The notes under the pieces: generated by a model
Told to the model about the DNA's origin: nothing
Seen by the model: the letters and a program-made list of their open reading frames with translations, nothing else
Databases searched by the model: none
Shown here: positions 1 to 64,000 of the stretch, in pieces
How positions within the stretch are numbered: the stretch's first letter is position 1
Layout of the letters: each line of letters begins with the position of its first letter
Source: Theionarchaea archaeon
GTDB taxonomy: Archaea > Methanobacteriota_B > Thermococci > Methanofastidiosales > SZ-28-30
Assembly (NCBI GenBank): GCA_018992685.1
Contig: JACVGT010000007.1
Location: 32,001-96,000, forward strand
DNA length: 64,000 bases
Direction: 5' to 3'
Translations under genes and position numbers: made by a program

Positions 1-189
1 CTTCAGCCCTGAGCCCGTTCCGCCCATTTCAGGATCGAAGAACAGACATACATCCATTCGAGAGCGGCTACACCCTGATCCACGTTCTCGGCATCCGCAG
101 TTGGAAACCCAAAACCTTTCCTGGTGCGCTATTATTTCGCGTGCTTCATCTCTGGTGCAAACAAAATGAAAATGCAAATCTTCGTTCAT
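1..189 (-). CDS. Partial (runs off window) Cys-rich putative Fe-S/ferredoxin-domain protein
   Basis: Read manually: MNEDLHFHFVCTRDEAREIIAHQERFWVSNCGCRERGSGCSRSRMDVCLFF...; CxCR...C...C pattern; follows the Fpg-like gene on the same strand. Confidence 0.55.
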   Translation of the reverse strand, partial: MNEDLHFHFVCTRDEAREIIAHQERFWVSNCGCRERGSGCSRSRMDVCLFFDPEMGGTGSGLK

Positions 190-225
190 AATGCCTTTCA
201 TCTCCTACTGCTTCATAAAGATTTG

Positions 226-1035
226 TCACTGCTGGCAAGATGGACACAGATACGTGGTAGAACCCAGAACATTCATTTTCTCAATGGACGTGCCACACAC
301 AGGACAGGCTCTTCCCAGACTGTGAGCGCCCAGAACCTTATGGTATCCTCCTGAATTTCCATACAGGTCAGTAATATCATCTTTTCCTCCCGATATTACA
401 GCATCAGTGATTATTTCTCTTATTGTGGTATAGAGTGTTCTCTTCTCCTTCTCGGTGAGATCTCTTGCCTTTCTTTTTGGATGTACTCCCGCCCTGAATA
501 CAATTTCTTGAAAATAGCCATTGCCTAATCCTGCAAGGATACTCTGATTCAGGAGAATGGCTTTCACGATCTTGACACCATTCTGCTCAAGGATCTCATT
601 GAAGGATTCAATCGTGAACGTGGTGTCAAGAGGGGAAATCCCCAATACTCCTGGATACTTGAACGTTCCCAGTTCATCCTTTTGAACTACTCGCAGAAAA
701 CTCATTCCATGGTTGCGAATGGTCAGTACTGTCCTGTCGGAAAAATCCACTCTCAGAGTGTAGACCTGGGGGATAGTTCCCGTGGTAGCATGGTATAGTA
801 CATGCCCAGTGTGTTCGCCAACCTGCAAATACGTTTCAGAGGACATTTTCACAGAAATCCATTTTCCTTTTCCTTCAACTGACTCAATAGTCTTTCCGGT
901 TAATGCAGCTTCGAAATCCTTCTTTGGCAGGTTGAAGTATCCCTTCTCGTTGAAATCAGCACTCTTTATCGTTTTTCCTATTAGTTCCTTATTCATTTGC
1001 TGGACCAACGCTAGTATGTCTGGCAACTCATACAG
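226..1035 (-). CDS. Fpg/Nei family DNA glycosylase (H2TH plus C-terminal zinc finger)
   Basis: ELPD near N-terminus, GKGKW, LLNQSILAGLGNGY (H2TH), CPVC...CPSCQ zinc finger; start uncertain (CTG 1035 or TTG 1026). Confidence 0.85.
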   Translation of the reverse strand: MYELPDILALVQQMNKELIGKTIKSADFNEKGYFNLPKKDFEAALTGKTIESVEGKGKWISVKMSSETYLQVGEHTGHVLYHATTGTIPQVYTLRVDFSDRTVLTIRNHGMSFLRVVQKDELGTFKYPGVLGISPLDTTFTIESFNEILEQNGVKIVKAILLNQSILAGLGNGYFQEIVFRAGVHPKRKARDLTEKEKRTLYTTIREIITDAVISGGKDDITDLYGNSGGYHKVLGAHSLGRACPVCGTSIEKMNVLGSTTYLCPSCQQ

Positions 1036-1602
1036 GAAGCATACCTCCCTCTTCTCCTTAGGTGATTACGTCTCATCCCTTCCTCAGGGAGATTGTATGA
1101 GCATATGGGTCATCCTATTTATACTTTCCTTCAAGATACCGCCTTTCCTGACTTATTCTTCTTCCCAGTGGGAATCTGAGACTCTCATCACACGCTATCC
1201 ATCGCTTTCCGCGTTCCTTCAATACGTAACCAATTCCCCCCCAACCTGACATCTTACGGGAAGAGAGCATACTGTTTCGGAAGGCTCTCTGAATCTTTTG
1301 CAGATAGTTCTTCGGTTCCAAGTTTCGACCTCTTACTCGTGTTATACACCTCCTTACTTGGCACATTTCTTTGTGCAGTGCTTTTGCTCTATAACAGGCA
1401 GAGATTCCTCTTATATAAATTCTTCGATAGATTCGTTACAATTCGCACTGACAGAAAGATCTTATATGGGAATGACTCATAAACCGTTGAGCTGCAATTA
1501 TTCCAGGTACATATCTCATTCTATTACGGAGTTCTGGCAGGGGCATAATTCACGCAAATTCTATGTCTGCGAACGGAAGGAATACAAGCATGAATGGAAA
1601 CC

Positions 1603-1679
1603 TTTATATATTCACATACACATATAAAATCAATATTCGATGTGAATAATTAATGTGATAGATAACAATCTCATGAGAT
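1603..1679 (+). promoter_or_regulatory. TATA box with downstream inverted repeat and palindrome (candidate promoter/operator of the oxidoreductase operon)
   Basis: TTTATATA 1603-1610; TATTCACAT (1609-1617) and ATGTGAATA (1640-1648) perfect 9-bp inverted repeat; ATCTCATGAGAT 12-bp palindrome 1668-1679. Confidence 0.5.
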
Positions 1680-1744
1680 GAAAAAAGTGCAGATGAGCTG
1701 GATTCATTCTCATGGTTGATATCTGCACAACTAAAGGTGATAAT

Positions 1745-2290
1745 ATGTCCAAGAAAGGAGGAAAGAAAGTGCTTGGAATTGTAGGAAGTCCACATCTTGA
1801 AGGAAATACTGATAGGCTTGTAGCAGCAGTCCTGAAAGGCGCAGAGGAAGCCGGCGCTGAAACGGAAAAAATCATACTCAATACGCTGGAGATTTCTCCC
1901 TGCCAGGCCTGCAACACCTGTCACAAGACTGGTCGGTGTGTGCAGGAAGACGACATGCTCACAGTTCTGGACAAGATGGAGCGGAGTCATGTGTGGGTCT
2001 TGGGTACTCCGGTCTACTGGTGGGGACCTTCTGCACAGTTCAAAGCCTTTCTGGATCGATGGTATGGTGTTGATCGGGCAGTTTTCAAAGATAAGAGTGC
2101 TGTCATCGTAATTACTCTGGGGGGCAGTGAAAGTTATGCAAAGTACACCGTGGGGATCTTGACAAGTGTTCTTCCATATCTTAATATTGAACACATTGGA
2201 ACAGTGCTTGCTCCCGGGGGCATACCTGGTACCCCCCACATACTGGAAAAGGCTTTTCACGTCGGGCTAGAATCCATTGAGAGGCGGTGA
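1745..2290 (+). CDS. Iron-sulfur flavoprotein / NADPH-dependent FMN reductase (flavodoxin family)
   Basis: VLGIVGSP...GNT, CQACNTC...C..EDDM, LGTPVYW motifs. Confidence 0.88.
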   Translation: MSKKGGKKVLGIVGSPHLEGNTDRLVAAVLKGAEEAGAETEKIILNTLEISPCQACNTCHKTGRCVQEDDMLTVLDKMERSHVWVLGTPVYWWGPSAQFKAFLDRWYGVDRAVFKDKSAVIVITLGGSESYAKYTVGILTSVLPYLNIEHIGTVLAPGGIPGTPHILEKAFHVGLESIERR

Positions 2291-2294
2291 TCAC

Positions 2295-3467
2295 GTGCTC
2301 TGCAGAATGCTGGGAAGTACTGGAATAAGAACATCTATTCTGGGATTTGGATGCATGCGGCTGCCAACTGTGGCCTGGGATAAGGCAGAAATAGCCGAAA
2401 AGGAAGCAATTAAGATTATCAGAAAAGGAATTGACAATGGGATAACCTATGTTGATACTGCAGAGCCCTACCACATGGGTGAGAGTGAAATAGTACTGGG
2501 CAAGGCACTCAAGGACGGATACAGGGATAGAATCACTCTAGCTACCAAGTCTCCAGTATGGAAAGACGACTTTGATAGACCCGATCAGTTTGAGAACTAT
2601 TTGAACCTTCAGCTCAAACGGTTGGGCGTGGATTATGTTGACATATACCTTTTTCATTCTCTCAACCAGAACTTATGGAAGGAAAAAGTTCTGGAGTTCG
2701 ATCTCATTGAAAGAGCAGAAAAAGCAAGGGATGAAGGAAAGATCAGGCATATAGGGTTCTCTTTCCATGACAGTCCTGAGGTCTTGAAAGAGATCATTGA
2801 TTCCAATGCATTCAAAGTCATGCTGGTTCAATACAACATCCTCAATCCTGTAAATGAAGAAATGATCTCCTATGCTGCGGAAAAGGGTCTCGGAGTGGCA
2901 ATCATGGGTTCAGTTGCTGGCGGCCGCCTGGCGGGTGAACCTCCAGCTGAAATGCGTCAATGGCTGAGCACAGGCAGGAAGAATTTTGTGGATCTGGCAT
3001 TGAAATTCGTGTGGACCCACCCTAATGTCTCGGTCGCTCTCTCTGGCATGGGTTCTGAACAGATGGTTGATGACAACCTGGGCATTGCTTCGGGTAGCTC
3101 GTGTACGTTGAGTCCAAAGGAGACGGAAATTGCTCAAGACATCAGACAGAAATTCAAAGAACTGACGAACAATATCTGCACAACCTGCGAATACTGCATA
3201 CCCTGCCCAAATGAAGTCAATATTCCCTTTATTTTTACAGCACTCATGTATTACCAGGTCTACAGCCAGAAAGAAAGAGCTCGCCTGTATTACAAGAACA
3301 TAGGGAATGTTGAGGCGTACTATCCTCCGGGAAAAGATGCTACCGGTTGTGTTGAATGTGGAGAATGTGAAAAGAAGTGCCCTCAGAAGATTTCGATTAT
3401 AGAACAGCTGAAGAAAGCACATCAGATTCTCAGCGAAGATGAAATCGAACGGAGAGATGAAAAATGA
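2295..3467 (+). CDS. Aldo/keto reductase with C-terminal 4Fe-4S dicluster
   Basis: LGFGCMRLP, YVDTAEPY, LATK, GKIRHIGFSFH; CTTCEYCIPCP and CVECGECEKKCP. Confidence 0.92.
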   Translation: MLCRMLGSTGIRTSILGFGCMRLPTVAWDKAEIAEKEAIKIIRKGIDNGITYVDTAEPYHMGESEIVLGKALKDGYRDRITLATKSPVWKDDFDRPDQFENYLNLQLKRLGVDYVDIYLFHSLNQNLWKEKVLEFDLIERAEKARDEGKIRHIGFSFHDSPEVLKEIIDSNAFKVMLVQYNILNPVNEEMISYAAEKGLGVAIMGSVAGGRLAGEPPAEMRQWLSTGRKNFVDLALKFVWTHPNVSVALSGMGSEQMVDDNLGIASGSSCTLSPKETEIAQDIRQKFKELTNNICTTCEYCIPCPNEVNIPFIFTALMYYQVYSQKERARLYYKNIGNVEAYYPPGKDATGCVECGECEKKCPQKISIIEQLKKAHQILSEDEIERRDEK

Positions 3468-4516
3468 AAACCATTGTCTTGGGTAAGACTGGACTGGAAG
3501 TGTCCAGAGTCGGGATAGGTGGCATTCCTCTGAACCGTCCCTCCGAAGAGAAGGCAATCAAGGTGGTGCAGCGTGCTCTGGACCTGGGAGTCAATTTCAT
3601 CGACACTGCCAATGGATATTCAGAGAGTGAGAATCGCATCGGAAAGGCAATATCAGGACGCCGAGAAGAAGTAATCATAGCAACCAAGACAGGAAGACGG
3701 GATAAGGACGCAGCACTACAGGAACTGGAAGTCAGCCTAGAGAGGCTTCGCACTGATTATATTGATATCTGGCAGTTTCACGGTATCAACACTGCTGCGA
3801 TTCTGGAAAAAGTGTTAGAACCGGGTGGAGCAATGGAAGGAGCACAGGTTGCGTTGAGGAAAGGTAAAGTCAGGCATATTGGATTCAGCAGCCACAATCT
3901 GGAGATCGCTATGAAAGCGGTAAGTTCTGGTCAGTTTGAGACGGTTCAATTCCCCCTCAACTTCGTCTCCGATGAAGCTGCACCAAGTTTGGTCCCGCTG
4001 GCGAGGCAGGAAGACATGGGATTCATTGCAATGAAGCCATTTGCTGGAGGAAGGATACGAGATGCTGATCTTGCCATCAAATATCTGCTCCAATTTGACA
4101 CTGTTGTTCCAGATCCGGGTGTTCAGAAAGTCGAGGAAATTGAAGAAATTGTTGGAATTGTGGACAGTGAGTCATGGGAAGTGTCATCTCAGGACTTAGA
4201 AAGAATAGAAAGCATTCGTGAGAAAGTAGGGAAAAGATTCTGCCGGCAGTGCACCTACTGTATGCCCTGTCCTCAGGAGGTCTTCATATGTGGTGTCCTG
4301 TACTTGCCGATTTTGTGGGAGCTGTGGCCGTCTGATTGGTTTTTTAACTGGGACTACGTTAACCATTCGGTGAAAAGTGCGAAGAACTGCATAAGATGTG
4401 GCGAATGCGAAGAAAAATGCCCGTACTTATTGCCTATCAGAGAAATGATCGAGGAGAGTGTCAATTTCTTCGAACAGAAGGCAAGAGAGTATAATAGGAA
4501 GGAGATTAAGAACTAG
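3464..4516 (+). CDS. Aldo/keto reductase with C-terminal 4Fe-4S dicluster
   Basis: LGKTGLEVS, FIDTANGY, IATK, GFIAMKP; CRQCTYCMPCP and CIRCGECEEKCP. Confidence 0.92.
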   Translation: MKTIVLGKTGLEVSRVGIGGIPLNRPSEEKAIKVVQRALDLGVNFIDTANGYSESENRIGKAISGRREEVIIATKTGRRDKDAALQELEVSLERLRTDYIDIWQFHGINTAAILEKVLEPGGAMEGAQVALRKGKVRHIGFSSHNLEIAMKAVSSGQFETVQFPLNFVSDEAAPSLVPLARQEDMGFIAMKPFAGGRIRDADLAIKYLLQFDTVVPDPGVQKVEEIEEIVGIVDSESWEVSSQDLERIESIREKVGKRFCRQCTYCMPCPQEVFICGVLYLPILWELWPSDWFFNWDYVNHSVKSAKNCIRCGECEEKCPYLLPIREMIEESVNFFEQKAREYNRKEIKN

Positions 4517-4535
4517 CACATAAGGAGGTTTGTAA

Positions 4536-5081
4536 ATGAACATGATTGAGAGAAAAGTCAGGTACTTCCCGAATTATGGAGCACAGAATACAGATCAAGT
4601 CATTGAAATTGTAAAGAATCGAGCAACAGAGGGTGATGTGAGGACAGTCGTGGTTGCCAGCACTTCTGGAGAAACGGGTGTCAAATTTTTAAGAGAACTC
4701 GGAGACATTGCAGCTGTTGTCGTCGTCTCACACGAGAAAATGAATCCCACCCACAAACAGCGCATTACTGAACTGGGTGGTATCGCACTGGACACGACTC
4801 ATCTACCTCTGCACACGCCAGGAATGGATCCTATCAGAGAGGCGTTTCGAACTCTTGGCCAAGGATTTAAAGTCGCAGTCGAAGTTATTCTTATTGCTTC
4901 CGACAAAGGAGAAGTTGCCGTGTACGAAGACGTTATTGGGGTAGGCGGAACTGGCCGAGGGGAAGACACTGCAATACTTGCCAGAGCAACCCCCACCCAA
5001 GATGCATTTGGCAGTGATGAGACGAAGAAACTGGAAATCAGGGAAATCCTTGCCATGCCACTGAAGAAGAAATGGTGGTAG
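4536..5081 (+). CDS. Pyruvate kinase C-terminal alpha/beta domain-like protein (MTH1675-like)
   Basis: YF..G..NT, VVVASTSGETG, GQGFKVAVE, GGTGRGEDTA, IREILAMP; RBS AGGAGGT. Confidence 0.8.
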   Translation: MNMIERKVRYFPNYGAQNTDQVIEIVKNRATEGDVRTVVVASTSGETGVKFLRELGDIAAVVVVSHEKMNPTHKQRITELGGIALDTTHLPLHTPGMDPIREAFRTLGQGFKVAVEVILIASDKGEVAVYEDVIGVGGTGRGEDTAILARATPTQDAFGSDETKKLEIREILAMPLKKKWW

Positions 5082-5095
5082 GAGAGGGTGCTGCA

Positions 5096-6310
5096 ATGCA
5101 ATACCGGGCATTTGGCAGGCTAGATTGGAGGGTATCTGCTCTTGGATTCGGGTGCATGAGACTCCCCTATCAGGAAGGAGACTATCGACGTATACGTGAA
5201 CCTGAAGCAACCCAGATGATTCACTATGCCATTGATCACGGAGTTAACTACGTGGATACTGCCTATAATTACCATGATGGGAACAGTGAGCGATTCCTCG
5301 GTCGGGCATTGAGAGGGGGGTATCGAGAGAAGGTCAAGCTTGCCACCAAGATGTTTCCTTTGTCCATTAAAGAATATGACGATTTTGACAGATTGCTCAG
5401 CGAACAATTGGAGAGACTGCAGACTGGTTACGTGGACTTCTACCTCCTACACGGGATGAATCACAGATGGTGGCCAAGGCTTCGTGATCTGGGAGTGCTG
5501 GACTGGGCCGAAGGAGCAGCTGATGATGGACGTATTAGGCATCTTGGGTTCTCCTTCCATGACGAATTTCCAACCTTCAAGGAGATAGTCGACGCCTATA
5601 GCAAATGGACCTTATGCCAGATACAGTACAACTACATGGACACAGAGCATCAAGCAGGCACCAAGGGTCTCAGGTATGCTGCATCCAAGGGGCTGGCAGT
5701 TGTCATCATGGAACCTCTGCTGGGGGGTTGGCTTGCACATGCTCCCCAAGAAACTGAAAAATTACTGGATACAGCACTTAAGACCCGTACTCCAGCCGAA
5801 TGGGGATTGCAGTGGCTATGGAATCACCCCGAAGTGTCAGTGGTGCTCAGCGGAATGAGCACGATGAACCAGGTTGAGGAAAATGTGGTCAGCGCGGACA
5901 GATCTAACACCAACCACTTGTCTGAAAGAGAGCTCGCGCTTGTGGATCAACTGCGGACAGCATTCCAGAAACTCAGTCCCATCCCATGTACAGGATGTGG
6001 CTATTGTAAGCCGTGCCCCAACAACGTTGACATCCCCTATAACTTCAAGCTATTCAATGATGGCGTGATGTATGAAAGAGAGAGTTTCTGGAGGGCCCGT
6101 CGGTGGTATCGCTTCATGAAAGAGGGGCTCAAGGGAGATTATCATTGCGAAAGAGGACAGGCTGGCACATGTGTTCAGTGCCAGGAATGTGAAGCCAAAT
6201 GTCCGCAGAGCATTCCCATCAGTCGGTTGATGCCAGTTGTCCACCAGGTGCTGGGTGAGGACATGCCGTACAGCAGCGTGAATCTGGAGAATCTCATGTT
6301 GCAGAAATAA
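5096..6310 (+). CDS. Aldo/keto reductase with C-terminal 4Fe-4S dicluster
   Basis: LGFGCMRLP, YVDTAYNY, IMEPLLGG; CTGCGYCKPCP and CVQCQECEAKCP. Confidence 0.92.
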   Translation: MQYRAFGRLDWRVSALGFGCMRLPYQEGDYRRIREPEATQMIHYAIDHGVNYVDTAYNYHDGNSERFLGRALRGGYREKVKLATKMFPLSIKEYDDFDRLLSEQLERLQTGYVDFYLLHGMNHRWWPRLRDLGVLDWAEGAADDGRIRHLGFSFHDEFPTFKEIVDAYSKWTLCQIQYNYMDTEHQAGTKGLRYAASKGLAVVIMEPLLGGWLAHAPQETEKLLDTALKTRTPAEWGLQWLWNHPEVSVVLSGMSTMNQVEENVVSADRSNTNHLSERELALVDQLRTAFQKLSPIPCTGCGYCKPCPNNVDIPYNFKLFNDGVMYERESFWRARRWYRFMKEGLKGDYHCERGQAGTCVQCQECEAKCPQSIPISRLMPVVHQVLGEDMPYSSVNLENLMLQK

Positions 6311-6459
6311 TACACCTGGCTATCCCGATTCGTAGATATGTGAATGCGTCTCACTCCCCTCCATGGGACAGTTTTTTTTGAGGTGCTGCAGTGCTGCCTC
6401 TCTCAAGAAAGGTGTGGTTTACTTCCAAGAAGAACTACCCTCTTTTCACGTGACATCAC

Positions 6460-7200
6460 CTACAAGAAAAGTGCTTCCATTTCCTTTTTCTTTTCGCTTT
6501 CCAGGTATTTTACTGCCTTCCTGATGAGCAACCTTGATATTCTGTCCTTCTTTTCACCCTGTGATTCGAGAAACGTGACTAGTAGATCAGGATGATGCTT
6601 TCCTATCGTCTTCAACCCCCACCCAATCCCCTTGACCACGTCCACCTGTTTTTCTGTGATATGAGGTTCAAGCGCGTCAAGCAACTTCCGAGTCTTCTCC
6701 GGCTGGTCCACTACCCGTTTGCTGAAAAAGTGGATGGCTACCCCCATACTTCGTTTTACCCATCTGTTCTCATCATCAAGGTATCTTTCAAGCCAGGGTA
6801 ACATCTCGTCGAAATGATTGACCACTGCGTGGCCCAGGCTGCGTTCTCCAATTATATCGCAAACGTACCACGTATCTCCCCTTATGATATATTCCTTGCT
6901 TTTTCTCATGACAGATTCCAGATGCGAAGGCAGAAACCAGATCAGAGCTTGACTGACAACGACATAGCTTCCCATGGTGTTGTACCTGATAATTTCATCA
7001 AATGCCGCAAAGAGTTTTTTGTGCTCATTAACACCCAATTGGCCAATCTGTTTTCCCAGCAGATCCAGTCTCGAAAAAGGGCACTTCTCATCCAGGATTG
7101 GTTTGAGAGCGTCAAGAGCGACATCATATTCTTCACAGAGACAGGCTTCGAGAACCTGGTGAGCTATGGTTTCAATCCTCTCTCGGGGCAGATGACTCAT
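6460..7200 (-). CDS. AlkD-like DNA alkylation repair protein (HEAT repeats)
   Basis: WYVCD, DENRWVKRS, KGIGWGLK motifs. Confidence 0.75.
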   Translation of the reverse strand: MSHLPRERIETIAHQVLEACLCEEYDVALDALKPILDEKCPFSRLDLLGKQIGQLGVNEHKKLFAAFDEIIRYNTMGSYVVVSQALIWFLPSHLESVMRKSKEYIIRGDTWYVCDIIGERSLGHAVVNHFDEMLPWLERYLDDENRWVKRSMGVAIHFFSKRVVDQPEKTRKLLDALEPHITEKQVDVVKGIGWGLKTIGKHHPDLLVTFLESQGEKKDRISRLLIRKAVKYLESEKKKEMEALFL

Positions 7201-7581
7201 GTCATAGTACCCCTCTCCACCAATTTAAACTCTTTCTGACAGCGAAGCAGGCGGCCTCAGAGTTCATCCGCACGTACTCCCGAGATAGAACGAGGTGCAA
7301 TCACTGTTTTGACCTAAAATCCTCATAGGTGTGGGTCTTCGGGGAGTTTTCTCTTTTTGTGAGTATCTCAGGACGAATGAAAACCTTTTTAAATTACTCC
7401 AATTAAGGTACCATAAGCATAGCTGTTGCACACGGTGATGTAATGAAAGGCACAGAGGCGGGTTCTTCTGAGGGAACAGAAAAGAGAAGACATCACCTAT
7501 ATAGTATTGAGATGCGCACAATATCTGCCTTATATCACGTCAACCGGAGTGTCCGGATTGTACAGAGAAAGAGGGATTCCA

Positions 7582-8358
7582 ATGGAAATAATGACCAGGA
7601 TAAAACCGAATTCGGCCCGGATGTGGGATTATATCATGGGCGGAGCCCACAATTTCGCCATAGATAGGACTGCAGTGAAACTGGCCAGGACTCTGTATCC
7701 CCACTATGAAGAGTCAATGCGTGCACAGAGACGGTTTCTTCAGCGGGCAGTAACCTTTATGGTCAAGGAGAAGAACCTGAGGAATATCCTGGATTTCGGG
7801 TCAGGGCTTCCCACCAGGGGGAATGTGCATGAACTTGTCCGAAAGATCAATCCCAAGACAAAAGTCATCTACTCTGATAGAGACCCCATTGCTGTTGCTT
7901 TTGGCCAGGAAATTCTGGGAGATATCCCCAATGTTCGGTATGTGTATTGTGATGTGGAAGAGCCCCATACACTCCTTGATTCTCCAGTCATTCCTGAAAT
8001 GTTCGGAGATAGCCGTCGTATGGGTATTGGGTTTGTGGGTGTCTTCCTGTATGTACCTGATGAACCTCTGGAGCGCTTCTTTGATCTTATGTATGAATGG
8101 GTGGACAAGGGCAGCTATATTGCAGTGTCAAGTGCTGGTCTCAAAGTCAGTGAGGTAGAAGGGGTGAACGAGGCTTCCAAGAAAATGGATATGCGGTTCT
8201 ATGCACGTTCCGAGGAAAAGACTATTGATATCATCAAACCATGGAAACTGACTCAGGAGGGCCTGGCCAAAGGGTTCTACTGGGGACTTCCTGATGATTC
8301 GCCGGAAATAAATGAAGACATAAGTAAACTCAGTTATACCTTTGTTGCTTACAAATGA
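7582..8358 (+). CDS. SAM-dependent methyltransferase, Methyltransf_19 (actinobacterial-type) family
   Basis: PNSARMWDYIMGGAHNFAIDR, LDFGSGLPTRGNVHE, VIYSDRDP family signatures. Confidence 0.85.
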   Translation: MEIMTRIKPNSARMWDYIMGGAHNFAIDRTAVKLARTLYPHYEESMRAQRRFLQRAVTFMVKEKNLRNILDFGSGLPTRGNVHELVRKINPKTKVIYSDRDPIAVAFGQEILGDIPNVRYVYCDVEEPHTLLDSPVIPEMFGDSRRMGIGFVGVFLYVPDEPLERFFDLMYEWVDKGSYIAVSSAGLKVSEVEGVNEASKKMDMRFYARSEEKTIDIIKPWKLTQEGLAKGFYWGLPDDSPEINEDISKLSYTFVAYK

Positions 8359-8368
8359 GGTAGATGAC

Positions 8369-10384
8369 ATGCCAGGATATCGTTGCGATCTATCCGCTGA
8401 GGAACTGGAATTGCTCTCTCAGGTGGGGCAGACACTCCGTATTCATGAAGCCAGCATTGCAGCGGCTCTGAGAAAGGTGCTGGAATATAAGGCAGTCTAC
8501 CACGAGCACGTATTTTCCCAGGAGGAGCTCTCGGACATCAGCCTAGCCAATGTAAGAGGGCTGCTGGCAGCTCTGAGCTCTGGCGGGATGTATTCAGCAC
8601 CAGATTCCATCCATCAACTGGGAGCACAGTTTTCACACCATGGACTGGGAGACAAATCCACAGTTGACTTCTTGTCTGCGTTGCAGGATGTATGTCTCCC
8701 CTTAGTGATACAGGACTATCCAGACCAGGAGTGCAAAGCTGCGATGGTGACAGCACGAGGGATAAGTCGCTACGTTTCTCTATTCATGGAAGGAGTTCTT
8801 GCTGCTGGCAGGGACCGTATTCTGGATGCCCAAGAAAGGATCGTCCTGGCCCTTGAGCAGAGCCTCAGAGAGAGTGAGCAGTGGTTGGTCACCACCCTGA
8901 AGAGCATTGGGGATGGCGTGATAGCCACAGACACGAGGGGAAAGATAACCTTCATGAACAGTGTAGCTGAACAGCTCACAGACTGGAAAGAAGAAGAAGC
9001 TGAAGGGAAGCCTCTGGCTGAGGTGTTCTTTATCATTAATGAAGAAACTCGGGAACATTGCTCCAATCCCTTTGAGAAAATCATGAAGACTGGCAAGGTG
9101 GTGGGGCTTGCCAACAGTACAGTATTAATCGCTAGAGATGGCACTGAACGGATGATCGCAGACAGTGGAGCCCCCATTCGTGATGAGGAGAGCAACATAT
9201 TGGGAACGGTTCTGGTATTTCGTGATGTTACTGAGAAGAGAAAGATGGAAGATGATATCCTCAGGTTAGAGAGGGAGAAGATGGAATCCGTCAGCATTCT
9301 GGCTGGAGGGATAGCTCATGACTTCAATAACATCCTCACTGCAATCCTTGGGAATGTGACGATAGCAAAGATGCAGACCATGCCTGATAGTGAAATCTTC
9401 AGACTGCTCACTGAGGCAGAGAAGGCATCCCTCAGAGCAAAGAGTCTGACTCAACAACTTTTAACCTTTTCCAAAGGAGGTGCTCCAGTCCGGAAACCCG
9501 CTTCCTTAGCCGAATTGCTCAAGGCTACAGCTGAGTTTGCACTTTCAGGATCCAAAGCGCGATGCGAATTCCGGATTGCAGAGAATCTGAAATCTGCAGA
9601 CGTGGATGCAGGTCAGATCAGCCAGGTCATCAATAACCTCATGATCAATGCAGATCAGGCCATGCCCGCAGGAGGCATCATCACTATCCAGGCGGAAAAT
9701 GTTGAGGTCAACCCAAAGGCCGGGCTCCCTGTCAAGGACGGACCCTACATAAAAGTGAGCATTCAGGATGAAGGCATCGGTATACCTGAAGACTATCTGA
9801 AGCGGATATTTGAACCCTATTTCTCTACCAAGCAGAAAGGAAGTGGCCTGGGGTTAGCCACCAGTTATTCCATTATAAAGAACCATGAGGGGTGCATCAC
9901 GGTCTCCAGCAAGCTGGGAAGTGGTACAACCTTTTGCATTTATCTGCCTGCCTCTGAAAAAGAAGCCCCGCACGTTGAGGTACTGCCACCCAAGGGATCA
10001 GAAGGAAAGGGGCGAATTCTGCTGATGGATGATGAAGAGTGCATTCTGGAAGCTACCAGTGAAGTCCTCTCGTTTCTCGGTTATGAAAGTGAAGTGGTCA
10101 GAGATGGGGTGGATGCAGTGAAGTCATATAAAAAGGCGAGAGAGCAGAATCAACCTTTTGATGCAGTTATTATTGATCTCACCATCAAGGGCAAGATGAG
10201 CGGTCAAGAGACCATCCAGCACCTGCTGAAGATCGACGCTGATGTAAAGGCTATTGTGTCCAGTGGCTATTCTGATGACCCTGTTATGGCCAACTATGAA
10301 GAATATGGATTCAGCGGCGTGGTGGCCAAACCCTACACAATCGAGGAGCTGAAGGAGACTTTGGCTCAAGTCCTGCACAGGTAG
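8369..10384 (+). CDS. Hybrid sensor histidine kinase (globin/RsbRD_N-like helical domain, PAS, HisKA, HATPase, receiver)
   Basis: PAS (LKSIGDGVIATD), H-box GGIAHDFNNILT, NADQAM, DEGIGI, GSGLGL; receiver ILLMDDE...IIDL...KP. Confidence 0.9.
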   Translation: MPGYRCDLSAEELELLSQVGQTLRIHEASIAAALRKVLEYKAVYHEHVFSQEELSDISLANVRGLLAALSSGGMYSAPDSIHQLGAQFSHHGLGDKSTVDFLSALQDVCLPLVIQDYPDQECKAAMVTARGISRYVSLFMEGVLAAGRDRILDAQERIVLALEQSLRESEQWLVTTLKSIGDGVIATDTRGKITFMNSVAEQLTDWKEEEAEGKPLAEVFFIINEETREHCSNPFEKIMKTGKVVGLANSTVLIARDGTERMIADSGAPIRDEESNILGTVLVFRDVTEKRKMEDDILRLEREKMESVSILAGGIAHDFNNILTAILGNVTIAKMQTMPDSEIFRLLTEAEKASLRAKSLTQQLLTFSKGGAPVRKPASLAELLKATAEFALSGSKARCEFRIAENLKSADVDAGQISQVINNLMINADQAMPAGGIITIQAENVEVNPKAGLPVKDGPYIKVSIQDEGIGIPEDYLKRIFEPYFSTKQKGSGLGLATSYSIIKNHEGCITVSSKLGSGTTFCIYLPASEKEAPHVEVLPPKGSEGKGRILLMDDEECILEATSEVLSFLGYESEVVRDGVDAVKSYKKAREQNQPFDAVIIDLTIKGKMSGQETIQHLLKIDADVKAIVSSGYSDDPVMANYEEYGFSGVVAKPYTIEELKETLAQVLHR

Positions 10385-10485
10385 CTGGAACAGTGATCTT
10401 TTGGAATTATGTAATTTATTTCTGAGAGCCCCGTTAATTCCCCGCTTACTGTAAAACTTATATAGGTGCACTTACCTTTTAAAGC

Positions 10486-13059
10486 ATGGAGATTCAGACG
10501 CAGGAACTCCTAAAGACACTTTCAAACAAGACCAACCTCGAGATCATAAACTTGTTGAGAAACGAACCATCCTATCCCCGGAAAATATCTGAGATACTGG
10601 GAATGCAGGAAGGCTATATCTCGAGAATTCTCTCAAATCTCGAAAAAATGGGTATTTTGCGCAGTCAGTGGGCATATCGAGAACGTAATGTCAAGCTGTA
10701 CTATGTTGACACAAAGGAGATCAGCATCGCCTTTGAACCTGAAGGCTTGAAGCTTCACGTGAAGACCAAAGGTGAGAAAGAGGTATCTGTGTCTTATGAT
10801 GCGTTCAAGTTTGAAATACCTGAACCGCATGGCTTCATCAATAGAAGAAAGGAGCTGCAGTTGATTGATACTCAACCCATGGTCGTCATTGAAGGATTGG
10901 CGGGTATTGGAAAGACCTTCCTGGCTGCAGAGTATGCTCAGAACGTACAGCCAAGGGGGAAGAAGATCTTCTGGCATTCATTCACCGATATTGACTCCTT
11001 TCACTATGTTATCAACAAATTATCTGTATTCCTGAATAATGTGGGCCTTTCCAATCTTCTGGAGTATATAAAACAGGAGGGTAGGGACAGCAGGGTACTG
11101 CTTTCCCTCTTCCAGCGGGGAATGACAGAGGACATGGTATTCTGTTTTGATGGGTTTCAGAAAGTGCAGGATTCTGAACTTGTCACCATGTTCAAACTGC
11201 TCAAAGACCCAGTTGCAAAAATTATTGTTACGTCCCGGGAACGTCCTTCCTTTGTTACAATATCCCGGAGTGATATTACAGAAATCAGGTTATCAGCTTT
11301 CACTGAAAAAGAAGCCAGAGAGCTCCTTCATTCCAGAGGTGTCATTCTGGGAGACAAAATGATGAAAAAGGCCCACAGAAAACTGGGAGGTCATCCTCTG
11401 ATTCTGGACATGTTCTGTGAAGCAGCAAAAGAGAAGCAGCCAAACCTCGTTTTGGAAAACCTTCCTGGCCACCAGGTGGAAGATTATCTGTGGAGCGAAA
11501 TCTTTCAGACCCTGTCAGAGGATGAACGGAAACTTGTGGAGTGCTTGTCCATGTTCAGAATACCTGCATCGGTCGATATCCTTAAGAAGGTGTACCAGGC
11601 TCCTGGGTTCTGGACCTGCCTGAAGGGACTGGAAAAACGCATGTTTATCAGGAGACAGAACGGCGGATACGTGCTCCCCTCTTCGATTGTGGAATTCACC
11701 TATCAGAGAGTCCCCGACAAGGAGGAACTGCATTCAGAAATCGCTGCCTTCTACAAATGCCAGGGCACTTCAGAGGGGCTCCTGGAATCTATGTATCATT
11801 TCCTGCAGGGTGAAAACCAGGATGAGGCTGCTCGTCTGGTAGCACAACCTCAAGATGTCGATTTGATAGAAAGGGGGTACCTGTCACCCTATCTGGACAT
11901 TCTGAATGGGTTCAGGAAATCCAAGATATCCCCGGAGCTGTGGTGCTGTATCATGTGTGCCAAAGGTAGAATTCTGTCGTTGTATGGAGATTCCAAGAGT
12001 GCACTCCGGGCATTTGAGGAGATGCAGAAAACTGCTCAGACCATCCAGTCTGACAAGTACGACGCCCGGGCTCTACATTGGATAGGAAACATCCATGCGT
12101 CAAAAGGAGACTGGAAGACAGCGCACATGTGTCTTGACACCAGCCTGTCCATACTGGAAAGACTCCAGGAGCATGAGGAAATGGTGGGTATCCATGCAGA
12201 CATTGGATTGCTCTTGATGAAAGAGGGAGTATTTGAGAAAGCACTTTCTCATTTTCGGGCAGGAAAGGACATTGCCGAAAAGAGTGGGTTCATGTACGGC
12301 CTTTCACAGATGCTGCGAGGCATAGCAAATGTGTACTACTACCAGGATCAGTTCGACACAGCTCTGGAATTTCACACGAAGAGTTTGACCCTGGCTGAAA
12401 AGGTGAGGGATGTGAGGGGCATTGCAGCAAACTACAACACGCTGGGATTGATTCACTTCTATAAGGGTGATCTTGAAAAGGCCATATCCTGCTTTAAGAG
12501 GACGCTTAATATATCAGAGAGGATTTCAGATATCAGAGATCAGATCATCTCGTGCGGAAACCTGGGGATGGTGTACGCAGAGGGAGGAGAGAGCGGCCTG
12601 GCACAGAACTATTATCAGAGAGCGTTGCATCTGGCAGAATCGCTGGAGGATCTATACTCCATTACCTATTTGAAAATGAAAATGGCAAGTCTTCTCCTGG
12701 AGAAAAAAGAATTGGAGAAAGCTCGCGCTCTCTGCGAGGTGTGCGAGAACATGTTTTCCTTGTTGGGCAAGAGCCTTCATTACGGGGAGTTCTGCAGGAT
12801 TTTTGCCATGGTATTGCAGCAGAGAGGGGAATGGGAAAAAGCGCAGGAACTCTACCTCAAAAGTATTGATGAGACCAGTGGATCACCTCTTGAACTGGGA
12901 AAGACCTATTTAGAGTTTGGACTTGGGATGAAGAGATATGGATCACTGGAAGAAGCTGAAGCGTGTTACGAGATGGCGCTTCAACTGTTTCAGCAAGTAT
13001 CAGCAGAAAGAGAAAGAGAAAAAGCACAGGAGAAGTGGGGAGCTGACAATCGGGGTTAA
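10486..13059 (+). CDS. ArsR-type wHTH, P-loop NTPase (STAND-like) and TPR-repeat transcriptional regulator
   Basis: N-terminal wHTH; FINRRKEL, GLAGIGKT Walker A, FCFDG Walker B, GGHPL GxP motif; multiple TPRs; TATA TTATATA about 25 nt upstream. Confidence 0.8.
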   Translation: MEIQTQELLKTLSNKTNLEIINLLRNEPSYPRKISEILGMQEGYISRILSNLEKMGILRSQWAYRERNVKLYYVDTKEISIAFEPEGLKLHVKTKGEKEVSVSYDAFKFEIPEPHGFINRRKELQLIDTQPMVVIEGLAGIGKTFLAAEYAQNVQPRGKKIFWHSFTDIDSFHYVINKLSVFLNNVGLSNLLEYIKQEGRDSRVLLSLFQRGMTEDMVFCFDGFQKVQDSELVTMFKLLKDPVAKIIVTSRERPSFVTISRSDITEIRLSAFTEKEARELLHSRGVILGDKMMKKAHRKLGGHPLILDMFCEAAKEKQPNLVLENLPGHQVEDYLWSEIFQTLSEDERKLVECLSMFRIPASVDILKKVYQAPGFWTCLKGLEKRMFIRRQNGGYVLPSSIVEFTYQRVPDKEELHSEIAAFYKCQGTSEGLLESMYHFLQGENQDEAARLVAQPQDVDLIERGYLSPYLDILNGFRKSKISPELWCCIMCAKGRILSLYGDSKSALRAFEEMQKTAQTIQSDKYDARALHWIGNIHASKGDWKTAHMCLDTSLSILERLQEHEEMVGIHADIGLLLMKEGVFEKALSHFRAGKDIAEKSGFMYGLSQMLRGIANVYYYQDQFDTALEFHTKSLTLAEKVRDVRGIAANYNTLGLIHFYKGDLEKAISCFKRTLNISERISDIRDQIISCGNLGMVYAEGGESGLAQNYYQRALHLAESLEDLYSITYLKMKMASLLLEKKELEKARALCEVCENMFSLLGKSLHYGEFCRIFAMVLQQRGEWEKAQELYLKSIDETSGSPLELGKTYLEFGLGMKRYGSLEEAEACYEMALQLFQQVSAEREREKAQEKWGADNRG

Positions 13060-13225
13060 CCCGGCTGAATATTCACGGCACAGTGGTAGATTCTAAGAAA
13101 GGAGAGGAAGCAGTGCCACCTCCATATATTTCCCTCATAGCGCTCCAGAGATTGGTACCTGGCTGTTGTTTTAAGAAGAGTGTAACTTCAGAATTCTGGG
13201 AGTTCCACAGATATTCGACTTCAAT

Positions 13226-14059
13226 TCATGAGGTAACCAGCGATCTCACTGTCTCCAGGTTTTGCCTGTGTCCTCTGGTTGCATCCACAGGGGTTTCCAG
13301 TATGAGAGGAAGGTCCCTAATAGCGGGATGGTTCACAAACACTCTGAATCCCTCTTCCCCTATCTCGCCCAGTCCGATGTGAGCATGTTCGTCTTTTCGG
13401 GAATTGAAAGGATACTTGGAATCATTCAGCTGTACGGCCCTGAGGTTGGAGATGCCGACAGTGCTGTCAACCTGGTTCATTGTTCTATCAAGTCCCTCTC
13501 TGGTTGTAATATCGTACCCTGCAGCAAATACGTGACAGGTATCCAGACAGATACCTGTTTCACAATTGATGAGATCTCTGAGGTGCTGCAGTTGCTGAAA
13601 GGTGTAACCCAGATCTGTTCCCTTTCCTGCAGTCGTCTCCAGCAGGATGATGACTTCCTCCATGTCAGGTTCGAGGTTGTTCAGGGAGGTGGCAATTTGC
13701 AGTAATCCCTTGTCTTCACCCTGCCCCAGATGAGATCCAGGATGAATTTTGATATATTCAATTCCCAGGGCTTTAGCTGCTGCAATTTCCTTCTCCATGG
13801 TCTCCATGGACTTCTTGTAGATATCCTCCTTGGGGGTGGCCAGATTCGTTAGATAGGACTCATGTATGAGAATAGGCCATATCTCCTTTTTCCTGTAGAT
13901 CTCTTTGAATCTGGCTGCCTCTTCATCATCTAGTTCTGGAAACCGCCAAGTACGAGGAGAATGAGTGAAGATTTGCCCGCACGTACCTCCAATTTCCCGA
14001 ATTTCATCAAATGCATGGGTTACCCCTCCTTGTATTGAGACGTGAGCTCCGATATTCAT
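13226..14059 (-). CDS. nfo: Endonuclease IV (AP endonuclease)
   Basis: IGAHVSIQGG, HPG, LLETTAGKGTDLG, CLDTCHVFAAGYD, HAHIGLG, ILETP. Confidence 0.93.
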   Translation of the reverse strand: MNIGAHVSIQGGVTHAFDEIREIGGTCGQIFTHSPRTWRFPELDDEEAARFKEIYRKKEIWPILIHESYLTNLATPKEDIYKKSMETMEKEIAAAKALGIEYIKIHPGSHLGQGEDKGLLQIATSLNNLEPDMEEVIILLETTAGKGTDLGYTFQQLQHLRDLINCETGICLDTCHVFAAGYDITTREGLDRTMNQVDSTVGISNLRAVQLNDSKYPFNSRKDEHAHIGLGEIGEEGFRVFVNHPAIRDLPLILETPVDATRGHRQNLETVRSLVTS

Positions 14060-14173
14060 GTGTAAGAAAGGTTCGACACTCATAAATAAGTTCCCATGGC
14101 GACACGGTACGCTAGTATGGCGAAAGTCCACAGATTTTTAAACAAGGTCTTCCAAAGGAAAGAGAGGGATTTC

Positions 14174-14842
14174 ATGAAAATGTCCAAGAAGGACCTGGCA
14201 AAAGTGATAGATCACACGCTGCTGGCTTCTACGGCAACGCAGGAACAGATTACAGTACTCTGTGAGGAGGGAAAAGAACACGGATTTGCTTCTGTGTGCG
14301 TCAACAGTTGCTGGGTGTCTCTGTGCAAGAGTCTTCTCGAGAATTGTGAGGTAAAGGTATGCAGCGTTGTGGGGTTCCCCCTGGGCGCCATGGCTACCCC
14401 GGCCAAAGCATATGAAGCAGAAAGAGCGGTAAAGGATGGAGCCGATGAAATCGACATGGTTATGAATGTTGGGAAATTTCTATCTGGGACTCCTGGGGAT
14501 CTGATCTATGTCAAGAGTGATATCAAGGCTGTGGTAGAGGCTGCTTCAGGAAACCCTGTGAAAGTTATTCTGGAAACTGGCCACCTATCAGATGAGCAGG
14601 TGGCGATGGCATGCAGGATCGCACAGGAAGCAGGAGCTCATTTTGTTAAAACGTCTACGGGATTTGGGCCTCCATTTGAGATGAAACATGTCACTTTGAT
14701 GAGGAAAGCGGTGGGCGATACCATGGGTGTGAAGGCAGCAGGGGGCATAAAAACATATGAGAAGGCAGTGGAAGTCATTCAGGCTGGAGCAAGCAGGATC
14801 GGAGCCAGCGCAGGAGTGGCTATTGTGAAGGCTGCTCTGTAG
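14174..14842 (+). CDS. deoC: Deoxyribose-phosphate aldolase
   Basis: IDHTLL, VVGFPLG, GADEIDMV, KVILET, FVKTSTG, VKAAGG, RIGAS. Confidence 0.95.
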   Translation: MKMSKKDLAKVIDHTLLASTATQEQITVLCEEGKEHGFASVCVNSCWVSLCKSLLENCEVKVCSVVGFPLGAMATPAKAYEAERAVKDGADEIDMVMNVGKFLSGTPGDLIYVKSDIKAVVEAASGNPVKVILETGHLSDEQVAMACRIAQEAGAHFVKTSTGFGPPFEMKHVTLMRKAVGDTMGVKAAGGIKTYEKAVEVIQAGASRIGASAGVAIVKAAL

Positions 14843-14851
14843 GGTGGAGTC

Positions 14852-16237
14852 ATGAGAGGGCTTTTTGGGACCTCTGGGGTGCGTGGGCATACAACCAGTG
14901 AAATCACCCCACAACTGGCCATGGACATTGGAGGTGCAGTGGGTGCACTGATTGGAAGAGGAAAGAAGGCGTGCACAGGAAGAGATACGCGTTTCGGCTC
15001 ACACATGCTGGAGCTGGCCGCACGTTCTGGATTGATGTCCCAGGGAATTGATGTCACAGAATGTGGTGTGGTTCCCACTCCCGTCCTAGCTCACATGGTG
15101 AGAGAAGAAGCCGATTGCGGTATCATGATAACAGGGTCGCACCTCCCCCCAGACATGGTGGGAATTATACCCTTGTTGGAAGATGGGGCATATCTGCCTG
15201 ATCAACAGGCCAGACTTGTGGAGGAGAGCATTTTACACCGGACATTTCATAAAACCAGAGTTGGAAATATGGGACTTGGTGGGCTGTATGAGGTGGCAGA
15301 TTCTCTTTCCCGGTATAAAGAGAGACTCCTTTCTATGGTTGATGAAGATTCTATTGCTAAGAATGGATTTAAAGTGGCTGTTGACCCTGTAAATGGCACT
15401 GCCTGTGCGTTCCTGGCTGACATTCTAGGTTCCCTTGGATGTGAGGTTTCTGAAATAAATGGAGAACCTTCTGGAATTCCAGGCCGATCTCCTGAGCCCC
15501 GAGCCTCTACGCTCACCGATCTCTGTGCACTGGTAAAGGAGAGTTCATTTGACCTCGGTGTTGGATTGGATACAGATGCAGACCGTGTGGTCTTTGTCGA
15601 TGAAAAGGGAACCCCTGTATCAGAGGATGTCATGGGAGTGATTTTTGCAGACCATGTCTTTCATGAACAGAAGGGGATTCTTGTGACCCCAGTCAATTCG
15701 TCAGGTATTGTGGAATGGTTTGCCAGAACCAGAGATGTGAAGGTGGAATACTGCAAAATCGGGCAGCCTGCTACTGTGGAGGCTATAAGAAAGACTGGTG
15801 CAGCTTACAGCTATGAGGAATCAGGTAAATACTACTTTGCTGAAGAAGTGAACTGGTGTGACGGACTGCTGGCCACCCTGAAACTCCTGGAGATCCTTTC
15901 TCTCAATGATTCTACACTATCTCAGCTGGTGAATAGATACCCCCGGTTTTACCAGGTCAAACAGACTGTTGACCTTCTTCCGGAGAAGAAAGATGCAATC
16001 ATGTCTCTTATCGAGAACCGTGTGCAGCAGGTTTTGGGAGACAACCAATCACGGATCGTAGAGATTGACGGTTACAAACTGGTTTACCCTGATGATTCTT
16101 GGCTACTCTTGAGAGGGTCTGGTACGGAGCCAGTGCTCAGGATTTACTCTGACTCTCCAAACAGGAAAAGAGCTGAAACCCTGGTGAAGAGAGGAATAAC
16201 CCTTGTTAATAAAATCATGAACTCAAAGCTCGTCTGA
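14852..16237 (+). CDS. Alpha-D-phosphohexomutase family protein, probable phosphopentomutase
   Basis: LFGTSGVRG, TGSH catalytic Ser, DTDADR metal loop, EESG, SGTEPVLRIY; directly after deoC. Confidence 0.85.
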   Translation: MRGLFGTSGVRGHTTSEITPQLAMDIGGAVGALIGRGKKACTGRDTRFGSHMLELAARSGLMSQGIDVTECGVVPTPVLAHMVREEADCGIMITGSHLPPDMVGIIPLLEDGAYLPDQQARLVEESILHRTFHKTRVGNMGLGGLYEVADSLSRYKERLLSMVDEDSIAKNGFKVAVDPVNGTACAFLADILGSLGCEVSEINGEPSGIPGRSPEPRASTLTDLCALVKESSFDLGVGLDTDADRVVFVDEKGTPVSEDVMGVIFADHVFHEQKGILVTPVNSSGIVEWFARTRDVKVEYCKIGQPATVEAIRKTGAAYSYEESGKYYFAEEVNWCDGLLATLKLLEILSLNDSTLSQLVNRYPRFYQVKQTVDLLPEKKDAIMSLIENRVQQVLGDNQSRIVEIDGYKLVYPDDSWLLLRGSGTEPVLRIYSDSPNRKRAETLVKRGITLVNKIMNSKLV

Positions 16238-16492
16238 TTCTTGCTATTGACTACGCAAGTCCTGTTAAGTACGACTTCGCTCCATGTCTCGCCACGAAAT
16301 GCCACAATACCCCTTCTTTCGGGATTCCCTGGGAATAGAAGTGGTCATTCCTTCTTGACCTTCTGCATTGCTGAAACGTCTCCCGTGGTGACTAGTTGTC
16401 TCAAGAACCATCTGGAAAGGAGCTATCAGCGTCTTGTCGTGTCCTGGAACTGAACGCCTCGTTCAACGCCCAGGCCTTTTTCTACTCCGATA

Positions 16493-16687
16493 TCATGGAT
16501 TTCTACACTTGTACTTCCTGTACAATCCGTATCCCACCAGAAGAGGAGCTCCCACAATGCAAACAGGGCATACTGCGCTTGCAGCCACTCCAGCTACCGC
16601 GACTGCGGTCAACCCCCCACCAGCTGCCAGATAGAGAGTTCCATCATCAGTAGGATCTTTCTTTTTTTCGAGCGATTCAGCTTCCAT
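16493..16687 (-). CDS. Small membrane protein with CxxC motif
   Basis: 64 aa; acidic N-terminus, Gly/Ala-rich hydrophobic stretch containing CPVC, basic C-terminus. Confidence 0.55.
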   Translation of the reverse strand: MEAESLEKKKDPTDDGTLYLAAGGGLTAVAVAGVAASAVCPVCIVGAPLLVGYGLYRKYKCRNP

Positions 16688-16904
16688 CTTTGTCTTTTTT
16701 TAAGCTGGTTTTTAAGTATTTCCCGAGAACGTCTGGAATAAACGAAAATTAGATATAGTCTCATATAATCTTTATAATATGTCTATAAGGGCAGATACTC
16801 TGAGTCGGCAGAGGCGACCAAGAGGGCTACAGGGTTTGTCGCAGGACAGGCCTTATCACACCCGCTACCTAATCCACATTTTCAACGAGAAGAACAAAAC
16901 GGAT

Positions 16905-17825
16905 CTATTTCTTTCCCTTCTCGTAGTGTTTCCCAAGAGCTGCCGGTGGTACAGCTCTCTTCACTGCTCCAGCCAAGACCAGAATAGTCAGAACATAGGG
17001 AATCATCTGAATGAACTGATTGGCAGCCACTGTCCCCTGCAATTTCATTTGCAGAGCATCAGTAAAACTGAAGAGAAGACTTGCTCCAAAGGCTCCTGCA
17101 GGGTTCCATTTGCCAAAGATGTTCGCCGCCAGAGCGATGAATCCTCTCCCTGCAGACATGTTTTGGCTGAACAGGTTCAACCATCCCAGGGACAGGTAGG
17201 CACCCCCCAACCCCGATAGCATGCCGCTGGCTGTTACAGATAAATACTGAATCCGGTGCACGTTGATTCCCACGGTATCTGCAGCCTCTGGGTGCTCACC
17301 TACTGCCCTAATTCTCAATCCCAGAGGAGTCCTAAACATGATGACCCAGGCAGCAACAACAATCACAATCATGATGTATACCAGAGGGTTTTGCTGGTCA
17401 AAGATATCCTTGAGGTAGGGAATGTCTCTGATCAGTGGGATGGACAAGGGCTTCAATCCGGAAACAGGGTCTGACGCTCCCCTATTTCCCCAGATGATCT
17501 GGAGCAACAGCGTGGTAAGCCCAAGAGAAAGAATATTCACTCCCACTCCACTGACGACCTGATTTGCTTTGAACTGGATACATAGTACCGCATGCAGCAA
17601 TCCAAAGGCCCCGCCTGCCAGGACTGCGCACAGCACACCGATCCAGGGATTTCCCAGAAAATGTGTGCCCACTACACCAGCAAAAGCACCCATCAGGATC
17701 ATGCCTTCCAGTCCGATATTAATGATACCACTGCGTTCTGAGTACGCGCCCCCGATGGAGGCCAGGGCAATAGGGGGAGATATCCTTAAGGTTGCACCCA
17801 GCAGTATGGCAATACTAGAAAGCAT
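16905..17825 (-). CDS. Nucleoside/sugar ABC transporter permease (BPD_transp_2)
   Basis: SERSGIINIGLEG, RIRAVGEHPEAADTVG, GRGFIALAA. Confidence 0.92.
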   Translation of the reverse strand: MLSSIAILLGATLRISPPIALASIGGAYSERSGIINIGLEGMILMGAFAGVVGTHFLGNPWIGVLCAVLAGGAFGLLHAVLCIQFKANQVVSGVGVNILSLGLTTLLLQIIWGNRGASDPVSGLKPLSIPLIRDIPYLKDIFDQQNPLVYIMIVIVVAAWVIMFRTPLGLRIRAVGEHPEAADTVGINVHRIQYLSVTASGMLSGLGGAYLSLGWLNLFSQNMSAGRGFIALAANIFGKWNPAGAFGASLLFSFTDALQMKLQGTVAANQFIQMIPYVLTILVLAGAVKRAVPPAALGKHYEKGKK

Positions 17826-18894
17826 TGGCAATCCCTCCTTTCCTGATTTTCTTGAAGATTCTGAACATTTCAGGAGCTGCCACAAACAGTATCACGATAC
17901 CCTGGATCACCACCACCAGATCTGTGGGGACATTGGTCATCTGTTTCATGACCATCCCTCCGTTCCGCAGAGCACCAAACAGCAAAGCACCCAGTACTAC
18001 TCCCACAGGATGGTTTCTCCCCAGAACAGCAACAGCGATCCCGTCAAATCCGTACCCCGGGGAGAATCCGAAAATAAACCGTTTGTGCAGTCCCAGTACC
18101 TCGCCTGATCCACCCAGTCCTGCCAGCATTCCTGATATGAACATCGATATGATAATGCTTTTCTGGACACTTATCCCCCCGTATTCTGCAGCTGTGGGGT
18201 TGAGTCCTACTGCTCTGATTTCGTATCCCAGGGTAGTCCTATACAGAATATAGTACGTGACACCGACGCAAATGAGAGCCACGATTATGGCTGCTGATAA
18301 CTGGGTGGAGGGTACCAACCGTGGAAGCTGGGCTGATGGTGTAACAACATCAGTCTGAGCAATCCATCCTTCAGCCTTCAAAGGATAGTTGGCCAGATAG
18401 TTGCACAGGAGCACACCGATGTAATTCATCATAATGGTGGTAATCACTTCATGGGCACCCACCCTGGCTTTCAACACACTGGGCACCAGAGACCATGCAC
18501 CACCTGCAAGGGCCCCGGCTCCCAGGGCCAAAGGAATGTGAAAGAACCAGGGAAGCCAGGCAAAGTTGATCCCTACCACGGCAGCAGTAATGGCCCCAAC
18601 GTACAGTTGTCCCTCACCACCAATGTTGAATAACCCACATCGAAAGGCGAAGGCCACGGTCAGCCCTGTAAAGATGAGGGGTGTTGCCCTTGTGAGGGTC
18701 TGGGCAAAATCATACGTACTGCCGAATGCACCTTCGTACAGTGCCTTGTATGCCTCAAGAGGCGATGAGCCTGCAAGATATACAATCACTGCTCCCACCA
18801 AAAGGGCAGCAATAACAGCAATGATTGAGATAAAAATGTCCATCAGACTTTCTTTTTGAATAACCTGAGTTATTTTTATTAATCGTGGATTCAT
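17815..18894 (-). CDS. Nucleoside/sugar ABC transporter permease
   Basis: GLFNIGGEGQ, GYEIRAVGLNPTAAEYGG, GYGFDGIAVA. Confidence 0.92.
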   Translation of the reverse strand: MNPRLIKITQVIQKESLMDIFISIIAVIAALLVGAVIVYLAGSSPLEAYKALYEGAFGSTYDFAQTLTRATPLIFTGLTVAFAFRCGLFNIGGEGQLYVGAITAAVVGINFAWLPWFFHIPLALGAGALAGGAWSLVPSVLKARVGAHEVITTIMMNYIGVLLCNYLANYPLKAEGWIAQTDVVTPSAQLPRLVPSTQLSAAIIVALICVGVTYYILYRTTLGYEIRAVGLNPTAAEYGGISVQKSIIISMFISGMLAGLGGSGEVLGLHKRFIFGFSPGYGFDGIAVAVLGRNHPVGVVLGALLFGALRNGGMVMKQMTNVPTDLVVVIQGIVILFVAAPEMFRIFKKIRKGGIANAF

Positions 18895-20420
18895 GCGTGT
18901 CCACCTGCCATCAATAATCCCAGTTCTTCTTCAGTGGTCTTCTGAGGATCTCGCTCTCCCACAATTTTCCCTTCGTAGATGACAGCGATCCTGTCAGAGA
19001 GACAGCGAACCTCATCTAAATCTGCAGAAATGAGAAGTATGGCCTTGTCCTTTTTCCTCATGCTGAGAAGGGTTTCATGGATGAACTCGATTGCGCCCAC
19101 GTCGAGACCTCTGGTAGGCTGTGAAGCGATAATAATCTCGGGCTCTCTTCCCAGTTCTCTGGCCACAATCACTTTCTGCTGGTTTCCACCTGACAGATAT
19201 TTGACCTCACTGTGTACCCCAGTTCCTCTAATGTCAAAGGTCTCCACCAGCTCGGACGCATATGAATCCACCTTATCATATTCCATTCTGAACCCGCGGG
19301 AAAAAGGAGCCTTAAAGTGGGATCCCAGTATCAGATTCTCGGATAGAGAGAAATCCTGGATGAGCCCTCTCTTCTGGCGATCTTCAGGGATGTGGGATAC
19401 TCCTGCGTTGATGAAGTCCCTCGGGGAGGAATGTGTTAGATCTTCCCCGTTTACAAGAATCTTCCCCCCGCTTGGGCTTCGCAGTCCCGTTGCCGTTTCT
19501 GCCAGTTCCAACTGGCCATTGCCTTCAACTCCCGCAATGCCAAGAATCTCACCTTTCCGCAGTTCCAATGTTATCCCCTGTAGGGCTTTCACTCCTCTCT
19601 CATTGTATGCTTCCAGGTTCTGCATCTGCATCACAGCCCCCTTTGGGGGGTGAGGAGGTTTTTCCACTACCAGGCAGACTTCTCTGCCCACCATCATTCT
19701 TGCCAGACTGGCAACATCTGTTTCCCCGGTGTGAACTGTTCCCACCAGTTGTCCTTTTCTCAGCACGGTGATGCGGTCACAGGTCGCCATGGGTTCCTTC
19801 AGTTTGTGGGTGATGAAAATGATAGTCTTTCCTTCTTCTTTTAACGATTTCATAACTTTGAACAGTTCTTCCCCTTCTTGTGGGGTCAAGACTGCTGTTG
19901 GTTCATCCAGAATGAGAATTTCAGCTCCCCGGTACAATGCTTTCAGAATCTCTACTCGCTGTTCAATGCCTACTGATATATCCTGGATCTTGGCTCTGGG
20001 GTCTACAGCAAGACCATACCGTTTTGAGATTTCTTCAACATCTCGTGCTGCCTTTTCTCTGTCCATGAGGAAATGAGTCTCCGGCTCAACACCCAGGACA
20101 ACGTTCTCAGCCACAGTGAAGGGAGGCACTAACATGAAGTGCTGGTGGATCATGCCAATACCCAGTGAGATCGCATCATTGGGATTTGTTATCGCAGTGG
20201 GCTTACCATTAACAGAAATTTCACCAGAATCAGGCTGGTATAGCCCATACAAGACGTTCATTAACGTGGTCTTTCCCGCACCGTTTTCTCCAAGAAGAGC
20301 ATGAATTTCTCCTTTTCTAACTGAAAAAGTAATATCGTCATTCGCCAGAACACCAGGGAAGCGCTTGGTTATGTGTTGCATCTCCACAGCATTGATGGGT
20401 TCTGCATTCATTGCCATCAT
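18891..20420 (-). CDS. Nucleoside/sugar ABC transporter ATP-binding protein (two NBDs)
   Basis: GENGAGKTT, LILDEPT, LSGGNQQK, SQPTRGLD. Confidence 0.93.
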   Translation of the reverse strand: MMAMNAEPINAVEMQHITKRFPGVLANDDITFSVRKGEIHALLGENGAGKTTLMNVLYGLYQPDSGEISVNGKPTAITNPNDAISLGIGMIHQHFMLVPPFTVAENVVLGVEPETHFLMDREKAARDVEEISKRYGLAVDPRAKIQDISVGIEQRVEILKALYRGAEILILDEPTAVLTPQEGEELFKVMKSLKEEGKTIIFITHKLKEPMATCDRITVLRKGQLVGTVHTGETDVASLARMMVGREVCLVVEKPPHPPKGAVMQMQNLEAYNERGVKALQGITLELRKGEILGIAGVEGNGQLELAETATGLRSPSGGKILVNGEDLTHSSPRDFINAGVSHIPEDRQKRGLIQDFSLSENLILGSHFKAPFSRGFRMEYDKVDSYASELVETFDIRGTGVHSEVKYLSGGNQQKVIVARELGREPEIIIASQPTRGLDVGAIEFIHETLLSMRKKDKAILLISADLDEVRCLSDRIAVIYEGKIVGERDPQKTTEEELGLLMAGGHA

Positions 20421-20534
20421 AAGCGTATTTCCCTTAAAAAGGCTACCGGTTGCATCTCTGGTGGCAGTATTTGATGGGCGAATTCTCACGATAACAGCTT
20501 AGGCAGTTCCTGCAAAATCAGACACCTCGCCCCT

Positions 20535-22379
20535 CTACTTCCTCATGGCTGTCTTTCTTTCATGATTTTCGGTTCTAGCCTCTGCCCCTGGCACTCTTTT
20601 GTCTGCTCTCAGCACTGAGATGATGTTCTCGAGAGACTGGTCATAGTACAATACGCCCCTTTCTCTGAGAATCTCCAGTATGTGCAAAAGCTCTTTCTCC
20701 TCCAGATGGGAAAAGTGTTGCTGTACCTGGGTGAATGACGTTATGCTGTCACAGAAAACTAGAAGGTCGGTCTCGTCTCTGCTAAAGGTACAGGAAAGAG
20801 ACCTTGATCCTTTTTCCTTAAAGGCAGAACAATCGGGATATTCTGTCCACTGATAATCGCTTCCAGCCCGGGAATAAAACTGCAGAAGTCTTTGAAAGGT
20901 GTTCCACAAAAGGTAGTGGCGAATTCTCCCTGCAAAGAATCCAAAGAATTCAAATCGTTCCCCCTCTGGCAGCTGCAAGACAGATGCGATTTCTGCCCAC
21001 ATGGGGTCTTTGTTGTAGGCATCCCTTTCATGTTCTGACATCTCATTGTAATATGGTGATCCCTTGTACAGTGTGAAGTACTTGGGGACAATGGAATACT
21101 TCCTCAGGAAGAATCTCAGAAATCTCAAGTTCACACAACTCTCCAGGACGTCTTCCTCAGTTTCAGGTGGCGTCTCTGCTACAAAATTCCCTTTGATCTC
21201 GAGGTTGTGTTGATCCCCGAGCTTGAGAGCCTGTATATTGTGGGCAAAAGAGTGTCTCTTTTCCATTTTCTTCAAGAGAGCATCAGTCATTGCTTCAAAT
21301 CCGATCTGCACGATTTCAAAACAAACCTTTTTCATGGCACGTGCTGTATCGGGGTTGATGAAGATTGGAGATGCTTCTGCAAAAAGGCGGTAGGGACGTC
21401 CTCTTCTTTCAGAACTTTCCACAATCAGGGCAAGCAGATGGTGGAATCGCTTCTTGTTACCGGGGAGTTCAGTATCTACAAATACGAATGTGTCACCACC
21501 GTGTCTCTTGGACTGGAATTCCAGTTCTTCGACAATGTTCTCAGGAGATCGAGCCCGATATGAGAATTCCTCATTCAGAACGCAAAATTTGCACCTGTTC
21601 CAGGGGCAGGAGCGCGACCCCCAAATGGGGATGATGACCCGCATGTCTTCATGAATGTGGGTTTTCAGTGCCGCAAAATAGTCTGTGTGGTCTGCAAATG
21701 GGTATGAATCCAGATCACAGCTTTCAGAATGCTTGTTTGTTGAGATGATGGCGGCACCATCCCGGTACACCAGATGAGGGATCTCGGTGAACGTTCCCTC
21801 TCGTATCCCCTGAATCAGATGAACCAAAGGGTATTCTCCCTCCCCCCATACAGCGTAGTCAGCCAGCTCAAATACCTTCATAAAGGCGTGAGCCTGTTCA
21901 TCATTGCGAATCCCTCCAATGACGATCTGTATTTCGGGGTTTAATTCTTTCAGTCGCCTCATTACATAAGAGCTCAGAAGCCACTGGTAGGTCTTTAGAG
22001 TAAATCCCGCCAGAGGTTCTTTGTAGAGGCCATTTTGGTATATGTAGTCATCGATTTTTGTTCGAAGTGTGTCTACAAAGGGAGGTATTTTCCCCTGATC
22101 AAAAAAGGGTGAAAAATACTGGTCGAGAACAGTCGTCTCGTGATGGGCACCTGAGAGATGTCTCACTGTATACAGAACGGGAGTATTAAGAGAGGACAAG
22201 GATGAAAACACAGGATAGTCCCCAATGTGATCCTGGAGTTCTGACAGCTCCTCAGCAAGTATTAGATTCCAGTAGATATTTGTCACAGAGATTCCCCTTG
22301 ATTGCAGGAACCCTTTCAGATATCCCAAAGCAGGATTGGGAATATCGTAACTGTAGGGGGGCAAACAGTTTAGTATCAT
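20535..22379 (-). CDS. Cobalamin-dependent radical SAM enzyme, RiPP-maturation C-methyltransferase-like
   Basis: N-terminal PP...P.PALGYLK B12 domain, IVIGG, GEGE, SRSCPWNRCKFC cluster motif (Cx4Cx2C), QIGFE; ATGA overlap with upstream rSAM. Confidence 0.82.
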   Translation of the reverse strand: MILNCLPPYSYDIPNPALGYLKGFLQSRGISVTNIYWNLILAEELSELQDHIGDYPVFSSLSSLNTPVLYTVRHLSGAHHETTVLDQYFSPFFDQGKIPPFVDTLRTKIDDYIYQNGLYKEPLAGFTLKTYQWLLSSYVMRRLKELNPEIQIVIGGIRNDEQAHAFMKVFELADYAVWGEGEYPLVHLIQGIREGTFTEIPHLVYRDGAAIISTNKHSESCDLDSYPFADHTDYFAALKTHIHEDMRVIIPIWGSRSCPWNRCKFCVLNEEFSYRARSPENIVEELEFQSKRHGGDTFVFVDTELPGNKKRFHHLLALIVESSERRGRPYRLFAEASPIFINPDTARAMKKVCFEIVQIGFEAMTDALLKKMEKRHSFAHNIQALKLGDQHNLEIKGNFVAETPPETEEDVLESCVNLRFLRFFLRKYSIVPKYFTLYKGSPYYNEMSEHERDAYNKDPMWAEIASVLQLPEGERFEFFGFFAGRIRHYLLWNTFQRLLQFYSRAGSDYQWTEYPDCSAFKEKGSRSLSCTFSRDETDLLVFCDSITSFTQVQQHFSHLEEKELLHILEILRERGVLYYDQSLENIISVLRADKRVPGAEARTENHERKTAMRK

Positions 22380-23704
22380 TCATGGGCCTCCTTTTGCTTA
22401 CTGACATATGTTTTCACCTGTGGCAGCCCGAAAACCTGCCTGGTAAAATCCACGGTGAAACAGCCAGGAGCATCCAGTGTTCCTTTCTCTCTCAATGCAA
22501 TGGCAGGGCATCCCCCCATACACCGGGGAAGCATGACGCAGGCTTTACACTCAGTAATGGCCAGGGGGTTGCGGGCCATCCACGAGTAGTATGCAGGTGT
22601 TTTGTCCAGAGAACCACGAGAGTTCAGAGACCCCACAGCATGGCGGGTGTCTCCTACCAAAGACATGCACTTGTAGACACGGCCATCCACATTGATGATG
22701 TGAAACCAATCAGTAATACCAGCACACAAGGAAAAGTACACACCAATTCCAAAAGGGAGTGTGGTGAATCCTTTGTGAGCAGCCATTTCCATGACTTCAC
22801 TGAAGAGATCTGAAGTCCCCGGATATCCGTAAGAACTGTAGTAGTGGGTACAGTAATCCATGCGGGGAGTAACCGTCCCAAAGTAGGTATGGGCCTTCTC
22901 AAGGCCAGCTTCTCTCAACATTTCAAGAAAGGTAATGATATTGTCTTCCCATACGTTAATTCGCATAATCAGATTCATGCCATGATCTTCAACACATTGG
23001 GCACCCTCTACCACTGATTGCAGGCTGCTTGTCTCATCAGGGAAAACCCTCCTGGTGTGGTGGTAGTACTCAGGTGCATCAAAAGTGATATGAATATCTG
23101 CTACCGTGAACTGTGAGAGGTTGTCGAGTCCTTCAGGAGTAAGGAGAGTTCCATTGGTGAAGAGCTTGATGAGGAGAGAAATACCTGCTTCACTACATGC
23201 CTCTTGCAGGGTTTCAGTAAGAGAGGTTATGCACTCTTGATTCAAGAGTGGTTCTCCTCCGTAAAGACTCACAAAGAGCGTGTCAATGCCTCGTACGATC
23301 TGATTCTCAGCAAAGGTTACCCCTCTTTCTGCTACCTTCTTGCTCATATGCCCAGTGCAGGCAGAAGAATTCCTGTAGCAGTACCTACAGTTCAAGTTGC
23401 ATTCGTGCGTGACAATGAAGTTCAAGAATGCAACTCTCCCAAGAGGAGAGCCCCGATATCCTGTAGAGGGGAGGCACCACTTCTTCTGTTCCAAGGAAGC
23501 CTGTATCAAGTTCATCTCTTGACCGGTGTCCTCTATGAGAAGTCCCTGCTTTGATAGTGCTTCAATAATCTCAGGGGAGCCTTTTCCGGTCATGAGGACG
23601 TCATACATTTCAGAATCAATCACTGTGAGAGACCCGTTCAATGTATTGTATACAAGGAAATCCTCTCTAAATGGGATAATAAAGCAGTACTGTGATCTCT
23701 GCAT
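22376..23704 (-). CDS. Radical SAM/SPASM peptide maturase 2
   Basis: RRE-like N-terminus (LVYNTLNGSL), CNLNCRYC, YGGEPLL, TNGTLL, SPASM C...GRVYKC...CKACVMLPRCMGGCP...C. Confidence 0.88.
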   Translation of the reverse strand: MQRSQYCFIIPFREDFLVYNTLNGSLTVIDSEMYDVLMTGKGSPEIIEALSKQGLLIEDTGQEMNLIQASLEQKKWCLPSTGYRGSPLGRVAFLNFIVTHECNLNCRYCYRNSSACTGHMSKKVAERGVTFAENQIVRGIDTLFVSLYGGEPLLNQECITSLTETLQEACSEAGISLLIKLFTNGTLLTPEGLDNLSQFTVADIHITFDAPEYYHHTRRVFPDETSSLQSVVEGAQCVEDHGMNLIMRINVWEDNIITFLEMLREAGLEKAHTYFGTVTPRMDYCTHYYSSYGYPGTSDLFSEVMEMAAHKGFTTLPFGIGVYFSLCAGITDWFHIINVDGRVYKCMSLVGDTRHAVGSLNSRGSLDKTPAYYSWMARNPLAITECKACVMLPRCMGGCPAIALREKGTLDAPGCFTVDFTRQVFGLPQVKTYVSKQKEAHE

Positions 23705-23709
23705 AATAA

Positions 23710-25053
23710 TCAAACCCAGATGATCTTTCCCGCCTTGAACCGGTCAGGAAGCTTCTTTTCGAGGTACCAACGAAGCTGATGTTTCATTTCCTGGTACGGT
23801 GCATAGCATCCAACTGCGTGGAATGTCCCATGCTTTTCATATGCAACAGCAGCACATCCTCCCCCACATGAGGGTAGCATCTGGCACTCACGACATTCCG
23901 GTATCTGCAGGGGGTCTCTGCTCATCCAGTCGTAGTAGGTCCATGTATACTCTGGTATGGTACCGTCTTCTGAAATATGACCAATGGAATGGTTTTTCTG
24001 CCCCACGAAGGTGAGACACTTGTAAAGATCTGCATGAGGATCTATGATGAAGGTTCCTTCCCCTAGGAATCCACAAAAGACGTGAGCTGGCTTGTGGGTG
24101 CGAATGACAGCAGCCGCTTGACCTTTTTGATCCACAATATCTCTGAATTCAGCAAGTACCTCACGGGCTTCTTCCTCTTTAATGCACTTGGAGTAGTCCT
24201 TACATGCTTGAGTTGATGCCCCCACTGTACCACAGCGCACAGGGACATTCTTGAATCCCCTCTCCTGAAGCTCGTCCAGCAGCTCACCGATGAACGGTCT
24301 GCTTTCAGAATCCACGTTCACCCTAAAGCTCACTCCGACGTTTTGGTCCTGCAGAATGTGAGCTGATTGCATCATGTCATCAAAGGTACCTCCTCCACTC
24401 TTGTAGAATCGTTTGGTGTCGTGGATGCGTTTGGGACCATCCAGCGTGATCTGTACGTAGTCTGTGTGGTAGCGCTTCAACGTTTCAGCTATTTCAGGTG
24501 TGACCAGAGTACCATTTGTCACCATCATTGTCACGTATGAGATGCCGTGGTCTTCTGCCCAGGAAAAGCAGGAATCCATAATGTACTCAGAATCGTCGAA
24601 TCTGAGCAGTGGTTCACCACCATACAGCGACACAGAAAATTCCCGCGCGTGAGTGTCTTCCACGTATTTCTTTATGAATTTCACAGTTCTTTCCCTGGTG
24701 TCAGCATTCATTGTCCCGCGGAATAGCTCTCCTTTTCCTTCATAGCAGTATGGACATGCTAGATTGCAGGCATATGTCGTTATGAGCATGAAATGGGGAA
24801 AATCCACCGTGTATTTCCTGTATTCATATCCTACCTTGAATTTTCGAGATTCATCAAAATCATCTTCTATGATTACCTTGAGCGCTGCAAGAGATTTGAA
24901 CAAGTCAGAATCCAGAATGTCAATATTCCCGGCTTTCAAAGCTTCCTTCAGCTCTTCATCTATTCCTATTACTGCACCACTCATCATGTTGGCCAACAGG
25001 TATTCTCCAGGAGTCTCTGTGGGGATAACTATGTTGAAGTTTGACACTTTCAT
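23710..25053 (-). CDS. Radical SAM/SPASM peptide maturase 1
   Basis: MKVSNFN RRE-like N-terminus, CNLACPYC, YGGEPLL, QITLDG, SPASM C...DLYKC...CRECQMLPSCGGGC...C; RBS GAGGTGA. Confidence 0.9.
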   Translation of the reverse strand: MKVSNFNIVIPTETPGEYLLANMMSGAVIGIDEELKEALKAGNIDILDSDLFKSLAALKVIIEDDFDESRKFKVGYEYRKYTVDFPHFMLITTYACNLACPYCYEGKGELFRGTMNADTRERTVKFIKKYVEDTHAREFSVSLYGGEPLLRFDDSEYIMDSCFSWAEDHGISYVTMMVTNGTLVTPEIAETLKRYHTDYVQITLDGPKRIHDTKRFYKSGGGTFDDMMQSAHILQDQNVGVSFRVNVDSESRPFIGELLDELQERGFKNVPVRCGTVGASTQACKDYSKCIKEEEAREVLAEFRDIVDQKGQAAAVIRTHKPAHVFCGFLGEGTFIIDPHADLYKCLTFVGQKNHSIGHISEDGTIPEYTWTYYDWMSRDPLQIPECRECQMLPSCGGGCAAVAYEKHGTFHAVGCYAPYQEMKHQLRWYLEKKLPDRFKAGKIIWV

Positions 25054-25068
25054 GAGGTTCACCTCAGG

Positions 25069-25099
25069 AAAAAAGAAAGGCAGGTTGAACTGCCTTTTG
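25069..25099 (-). terminator. Hairpin plus U-tract between precursor and first maturase
   Basis: Minus strand AAAGGCAG-ttcaac-CTGCCTTT followed by CTTTTTT. Confidence 0.6.
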
Positions 25100-25107
25100 T
25101 TATAGAC

Positions 25108-25215
25108 TTACACATAGGGGTGGCAAATTCTGCAGCACCAGGAACCAGTTCCTTCCGTGATGCACAGAGGCTCCATGATTTGCTCTTCTGCTTCGATGAG
25201 GATAGTCATGTTCAT
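25108..25215 (-). CDS. Putative RiPP precursor peptide, 35 aa (MNMTILIEAEEQIMEPLCITEGTGSWCCRICHPYV)
   Basis: Read manually, below the ORF-track cutoff; ATG 25215, TAA 25110-25108; acidic leader and Cys/aromatic core; TATA box 20 nt upstream; directly upstream of the rSAM/SPASM genes. Confidence 0.8.
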   Translation of the reverse strand: MNMTILIEAEEQIMEPLCITEGTGSWCCRICHPYV

Positions 25216-25234
25216 AGATTCCACTTCCTATTGC

Positions 25235-25250
25235 TATATAAAGTTTCTCT
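25235..25250 (-). promoter_or_regulatory. BRE/TATA promoter of the RiPP precursor
   Basis: Minus strand AGAGAAAC-TTTATATA ending about 20 nt before the ATG. Confidence 0.65.
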
Positions 25251-25527
25251 TTATCTTTATATACTTTTCTATTCATATGAATTCTACTAATTTCGTCACT
25301 CTTATAGTAATCAAATAAGAGCAAATGCAGAAGCCAGTAGTCTTTAAAGACAATATCTCTTGATATTTTGGACTACTTTCGTCCATGTGAGGTTAAATGC
25401 AGAGATTCTCAACCGAAATGCCCCCTTTTCTCACTTTTGTAAAAAGTGATAATGTTCGGTAGAAGAGCTCTCCCTCACAGATTTTGCAGAATCTGGTAAT
25501 TGCACCTGCGATCATGAGCTGGCCCGA

Positions 25528-25560
25528 GAACAAAAAAGTAAAAAGTAAAAAGAAGAAGTA
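25528..25560 (-). terminator. T-rich terminator after the BMP gene
   Basis: Minus strand oligo-T runs (CTTTTTA/CTTTTTT) immediately after the stop codon. Confidence 0.55.
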
Positions 25561-26601
25561 TTAATCCCAGGTGTATTCACCGGCCTCGTCAATACCAGTG
25601 GGAACCTTGATTTCGCCAGATGCGATCTGCTCCCTGTAGTCTTCAATGATGTCTCGTATGTCATTAGGCACGTGCTCGCAAGCACCAACACCATTCTCTT
25701 TTGCGCCAAAGCTCTGTATGCCGCCTGCAAAAGTCCCGTCGATTACCTGCCGTATGGTCTCGTATACAGCTACATCCACACGCTTTATCATACTGCATAA
25801 GAAGGTCGTTACCGGTACTCCCTCAATGGTGTCGCACTGATCCGCATCTACGCCAATGACCAATCCACCACGTTCAAAAGCCGCCTGGATAGCTCCCAAG
25901 CCAGATCTTCCGGCAGCAGCGAACACGATGTCTGCCTCTCCGTCATACTGAGCAAGGGCAAGCTCCTTTCCTTTTGCAGGGTCTACCCAGTCGCCCACAT
26001 ACTTCCAGGTGACCTCAACATCTGGATTGACGTACTCGGCTCCAAACTTGTAGCCAGCCAGGAATTTTCGAATCAAGGGTATGTCCATTCCACCTACAAA
26101 TCCAATCATATCAGTTTCAGTTTTCAGACCAGCAGCTGCTCCTACCAGGAAACTACCTTCGTTTTCCCTGAATACAAGAGAAGCCACATTAGGTTTGTCT
26201 ACCACCATGTCCACGATCGCAAACTTCTGGTCGGGGTATTCATCTGCAACAACAGTGATGGCATCTGCCTGATCAAATCCTATACCTATTATCAGTGCAT
26301 ATTCCCCGGACTTGGCGTACTGCCTGTGGAATCCTTCGTACTCAGCGATGGCTGTAGGTTCAACATAGTCAAATTCAATGCCGAAATCATCTCTAGCCTT
26401 CTTGATACCTACGTAACAACTATCATTGAAGCTCTTGTCTCCTAGTCCACCAGTGGCAAAGACAACAGCAATTTTCAATTCGGGGGGTGGGGGTGTAGAA
26501 GTTGGTGTCGGAGTTGTGGTTTCTTCCTCCTGTCCGATGCATCCCAATGTAAGGGAGCACAAAACTACCAGGGTGAACAGCATCTTAATACTTTTGTTCA
26601 T
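25561..26601 (-). CDS. BMP family ABC transporter substrate-binding lipoprotein (purine nucleoside type)
   Basis: Lipobox TLGCIG, Thr/Pro linker, GGLGDKSFN, IGFVGGM, IGVDADQ. Confidence 0.92.
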   Translation of the reverse strand: MNKSIKMLFTLVVLCSLTLGCIGQEEETTTPTPTSTPPPPELKIAVVFATGGLGDKSFNDSCYVGIKKARDDFGIEFDYVEPTAIAEYEGFHRQYAKSGEYALIIGIGFDQADAITVVADEYPDQKFAIVDMVVDKPNVASLVFRENEGSFLVGAAAGLKTETDMIGFVGGMDIPLIRKFLAGYKFGAEYVNPDVEVTWKYVGDWVDPAKGKELALAQYDGEADIVFAAAGRSGLGAIQAAFERGGLVIGVDADQCDTIEGVPVTTFLCSMIKRVDVAVYETIRQVIDGTFAGGIQSFGAKENGVGACEHVPNDIRDIIEDYREQIASGEIKVPTGIDEAGEYTWD

Positions 26602-27386
26602 ATGATTCCCTCCACGCTCACAGAGCTTGAGTAGATTTAAATACGTTTCGATGAAGCACCGAGGGTTCACTTTGATGTTAGAAGGAGCGTATGCGAGTCG
26701 TTGCTTTTCCGAAATGATGGTCCATTTGCAGGCCAATGAAGTCCTCCTCAAGAGCAACTGGGATTCGCTTTTTCTTTCTTACCCTCTTCCAGCTTTTCCT
26801 TCTTGTTTACAGGGTTCCGGTACAGTCCTTGTGTGAGAATCCCCTTTCTCATTCTTGAAGAAGTTCCTTCATTCTTGAGACCCCTCGCCCAGCCTCAAGG
26901 AAGCGTTGCTCTTCAGAACCAAAAAAGCTTTAGGGTCAAGGACTGAAAGGGAGGTGAAAGATGTGAATCTGCCCGTTTCAGTAAAACCCTCAATTTCCCC
27001 GCTCTCTCGGTTCTGGGTTCAGAAGGAAGGAGTTTTCGTGACCAACGGCGCCCGTGATTTAAGGGACCCAGAAAGCTGTAGCTCCCACTGTTAAAGTTGA
27101 AATAATTAGAACTCTTTGCTGAAGTCCCATCGGCATTCAAAATGTTCTCGTTCTCACTACCTGTTCTGGTGGGTAGGACGCCCCGGCAGCCCTGTCCCAA
27201 AGCTTCTGCTCTCACGTACATTTTGATCTCCTGGTTCTTTCAACTTCCTTCCTCTGGAGACTGAGATGGAGGTTCAGTAGCGTGGATTCCTGCAGCCTGC
27301 ATCTCAGTCCATGTGTACAATCCTGTCTGAAAAACGGGATACACCTACGGAAGATTTATATAGGGTTTATATTAATTTTCTGTTGC

Positions 27387-28280
27387 ATGGAAGCGCACCA
27401 GTTGGACATTGTCTATGCATACGTTCAGTATTGCAGCGACACGAAGGAAGTGAGGTACTCAAAATTCCATAAATGGTATAAGCCTTATAACCGTAAACAA
27501 TCTACCTTCAGACTTTTGAATAGGGCAGTTGAGGAAAAGATCATATTTCCACCACGCATTTTCTGCATACAGAAAGTTAAGGTCAACCTGGTAGAACACA
27601 AGGAAGTTCCCCTCGTTGATCAATTCGAGAAGATTAGCAGCCAAGAAGACACGTTCTATGCAGTCCTCTTGCTGGGGGCTCATTCACTTCTGTATTTTTC
27701 GGCAAGTGATACCGGGACCAACTTGACATATTCGAAATGCATCTTTCCGAGCTATCCCCCAAAGAAGGAGATACAGCATATTGATCCGTGCCTTCATGAA
27801 CCCAGAAAGCTACCTTGTATGGCCCCACCTGACTGGTCTTCTTTTGACTGGGAAGTGTTTCAGAAAAGGAGGGATCCCACTGAATCAAGTATCAAGATTG
27901 GAGGGGTGCTTGGAGTTTCCCACAGAAGAGTCCTGAATAGCTATAAAAGAATTCTAGGAGACTGTTCCGTGTGGATTCCTTTCTTTCCAAAGGGCTACGG
28001 GAATTACACACCCTACTTTGTTTCTTTTGAAACGGATTATGAGACTGGGGTTGTTGAGGAACTGAAAAAGATCGACAGATCCAGCTACGTTTACAGAATT
28101 GATGACACAATGCTTCTGAATCTGTTCTTTGAAAGGCGTCTTGAGATTGACAGCATGTTGCAGTTAGAAAAAAAGGGGATAATACACGATCTCCGTGTAT
28201 CCTCCCCAATGTATAGTTTTGAACGATTTCAATCTCAACAAGGCATTCCAGAACCAGGGCCATCTCCAGACAAAGTGTAA
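27387..28280 (+). CDS. Hypothetical protein with Lrp/AsnC-like HTH (putative regulator)
   Basis: DWEVFQKRRDPTESSIKIGGVLGVSHRRVLNSY HTH-like segment; TTTATATA upstream. Confidence 0.5.
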   Translation: MEAHQLDIVYAYVQYCSDTKEVRYSKFHKWYKPYNRKQSTFRLLNRAVEEKIIFPPRIFCIQKVKVNLVEHKEVPLVDQFEKISSQEDTFYAVLLLGAHSLLYFSASDTGTNLTYSKCIFPSYPPKKEIQHIDPCLHEPRKLPCMAPPDWSSFDWEVFQKRRDPTESSIKIGGVLGVSHRRVLNSYKRILGDCSVWIPFFPKGYGNYTPYFVSFETDYETGVVEELKKIDRSSYVYRIDDTMLLNLFFERRLEIDSMLQLEKKGIIHDLRVSSPMYSFERFQSQQGIPEPGPSPDKV

Positions 28281-28964
28281 GGAGCTTTGGTCTTGACAGG
28301 TTCAAATGGCCATCCCTTTAGTCCTTTCGTATCAATCACCTGAGAAAAATTTCATGAAATTAGAATATATGGTTTTCTGGGGGAACATGACATTCAAGAA
28401 TATCTCTAAAGTACGGATTTGATGGATTTCAATCTCTGCATCGCATTTGAGAGCCAGGGCCATTTCCCACCAAGGAGTGAAAACGTGTATTAAATGGGAC
28501 TAGGTGCTCATCTCCTCAGTTCTTTTCTGCAATCTTCTTCCTTTTCTTGGGTTAGGCCGGTAATACTTGGCAATAACCAGAGAATACCATGTACCTTCAC
28601 GAGCGAACATATCGAGCATTCCCTCTACTACCAACAACGGGTGGAACAATTGCAAAGCTGTCTTGGCCCATGCTACGGAATAAGCCTTTTCATGTGTTTT
28701 TAGTTGATTTCGGATCAAGGGAAGCTATCGTGTTCAAGTGATGTAGTTGCAGTATCTTGCTGCTTTTGTCTATGAGTTCAATATTCAGGAAGAGCACATT
28801 CCCTCTCATCAATTAGGAGTTCTTGGCTGCCAAGGAATTTGTGGTATCTGTCGTGGTGGAGAGATGTAGAAAACCTTTTATACTGTTGTGTGCCAGTACA
28901 ATATGTAGTGTAACGTAATGTAACACAACTCCTATCCCTCCCTCGTTTCAGGACTGGTGGAAAA

Positions 28965-29135
28965 ATGGTGAACAATAAGAAACGGATCACTGTCTATTTG
29001 GAAGAGGAACTATACAAAGAGCTTGTGCAGGTTATGGATAAGTTGAGAGAACAGGACAGCATACACTCAAAGTCGGAAAGCGCTTGCGCCAGACACTTGA
29101 TTTCCCTGGGAATTCAAAGATATCTCACAAGCTGA
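28965..29135 (+). CDS. Small ribbon-helix-helix (CopG-like) DNA-binding protein, 56 aa
   Basis: Read manually: MVNNKKRITVYLEEELYKELVQVMDKL...SESACARHLISLGIQRYLTS; beta-strand then two helices; TATA about 28876-28882. Confidence 0.65.
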   Translation: MVNNKKRITVYLEEELYKELVQVMDKLREQDSIHSKSESACARHLISLGIQRYLTS

Positions 29136-29192
29136 AGAAAAGTTTATAAAGTAAACTAAGTGATGGGAATTCACCACATCGGAGGTGAAGTA

Positions 29193-29480
29193 ATGATTCT
29201 GTCAAGTGTGGAGAAGAAGAAGATGAAGGAGGCAATTGATGAACTGAAGGAAAGTATTATGAGAGAGGCAGAGGGGAGAAATGTCGAGATAAGCAAAGAC
29301 TCCTTGTTAGATATTGAAGAAATCGAAGATAGGTTTGATATTGAAGCAAGAAGACCCCGGTTTTCCTTTGACTGGCAGAAAAGCAGAAAAGGCTGGGATA
29401 TCCTAAAAGAGTTTATCCCGAAGGAGGACCTGGCAAAACGAAAGAGAGAGTTGGCGGATTATCTGGATAAGTCACAGTAG
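29193..29480 (+). CDS. Hypothetical charged helical protein
   Basis: Strong RBS GGAGGTGA, TATA TTTATAAA about 29143; no recognisable motif. Confidence 0.65.
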   Translation: MILSSVEKKKMKEAIDELKESIMREAEGRNVEISKDSLLDIEEIEDRFDIEARRPRFSFDWQKSRKGWDILKEFIPKEDLAKRKRELADYLDKSQ

Positions 29481-29495
29481 TGGGGGGCAATATGA

Positions 29496-30079
29496 ATGGT
29501 TCTTTCTGAGAAAGTTGCTGAAACGCTGAAAGAAGTACTGGATTACCCTTTGCAGGTTTCTCAAAATGCATTCGTTTATGCTGAGGCTGTGACAGGTGAA
29601 TTGGTTTACGAAGGCATGGGAGAATTTCGAGATGCTATTACTCATATATCCAGAGCACTCTGGATAGCTGATGAAGAGGAGGCACTAAGAAATCTGGATG
29701 AGGCATTGAACACATCCGGAGAGCAGGTGTTGAAAGCATTGAGTGGGCAGCCGCAAGACAGTTCGAATATGTCAAGAGGATAATTCAGACACCTTCCTTC
29801 ATTTTCAGATTGATATTCTTCAAGAGAAAGAGTGAGGTACTCGAGATTGAGCGCCAAATCAGGAGACTACTCTTAGAGGGAAGAGAAAAGAAATCTAGGA
29901 AAGACAAATGGGTTGAGGCAATTCTTGATTACAAGAAAGCCATTGAAAAAACTGACAAGCTCTATGAGATGTGTCCCTCGAAACTTGAATACCGGTATAG
30001 GATATTCATGGTGGTAACTGGCTTGGCAACACTGGCTGCCCTGGCCATAAATGTCTATCTCCTTTTCGGGACTGTCTAA
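29496..30079 (+). pseudogene. Frameshifted gene for a helical protein with C-terminal TM anchor
   Basis: ORFs 29496-29783 and 29810-30079 join by a frame change near 29706 (GAG GCA TT GAA CAC ATC CGG), giving ...NLDEAxEHIRRAGVESIEWAA...IFRLIFFKRK... Confidence 0.65.
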
Positions 30080-30263
30080 GGGACATTTCTAATCAGTGAT
30101 CAGTGAGTGTAGGAAAATCAGAGACTTGGGATACGAAGAATTATCCCTGCTAGGAGGATAGGAAAATCCGAAATTCGCTTTCTGTTGAGTCAAGAATAAG
30201 AGAGGGTTTAGGCAGAATCATCTATTTCTTTGAGGTCAGTAGCGTTTTCAGCATGGTGACGCC

Positions 30264-31013
30264 TCATTTCAAGTTAACATAATCTACGGTAACAGCAATG
30301 ACCAGTATGGTAAGAACCAGAGAAGATCCCACCAGGAAAATCGCAAAGTGAATAGTCCCGGACACAAGATTTGAAACCAGATACACAGCTGTCAACGATA
30401 TCAACGTTACAAAGGCCAGAAGCAGTGATTCTCTCAAGTGGTTCAACACAATTCCAATGCTCAACCCGATGGCGGTGACAGAATCCAGCCCATCCACCAC
30501 AATGGCAGGAAGCATATACAGAAACAAGATCCCCAGCATGAACCCCAGCAGCACAACAAAGGCATAAAATAATGCAGACACAAGCCCTGGTTCTGATATC
30601 ATCTGAGTGACAGCCAGGATTCCTCCAACGATCAATATTCCGGAGATTACCCCTGCAATGAAGAAGGCCACGATGATAGAGAATATGTGACTCTCTATCT
30701 CCCGGATTCCCTTTCCAATGGACGATTCGCCAGTAGCTATTCCCACCTTGGTCATGCCGCAGATGACTGCAGCCCCACACACAACAATCAGGAAGATGAC
30801 AGCACATAGGACGAGCAGCTGGCTGAATCGTTCTCCCAATAAGTCTGGAATCGTCTCCACGAGTTCTGAAATCGACGAAAAGCTTCCAAAGGCTGATGAA
30901 AAGATGTACAAGCTGAACCCTATCACAGATAGAGCAGGAACAATAAGAGATGGCTGATTCTTCAAACTGTCAAGTGACAGGTAGAGTACATCCAGAAGTC
31001 CCAGCCGTCTCAT
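30264..31013 (-). CDS. Uncharacterised multi-pass membrane protein
   Basis: About 6 TM helices; LPAIVVDG..S..AI..S motif. Confidence 0.7.
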   Translation of the reverse strand: MRRLGLLDVLYLSLDSLKNQPSLIVPALSVIGFSLYIFSSAFGSFSSISELVETIPDLLGERFSQLLVLCAVIFLIVVCGAAVICGMTKVGIATGESSIGKGIREIESHIFSIIVAFFIAGVISGILIVGGILAVTQMISEPGLVSALFYAFVVLLGFMLGILFLYMLPAIVVDGLDSVTAIGLSIGIVLNHLRESLLLAFVTLISLTAVYLVSNLVSGTIHFAIFLVGSSLVLTILVIAVTVDYVNLK

Positions 31014-31235
31014 AGACTGAAGGTATTCACTAAGAATAAATAGGTTTCCCCTGCTGTACACCCTCTCCTTTACCGTTTCGCATGCTCCCTCTCAGGCTGT
31101 TCTTGATAATCCTTCGTTGATCTTCATCACGTTCCTGTCAGGTGATTTCACGTCCTGCTTGGTGATAGTTTCTACCCCACTCTGGAAGACCAAACCTTTT
31201 TATGGAAAATTCCGACAGGAGTATCAGGTGATCAA

Positions 31236-32012
31236 ATGGATTTTAAGCAGATACTTGTGGAGAAAAAAGGTCCAATTGGTGTCATTACAGTGAATAGACC
31301 TGATAAACTGAATGCTCTTAACACAGAAGTTGTCTCAGAGATCAGATCGGGATTTGAAATTCTCGATACTGATTCTGAGGTGAGAGTTGTCGTAATTACT
31401 GGGAAAGGTGATAAAGCCTTTATTGCAGGGGCTGACATCTCTGAAATGCAGAACATCAGACCGTTGGAAGCTATGGCCTTTGCACAGCATGGCCAAGCTA
31501 CTCTGAGGGCCATGGAGAAAAGCGATAAAGTCGTCATTGCGGCGATAAACGGGTATGCCCTTGGTGGAGGACTTGAGCTTGCCATGGCATGTGACTTTCG
31601 TATTGCTTCTGACACGGCAAAAGTGGGGCAGCCTGAAATCAAGATCGGAGTGATCCCTGGATGGGGAGGGACTCAGAGGCTGGCCCGCCTGGTGGGCAAG
31701 ACCAAGGCTAAAGAATTGGTGCTGACAGGGAAGATGATGTCTGCAGAGGAAGCAGAACGCATTGGACTGCTTACCATGGTGGTCCCACTTGACACATTGA
31801 TGGAAACGGTCATGAAAGTAGCTCACTCTCTTGCTGAACTGGGAAAGTTCTCTCTTGGAGCGGCAAAGCACGCCATTGATGATGGGTGTGAAGTTGACTT
31901 TGAAAAGGCGCAGGAGATTGAACGGCAGTTCTTTGCTCTGTGTTTTGCACACCCTGATCAGAAGGAAGGAATGACTGCATTCTTAGAGAAGCGAACTCCT
32001 AGATTCTCCTGA
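31236..32012 (+). CDS. Enoyl-CoA hydratase (crotonase family)
   Basis: NRPDKLNALN, AFIAGADI, GYALGGGLE, PEIKIGVIPGWGGTQRL. Confidence 0.93.
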   Translation: MDFKQILVEKKGPIGVITVNRPDKLNALNTEVVSEIRSGFEILDTDSEVRVVVITGKGDKAFIAGADISEMQNIRPLEAMAFAQHGQATLRAMEKSDKVVIAAINGYALGGGLELAMACDFRIASDTAKVGQPEIKIGVIPGWGGTQRLARLVGKTKAKELVLTGKMMSAEEAERIGLLTMVVPLDTLMETVMKVAHSLAELGKFSLGAAKHAIDDGCEVDFEKAQEIERQFFALCFAHPDQKEGMTAFLEKRTPRFS

Positions 32013-32087
32013 GACAGATACGGTTGCGAAGTCAAAATCAGAGATTACCGGTGAAAAGCTTTTTAAGGTGCACTCTAATTGGGGATC

Positions 32088-32531
32088 ATGACTACTGTTT
32101 ATGATGTTAATGCCTATGATCTGCTGGCCAGACTCACAGAGGAACTCAAAGATGTAGGGGATATTAAGCCTCCTGACTGGTCGAAGTACGTGAAAACGGG
32201 GACTCACAAAGAGCGCCCCCCTGTACAGGAGGACTGGTGGTACATCAGGGCTGCATCGTTACTGCGCCGGCTGTACATTGATGGTCCAGTGGGTGTGGAA
32301 AGACTGCGGAGGCATTATGGAGGAAAGAAAGACCGTGGACACAAGCCAGAGAAATTTGGAAAAGCGAGCGGTGCGATTATCAGAAGGCTGCTCCAGCAGA
32401 TGGAAAAAGCTGGATTTGTGGAGCCTGTACCCAAGGGAAGGAAGTTAACTCCAAAGGGTGTATCATATATGGATCGGTTGGCATACGAGGTGAAGCTGGC
32501 GGCCGGAGTGGGAGAACTGGAACAGTACTGA
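32088..32531 (+). CDS. rps19e: 30S ribosomal protein S19e
   Basis: VKTG.HKERPP, WWYIRAASLLR, GPVGV. Confidence 0.97.
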   Translation: MTTVYDVNAYDLLARLTEELKDVGDIKPPDWSKYVKTGTHKERPPVQEDWWYIRAASLLRRLYIDGPVGVERLRRHYGGKKDRGHKPEKFGKASGAIIRRLLQQMEKAGFVEPVPKGRKLTPKGVSYMDRLAYEVKLAAGVGELEQY

Positions 32532-32539
32532 GGGATACT

Positions 32540-32854
32540 ATGGAAGATATAGAAGATGTCAGAAGAAAGAAATTAGAGGAATTAAAAAGACAGCAAGATG
32601 AAGAGCAAGAAATGATCCAGCAGGAAATACAGAAACAGGCAGTACTGAAACAGATTCTTGATGTAAATGCAAGAGAACGGTTGACCCGCATCAAGATGGC
32701 CAACCCCCCGTATGGAGATCAAATAGAAGCTGTCTTATTTCAGCTGTTGCAGGCTGGTAGGATAAAGAATCGCTTGACAGAAGAACAGTTCAAGCAACTG
32801 ATCCATCAGGTTTTCGGCAGCAGAAAGAAAGACTTTCACATTGAGAGGCGATAG
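32540..32854 (+). CDS. PDCD5/TFAR19-like DNA-binding protein
   Basis: [11 protein letters not shown] motif; conserved position after rps19e. Confidence 0.92.
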
Positions 32855-32855
32855 C

Positions 32856-33011
32856 ATGTCACGGTATAAGAGCTTGGCCAAGAAATTGAGGCTGGGAAAA
32901 GCACAAAAGCAGAACAGGAGAGTGCCTGTCTGGGTGTGGATGAAAACCCAGCTGCATGTCAGGACCCACCCCAGGAGACGGCACTGGAGAAGAACAAACT
33001 TGCAGAAGTGA
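32856..33011 (+). CDS. rpl39e: 50S ribosomal protein L39e
   Basis: Read manually: [27 protein letters not shown]...[14 protein letters not shown]. Confidence 0.96.
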
Positions 33012-33015
33012 GAAC

Positions 33016-33282
33016 ATGGAAGAAGGAGAAGAACGAGTATATGTGGTCCCTCTGAGGAGTGCCAAGCATGTCCCCCGCAACAGGAGGGTTCCCCGCGCAG
33101 TGCATGAATTGCGTTCCTTTCTCATGCGTCACACCAAAACAGAGAGTGTAGTTATTGGTCAGAAATTGAATGAGGAGTTGTGGTCCAGGGGAATCCAGAA
33201 GCCCCCACCAAGGGTGCGGGTACGAGCAACAAAGCATATAGAAGAAGACCACGAGTTTGTGGTGGCTGAACTGGCAGAGTAA
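33016..33282 (+). CDS. rpl31e: 50S ribosomal protein L31e
   Basis: ERVYVVPL, LNEELWSRGIQKPP; operon position. Confidence 0.95.
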   Translation: MEEGEERVYVVPLRSAKHVPRNRRVPRAVHELRSFLMRHTKTESVVIGQKLNEELWSRGIQKPPPRVRVRATKHIEEDHEFVVAELAE

Positions 33283-33283
33283 T

Positions 33284-33928
33284 ATGATCTCCAAACTGGA
33301 CTTTGAAGGGATTTCCTTCATTGGTGTGTATGGATTGTGCACAGATACAATTACTCTCATACGACCCGACCTGGGAAAGAAGCTATCCACTGTGGAGCGA
33401 GTGCTGAATACGCCTGTCCTTGAGACTACTATTGGAAGATCATATCTGATAGGCGTTTTTGCCACTGGGAATTCCACCTGTCTGGTGGTACCCTATTTCG
33501 CAGAACCCACTGAGGTAGAATCGGTGGAGGCGCACGTGACCTGTGCCGTATATCCTGAAAAGTTTACTGCACTGGGGAACCTGGTGCTGGCAAATGACAA
33601 GGCCTGCATTGTGAGCCCAGTTCTGGATGCGGAATTCTTCCAGGATGCCCTGGGAACTGAAGTAGTCAGAGCGCAGCTTGGCGAGTTTCTGACTGTGGGC
33701 AGTGTTGGCGTGGTAACCAACAAGGCGGGAGTTCTCCACCCCCAACTGTCTGATGAAGACATAGAATTTGTGGAGGACGTGTTGCAGATTTCCTGTGAAC
33801 GGGCCACTGCCAACAGAGGTGTTGGATATCTCAGGCTGTGCCTGCTGGCCAACACGAAGGGTATTCTAGCAGGAAGGGAAACTACAGGACCTGAACTGGT
33901 CCGAATAGAAGATATTCTGGAGGGTTAA
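33284..33928 (+). CDS. eif6: Translation initiation factor 6 (aIF6)
   Basis: IGVY, ALGNLVLAND, TANRG, TTGPELVRIE. Confidence 0.94.
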   Translation: MISKLDFEGISFIGVYGLCTDTITLIRPDLGKKLSTVERVLNTPVLETTIGRSYLIGVFATGNSTCLVVPYFAEPTEVESVEAHVTCAVYPEKFTALGNLVLANDKACIVSPVLDAEFFQDALGTEVVRAQLGEFLTVGSVGVVTNKAGVLHPQLSDEDIEFVEDVLQISCERATANRGVGYLRLCLLANTKGILAGRETTGPELVRIEDILEG

Positions 33929-33929
33929 A

Positions 33930-34241
33930 ATGTCTGAAAAGTCTGAATCTAAGAGTACATCAAAATCGGAAAAACCTGAAAAATCAAAAGTATCAAAAAA
34001 GCCAAAAGACACGGGAAAGGCGAAGCAGAGGAAATCACCTGCAGGAAGAAAGGAGAAAAAAATGAAGACTTTCACTGTTACAGGCGAATTTGTCATGGGC
34101 GACTCACTGCAGAAATTCCAGAAAGACATAGTCGCCCGGGGTGAGAAACGGGCTCGAGAGAAAATATTTCAGGATTTGGGATCCAAACACAGAGTGAGGC
34201 GTTCTCAGGTGTTAATTGATGCAGTGGAGGAAGCGAAATGA
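33930..34241 (+). CDS. rpl18a: 50S ribosomal protein L18Ae (LX), possibly with Lys/Ser-rich N-terminal extension
   Basis: MKTFTVTG...FQKDI...GSKHRVRR; alternative start at 34062. Confidence 0.9.
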   Translation: MSEKSESKSTSKSEKPEKSKVSKKPKDTGKAKQRKSPAGRKEKKMKTFTVTGEFVMGDSLQKFQKDIVARGEKRAREKIFQDLGSKHRVRRSQVLIDAVEEAK

Positions 34242-34681
34242 CGGATGAAAAGAGGGGAGTAACCCTGCAAGAGATAAACGAACAGGAATTGGCTCTTAAT
34301 ATCCAGGTTCTCCAAGAGCAGGGGAGAATACTGGCGTCTAATGTGGAGCGATTGTCAATGTACTTGCAGGAGCTTGCTGCCTCCAGAGCCACATTGGAAG
34401 GAATGCAAAGCCTGAAAAAAGGAGATGAGATTCTGGTGCCCATCGGAGCCTCCAGTTTCATCAGGGCGCGGATTGATGACATAGAAAAGGTCATTGTGGG
34501 TGTTGGCTCCAACGTGTCCATGGACAAGACGCTGGGTGATGCAGCAGCCAGCATGCAGGAAAGAATGAATCTGGTGGAATCAAAGATCAAGGAGAGCCAG
34601 GACGCCTACATAAAAGTGGCTCAGAAACTGGACGTTTTCACGGCAGAGGCGCAGAGGCGCGTGCAGTCCATCTCACAGTAG
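34238..34681 (+). CDS. pfdA: Prefoldin alpha subunit
   Basis: EILVPIGASSFI, VIVGVGSNV; coiled coils; operon position. Confidence 0.93.
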   Translation: MTDEKRGVTLQEINEQELALNIQVLQEQGRILASNVERLSMYLQELAASRATLEGMQSLKKGDEILVPIGASSFIRARIDDIEKVIVGVGSNVSMDKTLGDAAASMQERMNLVESKIKESQDAYIKVAQKLDVFTAEAQRRVQSISQ

Positions 34682-34759
34682 TACTGGTGCTCTACATAAG
34701 CGTTCAGAGAACACCAACCTAATCCAAGAATCAGCTAAAGATTGTCTTGAAGTGAATCT

Positions 34760-35644
34760 ATGTTTGACATTTTGAAGAAAAAACTGGATACCTTTGTCCA
34801 GAAAACTATTTCCGATAAGGATCTGGACAGTATATTGTGGGAGTTGGAAGTCTCACTCCTTGAAAGTGACGTTTCCATGAAAGCTTCTGAGAAGATGGTT
34901 GAGACCTTACGATCAGAACTCGTGGGATCAAAGGTAGGGCTAACAGAAAGGAAAAAGAATATTATCCAGGATGCTTTGAAAGATGCAGTCTTACAGGTTC
35001 TTGATGTAGATTCTGTTGATCTGGAAGCCCTAATCAGGGAAAAAAATCGCGAAGATGGTCCTCTGATTGTACTGTTTGTAGGGTTTAATGGCACAGGGAA
35101 AACGACCACTATTGCAAAGCTTGCCCACATCCTCAAGCAGAAGTTTACTGTGGTCATTGCGGCTTCAGACACCTTCAGGGCAGGATCACAAGAACAGCTG
35201 GAAAAACATGCAGAAAGAATCGGGGTCAGGGTGATCAAACATGGATATGGTGCAGATCCTGCAGCCGTGGCATTTGATGCAATTAAACATGCCAGGGCAA
35301 AAGATGTGGATGTGGTGCTGATCGACACAGCAGGGAGAGCAGAAACAAACAAGAACCTCATGGAACAGATGAAGAAGATCAAACGGGTGACAAACCCTGA
35401 TCTGACCATTTTTGTGGGTGACGCCCTGGCTGGGAACGCCGCAGTAGAGCAGGCGGAGAAGTTCGGGGAAGTGGGCATTGATGCATCCATACTCACAAAG
35501 ATCGATGCAGACGCCCGGGGTGGGGCAGCTCTCTCCATCAGCTGTGTTACAGGAAGACCTATAATCTATGTGGGAAATGGACAGGAATATACTGATTTGC
35601 AGCCTTTTAACTCAGAATGGCTGCTGGAAAAACTAGTTTCATAG
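34760..35644 (+). CDS. ftsY: SRP receptor FtsY
   Basis: GFNGTGKTTT, DTFRAG, DTAGR, TKID, RGGAALS. Confidence 0.95.
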   Translation: MFDILKKKLDTFVQKTISDKDLDSILWELEVSLLESDVSMKASEKMVETLRSELVGSKVGLTERKKNIIQDALKDAVLQVLDVDSVDLEALIREKNREDGPLIVLFVGFNGTGKTTTIAKLAHILKQKFTVVIAASDTFRAGSQEQLEKHAERIGVRVIKHGYGADPAAVAFDAIKHARAKDVDVVLIDTAGRAETNKNLMEQMKKIKRVTNPDLTIFVGDALAGNAAVEQAEKFGEVGIDASILTKIDADARGGAALSISCVTGRPIIYVGNGQEYTDLQPFNSEWLLEKLVS

Positions 35645-35796
35645 GCAGGAAAACTCGGTACATTGAGGTGGGGTTCATGATGCGAGAAAGATTTGGGAGG
35701 GAGGGATTGCAATCTCCTTGAATTTTGATCGAGTAAACAAAGCACAAAGTATAAATACGTGGGGTTTGAAAAAGCCATATACCCGAGGTGTGCTTC

Positions 35797-36972
35797 ATGG
35801 ATTTCCCTGATGGAGAAATTCTACAGCGGCTGGATGCAAGAGAACTGGATTTGGCAGAAATAATAAAGTCCCTTCAGGACAGGGAATTTACCGGAGTTCT
35901 AAAGTACTTTGGCGAGAAACTGGGCAACATTCTCTTCATTCGAGGGGAGATAGTTGCCATGACCTATGGGAATCTGGCTGGAGATCAGGTGGGAGATGTC
36001 CTCCTTGAGGAGACCACCAAAGGAGGAAGAGCAGAGATTCACCAGCTTCCTTCTCAGACTGCGCGATCTGCGCTCCGGTATTATATTGACGTTCTAGGAT
36101 ACCCCATTGCAATCTGGAAGCTAGAAGATGCCCGACGGGAAGTCATGAGGCGGGCGGGGATCAATGAGCCTGATGTGGCCACCCTAGAGCAGATGCTGGA
36201 ATCAGAGGGAGTGGCACACCTGCTCAAGAGACCTGCGCCTGAGATCATTGCAGCCAAGAAAGAGGTTACCTGCGGATGGGATGCTGTGGGGCTGATGGAC
36301 CAGTACCCTGTTCCCTCTAATACTCACATGAACATTCTGGTCATGGGAGGGCCGAACCCGTACAAGCAGTTATGGTGCCAGCAATTCATCTACGGAGAGC
36401 TGGTAAAGGGGTTGGGAGCTGTCTATTTCAACTTCAATACCACCCCGGATGACATTCGGATGAACTTGGTGCGGCTGGGAATGGACATTGAAAAATTCGA
36501 AGAAGAAGGCAAGTTCTTTTTTGTGGACTGTTTCCCCTGGAGATTGAAGAAGTCTCCGGAGAAGTTTCATTCAGCCATTGATAAGTCATCACTCCTGGAT
36601 TTTGGACTCGCACTATCTGAGGCTTCAAAAGAGATAGATGCTCCTTCCAGTGTGGTGGTATTTGACTCTCTGAGCAATTTGATGATTTACTTTGACCCAG
36701 ATCAGGTCATCAAGTTCGCTGTCAATCAGGGCTCAAAACTGAAGGAGATGGAATGGACTGGACTGTACATTGTGGAAGAAGGGGTGAATGATACCAAGAT
36801 TGAGAATTCACTGAGGTTCCTGCTAGACGGCGTATTTGTTATCGAGACTACAAGGAAGAAGTACCTGGGTGAGTTCAAGATTGAATGGATCCGGGGTATC
36901 GTGGACAAACCCACTGCTTACTACTTTGACGTTTCCAAGAAAGGACTGGGTCTTATTCCCAAGAAAGGGTGA
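35797..36972 (+). CDS. DUF2226-like N-terminal domain fused to a KaiC/RAD55-like ATPase domain
   Basis: LQDREFTGVL...GNILF..GEIV N-domain; QFIY, FFFVDC, VVFDSLS, LDGVFVI; degenerate Walker A. Confidence 0.7.
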   Translation: MDFPDGEILQRLDARELDLAEIIKSLQDREFTGVLKYFGEKLGNILFIRGEIVAMTYGNLAGDQVGDVLLEETTKGGRAEIHQLPSQTARSALRYYIDVLGYPIAIWKLEDARREVMRRAGINEPDVATLEQMLESEGVAHLLKRPAPEIIAAKKEVTCGWDAVGLMDQYPVPSNTHMNILVMGGPNPYKQLWCQQFIYGELVKGLGAVYFNFNTTPDDIRMNLVRLGMDIEKFEEEGKFFFVDCFPWRLKKSPEKFHSAIDKSSLLDFGLALSEASKEIDAPSSVVVFDSLSNLMIYFDPDQVIKFAVNQGSKLKEMEWTGLYIVEEGVNDTKIENSLRFLLDGVFVIETTRKKYLGEFKIEWIRGIVDKPTAYYFDVSKKGLGLIPKKG

Positions 36973-36995
36973 GCCTTTTCTCTTGCTCAGTTCTG

Positions 36996-37418
36996 TCAAA
37001 TATCCAGGACGCACTGGAAAAAGCGTAATCCATCTTTTTCTCCACTTTTGAGCCCAAAATAGGTAGCAGCTTTGACTTCTGTCTTGATCTCGTGTTTTTC
37101 CTGGCTGAGACGTTCTCCTCTGGCAGTTCCTGAAAGGTACACGCCTTCATTTCTCTTGATGCTTACGGTGAAGTCCGAGAAGACCATCTCGGTGATGTCT
37201 CTCTGAGCAAGCAATTCATTCAGCCATTCCACAAACAGTGATTCACAGTCATCTGCTGCAGCCTCCACCTTGATTTCTCTGCGGGGAGTCACTCCGTCCA
37301 CGTTGACCATAACGGAGAACATGGCTCGAGCACCATTTTCAAAGGCTTCTTCTACGGTTTTTCCCCACGATCTGATTCCCACATCAGCGTCATGATCTAG
37401 AAGTTCGAACTTTTCCAT
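36996..37418 (-). CDS. Archease
   Basis: LDHDADVG, WLNELL, EVKAATY, C-terminal VLDI. Confidence 0.93.
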   Translation of the reverse strand: MEKFELLDHDADVGIRSWGKTVEEAFENGARAMFSVMVNVDGVTPRREIKVEAAADDCESLFVEWLNELLAQRDITEMVFSDFTVSIKRNEGVYLSGTARGERLSQEKHEIKTEVKAATYFGLKSGEKDGLRFFQCVLDI

Positions 37419-37503
37419 GGTCCAGCCAGGGCGCCCCATAAGAAAAACCTTTGCAGTCTTGAAAACCGATTGTTATTTATAGTTCTCGTGATGTGCACTC
37501 ATT

Positions 37504-38730
37504 ATGAGAAAGGCGTTCGCGGTATTCCTGGTACTACTTCTTGCATCAGGTATTGGGATAGCTCAGTACGTACGTACTTTTGACCCGTCAATTACTGTAG
37601 CAACGTGGCCCTACAATAAATCCATGGCCTTCACGGTAACCTGTGATGATGTCTCTTCAGGATACTCTTTGGAGTATTTGCAGGAAATCCGTTCCCTCCT
37701 GGATTCATACCATGTGAGAGCCACTTTCTTCGTCATACCATTCCACGGCGAATGGGACCTCATGACAGAATCCCCAGAACTCGTCCGGGAACTCCATGAA
37801 CTTGCAGGGGCAGGACATGAAATCGGTCTTCACGGGTACGCTCACTACCAGAACGAGTTTGTGTGTCCACCTGAAAGCCAGCGAGAGCTGCTGAAGAAGG
37901 GGCTGGACATAATGAATCAGGCAGGAATTACAGTGAGAGGATTCAGAGCACCTTGTCTCCAATGCACCGAAGAGACCCTCTCTATACTGAAAGAATATCA
38001 CTTTGCATACGATTCCAGCATGTTTGGCGAGAGTGGGAGGCCTCTGTTTGGTGGCCCTCTTCCCCAGCTGCTTTCAGGACATGAGTACACGTGGTATTTG
38101 TCCGAAGAGGAGTACCGTGAGAACGTGAGCCTTGCTCAGAAGGAAGCAGACAGCAAGTTCAAAGAGGAAACGGTGTTTTCAGTGGTGATGCACATGAAGG
38201 CAGTTAACGAAGGTGAGGGCATCAGCCTGATGAAGGAATTATTAGCTTTTGTCACTGAAAAGAATGTGTGGAACTGTACTTTGCTGGAACTAGTGGAATG
38301 GGAGACAGCAGTGAAGGAGGTCAGGTGGGATTCCAGAAAGACGCTGACTGGAGGAGACATTACTTTCTACAACGTTCCAGAAGGGCTTTCATTGACTATT
38401 GTTCTTCCCTCTCATTATGCCTCCGACTTGTCCAGTGATGATGTCACCATGACCTGCCACACGGATGACAAAACGTGCAAAGTCACCGTATGCTTTGAAA
38501 AATCATATGGGGAAGTGACCCTGCCTTTTACTCTTAGCTATGGGTCCCTGCAGTCTCGCAATGATATGGAGATGGTGCGCGGTCGATCTCTGGATTCTTC
38601 ACTCTCACCTCCTTGTCAGTGTCTCCCTGGGGGAATGCTTATCGCATGGGAGATGCTGTGCCTGCCCTATAGAAATGCAGAACGTGTGAAATCTCTGGAG
38701 GAGCTTCTGCTTCATCCTTCATTCTTGTAG
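37504..38730 (+). CDS. Secreted polysaccharide deacetylase family protein
   Basis: Signal peptide; TCDD, ATFFV, HEIGLHGYAH, GFRAP, YDSS. Confidence 0.8.
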   Translation: MRKAFAVFLVLLLASGIGIAQYVRTFDPSITVATWPYNKSMAFTVTCDDVSSGYSLEYLQEIRSLLDSYHVRATFFVIPFHGEWDLMTESPELVRELHELAGAGHEIGLHGYAHYQNEFVCPPESQRELLKKGLDIMNQAGITVRGFRAPCLQCTEETLSILKEYHFAYDSSMFGESGRPLFGGPLPQLLSGHEYTWYLSEEEYRENVSLAQKEADSKFKEETVFSVVMHMKAVNEGEGISLMKELLAFVTEKNVWNCTLLELVEWETAVKEVRWDSRKTLTGGDITFYNVPEGLSLTIVLPSHYASDLSSDDVTMTCHTDDKTCKVTVCFEKSYGEVTLPFTLSYGSLQSRNDMEMVRGRSLDSSLSPPCQCLPGGMLIAWEMLCLPYRNAERVKSLEELLLHPSFL

Positions 38731-38938
38731 GTTCTGTACGCATCAAATGGGTGTGAGATCACATCTCTTAACAAGAATCACTTGATGAAATCACTCCATT
38801 CTCAAAATCGTGTTGATGAGGGAACATATGCATCACAGAATAGATGCGCGAACTGAACAGGTAGAACCAGAACCAGAAAAAATATATAAAGACAGAGTCA
38901 TGAGGGAAATGCAGGAACAACAAGAAAGGAGGGTCAAA

Positions 38939-39439
38939 ATGCAACCAGGAGCGATCTATGAGGAAAAAATTGTATCAAAATGGATTATAGTTGTACTTCT
39001 TTCCATCGCGGGATCTATGCTCTTCTTATTGGCATATCAGGTTCTGATAGAACCACTTGGCTCCGAGCCTGCTCCTAATTGGTTCTATCTGATAATGTTT
39101 CTCCTGTTTTTAGGAATTGCTTTCACCTTTGGAAGGCTGATCATAAGGATGACACCTGCCTCCATTTTTGTGGGGTTTGGACCACTTGGACACAACATCG
39201 CCTGGGACAATGTGGAGGACTGTTTCCTTGATGAGACGTCAGCCGCAAGGTATGGAGGTGCAGGTGTGCGGACGGTAAGGATTGGTGGACACTGGAGGAT
39301 TATCTACAATATCGTGGAAAGTTCCCGCGTGGGCCTCTCGCTCAGAGAAGGCAGATTCAGAGATATTGTATTTTCCACACGGCATCCTGAGGACGTCATG
39401 ACAACAATCAAGGAGTGGGCGCACATTCGAGAGGAATAG
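38939..39439 (+). CDS. Membrane protein with two TM helices and a PH-like domain
   Basis: Two TM helices, YGGAGVR, IVFSTRHP. Confidence 0.7.
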   Translation: MQPGAIYEEKIVSKWIIVVLLSIAGSMLFLLAYQVLIEPLGSEPAPNWFYLIMFLLFLGIAFTFGRLIIRMTPASIFVGFGPLGHNIAWDNVEDCFLDETSAARYGGAGVRTVRIGGHWRIIYNIVESSRVGLSLREGRFRDIVFSTRHPEDVMTTIKEWAHIREE

Positions 39440-39689
39440 CCTTCGTTGGTAGGTTAAGTGGGGCTCGCTTTGGGATTCCTTGTTTCGCAATACTCATACA
39501 TGAAACTCTTCTGGAGACTTCGTGAAGCAGGTGGGTTCCCCATATTCCTTTCCTGTCCCGGCCGCCTCGGATTATTGAGTTGTATGATAAAGACTGCTGA
39601 GACGATGCTACACGTGAGAAGAGATAACTCAGGTACAACAGCAGCTTGACGTCGTTCAGAATTATCCACCGTATATCGAATTTCTGTAT

Positions 39690-42050
39690 TCACTTGCGGA
39701 AGGCGACCAACACGATGGCGAAAGCACCCGCATATATGAAGGCCCCAACCAAGAACGCGTAAGAAAACCCAAATGAAAAAGCCAGTATCATCCCAATGAT
39801 ACTCCCCATGACAGAGCCTCCCCCGTTTACAGCATACATCCAGATAACGTCTTTTTCTACTTCCCTGGACACAATCCTCAGCCCCAGGGGAAAGGGCATC
39901 CCCATGAGCAAGTACAATGGTGACAACAGGAGAACACTGAGCACAATCTTAGTGGGGATAGGATTGGGCATGAAATAATAGATGAGAGGAGATAACCCCA
40001 CTACATAAACAAGGGCTACCAGTATTAGTATTGCCAGTACTCTCTTCACCATTTTTCTCTCATTGGAGAATCTTCCCGTTATAAAGCTCCCCAAGCCAGA
40101 GAATATCAGCATAGAAAACAAGATCACCTGGAAGGCATAGGCTGGCTGGCCCAGGAACAAGGACAACCTCTGAATGGACACTGCTTGTATGAGTATGTAC
40201 CCAATCCCCAACAAGACGAAATACCCAATAAAAGGTATTGTAATTCGGCTCTCGAATTTCAACCGTCGTTCAGCAGCTACAGGCAGTACCAGGAACAGCA
40301 CGGTCAGAGCAAAGAACCCCACAAGCATGTATCTCAGAAACGATGGTGCGCTCTTCTCAGTATGGTAAAAATAGGGATGATCATCAGTTGTGGGAGTGAC
40401 ATCTCTGCCTTCTGGGACGAGGCTAAGGTAGGAATCCAGGTTGACACCAGAATAGAACGGTGCATACAAACACTCGAACTTGAATACATCAGCCTCCGGG
40501 CTGTTTATGGAAACATAGTACTCTCGTATAACGGTCTCCGCCTGAGCTGCCTTTTCCAAAATAGCATGAACACTCTGCTCATCCAGGGGGTTCTTGAAAA
40601 TGAAGGTGTAGTCTGTCTGTCGATACAGGTTGGTGTAGCCCGAAGACATCACATGTCTGAAAATCATCATATGCAGTTCGGGAGAGACTCCCTCTCTCAG
40701 TAGTGCTTCTCTCGTTGTTGAAAACTGCCTCAGCAGCCGATAGCTTACCCCAGTTTCAGCATCCAGTGCATTATACTCATCCATGAGACTGGTCACCAGA
40801 ATTGCGGCAATTCCATCATCCGAGAGGTGGTTCCAGTAGTCTTGATTGGCCTCCACTGTGTAGACATACGTGTCAGAAAAGGTCTGCACAATTGAGGAAG
40901 GCAAAATCAGAGCATCTGAGCCCAGAACTCCATTCTCAATGAGATCAAATGTCCTATTACATCGGTTGACATATGTTCGCCCATCCTCTACGACATACGT
41001 GACTTCTGGTCTGGAGTAGATGTCTTTTGACACATCCTTGAATTCTGAAAGCATCATCTCCATGATGACGGGATTGATTTCCACTCCCACGACATCGGTG
41101 GAACCTGCTTGTATTGCCATGGCCAATTCGACCCCTCCACCTGATCCAATGGCCAGTATGGACTCGGGATTTTCAAAGAACATGAAGTACCTGATATCTG
41201 TTTCATTCCCTGTAAAGGGATTGTCTGATTTTAGGACAGTGACAGGATAGGACCCATTGACAATGAACTGGACCTTCCCCCATGGGAATTGGACAACATC
41301 CACTCTCGAGGTTGGGCTCCACCGGGTATACAGTATTTCAGAACCTTGTTCAACATATGCGGTCAGTGGCTTCTTGGGAACGGGTTCCATTTGGTCTTTC
41401 ATGTAGAAAGCTCCTCCCACGAGAATCAGCATGACCACCATGAGGCCCGCCATTCTCCTGGAGGGTCTCTTGAAAAAGACCGATGAGACCAAGGCCACCA
41501 CACTGCAGAAAATGACGACTCCTTCCACAGATAAGGTAGGCACAAGCAATGAAACCAGAAATGAGCCTGCAGCCGCTCCGACTAGATCACCGAAATAAAT
41601 GTAGGAAATTTCGCGCTTGGAGGATGTGGGGTAATTCAGAGCGGAGCTCAGCACAATGCCTGCAAAGAAGAAGGGGACAGCGGGGAGTAGAGAGAAATAC
41701 ATTAAGAACAGCAGACTGTCAATTGAGAGCAGTTCCAGATGGGTGAGGGAGAGCTGCTCAAAGAATTCTGTCTTGCTGGCATGCGAAATAGCGACCAGAC
41801 TGATTATCATGAACAGGCTGAAGAGCAACGCTGCATAGGATAGCAGTGTGAAGTATTCTTTTCTTCTGGAGATGAAATAGCCTAGGACACCACCAACGCC
41901 CAGTCCAAACATGGCAATTGAAACGATGATATATGAAACATTGGTCCAGAACATGAACCCAAATTGATATGATAGAGATACTTCAAAGCATAGGCTGCCT
42001 AAAGAGAGGAAGAACACGCCTGCAATGAATATTGATAACCGTCTGTCCAT
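39690..42050 (-). CDS. Spermidine synthase-like SAM domain fused between membrane domains
   Basis: N-terminal TMs with DLVGAAAG; LAIGSGGG, VEINP, EDGR; PTTDDHPYF; GMPFPLG, NGGGSVMG. Confidence 0.82.
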   Translation of the reverse strand: MDRRLSIFIAGVFFLSLGSLCFEVSLSYQFGFMFWTNVSYIIVSIAMFGLGVGGVLGYFISRRKEYFTLLSYAALLFSLFMIISLVAISHASKTEFFEQLSLTHLELLSIDSLLFLMYFSLLPAVPFFFAGIVLSSALNYPTSSKREISYIYFGDLVGAAAGSFLVSLLVPTLSVEGVVIFCSVVALVSSVFFKRPSRRMAGLMVVMLILVGGAFYMKDQMEPVPKKPLTAYVEQGSEILYTRWSPTSRVDVVQFPWGKVQFIVNGSYPVTVLKSDNPFTGNETDIRYFMFFENPESILAIGSGGGVELAMAIQAGSTDVVGVEINPVIMEMMLSEFKDVSKDIYSRPEVTYVVEDGRTYVNRCNRTFDLIENGVLGSDALILPSSIVQTFSDTYVYTVEANQDYWNHLSDDGIAAILVTSLMDEYNALDAETGVSYRLLRQFSTTREALLREGVSPELHMMIFRHVMSSGYTNLYRQTDYTFIFKNPLDEQSVHAILEKAAQAETVIREYYVSINSPEADVFKFECLYAPFYSGVNLDSYLSLVPEGRDVTPTTDDHPYFYHTEKSAPSFLRYMLVGFFALTVLFLVLPVAAERRLKFESRITIPFIGYFVLLGIGYILIQAVSIQRLSLFLGQPAYAFQVILFSMLIFSGLGSFITGRFSNERKMVKRVLAILILVALVYVVGLSPLIYYFMPNPIPTKIVLSVLLLSPLYLLMGMPFPLGLRIVSREVEKDVIWMYAVNGGGSVMGSIIGMILAFSFGFSYAFLVGAFIYAGAFAIVLVAFRK

Positions 42051-42303
42051 GGGATTGAATTTGGGACTCCTTTATAAAGTTAGCCTTTTGCGCCCTTGGG
42101 GAGATCCGTGTTATGACTGCAAGATGAAAGTGTCGTGGACTCTTCCATGAAAGACAGAGAAAGAGAGATGTCTTTGGAGGATTCCAGCACCTGTGCTTTT
42201 CACGTCAGAGCCGGCCGCAAGGGTTGCTATACAGCGTTCAATGAGTGAAGAAATGGGCCCGGATCTGCTTCTCTATCAAAAACAAAAAAAGTGAGTCCCT
42301 GGC

Positions 42304-43833
42304 TCACTTTTTTCTAATTACTACACCTAGAAACATCAGAATGAATATCAGTGCTGTTCCGAGGCAGCCGTCAGTTCCACATTCACAACCACAGTCTCCA
42401 TCAGCTGGTGGAGATACAGTGGGGTTGCTGATAATCTGCTGTACCGCAGCGTATGCATCTACACGGCCCCATCCCCAGAGGCAGTCCTTGTTGACATTGC
42501 CCTTGTCGATGGCAGTAGCACCCATGCAGTTCTTAACTTGTAAGGGCGTTGCTATACCACGGGCGTCCAGCATCAGGGCAGCGACACCCGCTATGTGCGG
42601 TGTGGCCATTGATGTACCAGACATTGAAACATCACTGCATGAGGTTCCGGCATCGGCAGCGTAGATTGATACGCCGGGAGCTGTGATGTCGGGCTTTGTT
42701 CTTCCATCAGTGGTGGGACCTCTGGAAGAGAAGCTGGCTAGAGCATCTGACTTGTCAGAAGCACCAACGGTAATGACATCTGTTGCATCACCGGGTGTAT
42801 TGATAGTGCAGCAGGAAGAGCCCTCATTTCCAGCAGCTACAACCATTACAACACCCTCTCTCACTGCCCAGTTGCATTCTTGGGCTATGCTGCTGGTTCC
42901 ATCTCCACCCAGACTTCCGAATCCGATCACTATAATGTCCGCTCCGATGGAGACACCCCAATCGATACCAGCAATGATATTGGAGATAGTGCCGTTTCCA
43001 GAAGAATCCAGTACCTTTCCAATCATGAGAGAAGCACCTGGTACCACACGTGAAACGACAGAGGCAACGTGAGTCCCATGACCATTATCATCGTATGGTG
43101 TAGGATACCCATTAACAAAGTCTTTCCAAGCTACAATTTTTCCTGCGATATCACAATGAGTAGGGTCAGCACCTGTGTCGAGAATGCAGACCTTGATGCC
43201 TGAGCCATCATATCCAACAGCCCAGCAGTCGTCAACATTGATTAGCGGGATACTGTCAGCCAGCAAGGCGTGAGCATTCCCATTGGCCTCAATGAATTCA
43301 ACCAGGGGCTCTTCAGACAGAGCTCTTAGGTTAGAAACGCGAATGTCAGCTGTTGCCCCCATCCGGCTTAGAAACCGGTAGTGGATGTTGCCGAATTGAC
43401 TCACTTTGCAGAAAGCATCGGGTTCTTTGAACCAGACCAATACTCTCAGAGTATCACTTGCGTTCATGGTGGCAATCATGTCTCTCACAGACCACCTCAT
43501 CTTCATTACGCTGTTTGGGACAACACTCACGTACTCGCTGGGACCGACCTTCTTGAGGTACATTTTTGGAATCTTGAGCGTCCTTTCGTCGACCCGTGTA
43601 ACTGGCAATTTCTCAATATTGATTTCCTTTGCAATCGTGTTCATCACACCAGCATCAACAGAAAAAAACAGGTAGTCAGAGTCTTCACCTCTAATTTCAA
43701 CTTCCAGCTTCAATACATCTCTGCCTTCGTGCCCAAAAGTCTGCACATGGAAAGTGACCTTCTCTGGAATTGCATTGACAGTGACCAATGACATCATGAG
43801 TATGACAGCTGTGGCGAATCCCCTTCGACTCAT
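42304..43833 (-). CDS. S8 subtilisin-like serine protease with C-terminal membrane anchor
   Basis: ILDTG, HGTHVA, AAGN, SGTSMATPH triad; C-terminal GCLGT, TM helix, RKK. Confidence 0.92.
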   Translation of the reverse strand: MSRRGFATAVILMMSLVTVNAIPEKVTFHVQTFGHEGRDVLKLEVEIRGEDSDYLFFSVDAGVMNTIAKEINIEKLPVTRVDERTLKIPKMYLKKVGPSEYVSVVPNSVMKMRWSVRDMIATMNASDTLRVLVWFKEPDAFCKVSQFGNIHYRFLSRMGATADIRVSNLRALSEEPLVEFIEANGNAHALLADSIPLINVDDCWAVGYDGSGIKVCILDTGADPTHCDIAGKIVAWKDFVNGYPTPYDDNGHGTHVASVVSRVVPGASLMIGKVLDSSGNGTISNIIAGIDWGVSIGADIIVIGFGSLGGDGTSSIAQECNWAVREGVVMVVAAGNEGSSCCTINTPGDATDVITVGASDKSDALASFSSRGPTTDGRTKPDITAPGVSIYAADAGTSCSDVSMSGTSMATPHIAGVAALMLDARGIATPLQVKNCMGATAIDKGNVNKDCLWGWGRVDAYAAVQQIISNPTVSPPADGDCGCECGTDGCLGTALIFILMFLGVVIRKK

Positions 43834-44049
43834 TTTCAAATTCTCACCTCCTCTTTGATTAGTTATACACATACTTTTCCGTACACTTATAAGTATTTTG
43901 AATCAATTATTTTGCATATATGTAATTAAAGGACGATAACCTGAGAAACCACAAAACGAAGACGTTCAACGAACTCGAATGACTCCAGTGATTCGTTCTT
44001 CTGGTTCCCGCTCAGACTCAGATAGAACAACAAAAAAATAAAAGAAAAG

Positions 44050-45018
44050 TTAGTTTGAAGGAGTACACACGTTGGTGACATCGACAATCCAGGTACCAGT
44101 ATATGTACCCACTTCCTGTGGATCAGGTACAGTACCACCAAAAGTGAGTATCCGAGTAATACTGTTAGAATAGCCTAGGATTCCAGCATCTGGGATTCCT
44201 GCTTCATCCACATCTCTGTAATCATCATAAATGATTTGAGCTGCTGCAGTCAACACAGTCTGAACTGAACTTTCATCTTCAACATAGAACTGTCCCACCG
44301 GAATGGTATACGTACCTGCTATCAGGTCAGCCCCTGTGACTGAGATATCAACTTCTCCATTCGAGACCATGCTGATCACGTTGTCATTGGTAGCTGTGAG
44401 AACTGCTCCCGGGTCTGCGCTCCCAAAATCAATGCTATTACTCTGGACTGCGAACGAGAGGAACTTGTTCACTGTGGCGTCGCCCTGCGCACTGCTGACA
44501 GTGGGATTTGCCGAGTCAGTGGCCTCGATATGATAGTGCCAGTAGTCTGTGGCAGTGGGCCGGGCAATTCCAGAAACCTGCCAATTGAGGTCGAAGGTGA
44601 CATCTTTGTTATTCGGAATGATGGTAACGTTGGTGGTTGAGACATAGCTGTTGGCGACATTCGCCGCCCAGTTTGCACTGTTGGTGAAGTCGACGACTGC
44701 AGGGTTTGTTCCAGGGTTGGGATTTGTCCATGTCCAGGTGTAGTAGTTTCTGCCATTTCCTGAACTGTCTGAGCCATAGTAGAGTTTGATGACAATGATG
44801 AGAATGTCTGCAAGTTTGTTACTGTCACTTACGGTGGCATTGATAGTGTATTGTACCTCGGGGTCAATTGTCAACGGTCCAACTGTGTTGTTTGTCACCT
44901 CTGGGGCTTTGTTGTTGACTGTGACTGAGATATCTACGTTCTCAGAATCCGCTGCCGTGTTTTGTATACTGAGTACAGCAATACCCACTATTGCTATGAC
45001 GATGACTTTCCTGTTCAT
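44050..45018 (-). CDS. Secreted beta-rich surface protein (Ig-like domain, WxL/Csu-like C-terminus)
   Basis: Signal peptide; T/N/V-rich; IDFG, GTYTGTWIVDV; T-rich terminator after the stop. Confidence 0.6.
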   Translation of the reverse strand: MNRKVIVIAIVGIAVLSIQNTAADSENVDISVTVNNKAPEVTNNTVGPLTIDPEVQYTINATVSDSNKLADILIIVIKLYYGSDSSGNGRNYYTWTWTNPNPGTNPAVVDFTNSANWAANVANSYVSTTNVTIIPNNKDVTFDLNWQVSGIARPTATDYWHYHIEATDSANPTVSSAQGDATVNKFLSFAVQSNSIDFGSADPGAVLTATNDNVISMVSNGEVDISVTGADLIAGTYTIPVGQFYVEDESSVQTVLTAAAQIIYDDYRDVDEAGIPDAGILGYSNSITRILTFGGTVPDPQEVGTYTGTWIVDVTNVCTPSN

Positions 45019-45491
45019 CTGATCACCTATCTTATGCTTTTTTAAGTTATGATATATAAAGGTATTTGTGAAAATTACCGTTTATGAGATAATTTGTGAG
45101 AAAATGTGTGATGAAACGACTTCATGTGTGAAGCAGTGTGATTTCTATTGTACGTTCAGATAAATCCCGCGGGTTTCAGGAAAGTTCTGAGATTGCGTGC
45201 TCTTCATATCTGGATTCCTGGAGTTGAAATAGTACTCATGATGAAAGAACGTTTCAGACATGTGGACAGAGATCAGTTGGGTAAAGAATCCCTTGGCACT
45301 GGGGCATTTCGCTCCACGGATTGTTTGGGGAGCTTTCATCAGAGAGAACGGAAAGAGATCATCTTCAAGAACGCTGGAATGTCCGCTCTCGTGCTGGTAT
45401 GGGTGGCAGGATGTCTGGTATGCTGTTTGTTCCCATTCTTGCAGGTCAATTCTTCCAAAAAGCTTTTAAGCCTCATTCGTGTACGAGGTTC

Positions 45492-45710
45492 ATGCCAGAG
45501 AAACCATTGGATCTTATTCATGGAAGTCTTGACAACAAGATATCAGTACAGCTCAAAGATGGAAGAGAAATCATAGGTGTCCTCGCAGGATATGACCTGG
45601 ACTTTAACCTAACCATAGACAAAGCCACACTGGTGGACCAAGGCGGAAGGAAAGGTCTGGGAAAAATCGTGCTGCGGCACAACAACGTGGTGTCTATAAA
45701 GCCGTTCTAG
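45492..45710 (+). CDS. Sm-like archaeal protein (Lsm/SmAP)
   Basis: KPLDLI, VQLKDGREIIGVLAGYDLDFNL, LGKIVLR.NNV. Confidence 0.92.
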   Translation: MPEKPLDLIHGSLDNKISVQLKDGREIIGVLAGYDLDFNLTIDKATLVDQGGRKGLGKIVLRHNNVVSIKPF

Positions 45711-46212
45711 GGTTCTCTTGGTATGTCCCCTGGTATCCTTGTTGGGCCTTGTCAGACATTTTTGCGAAGAATAACTGCAGTAGCCGTGCATTGTGCTGTA
45801 GAGAAATACCATGAGGGTTGTAAACCACAAGCAGGGAAATACTCGCTCCATGGAATCCTGCATCCCACACTGCACTCTCTATGGTGGCACCTGACCGCAA
45901 GAGAGACGAACGCGGCCTGCCCAGAGCCACCATGTCAGAGGGGATTGTTACAATCTCGTTGAAGGTCACCCTGTAACAGCCTGGAGGGAGGGTAACCCAT
46001 TCATTGACAAAAGACATTTCCTCTGTGGAAGGCAAAACTCTTTCTTCGTTTGTGAAATCGATCCTGCCTTTACCAGTGAATTTCTCTACCCTCTTGAGTG
46101 TGAGATCAACACCATTTGGAGTGAGCTGTGTAGAAAGATCACGGAAGTGCGTAATCATTCCTTTTTCAATTAACTGGCTGAGACTGCTATCACTGAGAAT
46201 CATGGGGCTCAT
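45694..46212 (-). CDS. dut: Archaeal dUTPase (trimeric dUTPase/dCTP deaminase family)
   Basis: PNGVDL, PRSSLLRSG, WDAGFHG, YQGTYQ. Confidence 0.85.
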   Translation of the reverse strand: MSPMILSDSSLSQLIEKGMITHFRDLSTQLTPNGVDLTLKRVEKFTGKGRIDFTNEERVLPSTEEMSFVNEWVTLPPGCYRVTFNEIVTIPSDMVALGRPRSSLLRSGATIESAVWDAGFHGASISLLVVYNPHGISLQHNARLLQLFFAKMSDKAQQGYQGTYQENPRTAL

Positions 46213-46328
46213 GTTCTGTCAGTGCTTAAAATGATTTGGTTTGAATCTCATTCCTTCCTGATGAGAACTGCAGTAAGAGATGCCATCAGTCCCACTCTGC
46301 CAGCCAGCAGAACCTCATGGTGCTGGGG

Positions 46329-47729
46329 TCATTTAGGTACTTCTGTACCTTCATCATTTCCCCCTTCCTGCAAGGATTCAGTCACACCTCGAATCTCACA
46401 AATGTCAGAAATGGCTACGGGAGCCCCCAGCACGAGCTTTCCATACTCACCATCAAATCCGGGAGGATAAAATCCGAAGTGATCTTCCTTAACGCTGAGA
46501 AGAGCGTCCAATACATCCGAATTGATTCCCTTTAGTGTCTCTTCAAGGGAGTCTCTCTCCATGAACCAGAGCTCGCATTCAGATCCTACTCTCTCCACTA
46601 TGGTTTTATATTCCTTCAGCGCTTTCTTTGCGGTGACAGATTGTATATTCAGTCCTCGTGCCACGACCTCAACCAGGGGGATCATGTTTGTAAATTCCCT
46701 GGGTTTTTCGGTCTTATATGTTTCAATGCTCTTCATGATATTCTCCATATAGGTTACGCTGATTCTCTCTTTCATTCCTGGTTCTGCGTCCTTTTCTGAC
46801 TGTTTCCTGTGCAGGGCAACCACCCGCTCAAAGACTCCTCCTGTCAGGTTCTTCGAGCAGATGGGGCATATGTGATTTCGGGGCACACATTCTGGTGAAA
46901 AAAAGCAGTATGATCCATTGTGACCTTTTCTGTCACCTCTGTGTCCCGTGAGAAAATATCGGCCTTCTGCGGGATTGAACTCAGCAGTACGTATGACATT
47001 GTCCTCCCTTATTGCCCTGACTAGATGAGAAAAAGTCAGCCTTGGCAGCCGGAATGTGGTGAACTCCCGTCCCATGCGATGCAGATGGTGGGAATGGGCA
47101 TCGCTACTGGATATCCAGGTCCTCGAACTCAGTTCTGGAATCAGATGCAGTAGCGTGGGATCTGCACTCAATCCAGTCTCCACCGTAGAAATACTACGTT
47201 CGAAATCTCCAAAGAATTCGTGAAGGTAGGTAACAGGGCAATTTGACCCATAGATACCATCTGGAGTCAGTATATGAGCGGGAATCACCTCTATCTCAGG
47301 GTCAATATCTTTCAGTGTGTGGAGGCGATAGGAGACATCCCCCGGATCTTTGCACACAATGAATGGCCTTCCAATAGTGTTTCTCACACCCCAGTCCTGC
47401 AGGATTCTGCAAAACAGGTCTACTGCATCAAAAGATGGAAACAGTATTACTGTATGAACTGATTTTCTCCTGTGGCGTACCTTGGAGGTTATGATGACCT
47501 CAGTCTGAAGCACAAACGATGTAGGTCTTTCGTTGAAAGAGAATATGCCATTATCTGTCTCTCTTAGAGTTTTTTTCAAATAATCCAGCCACTGGGGGTG
47601 CAGACAATCTCCTGTTCCCACCACCGTGATTCCTTTCAACGACATCATGTCATCAATTCTGGTAAATGAGATGCTGCCCACACCACCTGCGTATCCAGAG
47701 TGAGCATGAAGATCTACATTGACCTGCAT
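46329..47729 (-). CDS. Endonuclease Q family (PHP domain) DNA repair nuclease
   Basis: DLHAHS, GTGDCLHP, PAHILTP, ETGLSAD, SDAHS, GREF, CPIC, GFDGEYG. Confidence 0.85.
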   Translation of the reverse strand: MQVNVDLHAHSGYAGGVGSISFTRIDDMMSLKGITVVGTGDCLHPQWLDYLKKTLRETDNGIFSFNERPTSFVLQTEVIITSKVRHRRKSVHTVILFPSFDAVDLFCRILQDWGVRNTIGRPFIVCKDPGDVSYRLHTLKDIDPEIEVIPAHILTPDGIYGSNCPVTYLHEFFGDFERSISTVETGLSADPTLLHLIPELSSRTWISSSDAHSHHLHRMGREFTTFRLPRLTFSHLVRAIREDNVIRTAEFNPAEGRYFLTGHRGDRKGHNGSYCFFSPECVPRNHICPICSKNLTGGVFERVVALHRKQSEKDAEPGMKERISVTYMENIMKSIETYKTEKPREFTNMIPLVEVVARGLNIQSVTAKKALKEYKTIVERVGSECELWFMERDSLEETLKGINSDVLDALLSVKEDHFGFYPPGFDGEYGKLVLGAPVAISDICEIRGVTESLQEGGNDEGTEVPK

Positions 47730-47802
47730 GTTCCCTGTTTGAGTGCGGTTACTTAAAGGTTGGTAGGCTCGTAATACTGTTCGTACTGATGTATTAGAAG
47801 CC

Positions 47803-49323
47803 CTATAGTCTTCGCTTTGCTTTGTACGCAAACTGTCTCTCGTACAGTTCCCTGACCTTGTCTATTGAATCGGCATCTCCTGCTGATTTATCGTCTCTGA
47901 TGTTCGTAATGCGAGCAAATCGCAGTGCGTACCCTGATGGATAGGTAGGGCTTTTCTGGATTTCATTGAAAACGACTTCAACTACTACTTTGGGTCTGAC
48001 ATAGACAGTATACGTATTCTCTGACACCTTCAAAGCCAGCAGAGCTACTGTGATGTCCTGAAACTGTGAATCTGTCAGTCCTTTGAACGTTTTACCAATG
48101 ACAGCTCCCTCCCTCGTAGCCAGGTGATAATTACTCAACCATCCTTTTCGTCGGCCATGACCCCATTCTGCAGCCTTAATTATCAGGTCCAGCGTTTCTG
48201 TGGGCTTGATCTTGAGCCAGCTCTTGTCCCTCTTTCCCGGCACGTATGTGCTGGTCACCTGTTTGGCCATCAATCCTTCATGGCCCGCCCTCAGCGCCTG
48301 GGATAAGAATTCGTCAGCTTCTTTTGTGCTCCCGGTGATCAGCCGCTGAACCAGAAAAGGACCAGCTATCTCAGATAGCAGCGCTGTCCTCTCCAGGTAG
48401 GTCTTGTCAAGGAGAGTTTTCCCCTCAAGATAGAGGAGATCAAAAATATACAACCGCAGCGGTATCTCCTCTGTTGAAGTCCCAACATCATGGATTCTTC
48501 TGAACCGTCTCAGCACCTCCTGGAAAGGGAGAGGTTTTCCCTTTCTTTCTGCCACCACCTCACCTTCCGTAACGCTTTCTGGAAAATCTCCAACTAGTGT
48601 GACAATATCTGGTAAAGACTCTGTGACATCAGTGAGACGTCTGGAAAAGATTCTCACCTGTTGTGCATTCTTGTGAATCTGGATTCTTGCCCCGTCCAGT
48701 TTGTATTCCAGGGCCATTTTCTGTTTGATATTCTGTATGTCGCCCATCTGAGCAAGCATAGGCTTTATAGGGCTGAATAGCGTTATCTGTGTAGGAAGAT
48801 CCTTATGAGTTAGAGCGCGCAAAGCAGTCTCTCCAAGATCGCCCAGGAGGGCATGGGAACGTTTTACCGTTTCTGAAGAGAGTCCCGCAGCCTCCGCTAT
48901 GGCTTCCAAGACAATCCCCTCACTGGCTCCAATTCGCATCTCTCCAAAAAAATTCTTCAAAATGTAGGTTCTTTCCCGGTCTGAGGCTTGGCCCAGTAGG
49001 CTGGAGATAATCCTTTCTTTCTTTTTCCTCTGGGATGTCTTTGCAATCTCCTGGAAGCAGGTGTACACATCCGCGATGGAGAGAGCTTTCTGGAACAGAG
49101 GCCGCTGCTGCGACTTCAGTGCATTCTGGACGGTCCTCCAACTGACATCTAATGTCGTGCTGGAGGACTCTGGGAATACCTGACCAGTGATCAACAGGAC
49201 GGAAAAAGCTATCTCATCAGGGGGGACACTCCGCAGAAATTCTGACAACACGTGGACTTTCTTGAGCTTCTTACGAGTGGAGCCCACCTGCTCGCAGACA
49301 CGAGCTAGTTCCGAGAATTGCAC
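47803..49323 (-). CDS. lig: ATP-dependent DNA ligase
   Basis: KPMLAQ, EYKLDGARIQIHK, EGLMAK, WLKIK, ALRFAR. Confidence 0.93.
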   Translation of the reverse strand: MQFSELARVCEQVGSTRKKLKKVHVLSEFLRSVPPDEIAFSVLLITGQVFPESSSTTLDVSWRTVQNALKSQQRPLFQKALSIADVYTCFQEIAKTSQRKKKERIISSLLGQASDRERTYILKNFFGEMRIGASEGIVLEAIAEAAGLSSETVKRSHALLGDLGETALRALTHKDLPTQITLFSPIKPMLAQMGDIQNIKQKMALEYKLDGARIQIHKNAQQVRIFSRRLTDVTESLPDIVTLVGDFPESVTEGEVVAERKGKPLPFQEVLRRFRRIHDVGTSTEEIPLRLYIFDLLYLEGKTLLDKTYLERTALLSEIAGPFLVQRLITGSTKEADEFLSQALRAGHEGLMAKQVTSTYVPGKRDKSWLKIKPTETLDLIIKAAEWGHGRRKGWLSNYHLATREGAVIGKTFKGLTDSQFQDITVALLALKVSENTYTVYVRPKVVVEVVFNEIQKSPTYPSGYALRFARITNIRDDKSAGDADSIDKVRELYERQFAYKAKRRL

Positions 49324-50327
49324 TACAGCCACCTCTCCAGTGAGTTGCTGTGGAACCCACGCAGCCGGGTGATCAGGGTATTGATGGTCTTTTCACTGAA
49401 CCTCCGTTGTCTCAGAAAGTCGAGAAGGTCGTCCTCCTGGAGAGGCGAATATGCCAGGGAATACGTAGCAGTGACATCTGGATTCAGAAATATCTGTCTG
49501 ATCTCATGTAAAGTCTGGGGAAGTTTCTCCTGCATCTCAGGGGGAAGGGCTTCCAGAGTGTCATACGTTCTCATGAGGTTCAAGGCAGTTTTGGGGCCAA
49601 TGCCTTTGATACCTGGAGTAAAATCATTCCCCATAAGAATTGACATATCCACCAATTGTTCTCGCGTAATGTTCAAATGATCTAGGAAATCTTTTAGAGT
49701 GATAATCTCCGGCTTGTACCTTCTGGAAAGCCCTTTTGAGGGAAGATACTCCTTTCCCTGGACAGTGACGTAACGAACCTGTCTCTTTGCGCCAAATAAT
49801 AGTGTGTCATAGTCCCTGCTTGCTGCACCGAAAATGTCTCTTGTCATAAATGCTGCCTGGGCCTCTGCCTCTGAGGGAGCCTGCACCCAGGGTATCCCCA
49901 TGTAGGTGAGCAGCCGCTGTGCATCTTCAATCATGTCCTTGGTGAGCCTTGAGGTCATGGTGGATTTTGAATAGGCTGTGGCATAGTCTTTTATTCTGAG
50001 TGCTTCTTTCCATTCTTCTTGTGCTCTTTCCTTGATTTCTTTCCTTTTTTGAAGTTCTCCTTTCTTGAGGGCGGGCGGCGTTCCATCGAAGACATACACC
50101 AGGTTGATGTGATAATCACAGAGAAGCCGTGTGGCTCTGAAGGCCAGCCCATGCAAGTGAGAAGTAATATTGCCCCGATCATCAGTCAGGGGCACGCCAC
50201 CACCTGTTCTGATAAGGGCGAGGAACTGGTATAACACGTTGTTGGCATCAAAAGCCAGCGTTTTTCCTGAGAGTTGCGCTAGATCTACCACTCTTTTCTT
50301 GATGATCGGGGTTAGGTTGACTCCCAT
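49323..50327 (-). CDS. fen: Flap endonuclease 1
   Basis: MGV, LYQFL, ITSHL, VFDG, EAEAQAA, DYDTLLFG, GIGPKTA, C-terminal PIP-like SLERWL. Confidence 0.94.
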   Translation of the reverse strand: MGVNLTPIIKKRVVDLAQLSGKTLAFDANNVLYQFLALIRTGGGVPLTDDRGNITSHLHGLAFRATRLLCDYHINLVYVFDGTPPALKKGELQKRKEIKERAQEEWKEALRIKDYATAYSKSTMTSRLTKDMIEDAQRLLTYMGIPWVQAPSEAEAQAAFMTRDIFGAASRDYDTLLFGAKRQVRYVTVQGKEYLPSKGLSRRYKPEIITLKDFLDHLNITREQLVDMSILMGNDFTPGIKGIGPKTALNLMRTYDTLEALPPEMQEKLPQTLHEIRQIFLNPDVTATYSLAYSPLQEDDLLDFLRQRRFSEKTINTLITRLRGFHSNSLERWL

Positions 50328-50407
50328 GGTACCCACAGGGAAAGTGTGTATATAGGGATTTCCACTCGTAGGTTATTCAGGTGCCAGAATTCCCTCGGGT
50401 AGTGAAA

Positions 50408-51484
50408 TCACGTTACCAGCTCTTCTACAATCATGGTGAGGACCTCAGACAGTTTCTCCCCTACACCCTGTAGCACTCTCAAATCCTCGATTTCACGAAT
50501 GTCTTCATCCAAGTCGTCAAGGAGCCAGGCCACCTTTCTGTACGGCCAGGCTCTCTTTGGAGATTCCAGCTCGATGCGATATGCTGTATCAAATAGTCTT
50601 TCTGCCACCCTTTGATTGAAATTGAGACAGTAGCGAGGGATGCGATCTTTCAATTCATATGCCTCTATCATGTTGATTGCTCTTCGTGAAATGTCTGCAA
50701 AATACTCCAGAATGTTGGAGTCATAGAGAGTCTCGTAATCAGAGACAAGCTCTGGAAACGTGGCTCTCAAGAGCTTGAAATATCGTACTCTCACATTGTC
50801 ATCCAGAGTCAATCCACCCACCAGCACAAAGGTGGCCCCATGTTCTTTTGCTGCTCTGATTACATCTTCCATCAGATCTGGTGAATCGGTAATATAGGGG
50901 AGAACTGGCATGAGATTCACCCCGGTGAGAATGCCCGCCTCTGAGATCTCTTTCATTGCCTTCAATCGCCGTTCTGGAGAAGGGGCTCCTGGTTCAAAGA
51001 GACCAGACAGCTCCTCATCAACAGTGGAAAAACTGAATGAAACGCAGGCCCATGTCCTCTCGTTGATCTCCTGCAGAACATCAATGTCTTTCACCACCAA
51101 GTCAGATTTTTCTATAATATGCACGGGAAACTCAGAGTCTCTTATGACCTCCAGCATTTTTCTGGAGATGCAGAATTTCCTTTCAGCAGGCTGATAATCT
51201 CCCGTGGCAATTACCCCTTTTTTTGCCTTCTTAAGCTCTTTTTCAAGTAATTGAGCAGCATTACGTTTGACTTTTATGATTCTCGAAAAATCATCTGGTG
51301 TATCTGTATGCAGGTATTTATCCTGCCTTGCATAACAGTATTCGCAGGCATGCTGGCATCCTACGTACGGATGGGCGGAATACTTGTTCCAGAACCAGGA
51401 ATCTGCATGCTTATATGTATTGAGGATTCTTTTTGTATCGTACAGGACGTACGGAGATCCCCCATTCAGCGTGGTCTGTTTCAT
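50408..51484 (-). CDS. SplB/Rv2578c-like radical SAM DNA-repair protein with C-terminal HhH domain
   Basis: PYVGCQHACEYCYA, DYQPAE, FEPGAPSP..RL; C-terminal LQGVGEKL HhH. Confidence 0.82.
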   Translation of the reverse strand: MKQTTLNGGSPYVLYDTKRILNTYKHADSWFWNKYSAHPYVGCQHACEYCYARQDKYLHTDTPDDFSRIIKVKRNAAQLLEKELKKAKKGVIATGDYQPAERKFCISRKMLEVIRDSEFPVHIIEKSDLVVKDIDVLQEINERTWACVSFSFSTVDEELSGLFEPGAPSPERRLKAMKEISEAGILTGVNLMPVLPYITDSPDLMEDVIRAAKEHGATFVLVGGLTLDDNVRVRYFKLLRATFPELVSDYETLYDSNILEYFADISRRAINMIEAYELKDRIPRYCLNFNQRVAERLFDTAYRIELESPKRAWPYRKVAWLLDDLDEDIREIEDLRVLQGVGEKLSEVLTMIVEELVT

Positions 51485-52026
51485 CTCCCCAGAGCGGCCA
51501 GAACATCTTCTGCAGCCTTGAACCCCACTTCCAGTGCTTTCTTGTTGAGATCAATGGTCCTGGGTGGAACACTGTCAAAAACTGCTTTCTGCATGGCTTC
51601 CACTGAAACAACACCTGTGAGTCTGGTCAGGCTTCCCAGCATAATGATATTCGCCACAATCTTTCTTCCCAGATCTTCAGCCAGAGCGGTGAACTCAATC
51701 CGTATGGGATCGAACTCGCCTGTGTCAATGACCAGGGAAGGGTCCACTATGATGGTGGCATCTTTTTTCAGATCATCAGTGTACTTGTCAAAAGCGGGCT
51801 GACTCATGGCCACCAGAATGTCTGCCTCCATGACACCTGGAAAGGCAATAGGTTCATCTGAGATTATCACTTCTGATCTGGACGCACCGCCTCGCGCTTC
51901 GGGACCGTAGGACTGGGTTTGCACTGAGTAGTAATCAGAGTACACAGAAGCAGCCTTTCCTAGGATCATGCCAGCAAGCACGATACCCTGACCACCGAAT
52001 CCACACACACGAATTTCTTTCCTCAT
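51481..52026 (-). CDS. 2-oxoacid:ferredoxin oxidoreductase gamma subunit
   Basis: GFGGQG, SYGPEARGGAS, NIIMLG. Confidence 0.92.
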   Translation of the reverse strand: MRKEIRVCGFGGQGIVLAGMILGKAASVYSDYYSVQTQSYGPEARGGASRSEVIISDEPIAFPGVMEADILVAMSQPAFDKYTDDLKKDATIIVDPSLVIDTGEFDPIRIEFTALAEDLGRKIVANIIMLGSLTRLTGVVSVEAMQKAVFDSVPPRTIDLNKKALEVGFKAAEDVLAALGR

Positions 52027-52868
52027 GATTTCATCCTCTCCACCAGTAACTTCCATTCATCCATGAATTCTGGTTTTTCGATGTCCACAAACTCTCCAAT
52101 CGTGATCTTCTTCCGGGCTTTGTCTTTTTCTTCTTCCGTCCCGTACTTCATAATTCTATCATATTCCTCAACCAGAATTACATTCTCCTTGTACCAATTC
52201 CACATGGACTCAATATCCCGCAGCTTGTTATACCGTCCATAGGCTGTAGGGCAGGGGGATAATATCTCAATAAAGGAAAATCCTTTTCTCTTCAAACCTT
52301 TCTCAATGGACTTTATGGGTCTATATGGGTGTGTGACAGACCACCTGGCAACGTAAGGCGCTCCTGCTGCCACTGCCAGAAGAGACATGTCAAAAGGATG
52401 CTCCACATTCCCGTACGGGGTGGTGGTTGTGTTGGCAAACCGGGGTGTGGTGGGAGCCACCTGACCTCCCGTCATCCCGTAGGTGAAGTTGTTGACAGCA
52501 ATTACAGTGACGTCTATATTCCGTCTGATTGCATGAATGAAATGATTTCCTCCAATTCCCACACAGTCTCCATCCCCTGTGAATACTACAATATTCAGAT
52601 CGGGCTCAGCCGCGTGGACACCCGTGGCGAATGCCAGAGCTCTCCCGTGGGTAGTGTGCAGCCCATCAGCTCTCACATATCCGGGCAACCGTGAAGAGCA
52701 GCCAATGCCGCTGACAAAGATGGTTTCTGTAATGTCCAACCCCACATTGTCAATAGCCTGTATGGTGTAGTGGAGGACGTTCCCGATCCCACATCCTGTA
52801 CAGAATATGGTGGGAAACATGGCTTCTCTGAGATACTTCTCTCTGAGCTCAAGTGTGTTGGTTAACAT
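52023..52868 (-). CDS. 2-oxoacid:ferredoxin oxidoreductase beta subunit (TPP-binding)
   Basis: CTGCG, SGIGCS, HGRA, GDGD...NN, YGMTGGQ, SPCP. Confidence 0.93.
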   Translation of the reverse strand: MLTNTLELREKYLREAMFPTIFCTGCGIGNVLHYTIQAIDNVGLDITETIFVSGIGCSSRLPGYVRADGLHTTHGRALAFATGVHAAEPDLNIVVFTGDGDCVGIGGNHFIHAIRRNIDVTVIAVNNFTYGMTGGQVAPTTPRFANTTTTPYGNVEHPFDMSLLAVAAGAPYVARWSVTHPYRPIKSIEKGLKRKGFSFIEILSPCPTAYGRYNKLRDIESMWNWYKENVILVEEYDRIMKYGTEEEKDKARKKITIGEFVDIEKPEFMDEWKLLVERMKS

Positions 52869-53003
52869 ACGGAGGGAGTTTCTTCTCATTGATTTATAAA
52901 GGTTTTGCCTGGCAGTTGAAGAATCCTGTAATCCTGAAGTTCAAAAATGAAGAAAAGGATAACAAACAGAGGTCCTGATGAAAGATTCTTGAGTGTGGAC
53001 AGG

Positions 53004-53438
53004 TCATAGCCGCAACTGACGGGCTCTTCGGGGACTGTCCAGATATGCTTTGGAAGCTTCAAGCACATCCCTGGTATTCGAAAAGGTTATTTGATCTCTT
53101 GCCTTCTCATATGGAAGCCAGGCATATCCAATATGTTCCGAGCTGATGGTGACATCCTTTGTCTTGGATTTGGCCAAAAAATAGGTGACAGTCTTGTACA
53201 CTGTTTTTCCATCTTTCCTATAGAAGTAGTCGATCTCCTTTTCGAAGTCTGTGAACTCAACACTTCTCAGTCCAGTCTCTTCCTCTATTTCTCTGGCTGC
53301 TGTTTTCAGCCTGGTCTCTCTCTTTTCCCTATTCCCCTTGGGGAATCCCCAGTGTCCAGACTCGTAGTGAAGGAGTAAGAACTCACTGTCGTGATAAATA
53401 ACAGCTCCACATGATTCTTCCTTCATGATATACCTCAT
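53004..53438 (-). CDS. NUDIX hydrolase (Ap4A hydrolase-like)
   Basis: SCGAV, HWGFPKG...AAREIEEETGL Nudix box. Confidence 0.9.
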   Translation of the reverse strand: MRYIMKEESCGAVIYHDSEFLLLHYESGHWGFPKGNREKRETRLKTAAREIEEETGLRSVEFTDFEKEIDYFYRKDGKTVYKTVTYFLAKSKTKDVTISSEHIGYAWLPYEKARDQITFSNTRDVLEASKAYLDSPRRARQLRL

Positions 53439-53516
53439 TTTCCCTAGGTTTCCCAGATGACATGAGTTCCATCACAGTCAAAAATCAAAAAAAGGAAAGA
53501 GAGATTACTGAGGGTT

Positions 53517-55178
53517 TCATTTCTGTTTTTTCAGTTCCTCTTCCACCAGTGTTCTCCTGAGAACCTTGCCCACGATTGTCTTGGGTAGAGCAGTACGGAA
53601 TTCTACCTTCTTGGGGATTTTGTACTTAGCAAGGTTTTCTTTGCAGAATTGGATAATCTCTTCTTCTGTAGCTGTTTCTCCTTCTTTTAACACAACGTAG
53701 GCTTTGACTGTCTCCCCACGGTACTCATCTGGAATACCAGCGACCGCAGCCTCTTTGATCTTGGGATATTCAAACAGCACTTCTTCAATATCTCTGGGAT
53801 AGATGTTAAACCCTGACGCAATGATCATGTCCTTCTTCCGATCGACAATGTAGAAGTATCCATCTTCATCTACTTTTGAAATGTCACCAGTATATAACCA
53901 CCCGTCTCTCAAGGTTTGGGCAGTTTCGTCTGGCATGTTCCAGTACCCTTTCATCACTTGGGGCCCCTTTATACACAATTCTCCGATCTCATTTATTCCC
54001 AGTATCTTGTCTCCTTTTTCGACATCCACGATCTTGCAGTCCGTGTCGGGGAAGGGTATTCCAATGCTGCCTTCCTTCACCAGCCCTTCCAGGGGGTTGG
54101 AGTGGGTGACTGGTGAGGATTCAGTCAGTCCGTATCCTTCTCTGAGCTTTCCTCCTGTTAACCGTTCGAACATCTGCAGGACTTCCAATGGGAGAGGTGC
54201 TGCCCCACTGATACAGTATTTTATTGAGGATAGGTCGTATTTCGAGACATCAGGGTCATTGTTGATGGCGATGTACATGGTGGGAACTCCGGGGAACAGA
54301 GTGGGTTTTTGCTTTTGAATCAGGGAAAGAACTTCTCTTGTTTCCCAGCGGGGCACTAAGATCATGCTGGATGCGATGTAGATGGGGAAGTTCATAGACA
54401 CTGTCATGCCAAAGGAATGGAAGAATGGAAGAACTGCCAGTAACCGTTCTTTTCCCACTTCGACTTCAGGGAACCAGTTCTTGCATTGGATTGCGTTGGC
54501 CACCAGGTTCTTGTGGGTGAGCATGACCCCTTTGGACACACCGGTAGTACCCCCCGTGTACTGAAGAAGAGCAACTTCATCAGATTTCACGGTGACTGAG
54601 GGAGGTGTATCTCCTTTTTTCATGACATCCTGGAATGGGATGGCGTCAGGCGCAACGTTGGCAATGTCTTTTCTCTTGGCAAGGGGATACAGAAGGCTCA
54701 AAGGGAAAGGGAGGTACTCTTTCAAACTGGATACGATGACCCTTTTGAGGCCTGTTTTATTTTGAATGTTTCTTGTCTTTGGGTACAGCATCTCAAGATC
54801 CAGGGTTATCATGGTCTCAGCACCTGAATCATCCACCTGGTACTTGATCTCGCGCTCAACGTAGAGGGGATTGTTCTGGACAACGACTGCCCCTATTCTC
54901 AAAGCGGCATACAAGGCGATCACGGATTGGGGACAGTTTGGGAAGAACAGAGCCACTCTATCTCCCTTCTTAATTCCCAATTTGGACAGACCACAGGCAA
55001 ATTTGTTGACCTGATCAGCAAGTTCTCGGTAGGTCAGTTTTCCTCCCATGAAGACTGTAGCCACGGTATCTGGGAAGTTCTTTGCAGAATCTTCCAGAAA
55101 TCTGTACAAGGGGATGTCAGGGTAGTCGATAGTCTGGGGTACCTTTTTGGGATAGTGCTTCAGCCATATTTTTTCCAT
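53517..55178 (-). CDS. Long-chain fatty acid-CoA ligase
   Basis: YTGGTTGVSKG, GYGLTE, TGD, DRKKD, GKVLRR. Confidence 0.93.
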   Translation of the reverse strand: MEKIWLKHYPKKVPQTIDYPDIPLYRFLEDSAKNFPDTVATVFMGGKLTYRELADQVNKFACGLSKLGIKKGDRVALFFPNCPQSVIALYAALRIGAVVVQNNPLYVEREIKYQVDDSGAETMITLDLEMLYPKTRNIQNKTGLKRVIVSSLKEYLPFPLSLLYPLAKRKDIANVAPDAIPFQDVMKKGDTPPSVTVKSDEVALLQYTGGTTGVSKGVMLTHKNLVANAIQCKNWFPEVEVGKERLLAVLPFFHSFGMTVSMNFPIYIASSMILVPRWETREVLSLIQKQKPTLFPGVPTMYIAINNDPDVSKYDLSSIKYCISGAAPLPLEVLQMFERLTGGKLREGYGLTESSPVTHSNPLEGLVKEGSIGIPFPDTDCKIVDVEKGDKILGINEIGELCIKGPQVMKGYWNMPDETAQTLRDGWLYTGDISKVDEDGYFYIVDRKKDMIIASGFNIYPRDIEEVLFEYPKIKEAAVAGIPDEYRGETVKAYVVLKEGETATEEEIIQFCKENLAKYKIPKKVEFRTALPKTIVGKVLRRTLVEEELKKQK

Positions 55179-55383
55179 AAATGTTCCTCCTGTTAGAAGA
55201 AAAGGTATCTTTTCAATTATTTAAGGTTTGCTATTGTAGCAGTTAGGTTTGCACATGTTGCAGGAGGGTGGAAGTTATCATTACTAAGGATAACCCTCAG
55301 AAGCTCAGATTTTGAAATGAGTGGTCCCGACGCTGCACGATTCAGTAATCCTCCTGTCCCCCGAAAAAGATTTGCATTTTCTG

Positions 55384-55899
55384 CTATTGACTGCATCCCA
55401 GGAAATGGGTCTCACTGCGTAGACAGAAGGATCTTCCGTCCACAGCTCTGGACACAGCAAGAATCCCGTTCAGATGATCATATTCATGCTGAATCAACTC
55501 TGACATATCCCCACAGTATTTCACCTTCTGTTCTTTCCACTTCAGATCGAAGAAGGTTACCCTACACTGACTGTACCTCTTGATCTTCACCAGGAGATCA
55601 GGGAAGCTCATGCAGTCATCCCATACCTCCATTACTCTTGTATCCTCAAATTCAAGTAGTGGATTGATGAGCACCACAGGTTCTCCTACATGCAAGTATA
55701 GTAGCCGCTTGTTCACTCCGATCTGAGGAGCAGCAATAGCCCTGCCCATTTTATGGGTTTTCCTGAAGTCCATGAGCGTATCATGAAGATCCCCGACAAG
55801 AGATCTCACCATGTCAGTTTCCTCTTTTTCAACCCTTTCACAGACCTTGTACAGGGAAGGATTTCCTAACAACAATATCTCTCTTACAGCCATGGTCAT
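55384..55899 (-). CDS. def: Peptide deformylase family protein (atypical motifs)
   Basis: GRAIAAPQIG, DDCMSFP, QHEYDHLNGIL. Confidence 0.85.
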   Translation of the reverse strand: MTMAVREILLLGNPSLYKVCERVEKEETDMVRSLVGDLHDTLMDFRKTHKMGRAIAAPQIGVNKRLLYLHVGEPVVLINPLLEFEDTRVMEVWDDCMSFPDLLVKIKRYSQCRVTFFDLKWKEQKVKYCGDMSELIQHEYDHLNGILAVSRAVDGRSFCLRSETHFLGCSQ

Positions 55900-56128
55900 A
55901 CCTCACTTCACTTCTCCGCCGGGATGACTTAAAAGGTTCCTGGTTGTCATGGGCAATTCCATCTCCATCGTTGTATTTAAAAAGGCAAATTATAAGTTTA
56001 TTTTATTATAAATTTGTCAAGAGATTCTATTTTTGTCAAAAAGATCAAAAATTGACTATTTCAAAAAAAGGCTCAAATGAACAATTTAAAGAAAAATAAA
56101 AGCAAAAATGAGCATAGATAATCAGAAT

Positions 56129-56143
56129 AGAAAAGTTTATATA
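56129..56143 (+). promoter_or_regulatory. BRE/TATA promoter in an AT-rich intergenic region
   Basis: AGAAAAG-TTTATATA. Confidence 0.55.
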
Positions 56144-56271
56144 CTACCTATCACACAAATACATTTGAAGATTGGATTAAGAGCAATATGGAGATAGAAG
56201 GTCCAGTAAACTTTTATTCCAATCCACATTCATTAAACAAAGCCAAAAATAACCTTAAAGGAGGTAACAAA

Positions 56272-56322
56272 ATGGGAAAGTCAAAAGGAAAGAAGAAAGG
56301 CGAAGAAAAGAAGAAGAAGTAA
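56272..56322 (+). CDS. Putative 16-aa Lys-rich micropeptide MGKSKGKKKGEEKKKK
   Basis: AAAGGAGGT RBS just upstream, upstream TATA, downstream hairpin and T-tract. Confidence 0.5.
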   Translation: MGKSKGKKKGEEKKKK

Positions 56323-56328
56323 TACCAG

Positions 56329-56359
56329 TGCACTAGCGATTCCCGTCTAGTGTATTTTT
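56329..56359 (+). terminator. Hairpin and T-tract after the micro-ORF
   Basis: CACTAG...CTAGTG stem followed by TTTTT and a long T-rich tract. Confidence 0.5.
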
Positions 56360-56496
56360 GGCTTTCTGTATCACTTCTTATTTCTTGTTCACATTCTCGC
56401 ATTTATTTCTTCATTCTTTTCTATTTTTTTATTGATTTTTCTCACAAGTAAGGGACCGTTCTGTTCTTGACTTTTCCAGTCACATCGAGAAGGAAA

Positions 56497-57399
56497 TCAC
56501 TCACCTCTTTTCTCCAGAATTGTCAGGACGCTTGCCAGAAGTATGAGCACACCACCAGCAATGGTAAATTCGTTAATTGGTTCTCCCAAGATCAGATATC
56601 CATAAATCACACCCGAAATGGCCTCCATCATCATAATCACTCCGGCATGGACAATGGGAACATACTTAATAGACTTATAGAGGATACCCATACCAACAAC
56701 CATGGGAACAAGGGCGAATAACACCAGCAGTATTGCCGTTTCCAGTGAAACAAAGAAGGAAAACCCTGTAATCAACTGTGCACTTGTAATCATCCTTGAA
56801 AGTAGTCCAAACCCTACCGTAAAGATAGATCTGAATGTATAAAACCAGAACATGCTCACCAGAAAATGTCTCGATTTCAAAGAGAGTGATTTGATCATGA
56901 TGAATTCCACAGAGAGCAGTACTCCTGCAGCGAGAGCAATGCCCCCTCCTGCAACGTTGAAGCGAGAGATGCTCCACACTTCACTGATGAGAAAAATGCC
57001 AAAGAACGCTGTGGCCACCGCTGTCCTCCTCGCCCAGGTCAGCTGTTCCTTGAAGAGTATTTTCCCCAGAAGTGCAGTCCATGCAGGCTGTGTATACAGA
57101 AATAAGACCACCACAGCAACAGGAGTCCCCAGGGCCACAGCCGAGTTTTCGAAAAATCCAACAGCTGCCATGATCATCCCCAAAACCACATAATAAGGAA
57201 ATTCTTTTCTTGGAATTGAGAAATCGATTTTCTTGATACAGAAAACAACCAGAATAACCAGGAGTGCAAGAAACGTCCGGGAAAAGGATTGCTGGAATGA
57301 GGAAATTCCGTTGTCTCTCAACACAGCAGAAAAGGTGGATATAGTGCCTAAGAGGCATCCTGCTATAGCCAGGCTGATGCTGTGCTTGACATGTGACAT
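56497..57399 (-). CDS. EamA/DMT family transporter
   Basis: About 10 TM helices, two EamA repeats, LFKEQL, LGEP. Confidence 0.88.
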   Translation of the reverse strand: MSHVKHSISLAIAGCLLGTISTFSAVLRDNGISSFQQSFSRTFLALLVILVVFCIKKIDFSIPRKEFPYYVVLGMIMAAVGFFENSAVALGTPVAVVVLFLYTQPAWTALLGKILFKEQLTWARRTAVATAFFGIFLISEVWSISRFNVAGGGIALAAGVLLSVEFIMIKSLSLKSRHFLVSMFWFYTFRSIFTVGFGLLSRMITSAQLITGFSFFVSLETAILLVLFALVPMVVGMGILYKSIKYVPIVHAGVIMMMEAISGVIYGYLILGEPINEFTIAGGVLILLASVLTILEKRGE

Positions 57400-57508
57400 A
57401 CACTCACTTTGGCATCCCTAATAAAAGGATTGGTAATCCCAATTCTATCATTTTATAACCCATCCTTCACAGGAAAAGTCTTATAAAGGCTAGATGAAAC
57501 CGTAGCAG

Positions 57509-58837
57509 ATGGAACGAACGGATTTTACAGAAATGGATATTTCACAAGCCATTCGCCACATTGCACTCCCCTCCATTCTGGGAATGTTCTTTGGCACTTT
57601 ATATAATATCGTAGACATTTTTTGGGTAGGAAGACTGGGATATCAGCAAATTGCGGCGGTCGCCCTCTTCGGTATATTTTTTGAATTTGTCATTGTTTTC
57701 AATGAAGTGGTTGGCGTAGGAAGTGTTGCCTTAATTGCACGACATTATGGTGCACGGAATTTTCAACGGGTCAATGAAGTGGTGAAACAAACTCTTTTTC
57801 TCAAGTTGATGATTGCGGCAATCTTCTGCGTCACCGGCGTAGTACTGGTAGAACCCATCATCGTTGCTCTGGGAGGGTCTGGAGATGTTATTGAGTATGG
57901 AGTGGCCTATGGAAGGGTTATGTCTGTGGGGTTCTTGTTCATGTTATCTGGATTCACGCTGTTCACTGCCATGCGGGGAGTGGGAGATGCCAGGACGCCC
58001 ATGAAGATCATGATCGTCTCGAATTTGATGAACATGGTCCTGGACCCTGTTTTCATTTTCGGACTTAACCTTGGCGTGACAGGAGCTGCTGCAGCGTCTG
58101 TTGTTTCCCAACTGGTTAGTTTTGCCATAGGTCTGTCCGTCATCACAGCAGGAAATCACGTGGTCACTATTGACACCAAGCTAGAATTCGATTTCAAGAC
58201 CATGAAGACCATTCTCACTGTCGGACTTCCCTCTGGAGCAGAAGCTCTGATGCGAAATATTTCAAGCATGGTTGCCATTCGGATTATTTCTGCTTTTGGA
58301 ATGGCAGTTCTTGCAGGGATGGAGATCATGCTACGGCTAATGGGGCTGGTGTGGATGCCTCTCATGGGATTGAACCTGGCCTGTGGGACTCTTGTGGGTC
58401 ATAACCTGGGAGCGAAAAAACCTGACCAGGCTGAAAAAACAGCGTTGAAAGCAGGATACATGGGTGCAGCGATTATGGTTGGCATTGCCGTGCTCTTTCT
58501 TGTGTTCAGCACACAATTGGTCACACTCTTTAATCGGACAGAGAGTGTGGTCCAGGCAGGAACTTCTGCCTTCAGGATTGTCTCTCCCTTCTTGATTTTT
58601 CTAGGGTTTTCCATGCCATTGAGTGGTGCTTTCTACGGATCAGGAGATACAAAGCCCCCCATGATCATTACCTTTCTGACTTTTCTCTTGTTCCAGATTC
58701 CCATGATGGTTTTCATGTCTAGAGTGCTGGGATTCGCAGGCGTTTTCTGGGCCTATGGACTGAGCATGCTGGGGATGTGTGTACTGATGGTGACCTGGTT
58801 CTTCAGAGGAAAATGGAAAGAACGGAAGTTAGAATAG
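57509..58837 (+). CDS. MATE family efflux transporter
   Basis: LYNIVD, RGVGDARTP, NMVLDP, GHNLGA. Confidence 0.93.
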   Translation: MERTDFTEMDISQAIRHIALPSILGMFFGTLYNIVDIFWVGRLGYQQIAAVALFGIFFEFVIVFNEVVGVGSVALIARHYGARNFQRVNEVVKQTLFLKLMIAAIFCVTGVVLVEPIIVALGGSGDVIEYGVAYGRVMSVGFLFMLSGFTLFTAMRGVGDARTPMKIMIVSNLMNMVLDPVFIFGLNLGVTGAAAASVVSQLVSFAIGLSVITAGNHVVTIDTKLEFDFKTMKTILTVGLPSGAEALMRNISSMVAIRIISAFGMAVLAGMEIMLRLMGLVWMPLMGLNLACGTLVGHNLGAKKPDQAEKTALKAGYMGAAIMVGIAVLFLVFSTQLVTLFNRTESVVQAGTSAFRIVSPFLIFLGFSMPLSGAFYGSGDTKPPMIITFLTFLLFQIPMMVFMSRVLGFAGVFWAYGLSMLGMCVLMVTWFFRGKWKERKLE

Positions 58838-58932
58838 CACCTCCCACCGTCAGATGAACCCCATGGTTCCTATTGATATAGTAAAACCTTTATAAATGTG
58901 CGACAGAACTGGCTCCTACAATAGGTGATAGA

Positions 58933-59934
58933 ATGAAAAAATCAGTGTTGGCTCTTGTTGCACTCTCCTTGGTACTGTTCCTCCCCAGTGTGGGTGCAGT
59001 GGAAACTGTCACCGGAGATCAGGTAGTCATCGATACTCCCATCAATGATGATCTTCTTGTTACTGGGGGTACCATCAGCATAAATGCACGCATTGATGGC
59101 GACGTCATTGCTGCAGGTGGGATCATTGACATCAATGCTCCCATTACTGGTGACTTAATTGCTGTTGGGGGACAGATACAAGTTAAGAGCGACATTGGAG
59201 GTAAAATAATCGCTGCAGGTGGCACGATTTCCGTCAGAGGTGCAGTGGAGACAGTGATAGCTGCAGGCGGAGCCATTGAGTTTACATCTTCAGCAGTTGT
59301 CGAGAACTATGTCATTGCAGCAGCCGGTTCTTTGAGTAATGCAGGTGAAATCGGCGACGATCTACTGGGATCGACTGAGACATTCGAGAACACGGGCATG
59401 GTGAAAGGGAAAGTAGAGGTGGAGAAACCTCCCACTCCTGAAGCGGAAATGAAGACCGTATTCAGTTTTTTGACCGTTTTGTCAAGAATTGGATACTTCC
59501 TTCTGGGGTTAGTGTTCATCAAATGGTTTGGTGCACTATTTGGTACCATCCAGAAGGAGGTCAAAGAATCCTGGCCGAAGAAGCTGGTTGTGGGATTCAT
59601 TTCGATCCTGGTCACCTTCGTCCTGTTGCTCATACTCCTGGTCTCCGTGGTCGGTATTCCTGTTGCTACTATTTTGACCATGTTCTTTGTCATGGCAATG
59701 ATGGTAGCAGGAATCATTGTGTCATATGCCTTCGGTGAATGGCTGCTGAAGCTGATCAAGGTGGAACCTCACTGGATCATTACCTTTGGTCTCGGCTTCA
59801 TTCTGGTTAACCTGTTCTTTTTGATCCCAATAGCAGGCTTTTTCATCCGGATCATTGTGGTTAGCCTGGGATTTGGAGCCATAATCTATACAGTGAAAAA
59901 CAACTGGGGAACAATATCGGCCCCCGCTCCATAA
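58933..59934 (+). CDS. Membrane protein with bactofilin-like beta-helix repeats
   Basis: Signal peptide, about 15-aa (V/I)IAAGG repeats, C-terminal multi-TM domain. Confidence 0.8.
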   Translation: MKKSVLALVALSLVLFLPSVGAVETVTGDQVVIDTPINDDLLVTGGTISINARIDGDVIAAGGIIDINAPITGDLIAVGGQIQVKSDIGGKIIAAGGTISVRGAVETVIAAGGAIEFTSSAVVENYVIAAAGSLSNAGEIGDDLLGSTETFENTGMVKGKVEVEKPPTPEAEMKTVFSFLTVLSRIGYFLLGLVFIKWFGALFGTIQKEVKESWPKKLVVGFISILVTFVLLLILLVSVVGIPVATILTMFFVMAMMVAGIIVSYAFGEWLLKLIKVEPHWIITFGLGFILVNLFFLIPIAGFFIRIIVVSLGFGAIIYTVKNNWGTISAPAP

Positions 59935-60072
59935 ATTCTCTTCTTTCTTCTTTTTTCTAATTTTTGAGCTGGAATCGATGGTTCCAAGTGGAAGCCAGAT
60001 GTGAATAGCTCGTGCGCAGAGGTTCGGAATTCCTGACACAACGTTTTTAACCGGTGTCTCCAGGTGTGGATC

Positions 60073-60915
60073 GTGAAAACCAGTGATCTGGGATTGTTGG
60101 TTGTTGCTTTCGTATGGGGACTAACCTTCGTCATGGTCAAAGAATCACTCCTGTTTATATCACCTTTCAAGTTTCTGTTTTACAGGTTCTTTCTGAGTTT
60201 TCTATTTCTTGCAGGGCTATCTGGGAAACGGCTGCTCCGCCTGAACGGCTCAGTCCTGGGGCATGGAGCAGTCATTGGAGTGTTTCTTTTTCTGGGGTAT
60301 GGGTTACAGACAGTAGGACTGCAGTATACGACTCCTGCAAACACAGGATTCATCACGGGGCTCTCAGTGGTCATTGTACCTTTTCTGGCGGTGGCGCTCT
60401 TGAAGAAACCGCCTGGAAAGGGTGCTTTTTGGGGGGTGGGATGTGCAGGTCTAGGACTTTTTCTATTGTCAGTGGAGGAAATGGAAGTGAACCAGGGAGA
60501 TCTTCTGGTACTTCTGGGTGCCTTCGCTTTTGCCATGCACCTGATCCTGGTGGGAAAATATGTCCAGAATCATGACCCCGTCCTGCTGACAACGGTACAA
60601 ATAGGCATGGTAGCTCTGCTCTCATTAACAGCAAGCTCAGGACAACAGTGGTCTGTAAACAGAACTGTAGTGGAGGCCCTTCTTGTTACTTCTGTTTTTG
60701 CGACTGTTATGGCTTTCTTAATACAGAACCTGGCACAGAGACACACGCCTCCCACCCGTACAGCAGTCATATTTGCCACAGAACCTGTATTCGCCGCTCT
60801 GTGTTCATATGTATTGACTGGGGAGCTCTTCACCGTCCGAAAAGTGGTGGGATGCCTCCTGATCCTCACCGGCATGCTGATAGCAGAAATAAAGGGTGAG
60901 AGGATGAACACCTAG
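60073..60915 (+). CDS. EamA/DMT family transporter
   Basis: VWGLTF, LQTVGL, GFITGL, EPVFA. Confidence 0.9.
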   Translation: MKTSDLGLLVVAFVWGLTFVMVKESLLFISPFKFLFYRFFLSFLFLAGLSGKRLLRLNGSVLGHGAVIGVFLFLGYGLQTVGLQYTTPANTGFITGLSVVIVPFLAVALLKKPPGKGAFWGVGCAGLGLFLLSVEEMEVNQGDLLVLLGAFAFAMHLILVGKYVQNHDPVLLTTVQIGMVALLSLTASSGQQWSVNRTVVEALLVTSVFATVMAFLIQNLAQRHTPPTRTAVIFATEPVFAALCSYVLTGELFTVRKVVGCLLILTGMLIAEIKGERMNT

Positions 60916-61694
60916 ACCCTATCATACTGTGCATTAATGTTCTTACAGATCCGTTCTTCATTCCCCATGTGAGGAAGATCTAACAAGGAGGGGTTCTGAA
61001 TCAGGGTTTCCTTGCTGTATTTCTTCTTGAGGTCTTTCAGAGTATCCAGAAAGGTTTCCAGATAGGTTATGTGACGCACGATTTCTTTCAAATCGCACAG
61101 TTCGCCATGCCCAGGAATGATGAACTTGATTTCTAGGGTAAGCAGAGATTGGAGAGCTGCTATCCACTGAGGTAGATCAGCGTCCCCCATGTAGGGGTGG
61201 TATCCTGCGAAGAGCAGGTCACCGCTGAACAGCACCTGTTCTTCAGGTATGTATACAACTGCACTTCCCAGGGTGTGTCCTCCTTTATGGGCGACTATAG
61301 TGTCTGGTTCTGCATGGATCGTGATTCGTCCCCTGAACGTAAGAGTTGGTAGCCGGAACTGAACCTGCTGAAGTCGCTTCTCATTTTGAGGTTCTTTCTT
61401 CACATCTTCCATGTAGAGAGGAATCATCTCTTTGAGTTTTTCGTAGCAGAAGGCATGTCCAATAATATCTGAAAAGTACATGTTGCCAAACGTGTGGTCG
61501 GGATGAAAGTGGGTATTAATGAGAAATTTTATGGCCTTATCAGTGGTTTCTTGAATGCGTGTGATATCCTCTCTGGTCTCATCAGGGAAGGCGGCCGTAT
61601 CCACCACAAGGCAATATTCATCACCCAGTATCCATCCGTTATTAGAGTTCCCGTGTTCACCAATTCTACAGTATACCCGATCAGTGACTTTCAT
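60912..61694 (-). CDS. MBL-fold metallo-hydrolase
   Basis: NTHFHPDHTFGN, GHT, LFSGD, PGHG. Confidence 0.9.
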   Translation of the reverse strand: MKVTDRVYCRIGEHGNSNNGWILGDEYCLVVDTAAFPDETREDITRIQETTDKAIKFLINTHFHPDHTFGNMYFSDIIGHAFCYEKLKEMIPLYMEDVKKEPQNEKRLQQVQFRLPTLTFRGRITIHAEPDTIVAHKGGHTLGSAVVYIPEEQVLFSGDLLFAGYHPYMGDADLPQWIAALQSLLTLEIKFIIPGHGELCDLKEIVRHITYLETFLDTLKDLKKKYSKETLIQNPSLLDLPHMGNEERICKNINAQYDRV

Positions 61695-61792
61695 GAAGAT
61701 AGGTTCTCTGCAGGGGTTAAAAGGATGCTGGCATGGACAGGGAGAAGAATACTGCAAAAAATAAAAGAACCTAGGGCACGCCAGTGGGTACC

Positions 61793-62320
61793 TCAGCTGG
61801 GCGGGAACCGGTACATTGCCATCCAGAGTTCACCGGGGGTCTTATCTATCAGGTATGAGCTTTCCACAACCTGGGCTTCGTAACTCTCTTTTTCTGTTCT
61901 TACGATGTCATAGTGTGTTTTTTCCATAGAGGCAAGATACTTCCACAGTTTCTGGTTTTCTTTATCCCTGGTGGACAGGTAGGTATAGACTCTATAGGCA
62001 TTGTCTTCATTGTGCATGGCTGTCTCAAGAGCGTGGATCAAACTGTTGACGGTGGTGACCTTGGCAGAACTCTCCAAGGGTGGAAGCTCCTTAGGGACCG
62101 TGTATGATTTATCTCCAAATTTCGTCTTGAATACCTCGCGAACAGTTTTTTCGTGTTTCTCTTCCTCTCTAGCCAAGTTCTCCAGTCTGATGGCAGCGAG
62201 CCCAGGTGCGTTCTTGGCAAGATCCAGATAGAACGCTCTGGCTGCTTTTTCGGATTCAATGACATACCCCAGAATATCTTTCAAGTCCAGTTTAGCAAGT
62301 AGGTCAAAAATTTCCATCAT
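61793..62320 (-). CDS. Ferritin-like/rubrerythrin family protein
   Basis: Di-iron pattern E...FY...EEKH and E...Y...EKTH. Confidence 0.85.
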   Translation of the reverse strand: MMEIFDLLAKLDLKDILGYVIESEKAARAFYLDLAKNAPGLAAIRLENLAREEEKHEKTVREVFKTKFGDKSYTVPKELPPLESSAKVTTVNSLIHALETAMHNEDNAYRVYTYLSTRDKENQKLWKYLASMEKTHYDIVRTEKESYEAQVVESSYLIDKTPGELWMAMYRFPPS

Positions 62321-62530
62321 AGTCCTATAAACGTCCCGTAATATTTAAAGATAACTGCTCCTGGATACGCTTGGTGTTTCATCATGACATCGGGAGTGTT
62401 TCTCGAAAAAACACCGCCAATTCTTCACATCCTCGGGCTGGACAGTACGTCTTTCATCTATCAATTCCTAGACCTTTACCGAAACCATTTTAAAGACAAT
62501 AAAGTAGGCCATTGCAGGAGGTGCTGCAAA

Positions 62531-63109
62531 GTGATCGAAATCAGATTTCACGGTCGAGGTGGCCAGGGAGCTGTGATAGCTTCTGAAATTCTTGCCGACG
62601 CCGCGTTTCGTGATGGAAAATACGTACAAGCCTTTCCTATGTTCGGTGTGGAGCGCAGAGGCGCCCCAGTTACTGCTTTCACCCGGATTGATAATAAACC
62701 AATACGGATAAAGTTCTTCATCTACAACCCTGACTACGTGGTGGTTCTTGACCCCACGCTGGTAGGACAGGTGGACGTGGCTGCAGGATGTGGGATGTCC
62801 TCCTCCTACAAAGAACAAGAAGAGGGCAAAGCCATGATCCTCATTAATACATCCATGGATCCCAAAGATGTGGGGTTGAAAGGAATGTTTTCCGTAGCTA
62901 CCGTGGATGCTACATCAATCGCTGTTAAATACAAATTGGGATCAAGGCAGGCTCCCATTGTCAATACGGCAATACTGGGAGCATTTGCCAAGGCCACCGG
63001 AGAGATTAGCCTGGATTTATTGCTAAAAGCTATTGGAGAGGGTGTTCCAGCAAAACAAGAAGAGAATGCCCAAGCAGCCAAAGAAGCGTATGAGATGGTG
63101 GTACTATGA
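62531..63109 (+). CDS. Pyruvate/ketoisovalerate:ferredoxin oxidoreductase gamma subunit
   Basis: [29 protein letters not shown]. Confidence 0.93.
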
Positions 63110-63387
63110 GTGAAGCCAAATTTAGAGGGGCACATGATCTACCCCCATGTTCCATTTCTGTCACGCATGAATTGACAAAGACAGGAAACTGGAGAAATTC
63201 AAAGCCTGTGTTCCACAAGGAGAAATGTATCCAGTGCGGTATCTGCTGGAAAGTGTGTCCAAATGCCTGCATTAAGTTGGGTGAATATCCTGAATGGGAC
63301 ATGGACTACTGCAAGGGCTGTGCTGTTTGTGCAGAGGAATGCCCGAAGGACGCCATTGAGATGGAAGATGAACGGGTGATGGTATGA
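63106..63387 (+). CDS. Pyruvate/ketoisovalerate:ferredoxin oxidoreductase delta subunit
   Basis: [29 protein letters not shown]. Confidence 0.93.
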
Positions 63388-64000
63388 GTACCGTCAAGGT
63401 CATAACTGGAAATCATGCAGCCTCTTTCGGGGCCAGAGATTCCCGGGCAGAGGTCATTGCTGCCTATCCCATAACTCCACAGACACAGATCGTGGAACTC
63501 CTCAGTGAATTCTGTGCTGATGGGACCTTGAAGGCCAAGTTCATCAAGGTGGAGTCAGAACATTCTGCTATGGCAGCCTGTATTGGAGCCTCAGCTGCAG
63601 GGGTCAGGGCATATACTGCAACATCTGCCCACGGCCTTGCGCTCATGCATGAGATGCTGCACTGGGCAGCCAATGGAAGACATCCTGTCGTAATGGCCAA
63701 TGTCAACCGTGCCATGGGCCCCCCCTGGAGTATCTGGACTGACCAGAATGATTCACTCGCTCAGAGAGACACGGGATGGCTGCAATTCTACTGCGAGAGC
63801 AACCAGGAAGTGTATGATACCACCATGATTGCTTTCAAGGCATGCGAGCAGGTCCTCCTTCCTGGCATGCTGGTATTAGATGCCTTTATTCTGTCCCACA
63901 CGTATGAACCGGTGGAAATGCCGGATCAGGAGCTCATTGATGAGTTTCTTCCTCCCTTTGATCCACCATACAAGATGGACCTGGATGATGCACGGGCCTT
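63384..64000 (+). CDS. Pyruvate/ketoisovalerate:ferredoxin oxidoreductase alpha subunit (partial)
   Basis: Read manually: [14 protein letters not shown]...AYPITPQT...ESEHSA; runs off the window. Confidence 0.92.
   Translation, partial: MSTVKVITGNHAASFGARDSRAEVIAAYPITPQTQIVELLSEFCADGTLKAKFIKVESEHSAMAACIGASAAGVRAYTATSAHGLALMHEMLHWAANGRHPVVMANVNRAMGPPWSIWTDQNDSLAQRDTGWLQFYCESNQEVYDTTMIAFKACEQVLLPGMLVLDAFILSHTYEPVEMPDQELIDEFLPPFDPPYKMDLDDARA

Follow-up and report, generated by a model that had tools for sequence, protein, structure and literature searches.

A candidate four-gene RiPP operon in a Theionarchaea archaeon combines a conserved 35-residue precursor with two radical SAM/SPASM maturases and a B12-type radical SAM enzyme

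The minus strand of a 64,000-nucleotide stretch of contig JACVGT010000007.1 (hereafter the window), from an uncultured Theionarchaea archaeon from sediment, carries in tight packing a TATA-like box, a 35-amino-acid ORF, a hairpin followed by a T-run, a pair of radical SAM/SPASM genes and one gene for a B12-type radical SAM enzyme, which raises the question of whether the small ORF is a real gene and what the three enzymes would make of its product. The initial annotation had listed these elements as one unit, and every one of them was found. Our preferred reading, with a probability of roughly 0.6, is that they form a four-gene RiPP operon for a ranthipeptide-like, thioether-crosslinked peptide that would probably also be C-methylated, the chemistry being what we infer from the relatives of the enzymes and from the peptide itself.

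The precursor peptide gene occupies positions 25108-25215 (minus strand, stop codon 25108-25110) and encodes the 35-residue sequence MNMTILIEAEEQIMEPLCITEGTGSWCCRICHPYV from the ATG at 25215; the list of open reading frames gives 38 residues from a GTG at 25224. The peptide has a short leader (approximately residues 1-14) and a Cys-rich core (residues 15-35) with cysteines at positions 18, 27, 28 and 31. A profile search of 1.84 billion proteins at E<=1e-3 returned 5 matches, two of which are peptides of 30-40 residues with the same core, and their cluster supplied three more. The 8 homologous peptides have in common the core EPxCxxEGxGxWCC, and M1, L6, A9, E15, P16, C18, E21, G22, G24, W26, C27 and C28 are invariant in all of them. 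Every peptide tail contains Tyr and/or Trp, and the invariant Trp and aromatic tails are also compatible with a non-thioether link.

Codon comparison with the orthologous locus L030, whose maturase is 73% identical, gave 11 synonymous and 3 non-synonymous changes in the core and 1 synonymous and 8 non-synonymous changes in the leader, while the closer genome G001 (maturase 92% identical) differs by 4 synonymous changes, one R-to-K substitution and a stop codon changed from TAA to TGA. The invariant EPxCxxEGxGxWCC motif is preserved even where maturase identity falls to 56%, whereas the leader is free to vary. Because of this conservation the small ORF stands far beyond chance, and it is a real gene under purifying selection. 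Since such a gene lies below the size of routine annotation, it and its relatives are easily overlooked.

Upstream of the gene, a TATA-like box (TATATAAA, 25256-25263, minus strand) is conserved in a sister genome as TATTTAAA, and a second one (TTTATATA, 25235-25242, minus strand) is degraded there. The box at 25256-25263 is likely the promoter of the peptide gene; it lies just beyond the boundary initially drawn for the locus at 25250. A Shine-Dalgarno-like GGAAGTGG (25221-25228, minus strand) precedes the ATG by 5 nt, with AAGGAGGTG in the same position at L030. The intergenic stretch that separates the peptide gene from the enzyme genes contains a hairpin and T-run (25066-25097, minus strand), with an 8-bp stem and 6-nt loop at 25076-25097 followed by CTTTTTTCCT. 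This hairpin folds at -16.9 kcal/mol (z -2.27; 7 of 200 shuffles fold equally well) and is unchanged in G001, and a different 12-bp stem sequence with a T-run takes its position at L030. It is likely a partial terminator or a stabiliser of the 3' end.

The first enzyme gene (23710-25053, minus strand) encodes radical SAM/SPASM maturase 1, of 447 residues from an ATG preceded by the Shine-Dalgarno sequence GAGGTGA (the listed open reading frame starts at GTG 25062), and the second (22376-23704, minus strand) encodes maturase 2, of 442 residues and 30% identical to maturase 1, its ATG lying 5 nt past the stop of gene 1. The third gene, for the B12-type enzyme, starts within an ATGA that overlaps the maturase 2 stop by 4 nt, in line with the abutting or overlapping arrangement described at the outset. 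PF04055 matches the three enzymes at 70.1, 50.3 and 54.7 bits, all above the cut-off of 29.5, and the SPASM profile TIGR04085, proposed as a check, exceeds its cut-off of 27 bits in both maturases (56.8 for maturase 1, 45.4 for maturase 2). In a 115-sequence alignment that includes both SPASM enzymes, the CxxxCxxC motif and seven SPASM cysteines (C330, C349, C390, C393, C399, C403 and C419) are invariant, so that the motifs are intact as stated initially.

The same annotation had given both enzymes RRE-like N-termini. The AF2 model of maturase 1 (pLDDT 95.5 overall and 92-98 over residues 1-90) predicts an RRE over approximately residues 1-85, a winged-helix domain of three strands and three helices, and its alignment with known structures starts at residue 7 with CteB and at residue 1 with TigE, but only at residue 87 with anSME, which is without an RRE. 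For maturase 2 the domain is suggested by the alignment of its homologous N-terminal region, and the Pfam PqqD profile did not match the N-terminus of either SPASM enzyme at E<=10. By predicted fold, maturase 1 matches CteB (Z 28.6 over 403 residues), anSME (Z 28.9) and TigE (Z 24.8). C-C, C-N and C-O links and cyclopropanes are likewise products of SPASM enzymes with a similar fold. A quick 72-row tree placed the two maturases in separate ortholog clades, both monophyletic (SH-aLRT 100), with 18 rows for maturase 1 and 12 rows for maturase 2, the latter on a long stem (1.44).

For either enzyme, the five families that match best all consist of Cys-rich-peptide maturases: for maturase 1, the NCBIfam scores were 383 bits for CefB, 215 for TIGR04463, 202 for Clo7bot, 184 for geopeptide and 161 for PapB. 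CefB (NF038107) is the best family for both, aligned end to end (profile positions 1-437 of 444 with maturase 1, 1-433 with maturase 2) with the same domain order of RRE, radical SAM and SPASM, but the scores of 383.1 and 218.6 bits miss its cut-off of 600, as do all 9 matches in the host genome. The family name, 'Cys-every-fifth', implies a partner peptide with a Cys at every fifth residue, unlike the cassette peptide, and a literature search found no paper on CefB. PapB (freyrasin, NF047865; 160.9 and 112.1 bits, cut-off 340) and the SCIFF maturase (TIGR03974; 99.3 and 72.1 bits, cut-off 425) are missed as well. CteB (thermocellin/SCIFF) is the closest solved protein by sequence for both enzymes (E 1.6e-22 for maturase 1), at 19-20% identity, and is tied with anSME by fold, RRE included. 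The thioethers formed by PapB join Cys to Asp or Glu, and those formed by CteB join Cys to Thr (PMC11002830); such side-chain thioethers would fit the invariant C18-x-x-E21. The cassette precursor, however, has no relationship to PapA or the SCIFF peptides, and its one short core would be shared by two maturases.

The second-best family, TIGR04463 (215.5 and 162 bits, below the cut-off of 525), includes CrpC of Methanococcus voltae, which was shown in 2026 to make ranthionine in an archaeon (PMC13692751) and resembles the cassette maturases in being archaeal, in combining an RRE with a SPASM domain that carries two auxiliary clusters, and in having a Cys-rich substrate encoded adjacent. Its substrate CrpA is a 28.8-kDa protein (PMC13692751), whereas the candidate here has 35 residues, and the cassette differs further in its two maturases and B12 enzyme. 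Because every curated family cut-off is missed, function cannot be transferred by family membership, and by its sequences the cassette represents a new family, though not a new kind. The initial annotation had recognised no characterised archaeal pathway of this composition; with CrpC (PMC13692751) the kind of system is no longer uncharted in archaea.

The B12-type (class B) radical SAM enzyme (20535-22379, minus strand; 614 residues) has a Rossmann-like N-terminus, a radical SAM core and an extra C-terminal beta3-alpha3 domain of no assigned family at approximately 508-590. Its predicted fold matches, from residue 1, those of TokK (Z 23.2), OxsB (22.2), TsrM (21.6), CysS (21.6) and MgmA, over a range of Z 19.5-23.2, and also that of AprD4, named in its entry as a radical SAM diol dehydratase (Z 21.5). 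The model suggests a cobalamin-dependent radical SAM fold, and the enzyme may bind cobalamin. Its cluster cysteines C258, C263 and C266, conserved without exception across 78 sequences, form a CX4CX2C motif and not CX3CX2C; this motif and the extra domain also set it apart from TIGR03975 and the solved cobalamin enzymes. PoyC had served as the initial comparison for peptide C-methylation by a B12-type radical SAM enzyme. Of the profiles suggested as checks, TIGR03975, of RiPP C-methyltransferases, aligned nearly end to end (residues 6-577 with profile positions 6-594 of 606) but scored 163.4 bits against a cut-off of 281.85, and PF02310 scored 25.1 bits against 32.1, although a precomputed collection lists it for the protein. 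Full-length likeness to TIGR03975 is accompanied by location in a RiPP cassette.

The initial annotation had made its case depend on whether homologous maturases are also accompanied by a conserved small ORF, and they are: the peptide, maturase 1 and maturase 2 occur together in 3 of 3 orthologous loci read (the window, L024 and L030), in addition to the five peptides of the profile search, and the peptide accompanies the maturases into three different genomic contexts. Further linkage was derived from identical longest-contig sizes rather than from the DNA of these contigs: by this size match, two contigs (17680 and 73878 bases) would bear homologs of the peptide, both maturases and the B12 enzyme together, and others (66544, 12878, 4883, 5153, 3821, 3074 and 11977 bases) would bear pairs of them. 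On six contigs beyond the loci read, the match connects B12 homologs to the peptide or to maturase 1. The B12 gene is absent from the 13.3 kb read at L030; it is usually present but optional, no fixed part of the system. Genes, domains and predicted folds are directly supported, as are the purifying selection on the peptide and its co-inheritance with both SPASM enzymes.

The cassette is an insertion into a nucleoside-type ABC transporter operon. It is flanked upstream by a gene for a PnrA/Bmp-type substrate-binding protein (25561-26757, minus strand; PF02608, 229.9 bits), with a T-rich tail beyond its stop, and downstream by the ATPase (18891-20489, minus strand) and permease (17815-18894, minus strand) genes of the same transporter, and in genome G003 the binding-protein and ATPase genes are only 44 bp apart. 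Its distribution is patchy, the peptide being present in 2 of 34 genomes of the order. The host genome holds 36 matches to this maturase type and several further Cys-rich small ORFs, and the equivalent position beside other maturase clades in these genomes is occupied by different, unrelated Cys-rich small ORFs.

In the pathway we propose, inference extends to the identity of the substrate, the binding of the leader, the kinds and sites of the crosslinks, the methylation and the biological function. The 35-residue precursor would be transcribed from its own TATA promoter, and the hairpin and T-run behind it would let only part of the transcripts reach the three enzyme genes. The RRE domains of both SPASM enzymes would bind the short N-terminal leader (MNMxhLhxAEE..), and each enzyme would abstract a hydrogen atom from the core and then close a ring. 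Ranthipeptides are defined by thioethers that attach a Cys sulfur to the acceptor residue at a carbon other than the alpha carbon, and the most likely rings would be such ranthionine-type links from Cys-S to a side-chain carbon, the invariant C18, C27 and C28 serving as donors and residues such as the invariant E21 as acceptors. Afterwards, the B12-type enzyme would most likely C-methylate an unactivated carbon of the same peptide, a step that would lie outside the conserved core of the pathway because its gene is missing at L030. No protease, exporter or immunity gene was found within the cassette, and since it has no protease or exporter the product may stay intracellular.

It is unlikely, but deserves weighing, that one or both SPASM enzymes would instead form C-C, C-N or C-O links on the invariant Trp and aromatic tail, as in streptide, darobactin/dynobactin and the cyclophane-forming maturases, leaving the cysteines, for example, to metal or cluster binding. 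The invariance of W26 in 8 of 8 peptides, the Tyr or Trp of every tail, weaker family scores for DynA (112.6 bits) and the cyclophane maturases YhhB, FxsB and GrrM (66-88 bits) and the long stem of maturase 2, which suggests a diverged function, would fit such links, and fold alone has no power to separate these chemistries, as the TigE match illustrates. The three invariant cysteines speak for thioethers instead, their Cys-x-x-Glu spacing resembling ranthionine motifs (PMC11002830). So do the five best-matching families, all of which act on Cys-rich peptides, and the position of CteB as best solved match by sequence. A different role for the product, which we regard as improbable, would be a conserved intracellular redox cofactor or metal chelator rather than a secreted antibiotic-like peptide, after the manner of PQQ, mycofactocin or the crosslinked quinone-bearing subunit of quinohemoprotein amine dehydrogenase. 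A core more constant than the leader typifies PQQ-type and SCIFF-type precursors rather than arms-race bacteriocins, an invariant Glu and Trp lie 5 residues apart as this role would allow, the cassette has no exporter, protease or immunity gene, and QhpD and the mycofactocin maturase score 96 and 65.6 bits; but no oxidase, peptidase or dependent dehydrogenase adjoins the cassette in the 3 loci read, and the patchy distribution and insertion fit an accessory trait better than a core cofactor. It is similarly a long shot that the three radical enzymes turn the EPxCxxEGxGxWCC core into a small, conserved redox-active or metal-binding product; if they do, archaea would have their own equivalent of peptide-derived cofactors such as PQQ and mycofactocin, and the product would not be of the bacteriocin type.

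Greater doubt attaches to the methylation step, and it is a tentative but serious possibility that the B12-type enzyme performs other radical chemistry, or acts on another substrate and is merely co-located. Enzymes of this type also perform ring contraction or cyclopropane formation, and OxsB, which is no methylase, and the dehydratase AprD4 match its fold as well as methylases do (Z 21.5-22.2). Its absence at L030, its score below the TIGR03975 cut-off, its unusual CX4CX2C motif and the existence of 4 paralogs (E<=2e-113) at other sites in the genome, among different neighbouring genes, point the same way, whereas the 4-nt overlap with maturase 2 retained in G001, the size-matched linkage of its homologs with the peptide or maturase 1 and the full-length alignment with RiPP C-methyltransferases, its best family, favor methylation of this peptide. 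That the small ORF is conserved for some other reason, for instance as a regulatory upstream ORF, with the enzymes modifying a different protein, is very improbable: selection acts on the amino-acid sequence of its Cys-rich C-terminal part, it follows the maturases into three contexts, other maturase clades have Cys-rich small ORFs at the equivalent position, and the cassette contains no other gene for a Cys-rich protein. Such a reading would draw on CrpC, a relative that modifies a 28.8-kDa protein and not a short peptide (PMC13692751).

Peptides modified by radical SAM enzymes have hardly been studied in archaea, where the first ranthionine-forming enzyme found in our literature search dates from 2026. 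Under the preferred reading of a ranthipeptide-like operon, the cassette offers a compact test case, with a 35-residue substrate bearing three invariant cysteines, two diverged SPASM enzymes and an optional B12 enzyme, which could reveal how two maturases split the work on one core and what a CX4CX2C B12-type enzyme contributes. Theionarchaea genomes are dense in such systems, which bears on the interactions of sediment archaea or on their handling of metals.

The cassette is a compact unit on the minus strand of the window (20535-25263, as read from the sequence), and every element of the order claimed in the initial annotation is present, namely TATA box, 35-aa peptide, hairpin, two SPASM genes and a third radical SAM gene. 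Two TATA-like boxes (25256-25263 and 25235-25242) and an SD-like GGAAGTGG stand 5' of a 35-codon ORF (25108-25215) whose product is MNMTILIEAEEQIMEPLCITEGTGSWCCRICHPYV, and 3' of this ORF lies a hairpin with an 8-bp stem and a T-run (25066-25097). The gene for the radical SAM/SPASM enzyme maturase 1 (23710-25053) is preceded by the SD GAGGTGA, that for a second such enzyme, maturase 2 (22376-23704), starts 5 nt after it, and the ATG of the gene for a 614-aa B12-type radical SAM protein (20535-22379; the B12 enzyme) overlaps the maturase 2 stop, bearing out the claim that the enzyme genes abut or overlap. No Rfam RNA family was found within 20000-27500.

On comparative sequence grounds, the small ORF is a gene. 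The sister genome G001, whose maturase 1 is 92% identical, differs from the window within the ORF by four synonymous changes, one Arg-to-Lys replacement and a stop changed from TAA to TGA, while the DNA 5' of the ORF is clearly more diverged than the ORF itself. At the metagenome locus L030 (maturase 1 73% identical), a 35-aa ORF occupies the same position, with 11 synonymous and 3 non-synonymous differences from the window in codons 15-35 and 1 synonymous and 8 non-synonymous differences in codons 1-14; the hairpin and T-run are retained there in the same place with another stem sequence. A profile built on three peptides and searched against 1.84 billion proteins gave five hits, 2 of which (P0123 and P0124) are small peptides, and three further peptides came from their cluster. 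M1, L6, A9, E15, P16, C18, E21, G22, G24, W26, C27 and C28 are invariant in all 8 peptides, and the tails vary (RICHPYV, KICSPYF, VYWW, YV) but are aromatic in every case.

The other three hits of this search are long proteins (P0121, P0122 and P0125), two of them, P0121 and P0125, being repeat proteins that we read as chance likenesses. P0125 (499 aa) carries about 14 repeats of PLCLFHGQGCWKR with spacers rich in Lys-Arg and Glu-Ala and resembles a repeat precursor that a protease would process to a Cys/Trp peptide; its match to the peptide profile is probably due to chance. Across 34 genomes of the order, the peptide is present in 2, the window's own genome and G001; the 10 further rows all had E≥0.006, and the best of them, in G008, is spurious, lying antisense inside a 347-aa ORF. 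A second copy was not found in the window's own genome (1 match at E≤10), and neither the peptide nor its relatives nor three further Cys-rich ORFs in that genome matched any NCBIfam precursor family.

All three cassette enzymes pass the Pfam radical SAM threshold. Maturases 1 and 2 are 45-kDa proteins with a SPASM domain each, scoring 56.8 and 45.4 bits, respectively, against TIGR04085 (cut-off 27), and the CxxxCxxC and SPASM cysteine motifs, which the initial annotation had described as intact in both, proved invariant as CX3CX2C plus seven SPASM cysteines in a 115-sequence alignment including both maturases. The AlphaFold2 model of maturase 1 (pLDDT 95.5), also compared by Foldseek, aligns with CteB from model residue 7 (Z 28.6, 403 aligned residues) and with TigE from residue 1 (Z 24.8), whereas the alignment with anSME, which is without an RRE, begins only at residue 87; an RRE-like N-terminal domain is thus predicted for maturase 1. 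For maturase 2, an RRE-like N-terminus is suggested by the aligned homologous region. The RRE-like N-termini first assigned to both enzymes therefore hold as a predicted fold in one and at the level of alignment in the other; Pfam searches of each N-terminal domain singly gave no matches at E≤10, PqqD included.

From residue 1 onwards, the B12 enzyme model (pLDDT 92.4) can be superposed on TokK, OxsB, TsrM, CysS and MgmA, all cobalamin-dependent radical SAM enzymes (Z 19.5-23.2), and TIGR03975, the family of RiPP radical SAM C-methyltransferases, whose HMM the initial annotation had proposed to run, aligns along its full length. The cluster motif of the B12 enzyme is CX4CX2C (CPWNRCKFC, residues 258-266, window 21582-21608) and not CX3CX2C, and is invariant in 78 homologs. 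In the predicted model, the C-terminal β3-α3 domain (residues about 508-590, window 20610-20855) has three strands and three helices and resembles an RRE in topology only. Profile comparison of this domain with the maturase 1 RRE gave 10% probability over 25 columns, leaving homology unsupported, and Pfam searched with the domain alone gave no matches at E≤10; an ESM Atlas likeness of the C-terminal part to DUF5825 (0.91, 162 shared features) serves as a lead only, without HMM backing. The predicted complex of the B12 enzyme with the peptide scored 0.01 against a mark of 0.32, a value that carries no weight for or against the model. The B12 enzyme is encoded in the window and, at 84% identity, in G001, but its gene was not found in the 13.3 kb available for locus L030. 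Four paralogs at E≤2e-113, 37-53% identical, lie elsewhere in the window's own genome (C7:58869-60695, C10:21397-23286, C3:87635-89455 and C39:938-2779), some adjoining other radical SAM genes and a gene for a 210-aa protein. The family numbers 120 or more cluster representatives, with identities of 44-84%, and the named-organism members among those listed are all Theionarchaea or Methanofastidiosia.

Cluster representatives of maturase 1 number 19 and span 55-92% identity, below which the values drop to 38%; for maturase 2 there are 11 relatives, 47-82% identical, and none other down to E 1e-60. A quick tree of 72 rows, with 18 for maturase 1 and 12 for maturase 2, placed each set in one clade with support 100; it gave no resolved sister grouping of the two clades and put maturase 2 on a long stem. 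The genes for the peptide and the two maturases lie side by side in each of the 3 loci read, so that a conserved small ORF does accompany the homologous maturases. Equal lengths of the longest contig were reported for homologs of the peptide, both maturases and the B12 enzyme at 17680 bases once and 73878 bases once, and for pairs of cassette homologs at 66544, 12878, 4883, 5153, 3821, 3074 and 11977 bases; these matching sizes are circumstantial evidence of co-occurrence on further contigs. When 185,579 species genomes were scanned by pattern, a set from which the window's own genome records may be excluded, 6 loci came back with 1 ortholog among them, that of G001; a metagenome scan, in which one search pattern was overly generic, returned 1 ortholog among the 80 loci kept. 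DNA contigs of 4 runs span the cassette, some variants differing from the window at ~12-15% of positions; no RNA run was listed for it, which has no bearing on the model.

The 4.7-kb cassette interrupts a PnrA/Bmp-type ABC uptake operon between the genes for the substrate-binding protein and the ATPase (window 17815-26757), which in one genome from another genus of the same family lie 44 bp apart (L134:1-2419), and its neighbours in L030 are unlike those in the window. Hence the cassette is mobile and accessory. With it in place, the genes for the ATPase and the permease may rely on read-through from the cassette or on a new promoter. In related-strain contigs, the match to the window ends at 25324 and restarts at either 25526 or 25541, with joints of this kind in 2 runs, and thus the intergenic stretch 25324-25541, upstream of the promoter region, varies between strains. 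Beside the transporter, a 332-aa ORF (window 27282-28280, plus strand) had no Pfam match at E≤0.001.

The window's own genome holds 36 maturase 1 matches at E≤1e-5, and other radical SAM/SPASM sets in it have unrelated small Cys-rich ORFs ahead of them (C2:35882-36109(-), C10:13953-14156(+), C18:10930-11088(-), C1:310154-310240(-) and C1:310538-310645(-)). Among these ORFs, none of which matched an NCBIfam family, are one of 75 aa in which CALEVQPTF is repeated six times and a pair whose paralogous peptides have EIDQCMCCA in common.

The top family matches common to both maturases are CefB, TIGR04463, Clo7bot, geopeptide and PapB, all maturases of Cys-rich peptides and all below the family cut-offs; no gene of the genome passes that of CefB, and CteB is the closest solved relative of both by sequence. 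PapB is described as forming Cys-Asp and Cys-Glu thioethers and CteB a Cys-Thr thioether (PMC11002830), and CrpC, an archaeal TIGR04463 member, as forming ranthionine links in which Cys precedes the acceptor (PMC13692751). Read against this chemistry, the invariant C18-x-x-E21 and C27-C28 pair suggest two or three ranthionine-type rings; their formation would be divided between the two specialised maturases, and the B12 enzyme, where present, would then add C-methylation. Alternatively, one or both SPASM enzymes could form a link at the invariant Trp.

Literature searches on archaeal RiPP genome mining, ranthipeptides and cobalamin found no published description of this peptide family, and those on 'Cys-every-fifth' (CefB), on TIGR03975 and on Theionarchaea with radical SAM found, respectively, nothing and, among the papers listed, no functional information and nothing on peptides; Supplemental Data set 1 of PMC13692751 tabulates similar clusters, and relatives of the cassette may be among them. 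The cassette represents a new precursor family, and its maturases new ortholog groups, of the known radical SAM/SPASM RiPP kind. With low probability, its product could be cofactor-like or metal-binding, and the free leader and frozen core, together with the absence of an exporter or protease gene, hint at a conserved intracellular role.

Follow-up and report, generated by a model that had tools for sequence, protein, structure and literature searches.

To our knowledge, rSAM-modified peptides of archaea have been predicted in bulk and almost none has been characterised. Functional characterisation of archaeal RiPP clusters is described as remaining limited (PMC12144867), and the first archaeal SPASM thioether enzyme is reported to act on a protein and not on a peptide (PMC13692751). 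According to the same account, CrpC of Methanococcus voltae, a TIGR04463 member, makes ranthionine links within C-x-x-x motifs, its thioethers join Cys to a residue that follows it by one to three positions, and C-X-X-Q/D is singled out as a thioether motif; QhpD, as cited there, makes a Cys-Glu S-C(gamma) link, and 5wgg/5why is given as the structure of CteB (PMC13692751). For thuricin CD, TrnC and TrnD are described as inactive alone and as forming a tight complex in which rSAM activity is essential in TrnC only (PMC12093266).

The locus that we describe lies in a 64,000-nt stretch of DNA from a Theionarchaea archaeon (the window), where a gene for a 35-residue peptide is followed by three tightly packed genes, two for rSAM/SPASM maturases and then one for a B12-type rSAM (Table 1). 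Our reading, to which we give a probability of roughly 70%, is that the peptide is a RiPP precursor of Theionarchaea, its leader held on an RRE-like domain, its core crosslinked by the two SPASM enzymes and methylated by the cobalamin rSAM, with Cys thioethers as the most likely products.

Table 1. Features of the peptide-maturase cassette and its flanks, in coordinates of the window
Feature	Position	Strand	Remarks
BMP/PnrA-family ABC substrate-binding protein gene	25561..26757	-	PF02608, 229.9 bits; upstream of the cassette
TATA-like box GTATATAAAG, putative archaeal promoter	25255..25264	-	~40-50 nt upstream of the start codon; function proposed from sequence
Shine-Dalgarno-like box GGAAGTGG	25221..25228	-	5 nt before the ATG; putative SD role
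Candidate precursor peptide gene, 35 aa	25108..25215	-	Translation of window 25215..25108
8-bp hairpin (25097..25076), then C + T6 (25074..25069)	25069..25097	-	Between the peptide gene and maturase 1
rSAM/SPASM maturase 1, 447 aa	23710..25053	-	SD GAGGTGA at 25065..25059
rSAM/SPASM maturase 2, 442 aa from the ATG at 23704	22376..23704	-	5-nt spacer after maturase 1
B12-binding-domain rSAM, 614 aa	20535..22379	-	Start overlaps the maturase-2 stop by 4 nt
ABC ATP-binding protein gene, same transporter	18891..20489	-	Downstream of the cassette; real start probably near 20420 or later

The peptide gene is real and present as it had been described in an earlier, sequence-only reading of this DNA. 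The peptide quoted there, with no strand given, is the exact translation of the minus strand, ending at a TAA stop (25110..25108), and the residue numbers assigned to C18, C27, C28, C31, W26, H32 and Y34 are correct on that translation. An in-frame GTG at 25224 would extend the peptide by three residues, but it falls within the Shine-Dalgarno-like box. By itself a 35-codon ORF is what chance would produce, since 205 ORFs of at least 25 aa were counted in 15 kb; this one rises above chance because of its conservation in G001, a MAG of the same genus, because further homologous peptides exist, and because of its gene-like setting. The ORF in G001 is identical to that of the window at 102 of 108 bases, and of the six DNA differences four are synonymous, one is R29K and one changes the stop from TAA to TGA; the distal upstream spacer is identical at 108 of 144 positions (75%). 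With 20.7 synonymous and 84.3 non-synonymous sites, dS is ~0.19 and dN ~0.012, and the chance of at least four silent changes among five is ~0.006 (binomial on the G001 counts), values that point to purifying selection on the protein sequence of the peptide. The box at 25255..25264 persists in G001 as a TATA-like GTATTTAAAG and the Shine-Dalgarno-like box is unchanged there; a second TATA-like box (25243..25234) has decayed. Further upstream, a 37-aa ORF that contains a CIC motif (25386..25273) was discarded as a gene because neither its start codon nor its frame is kept in G001.

Ten distinct peptides of the family were found in public data, and their alignment has 13 invariant columns: M1, M3, L6, A9, E15, P16, C18, E21, G22, G24, W26, C27 and C28. 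The peptides span 30-35 residues, each with a single core, and the motif C18-x-x-E21-G22-x-G24-x-W26-C27-C28 is conserved throughout; even distant members, at 47-56% identity, keep the 13 invariant residues, which include three Cys, the Trp and two Gly. The leader comprises approximately residues 1-17, the core begins at C18, and the tail of the window's subtype reads R-I-C-H-P-Y-V. C31, H32, P33 and Y34 belong to this subtype alone (3 of the 10 peptides), which has four Cys where the other subtypes have three; the tails of those subtypes are [VI]YW[WY] or YV, so that every tail in the family is rich in aromatics (Y/W, or H..Y). The sequence-only reading had called the leader acidic and hydrophobic. 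Residues 1-17 of the window's peptide do hold four Glu and no basic residue, and the family shares the hydrophobic stretch M-x-[IV]-L-[ILV], but the acidity is not conserved, other subtypes carrying K4 and K12.

These peptides were reached by several routes. Metagenomes gave 7 further distinct homologous peptides, and homologues had been called by the JGI gene callers as "hypothetical protein". An exhaustive phmmer run returned six hits, two of them real small peptides; the other four (P0002, P0003, P0004 and P0007) are long repeat proteins whose matches are repeat-driven, and they were rejected as homologues. A profile search with a natural 43-aa homologue as its first row gave 5 hits among 60 candidates, and tblastn with six family peptides against 63 loci matched in the window and G001 only. 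The peptide profile gave two hits, G000 and G001, among 34 genomes of the order and again only these two among 133 genomes of the phylum, the genomes searched being species representatives of which several are incomplete. The window's own genome holds a single precursor gene (one match). No NCBIfam peptide model matched the peptide even at E 10, the best feature score in a search of the ESM Atlas (0.80) was uninformative, and the core motif was not found in the literature searched. The family was found only in uncultured Theionarchaea, and it is a probable new RiPP family.

The position of the peptide gene links it to the enzymes. On one strand, 54 nt separate its stop at 25108 from the ATG of maturase 1 at 25053, and G001 has a matching layout, with the ORF ~50 nt ahead of a maturase 1 that is 92% identical. 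G001 is the one other genome in which the linkage is direct; elsewhere it is drawn from contigs of identical nucleotide size and source. Matched in this way, a 17680-nt contig carries the peptide with maturase 1 at 63% and maturase 2 at 53% identity, a 73878-nt contig the peptide with a maturase 1 in a 59% cluster and maturase 2 at 51%, and contigs of 12878, 5153 and 3868 nt the peptide with maturase 1 at 62-63%. On size-matched contigs, maturase-1 orthologues thus accompany five peptide clusters and maturase-2 orthologues two of these five. A precursor-type peptide gene directly before SPASM maturases, as the sequence-only reading had proposed, is borne out by G001 and the size-matched contigs, and the ORF is conserved upstream of an orthologous maturase, directly so in G001, so that the lack of conservation named there as refuting the reading does not hold. 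The maturase-1 orthogroup is sharply bounded, with 20 clusters at 56-92% identity and the remaining matches listed at 38% or less. Scans for maturase 1 gave 8 loci in genome contigs and 20 in metagenome contigs, the sole orthologue being the G001 contig (92%) and the others at 37% or less; these scans missed the 56-73% orthologues because exact 8-residue words were needed. Among public DNA contigs a G001-like haplotype was recovered, together with one more diverged contig. The sequencing runs with the locus, among the matches listed, were 18 DNA runs in 7 studies and no RNA run.

Modelling of the leader with a maturase N-terminus had also been proposed in that reading, and for maturase 1 it predicts binding. 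The complex of peptide and maturase 1 scored ipSAE 0.72, 0.73 and 0.75 against 0.01 for the best of three controls, a mark that 58 of 80 solved complexes attain, as do 2 of 110 mismatched pairs; own alignments were used, and familiarity of the predictor with solved RRE-leader complexes may account for part of the score. In the model, peptide residues 1-14 lie on residues 19-59 of the N-terminal domain of the enzyme, with no less than 66% of contacts common to the runs and a partner pLDDT of at least 49. The interface residues S25, G26, A27, D32 and E34 of maturase 1 are invariant in 18 orthologues. At a partner pLDDT of ~50, the model places the leader but not the core. On this model the leader (residues ~1-17, with M-x-[IV]-L-[ILV]) would add a beta-strand to the RRE-like domain at the N-terminus of the rSAM/SPASM enzyme encoded next to it.

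The peptide gene and maturase 1 are separated by a terminator-like site, a hairpin followed by a run of T, and the hairpin is identical in G001 at 22 of 22 positions. At -10.8 kcal/mol (z -1.6) the hairpin is weak by itself, since 11 of 200 shuffles fold equally well, and no credible Rfam family was matched (best hit 19.4 bits; gathering score 229). As a candidate partial terminator, hairpin and T6 may set the ratio of precursor to enzyme, and would probably yield an excess of precursor transcript. The order of small ORF, hairpin with T-run and operon resembles bacterial attenuators, and the ORF could on that ground be taken for a regulatory leader peptide whose hairpin attenuates the rSAM operon, or for a chance ORF, and not for an enzyme substrate. 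We regard this as highly improbable, given the selection on the protein sequence, the 13 residues kept by the distant members, a hairpin that is thermodynamically unremarkable, the lack of an Rfam match, and the predicted docking of the leader on the RRE-like domain with controls at or below 0.01.

The cofactor motifs of the enzymes are intact. Maturase 1 has an N-terminal RRE-like domain, a CX3CX2C motif (C96/100/103) and a SPASM domain with seven Cys (327, 346, 387, 390, 396, 400 and 416), and all of these Cys are invariant across 18 orthologues. Maturase 2, ~29% identical to maturase 1, likewise begins with an RRE-like domain of its own; its CX3CX2C motif lies at C102/106/109, and its seven SPASM Cys are spaced as in maturase 1. 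Both exceed the PF04055 threshold of 29.5 (70.1 and 50.3 bits for maturases 1 and 2); the SPASM model TIGR04085 matches maturase 2 at 45.4 bits (cutoff 27) and for maturase 1 stands outside the best 25 of 71 matches. The B12 rSAM aligns over residues 6-577 with TIGR03975 (RiPP maturation rSAM C-methyltransferase) at 163.4 bits (cutoff 281.85), scores 54.7 bits with PF04055 and 25.1 with the B12-binding PF02310, below 32.1, has its cluster motif CX4CX2C at 258-266 and is 84% identical in G001. It is a probable peptide C-methyltransferase, which would C-methylate one residue of the peptide.

In the reading that we favour, the core around the conserved motif would be crosslinked by both SPASM enzymes. 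The two could instead constitute one obligate heteromeric maturase, as do TrnC and TrnD, in which perhaps a single partner is essential for catalysis: the genes stand in tandem with a minimal spacer, both enzymes are conserved in all subtypes with maturase-2 data, and there is one precursor gene for the pair. This arrangement is possible, if clearly the less probable of the two, as each enzyme keeps a full set of rSAM and SPASM cysteines and an RRE-like domain of its own. It shares with the thuricin CD cluster two tandem rSAM/SPASM genes in one thioether-peptide context; thuricin CD is bacterial, has two precursors against one here, and has no B12 rSAM as the cluster is described in PMC12093266.

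The cassette of 5 kb is inserted in an unrelated BMP-type ABC importer operon, between the genes for the binding protein and the ATPase; in genome G003 the ATP-binding gene begins 43 nt after the binding-protein gene. No transfer signature accompanies the insertion, since the GC of the cassette (0.467) matches that of the window (0.468) and there are no flanking direct repeats, the best shared word being a 10-nt inverted match. Among the genes of the cassette there is no protease, exporter or immunity gene; the absence of a protease and an exporter is unusual for a secreted antimicrobial. This absence, the site within a transporter operon, the thiol-rich core with its CC pair (CC-x-x-CH in the window's subtype) and a link between an archaeal Crp cluster and growth on pyrite, with possible metal binding (PMC13692751), would all suit a product that is no secreted antimicrobial but an intracellular or cell-bound peptide that binds metal or acts in redox chemistry, with a nutritional role reflected in its position in the importer operon. 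We think this unlikely. Cysteines turned into thioethers would offer no thiolate for metal, the His and the fourth Cys are specific to one subtype, RiPP transporters and proteases are frequently encoded elsewhere, and the insertion site may be accidental.

W26 and C18, C27 and C28 are credible modification sites because they are invariant in all ten peptides. The sequence-only reading had named W26 and all four cysteines; W26 and three of the Cys stand, and C31, present in 3 of 10, does not share their conservation. Judged from the sequences, the likeliest chemistry would be thioether formation together with methylation. The products are most likely to be thioethers derived from Cys, either ranthionine- or sactionine-like, and the best-motivated single link would join C18 to E21.

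If the precursor reading is right, the locus is a minimal, well-delimited test case, with a substrate of 30-35 residues, a leader of ~17, a conserved core of 13 and three enzymes, in which natural subtype variation marks C18, E21, G22, G24, W26, C27 and C28 as essential and the tail as optional. One can learn from it how a single tiny core is shared between two divergent SPASM enzymes and what a cobalamin rSAM contributes, and it gives a handle on the secondary metabolism of an uncultured archaeal class. It may even represent a new RiPP class, a doubtful but consequential extension, in which two SPASM enzymes and a cobalamin rSAM would build a compact, multiply bridged core of 13-18 residues on the invariant C-x-x-E-G-x-G-x-W-C-C motif with at least one step new to thioether peptides (such as a methylated bridge, or modification or crosslinking of the Trp beside the vicinal Cys pair), for a role in a sulfur- and metal-rich sediment niche and not in antibiosis. 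If this holds, it would give Theionarchaea their first rSAM natural product.

SPASM enzymes of similar sequence also form C-C, C-O and other bonds, and the chemistry is not transferable by homology here because every curated family cutoff is missed. The sequence-only reading had proposed a hybrid scaffold, with aromatic crosslinks (C-C, C-N or C-O) at W26 and H32-P33-Y34, cysteine thioethers, and one type of bond for each SPASM enzyme. Like dynobactin and triceptide maturases, the enzymes are SPASM-type rSAMs with a short aromatic substrate: W26 is present in 10 of 10 peptides, all tails are aromatic-rich, the two SPASM enzymes are both divergent and conserved, and DynA (NF041298) is a detectable relative at 112.6 bits for maturase 1 and 68.0 for maturase 2. 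That score is nevertheless far from the cutoff of 450, and maturase 1 matches YhhB, FxsB and GrrM/OscB at 87.9, 67.3 and 65.8 bits (cutoffs 445, 370 and 310) over the rSAM core only (residues 92-240, 90-241 and 96-277), whereas Cys-peptide maturases align end to end at two- to threefold higher scores (for CefB, 383/219 against 113/68). With the dynobactin motifs W-x-x-N and H-x-Y taken as that reading quoted them, no Asn follows W26 and H-x-Y is absent from 7 of 10 peptides, as are H32, Y34 and C31. Subtypes that lack the His-x-Tyr element still accompany both SPASM orthologues (on size-matched contigs), and a dynobactin-like link at this element thus cannot be why either enzyme is kept. We consider the hybrid scaffold quite improbable, and the proposed crosslinks at H32-P33-Y34 are not upheld by a motif confined to the window's subtype. 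Each SPASM enzyme may still make a bond of its own kind.

The best full-length NCBIfam matches of the maturases are instead maturases of Cys-rich peptides, namely CefB, TIGR04463, Clo7bot, geopeptide and PapB, and by sequence the enzymes are nearest to the Cys-peptide and ranthipeptide maturases CefB, TIGR04463/CrpC and CteB, below every curated cutoff. The PapB-family model NF047865 gives 160.9 bits for maturase 1 and 112.1 for maturase 2 (cutoff 340). The nearest solved structure to maturase 1 is 5wgg/5why (E 1.5e-22, residues 89-418), and the model presented here resembles the CteB/SCIFF system in a single small Cys-containing precursor whose recognition would depend on an N-terminal RRE; against TIGR03974, the SCIFF maturase model, the scores are 99.3 and 72.1 bits (cutoff 425), and the peptide is not of the six-Cys-in-45 kind, having four Cys, or three in the other subtypes. 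CefB (NF038107) is the best-scoring curated family, at 383.1 and 218.6 bits (cutoff 600), and it aligns with both maturases over their full length (4-440 of 447; 4-439 of 445), the N-terminal recognition domain included. CefB biochemistry was not found in the literature searched; its substrates presumably have Cys at every fifth position, a spacing that we take from the family name alone, and the peptide here differs in having Cys at 18, 27, 28 and 31. TIGR04463 comes second, at 215.5 and 162.0 bits (cutoff 525), and CrpC, of this family, is an archaeal enzyme with the same layout of RRE, rSAM and seven-Cys SPASM domains and with the same Cys spacing as the maturases here (numbering of PMC13692751). 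The substrate of CrpC is described as a 28.8-kDa protein with ten 17-residue repeats, against a single-core peptide of 30-35 residues here (PMC13692751), and the present locus has two SPASM enzymes and a B12 rSAM; where C-X-X-Q/D is the motif flagged for CrpC (PMC13692751), the Theionarchaea family has an invariant C-x-x-E.

The peptide gene is real and is under purifying selection. A bare 35-codon reading frame is uninformative because 205 ORFs of at least 25 aa lie within 15 kb in the ORF listing; the tests for a real gene are conservation and linkage. The sequence-only reading had proposed a precursor here, and its peptide is the exact translation of the minus-strand ORF, with C18, W26, C27, C28, C31, H32 and Y34 correctly numbered. 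A search of 61 related genomes with maturase 1, the first of two rSAM/SPASM proteins encoded behind the peptide, gave matches in eight at E ≤1e-30, and the sole orthologous locus is that of a same-genus MAG (G001:C154; 92% identity, next best 37%). There the peptide ORF precedes the maturase 1 orthologue, with R29K as the only residue change. The ORF DNA is identical at 102 of 108 positions, the six differences being four synonymous changes (E15, G24, S25, V35), R29K and TAA>TGA (dS ~0.19 over 20.7 synonymous sites, dN ~0.012 over 84.3 non-synonymous sites); the distal upstream spacer is identical at 108 of 144 positions and the 3' hairpin at 22 of 22.

Features of the peptide locus (window positions)
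Feature	Position	Strand	Remarks
BMP/PnrA-type ABC transporter substrate-binding gene	26757..25561	-	flanks cassette
TATA-like box	25264..25255	-	upstream of peptide gene; read from sequence
TATA-like box, second	25243..25234	-	upstream of peptide gene; read from sequence
SD-like GGAAGTGG	5 nt ahead of peptide ATG	-	read from sequence
Precursor peptide, 35 residues	25215..25108	-	translation; TAA stop ends ORF
8-bp hairpin, then C + T6	25097..25076 (hairpin)	-	3' of peptide stop
GAGGTGA	5 nt ahead of maturase 1 ATG	-	read from sequence
Maturase 1, rSAM/SPASM, 447 aa	ATG at 25053	-	PF04055, 70.1 bits
Maturase 2, rSAM/SPASM, 442 aa	23704..22376	-	5 nt past maturase 1; PF04055, 50.3 bits
B12-type rSAM, 614 aa	22379..20535	-	4-nt overlap with maturase 2 gene

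Only one copy of the peptide gene is present in its own genome, and neither Pfam nor NCBIfam gives a match to its product at a threshold as loose as E 10. A second candidate, an upstream ORF of 37 aa that contains a CIC motif (25273-25386, minus strand), was rejected because G001 lacks both its start codon and its sequence. In three marine-sediment metagenome runs (X3, X4, X10; window 24700-25600) a G001-like haplotype, with the same R29K, TAA>TGA and silent changes in its contigs, is found beside the window's own, and two close strains therefore co-occur in these sediments. One further metagenome contig is more diverged, with 29 differences and four gaps across 270 nt of the locus; the locus was found in none of the RNA runs.

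In both the window and G001 the 5-kb cassette separates the binding-protein gene of an ABC transporter of BMP/PnrA type from its ATPase gene. The gap between these genes is ~5.1 kb in the two genomes versus 43 nt in G003, which shares their family but not their genus (compared over window 18891-26757 (minus strand), L062:1-2370 and L032:1748-10592); the cassette was therefore inserted into the transporter operon in the window's lineage. Neither flanking repeats nor a GC shift mark the cassette, and it holds no protease or exporter. Read-through from it may now be needed to express the ATPase and permease genes. Long T-rich runs (e.g. CTTTTTACTTTTTACTTTTTTG) lie just past the binding-protein stop (25520-25560, minus strand) and may be an archaeal oligo-T terminator insulating the peptide gene's own promoter.

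An exhaustive phmmer search of 1.84 billion representatives with the 35-mer gave six matches at E ≤1e-3, of which two are real small peptides (40 and 30 aa); the other four, long repeat proteins, were rejected as family members. P0003 (499 aa; E 1.7e-6) is a chance match to the peptide, unrelated to the locus; it has ~15 PLCLFHGQGCWKR-like units with acidic and KR-containing spacers between them and resembles a multi-core repeat precursor of eukaryotic, possibly fungal, origin. Together with the cluster members of the two peptides and a profile search (five matches among 60 candidates), the family comprises 10 distinct sequences, in which M1, M3, L6, A9, E15, P16, C18, E21, G22, G24, W26, C27 and C28 are invariant and E10, E11 and L17 nearly so. 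Three tails distinguish its subtypes: R/K-I-C-H-P-Y-V in that of the window (three sequences), [VI]-Y-W-[WY] in a second (six) and Y-V in a third (one). Of 34 genomes searched in the order, 2 match the peptide profile, as do 2 of 133 in the phylum; in each case these are the window's own genome and G001.

Maturase 1 has 379 relatives at E ≤1e-40, and among the best 120 its orthogroup is sharply bounded, with 17 full-length and three partial clusters at 56-92% identity and all others listed at ≤38%; maturase 2 has 12 matches at E ≤1e-60 (47-100% identity). Outside G001, the linkage of peptides and enzymes is inferred from contigs of exactly equal size within the same source. Peptides P0005 and P0009 thus accompany both maturase 1 (P0017, 63%) and maturase 2 (P0137, 53%) at 17680 nt (JGI), as P0006 does at 73878 nt (JGI; P0153, in the 59% cluster, and P0140, 51%). 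At 12878 nt (ENA; P0011 with P0018), 5153 nt (JGI; P0008 with P0019) and 3868 nt (ENA; P0012 with P0020) the partner is maturase 1, with no size match for maturase 2 among the 12 matches listed. All named members are 'Theionarchaea archaeon' bar one 'Candidatus Methanofastidiosia archaeon'.

The identification of the ORF as a precursor was right: it is conserved and stands in front of three rSAM genes with intact cofactor motifs. The dynobactin-style His-x-Tyr crosslink suggested with it is not supported, as C31, H32, P33 and Y34 are confined to the window's subtype, while subtypes without C31, H32 and Y34 still appear, from equal-size contigs, to be accompanied by both SPASM enzymes.

The two maturases carry the rSAM motif CX3CX2C (C96/100/103 and C102/106/109) and a common seven-Cys SPASM spacing (327, 346, 387, 390, 396, 400, 416 in maturase 1; 327, 346, 386, 389, 395, 399, 415 in maturase 2). 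The NCBIfam families that score best against them, with end-to-end alignments, all mature Cys-containing peptides: CefB (NF038107; 383.1 and 218.6 bits for maturases 1 and 2, cutoff 600), TIGR04463 (215.5 and 162, cutoff 525), Clo7bot (201.6 and 145.4, cutoff 600), geopeptide (183.8 and 151.5, cutoff 400) and PapB (160.9 and 112.1, cutoff 340). Since no curated cutoff is reached, both lie outside every named family. DynA scores 112.6 and 68 bits (cutoff 450), and for the cyclophane formers YhhB, FxsB and GrrM the match is confined to the rSAM core. Among solved structures the closest is 5wgg/5why (E 1.5e-22), 5WHY being CteB according to PMC13692751. Paralogues of these rSAM/SPASM maturases are very numerous in the genus and frequently come as tandem pairs (11 matches in the window's genome, 22 in G001). 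Directly upstream of several lie unrelated small ORFs of their own that are rich in Cys (L031:2965-3123 (-), L020:2726-3067 (-), L005:1207-1428, L007:1062-1214, L014:2815-2913 (-)). Among these ORFs are one of 52 aa on contig C18 of the window's genome, containing a GCGGCCC run, and, in G002, another genome compared, a tandem pair of peptides that both begin with MMFNWIE.

The leader is predicted to bind an RRE-like domain of maturase 1. Complex modelling, a check proposed in the sequence-only reading, with our own alignments of enzyme (18 rows) and peptide (8 rows) gave scores of 0.72, 0.73 and 0.75 in three runs versus 0.01 for the best of three controls, although solved RRE-leader complexes exist and the model may owe some of its score to them. 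Of 80 solved complexes 58 attain that mark, against 2 of 110 mismatched pairs. The three runs agree on at least 66% of contacts, with partner pLDDT at least 49. In the confident interface peptide residues 1-14 lie against enzyme residues 19-59, with a C-terminal patch in addition, core placement falling outside the model. Residues 2-7 pair with enzyme residues 26-32, in the model a classical leader strand insertion into an RRE, and S25, G26, A27, D32 and E34 of maturase 1 are invariant among 18 orthologues.

The SPASM enzymes would form thioethers from the invariant cysteines. A C18 to E21 thioether would be the best-motivated single link because PMC13692751 describes a TIGR04463 enzyme that installs ranthionine links inside C-x-x-x motifs, treats C-X-X-Q/D as a thioether signature and cites QhpD for a Cys-Glu S-C(gamma) link. 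The two enzymes may each install a different bond or may act jointly in a complex; TrnC and TrnD of thuricin CD act as a complex, according to PMC12093266. With an invariant Trp next to a Cys pair, unusual chemistry is conceivable.

The 614-aa protein probably adds one or more methyl groups to the peptide. By sequence it resembles RiPP C-methylating B12-rSAM enzymes (TIGR03975, 163.4 bits over residues 6-577, cutoff 281.85), its B12-binding domain scoring sub-threshold. In place of the canonical rSAM motif CX3CX2C, the protein has CX4CX2C as its cluster motif (CPWNRCKFC, residues 258-266, window 21582-21608, minus strand), identical in the G001 orthologue (84% identical protein).

The core motif was not found in the literature, the motif search giving only unrelated primer strings, and no Theionarchaea biosynthetic gene cluster or radical SAM system was found there, the radical SAM matches being off-topic by title and abstract; Cys-every-fifth, Clo7bot, TIGR04463 and NF038107 do not occur among the literature matches listed. 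As a kind of system, an rSAM/SPASM-matured Cys peptide is already known; the novelty lies in the combination of this precursor family, whose leader and core are both very short, with two subfamilies of maturase and a B12 rSAM.
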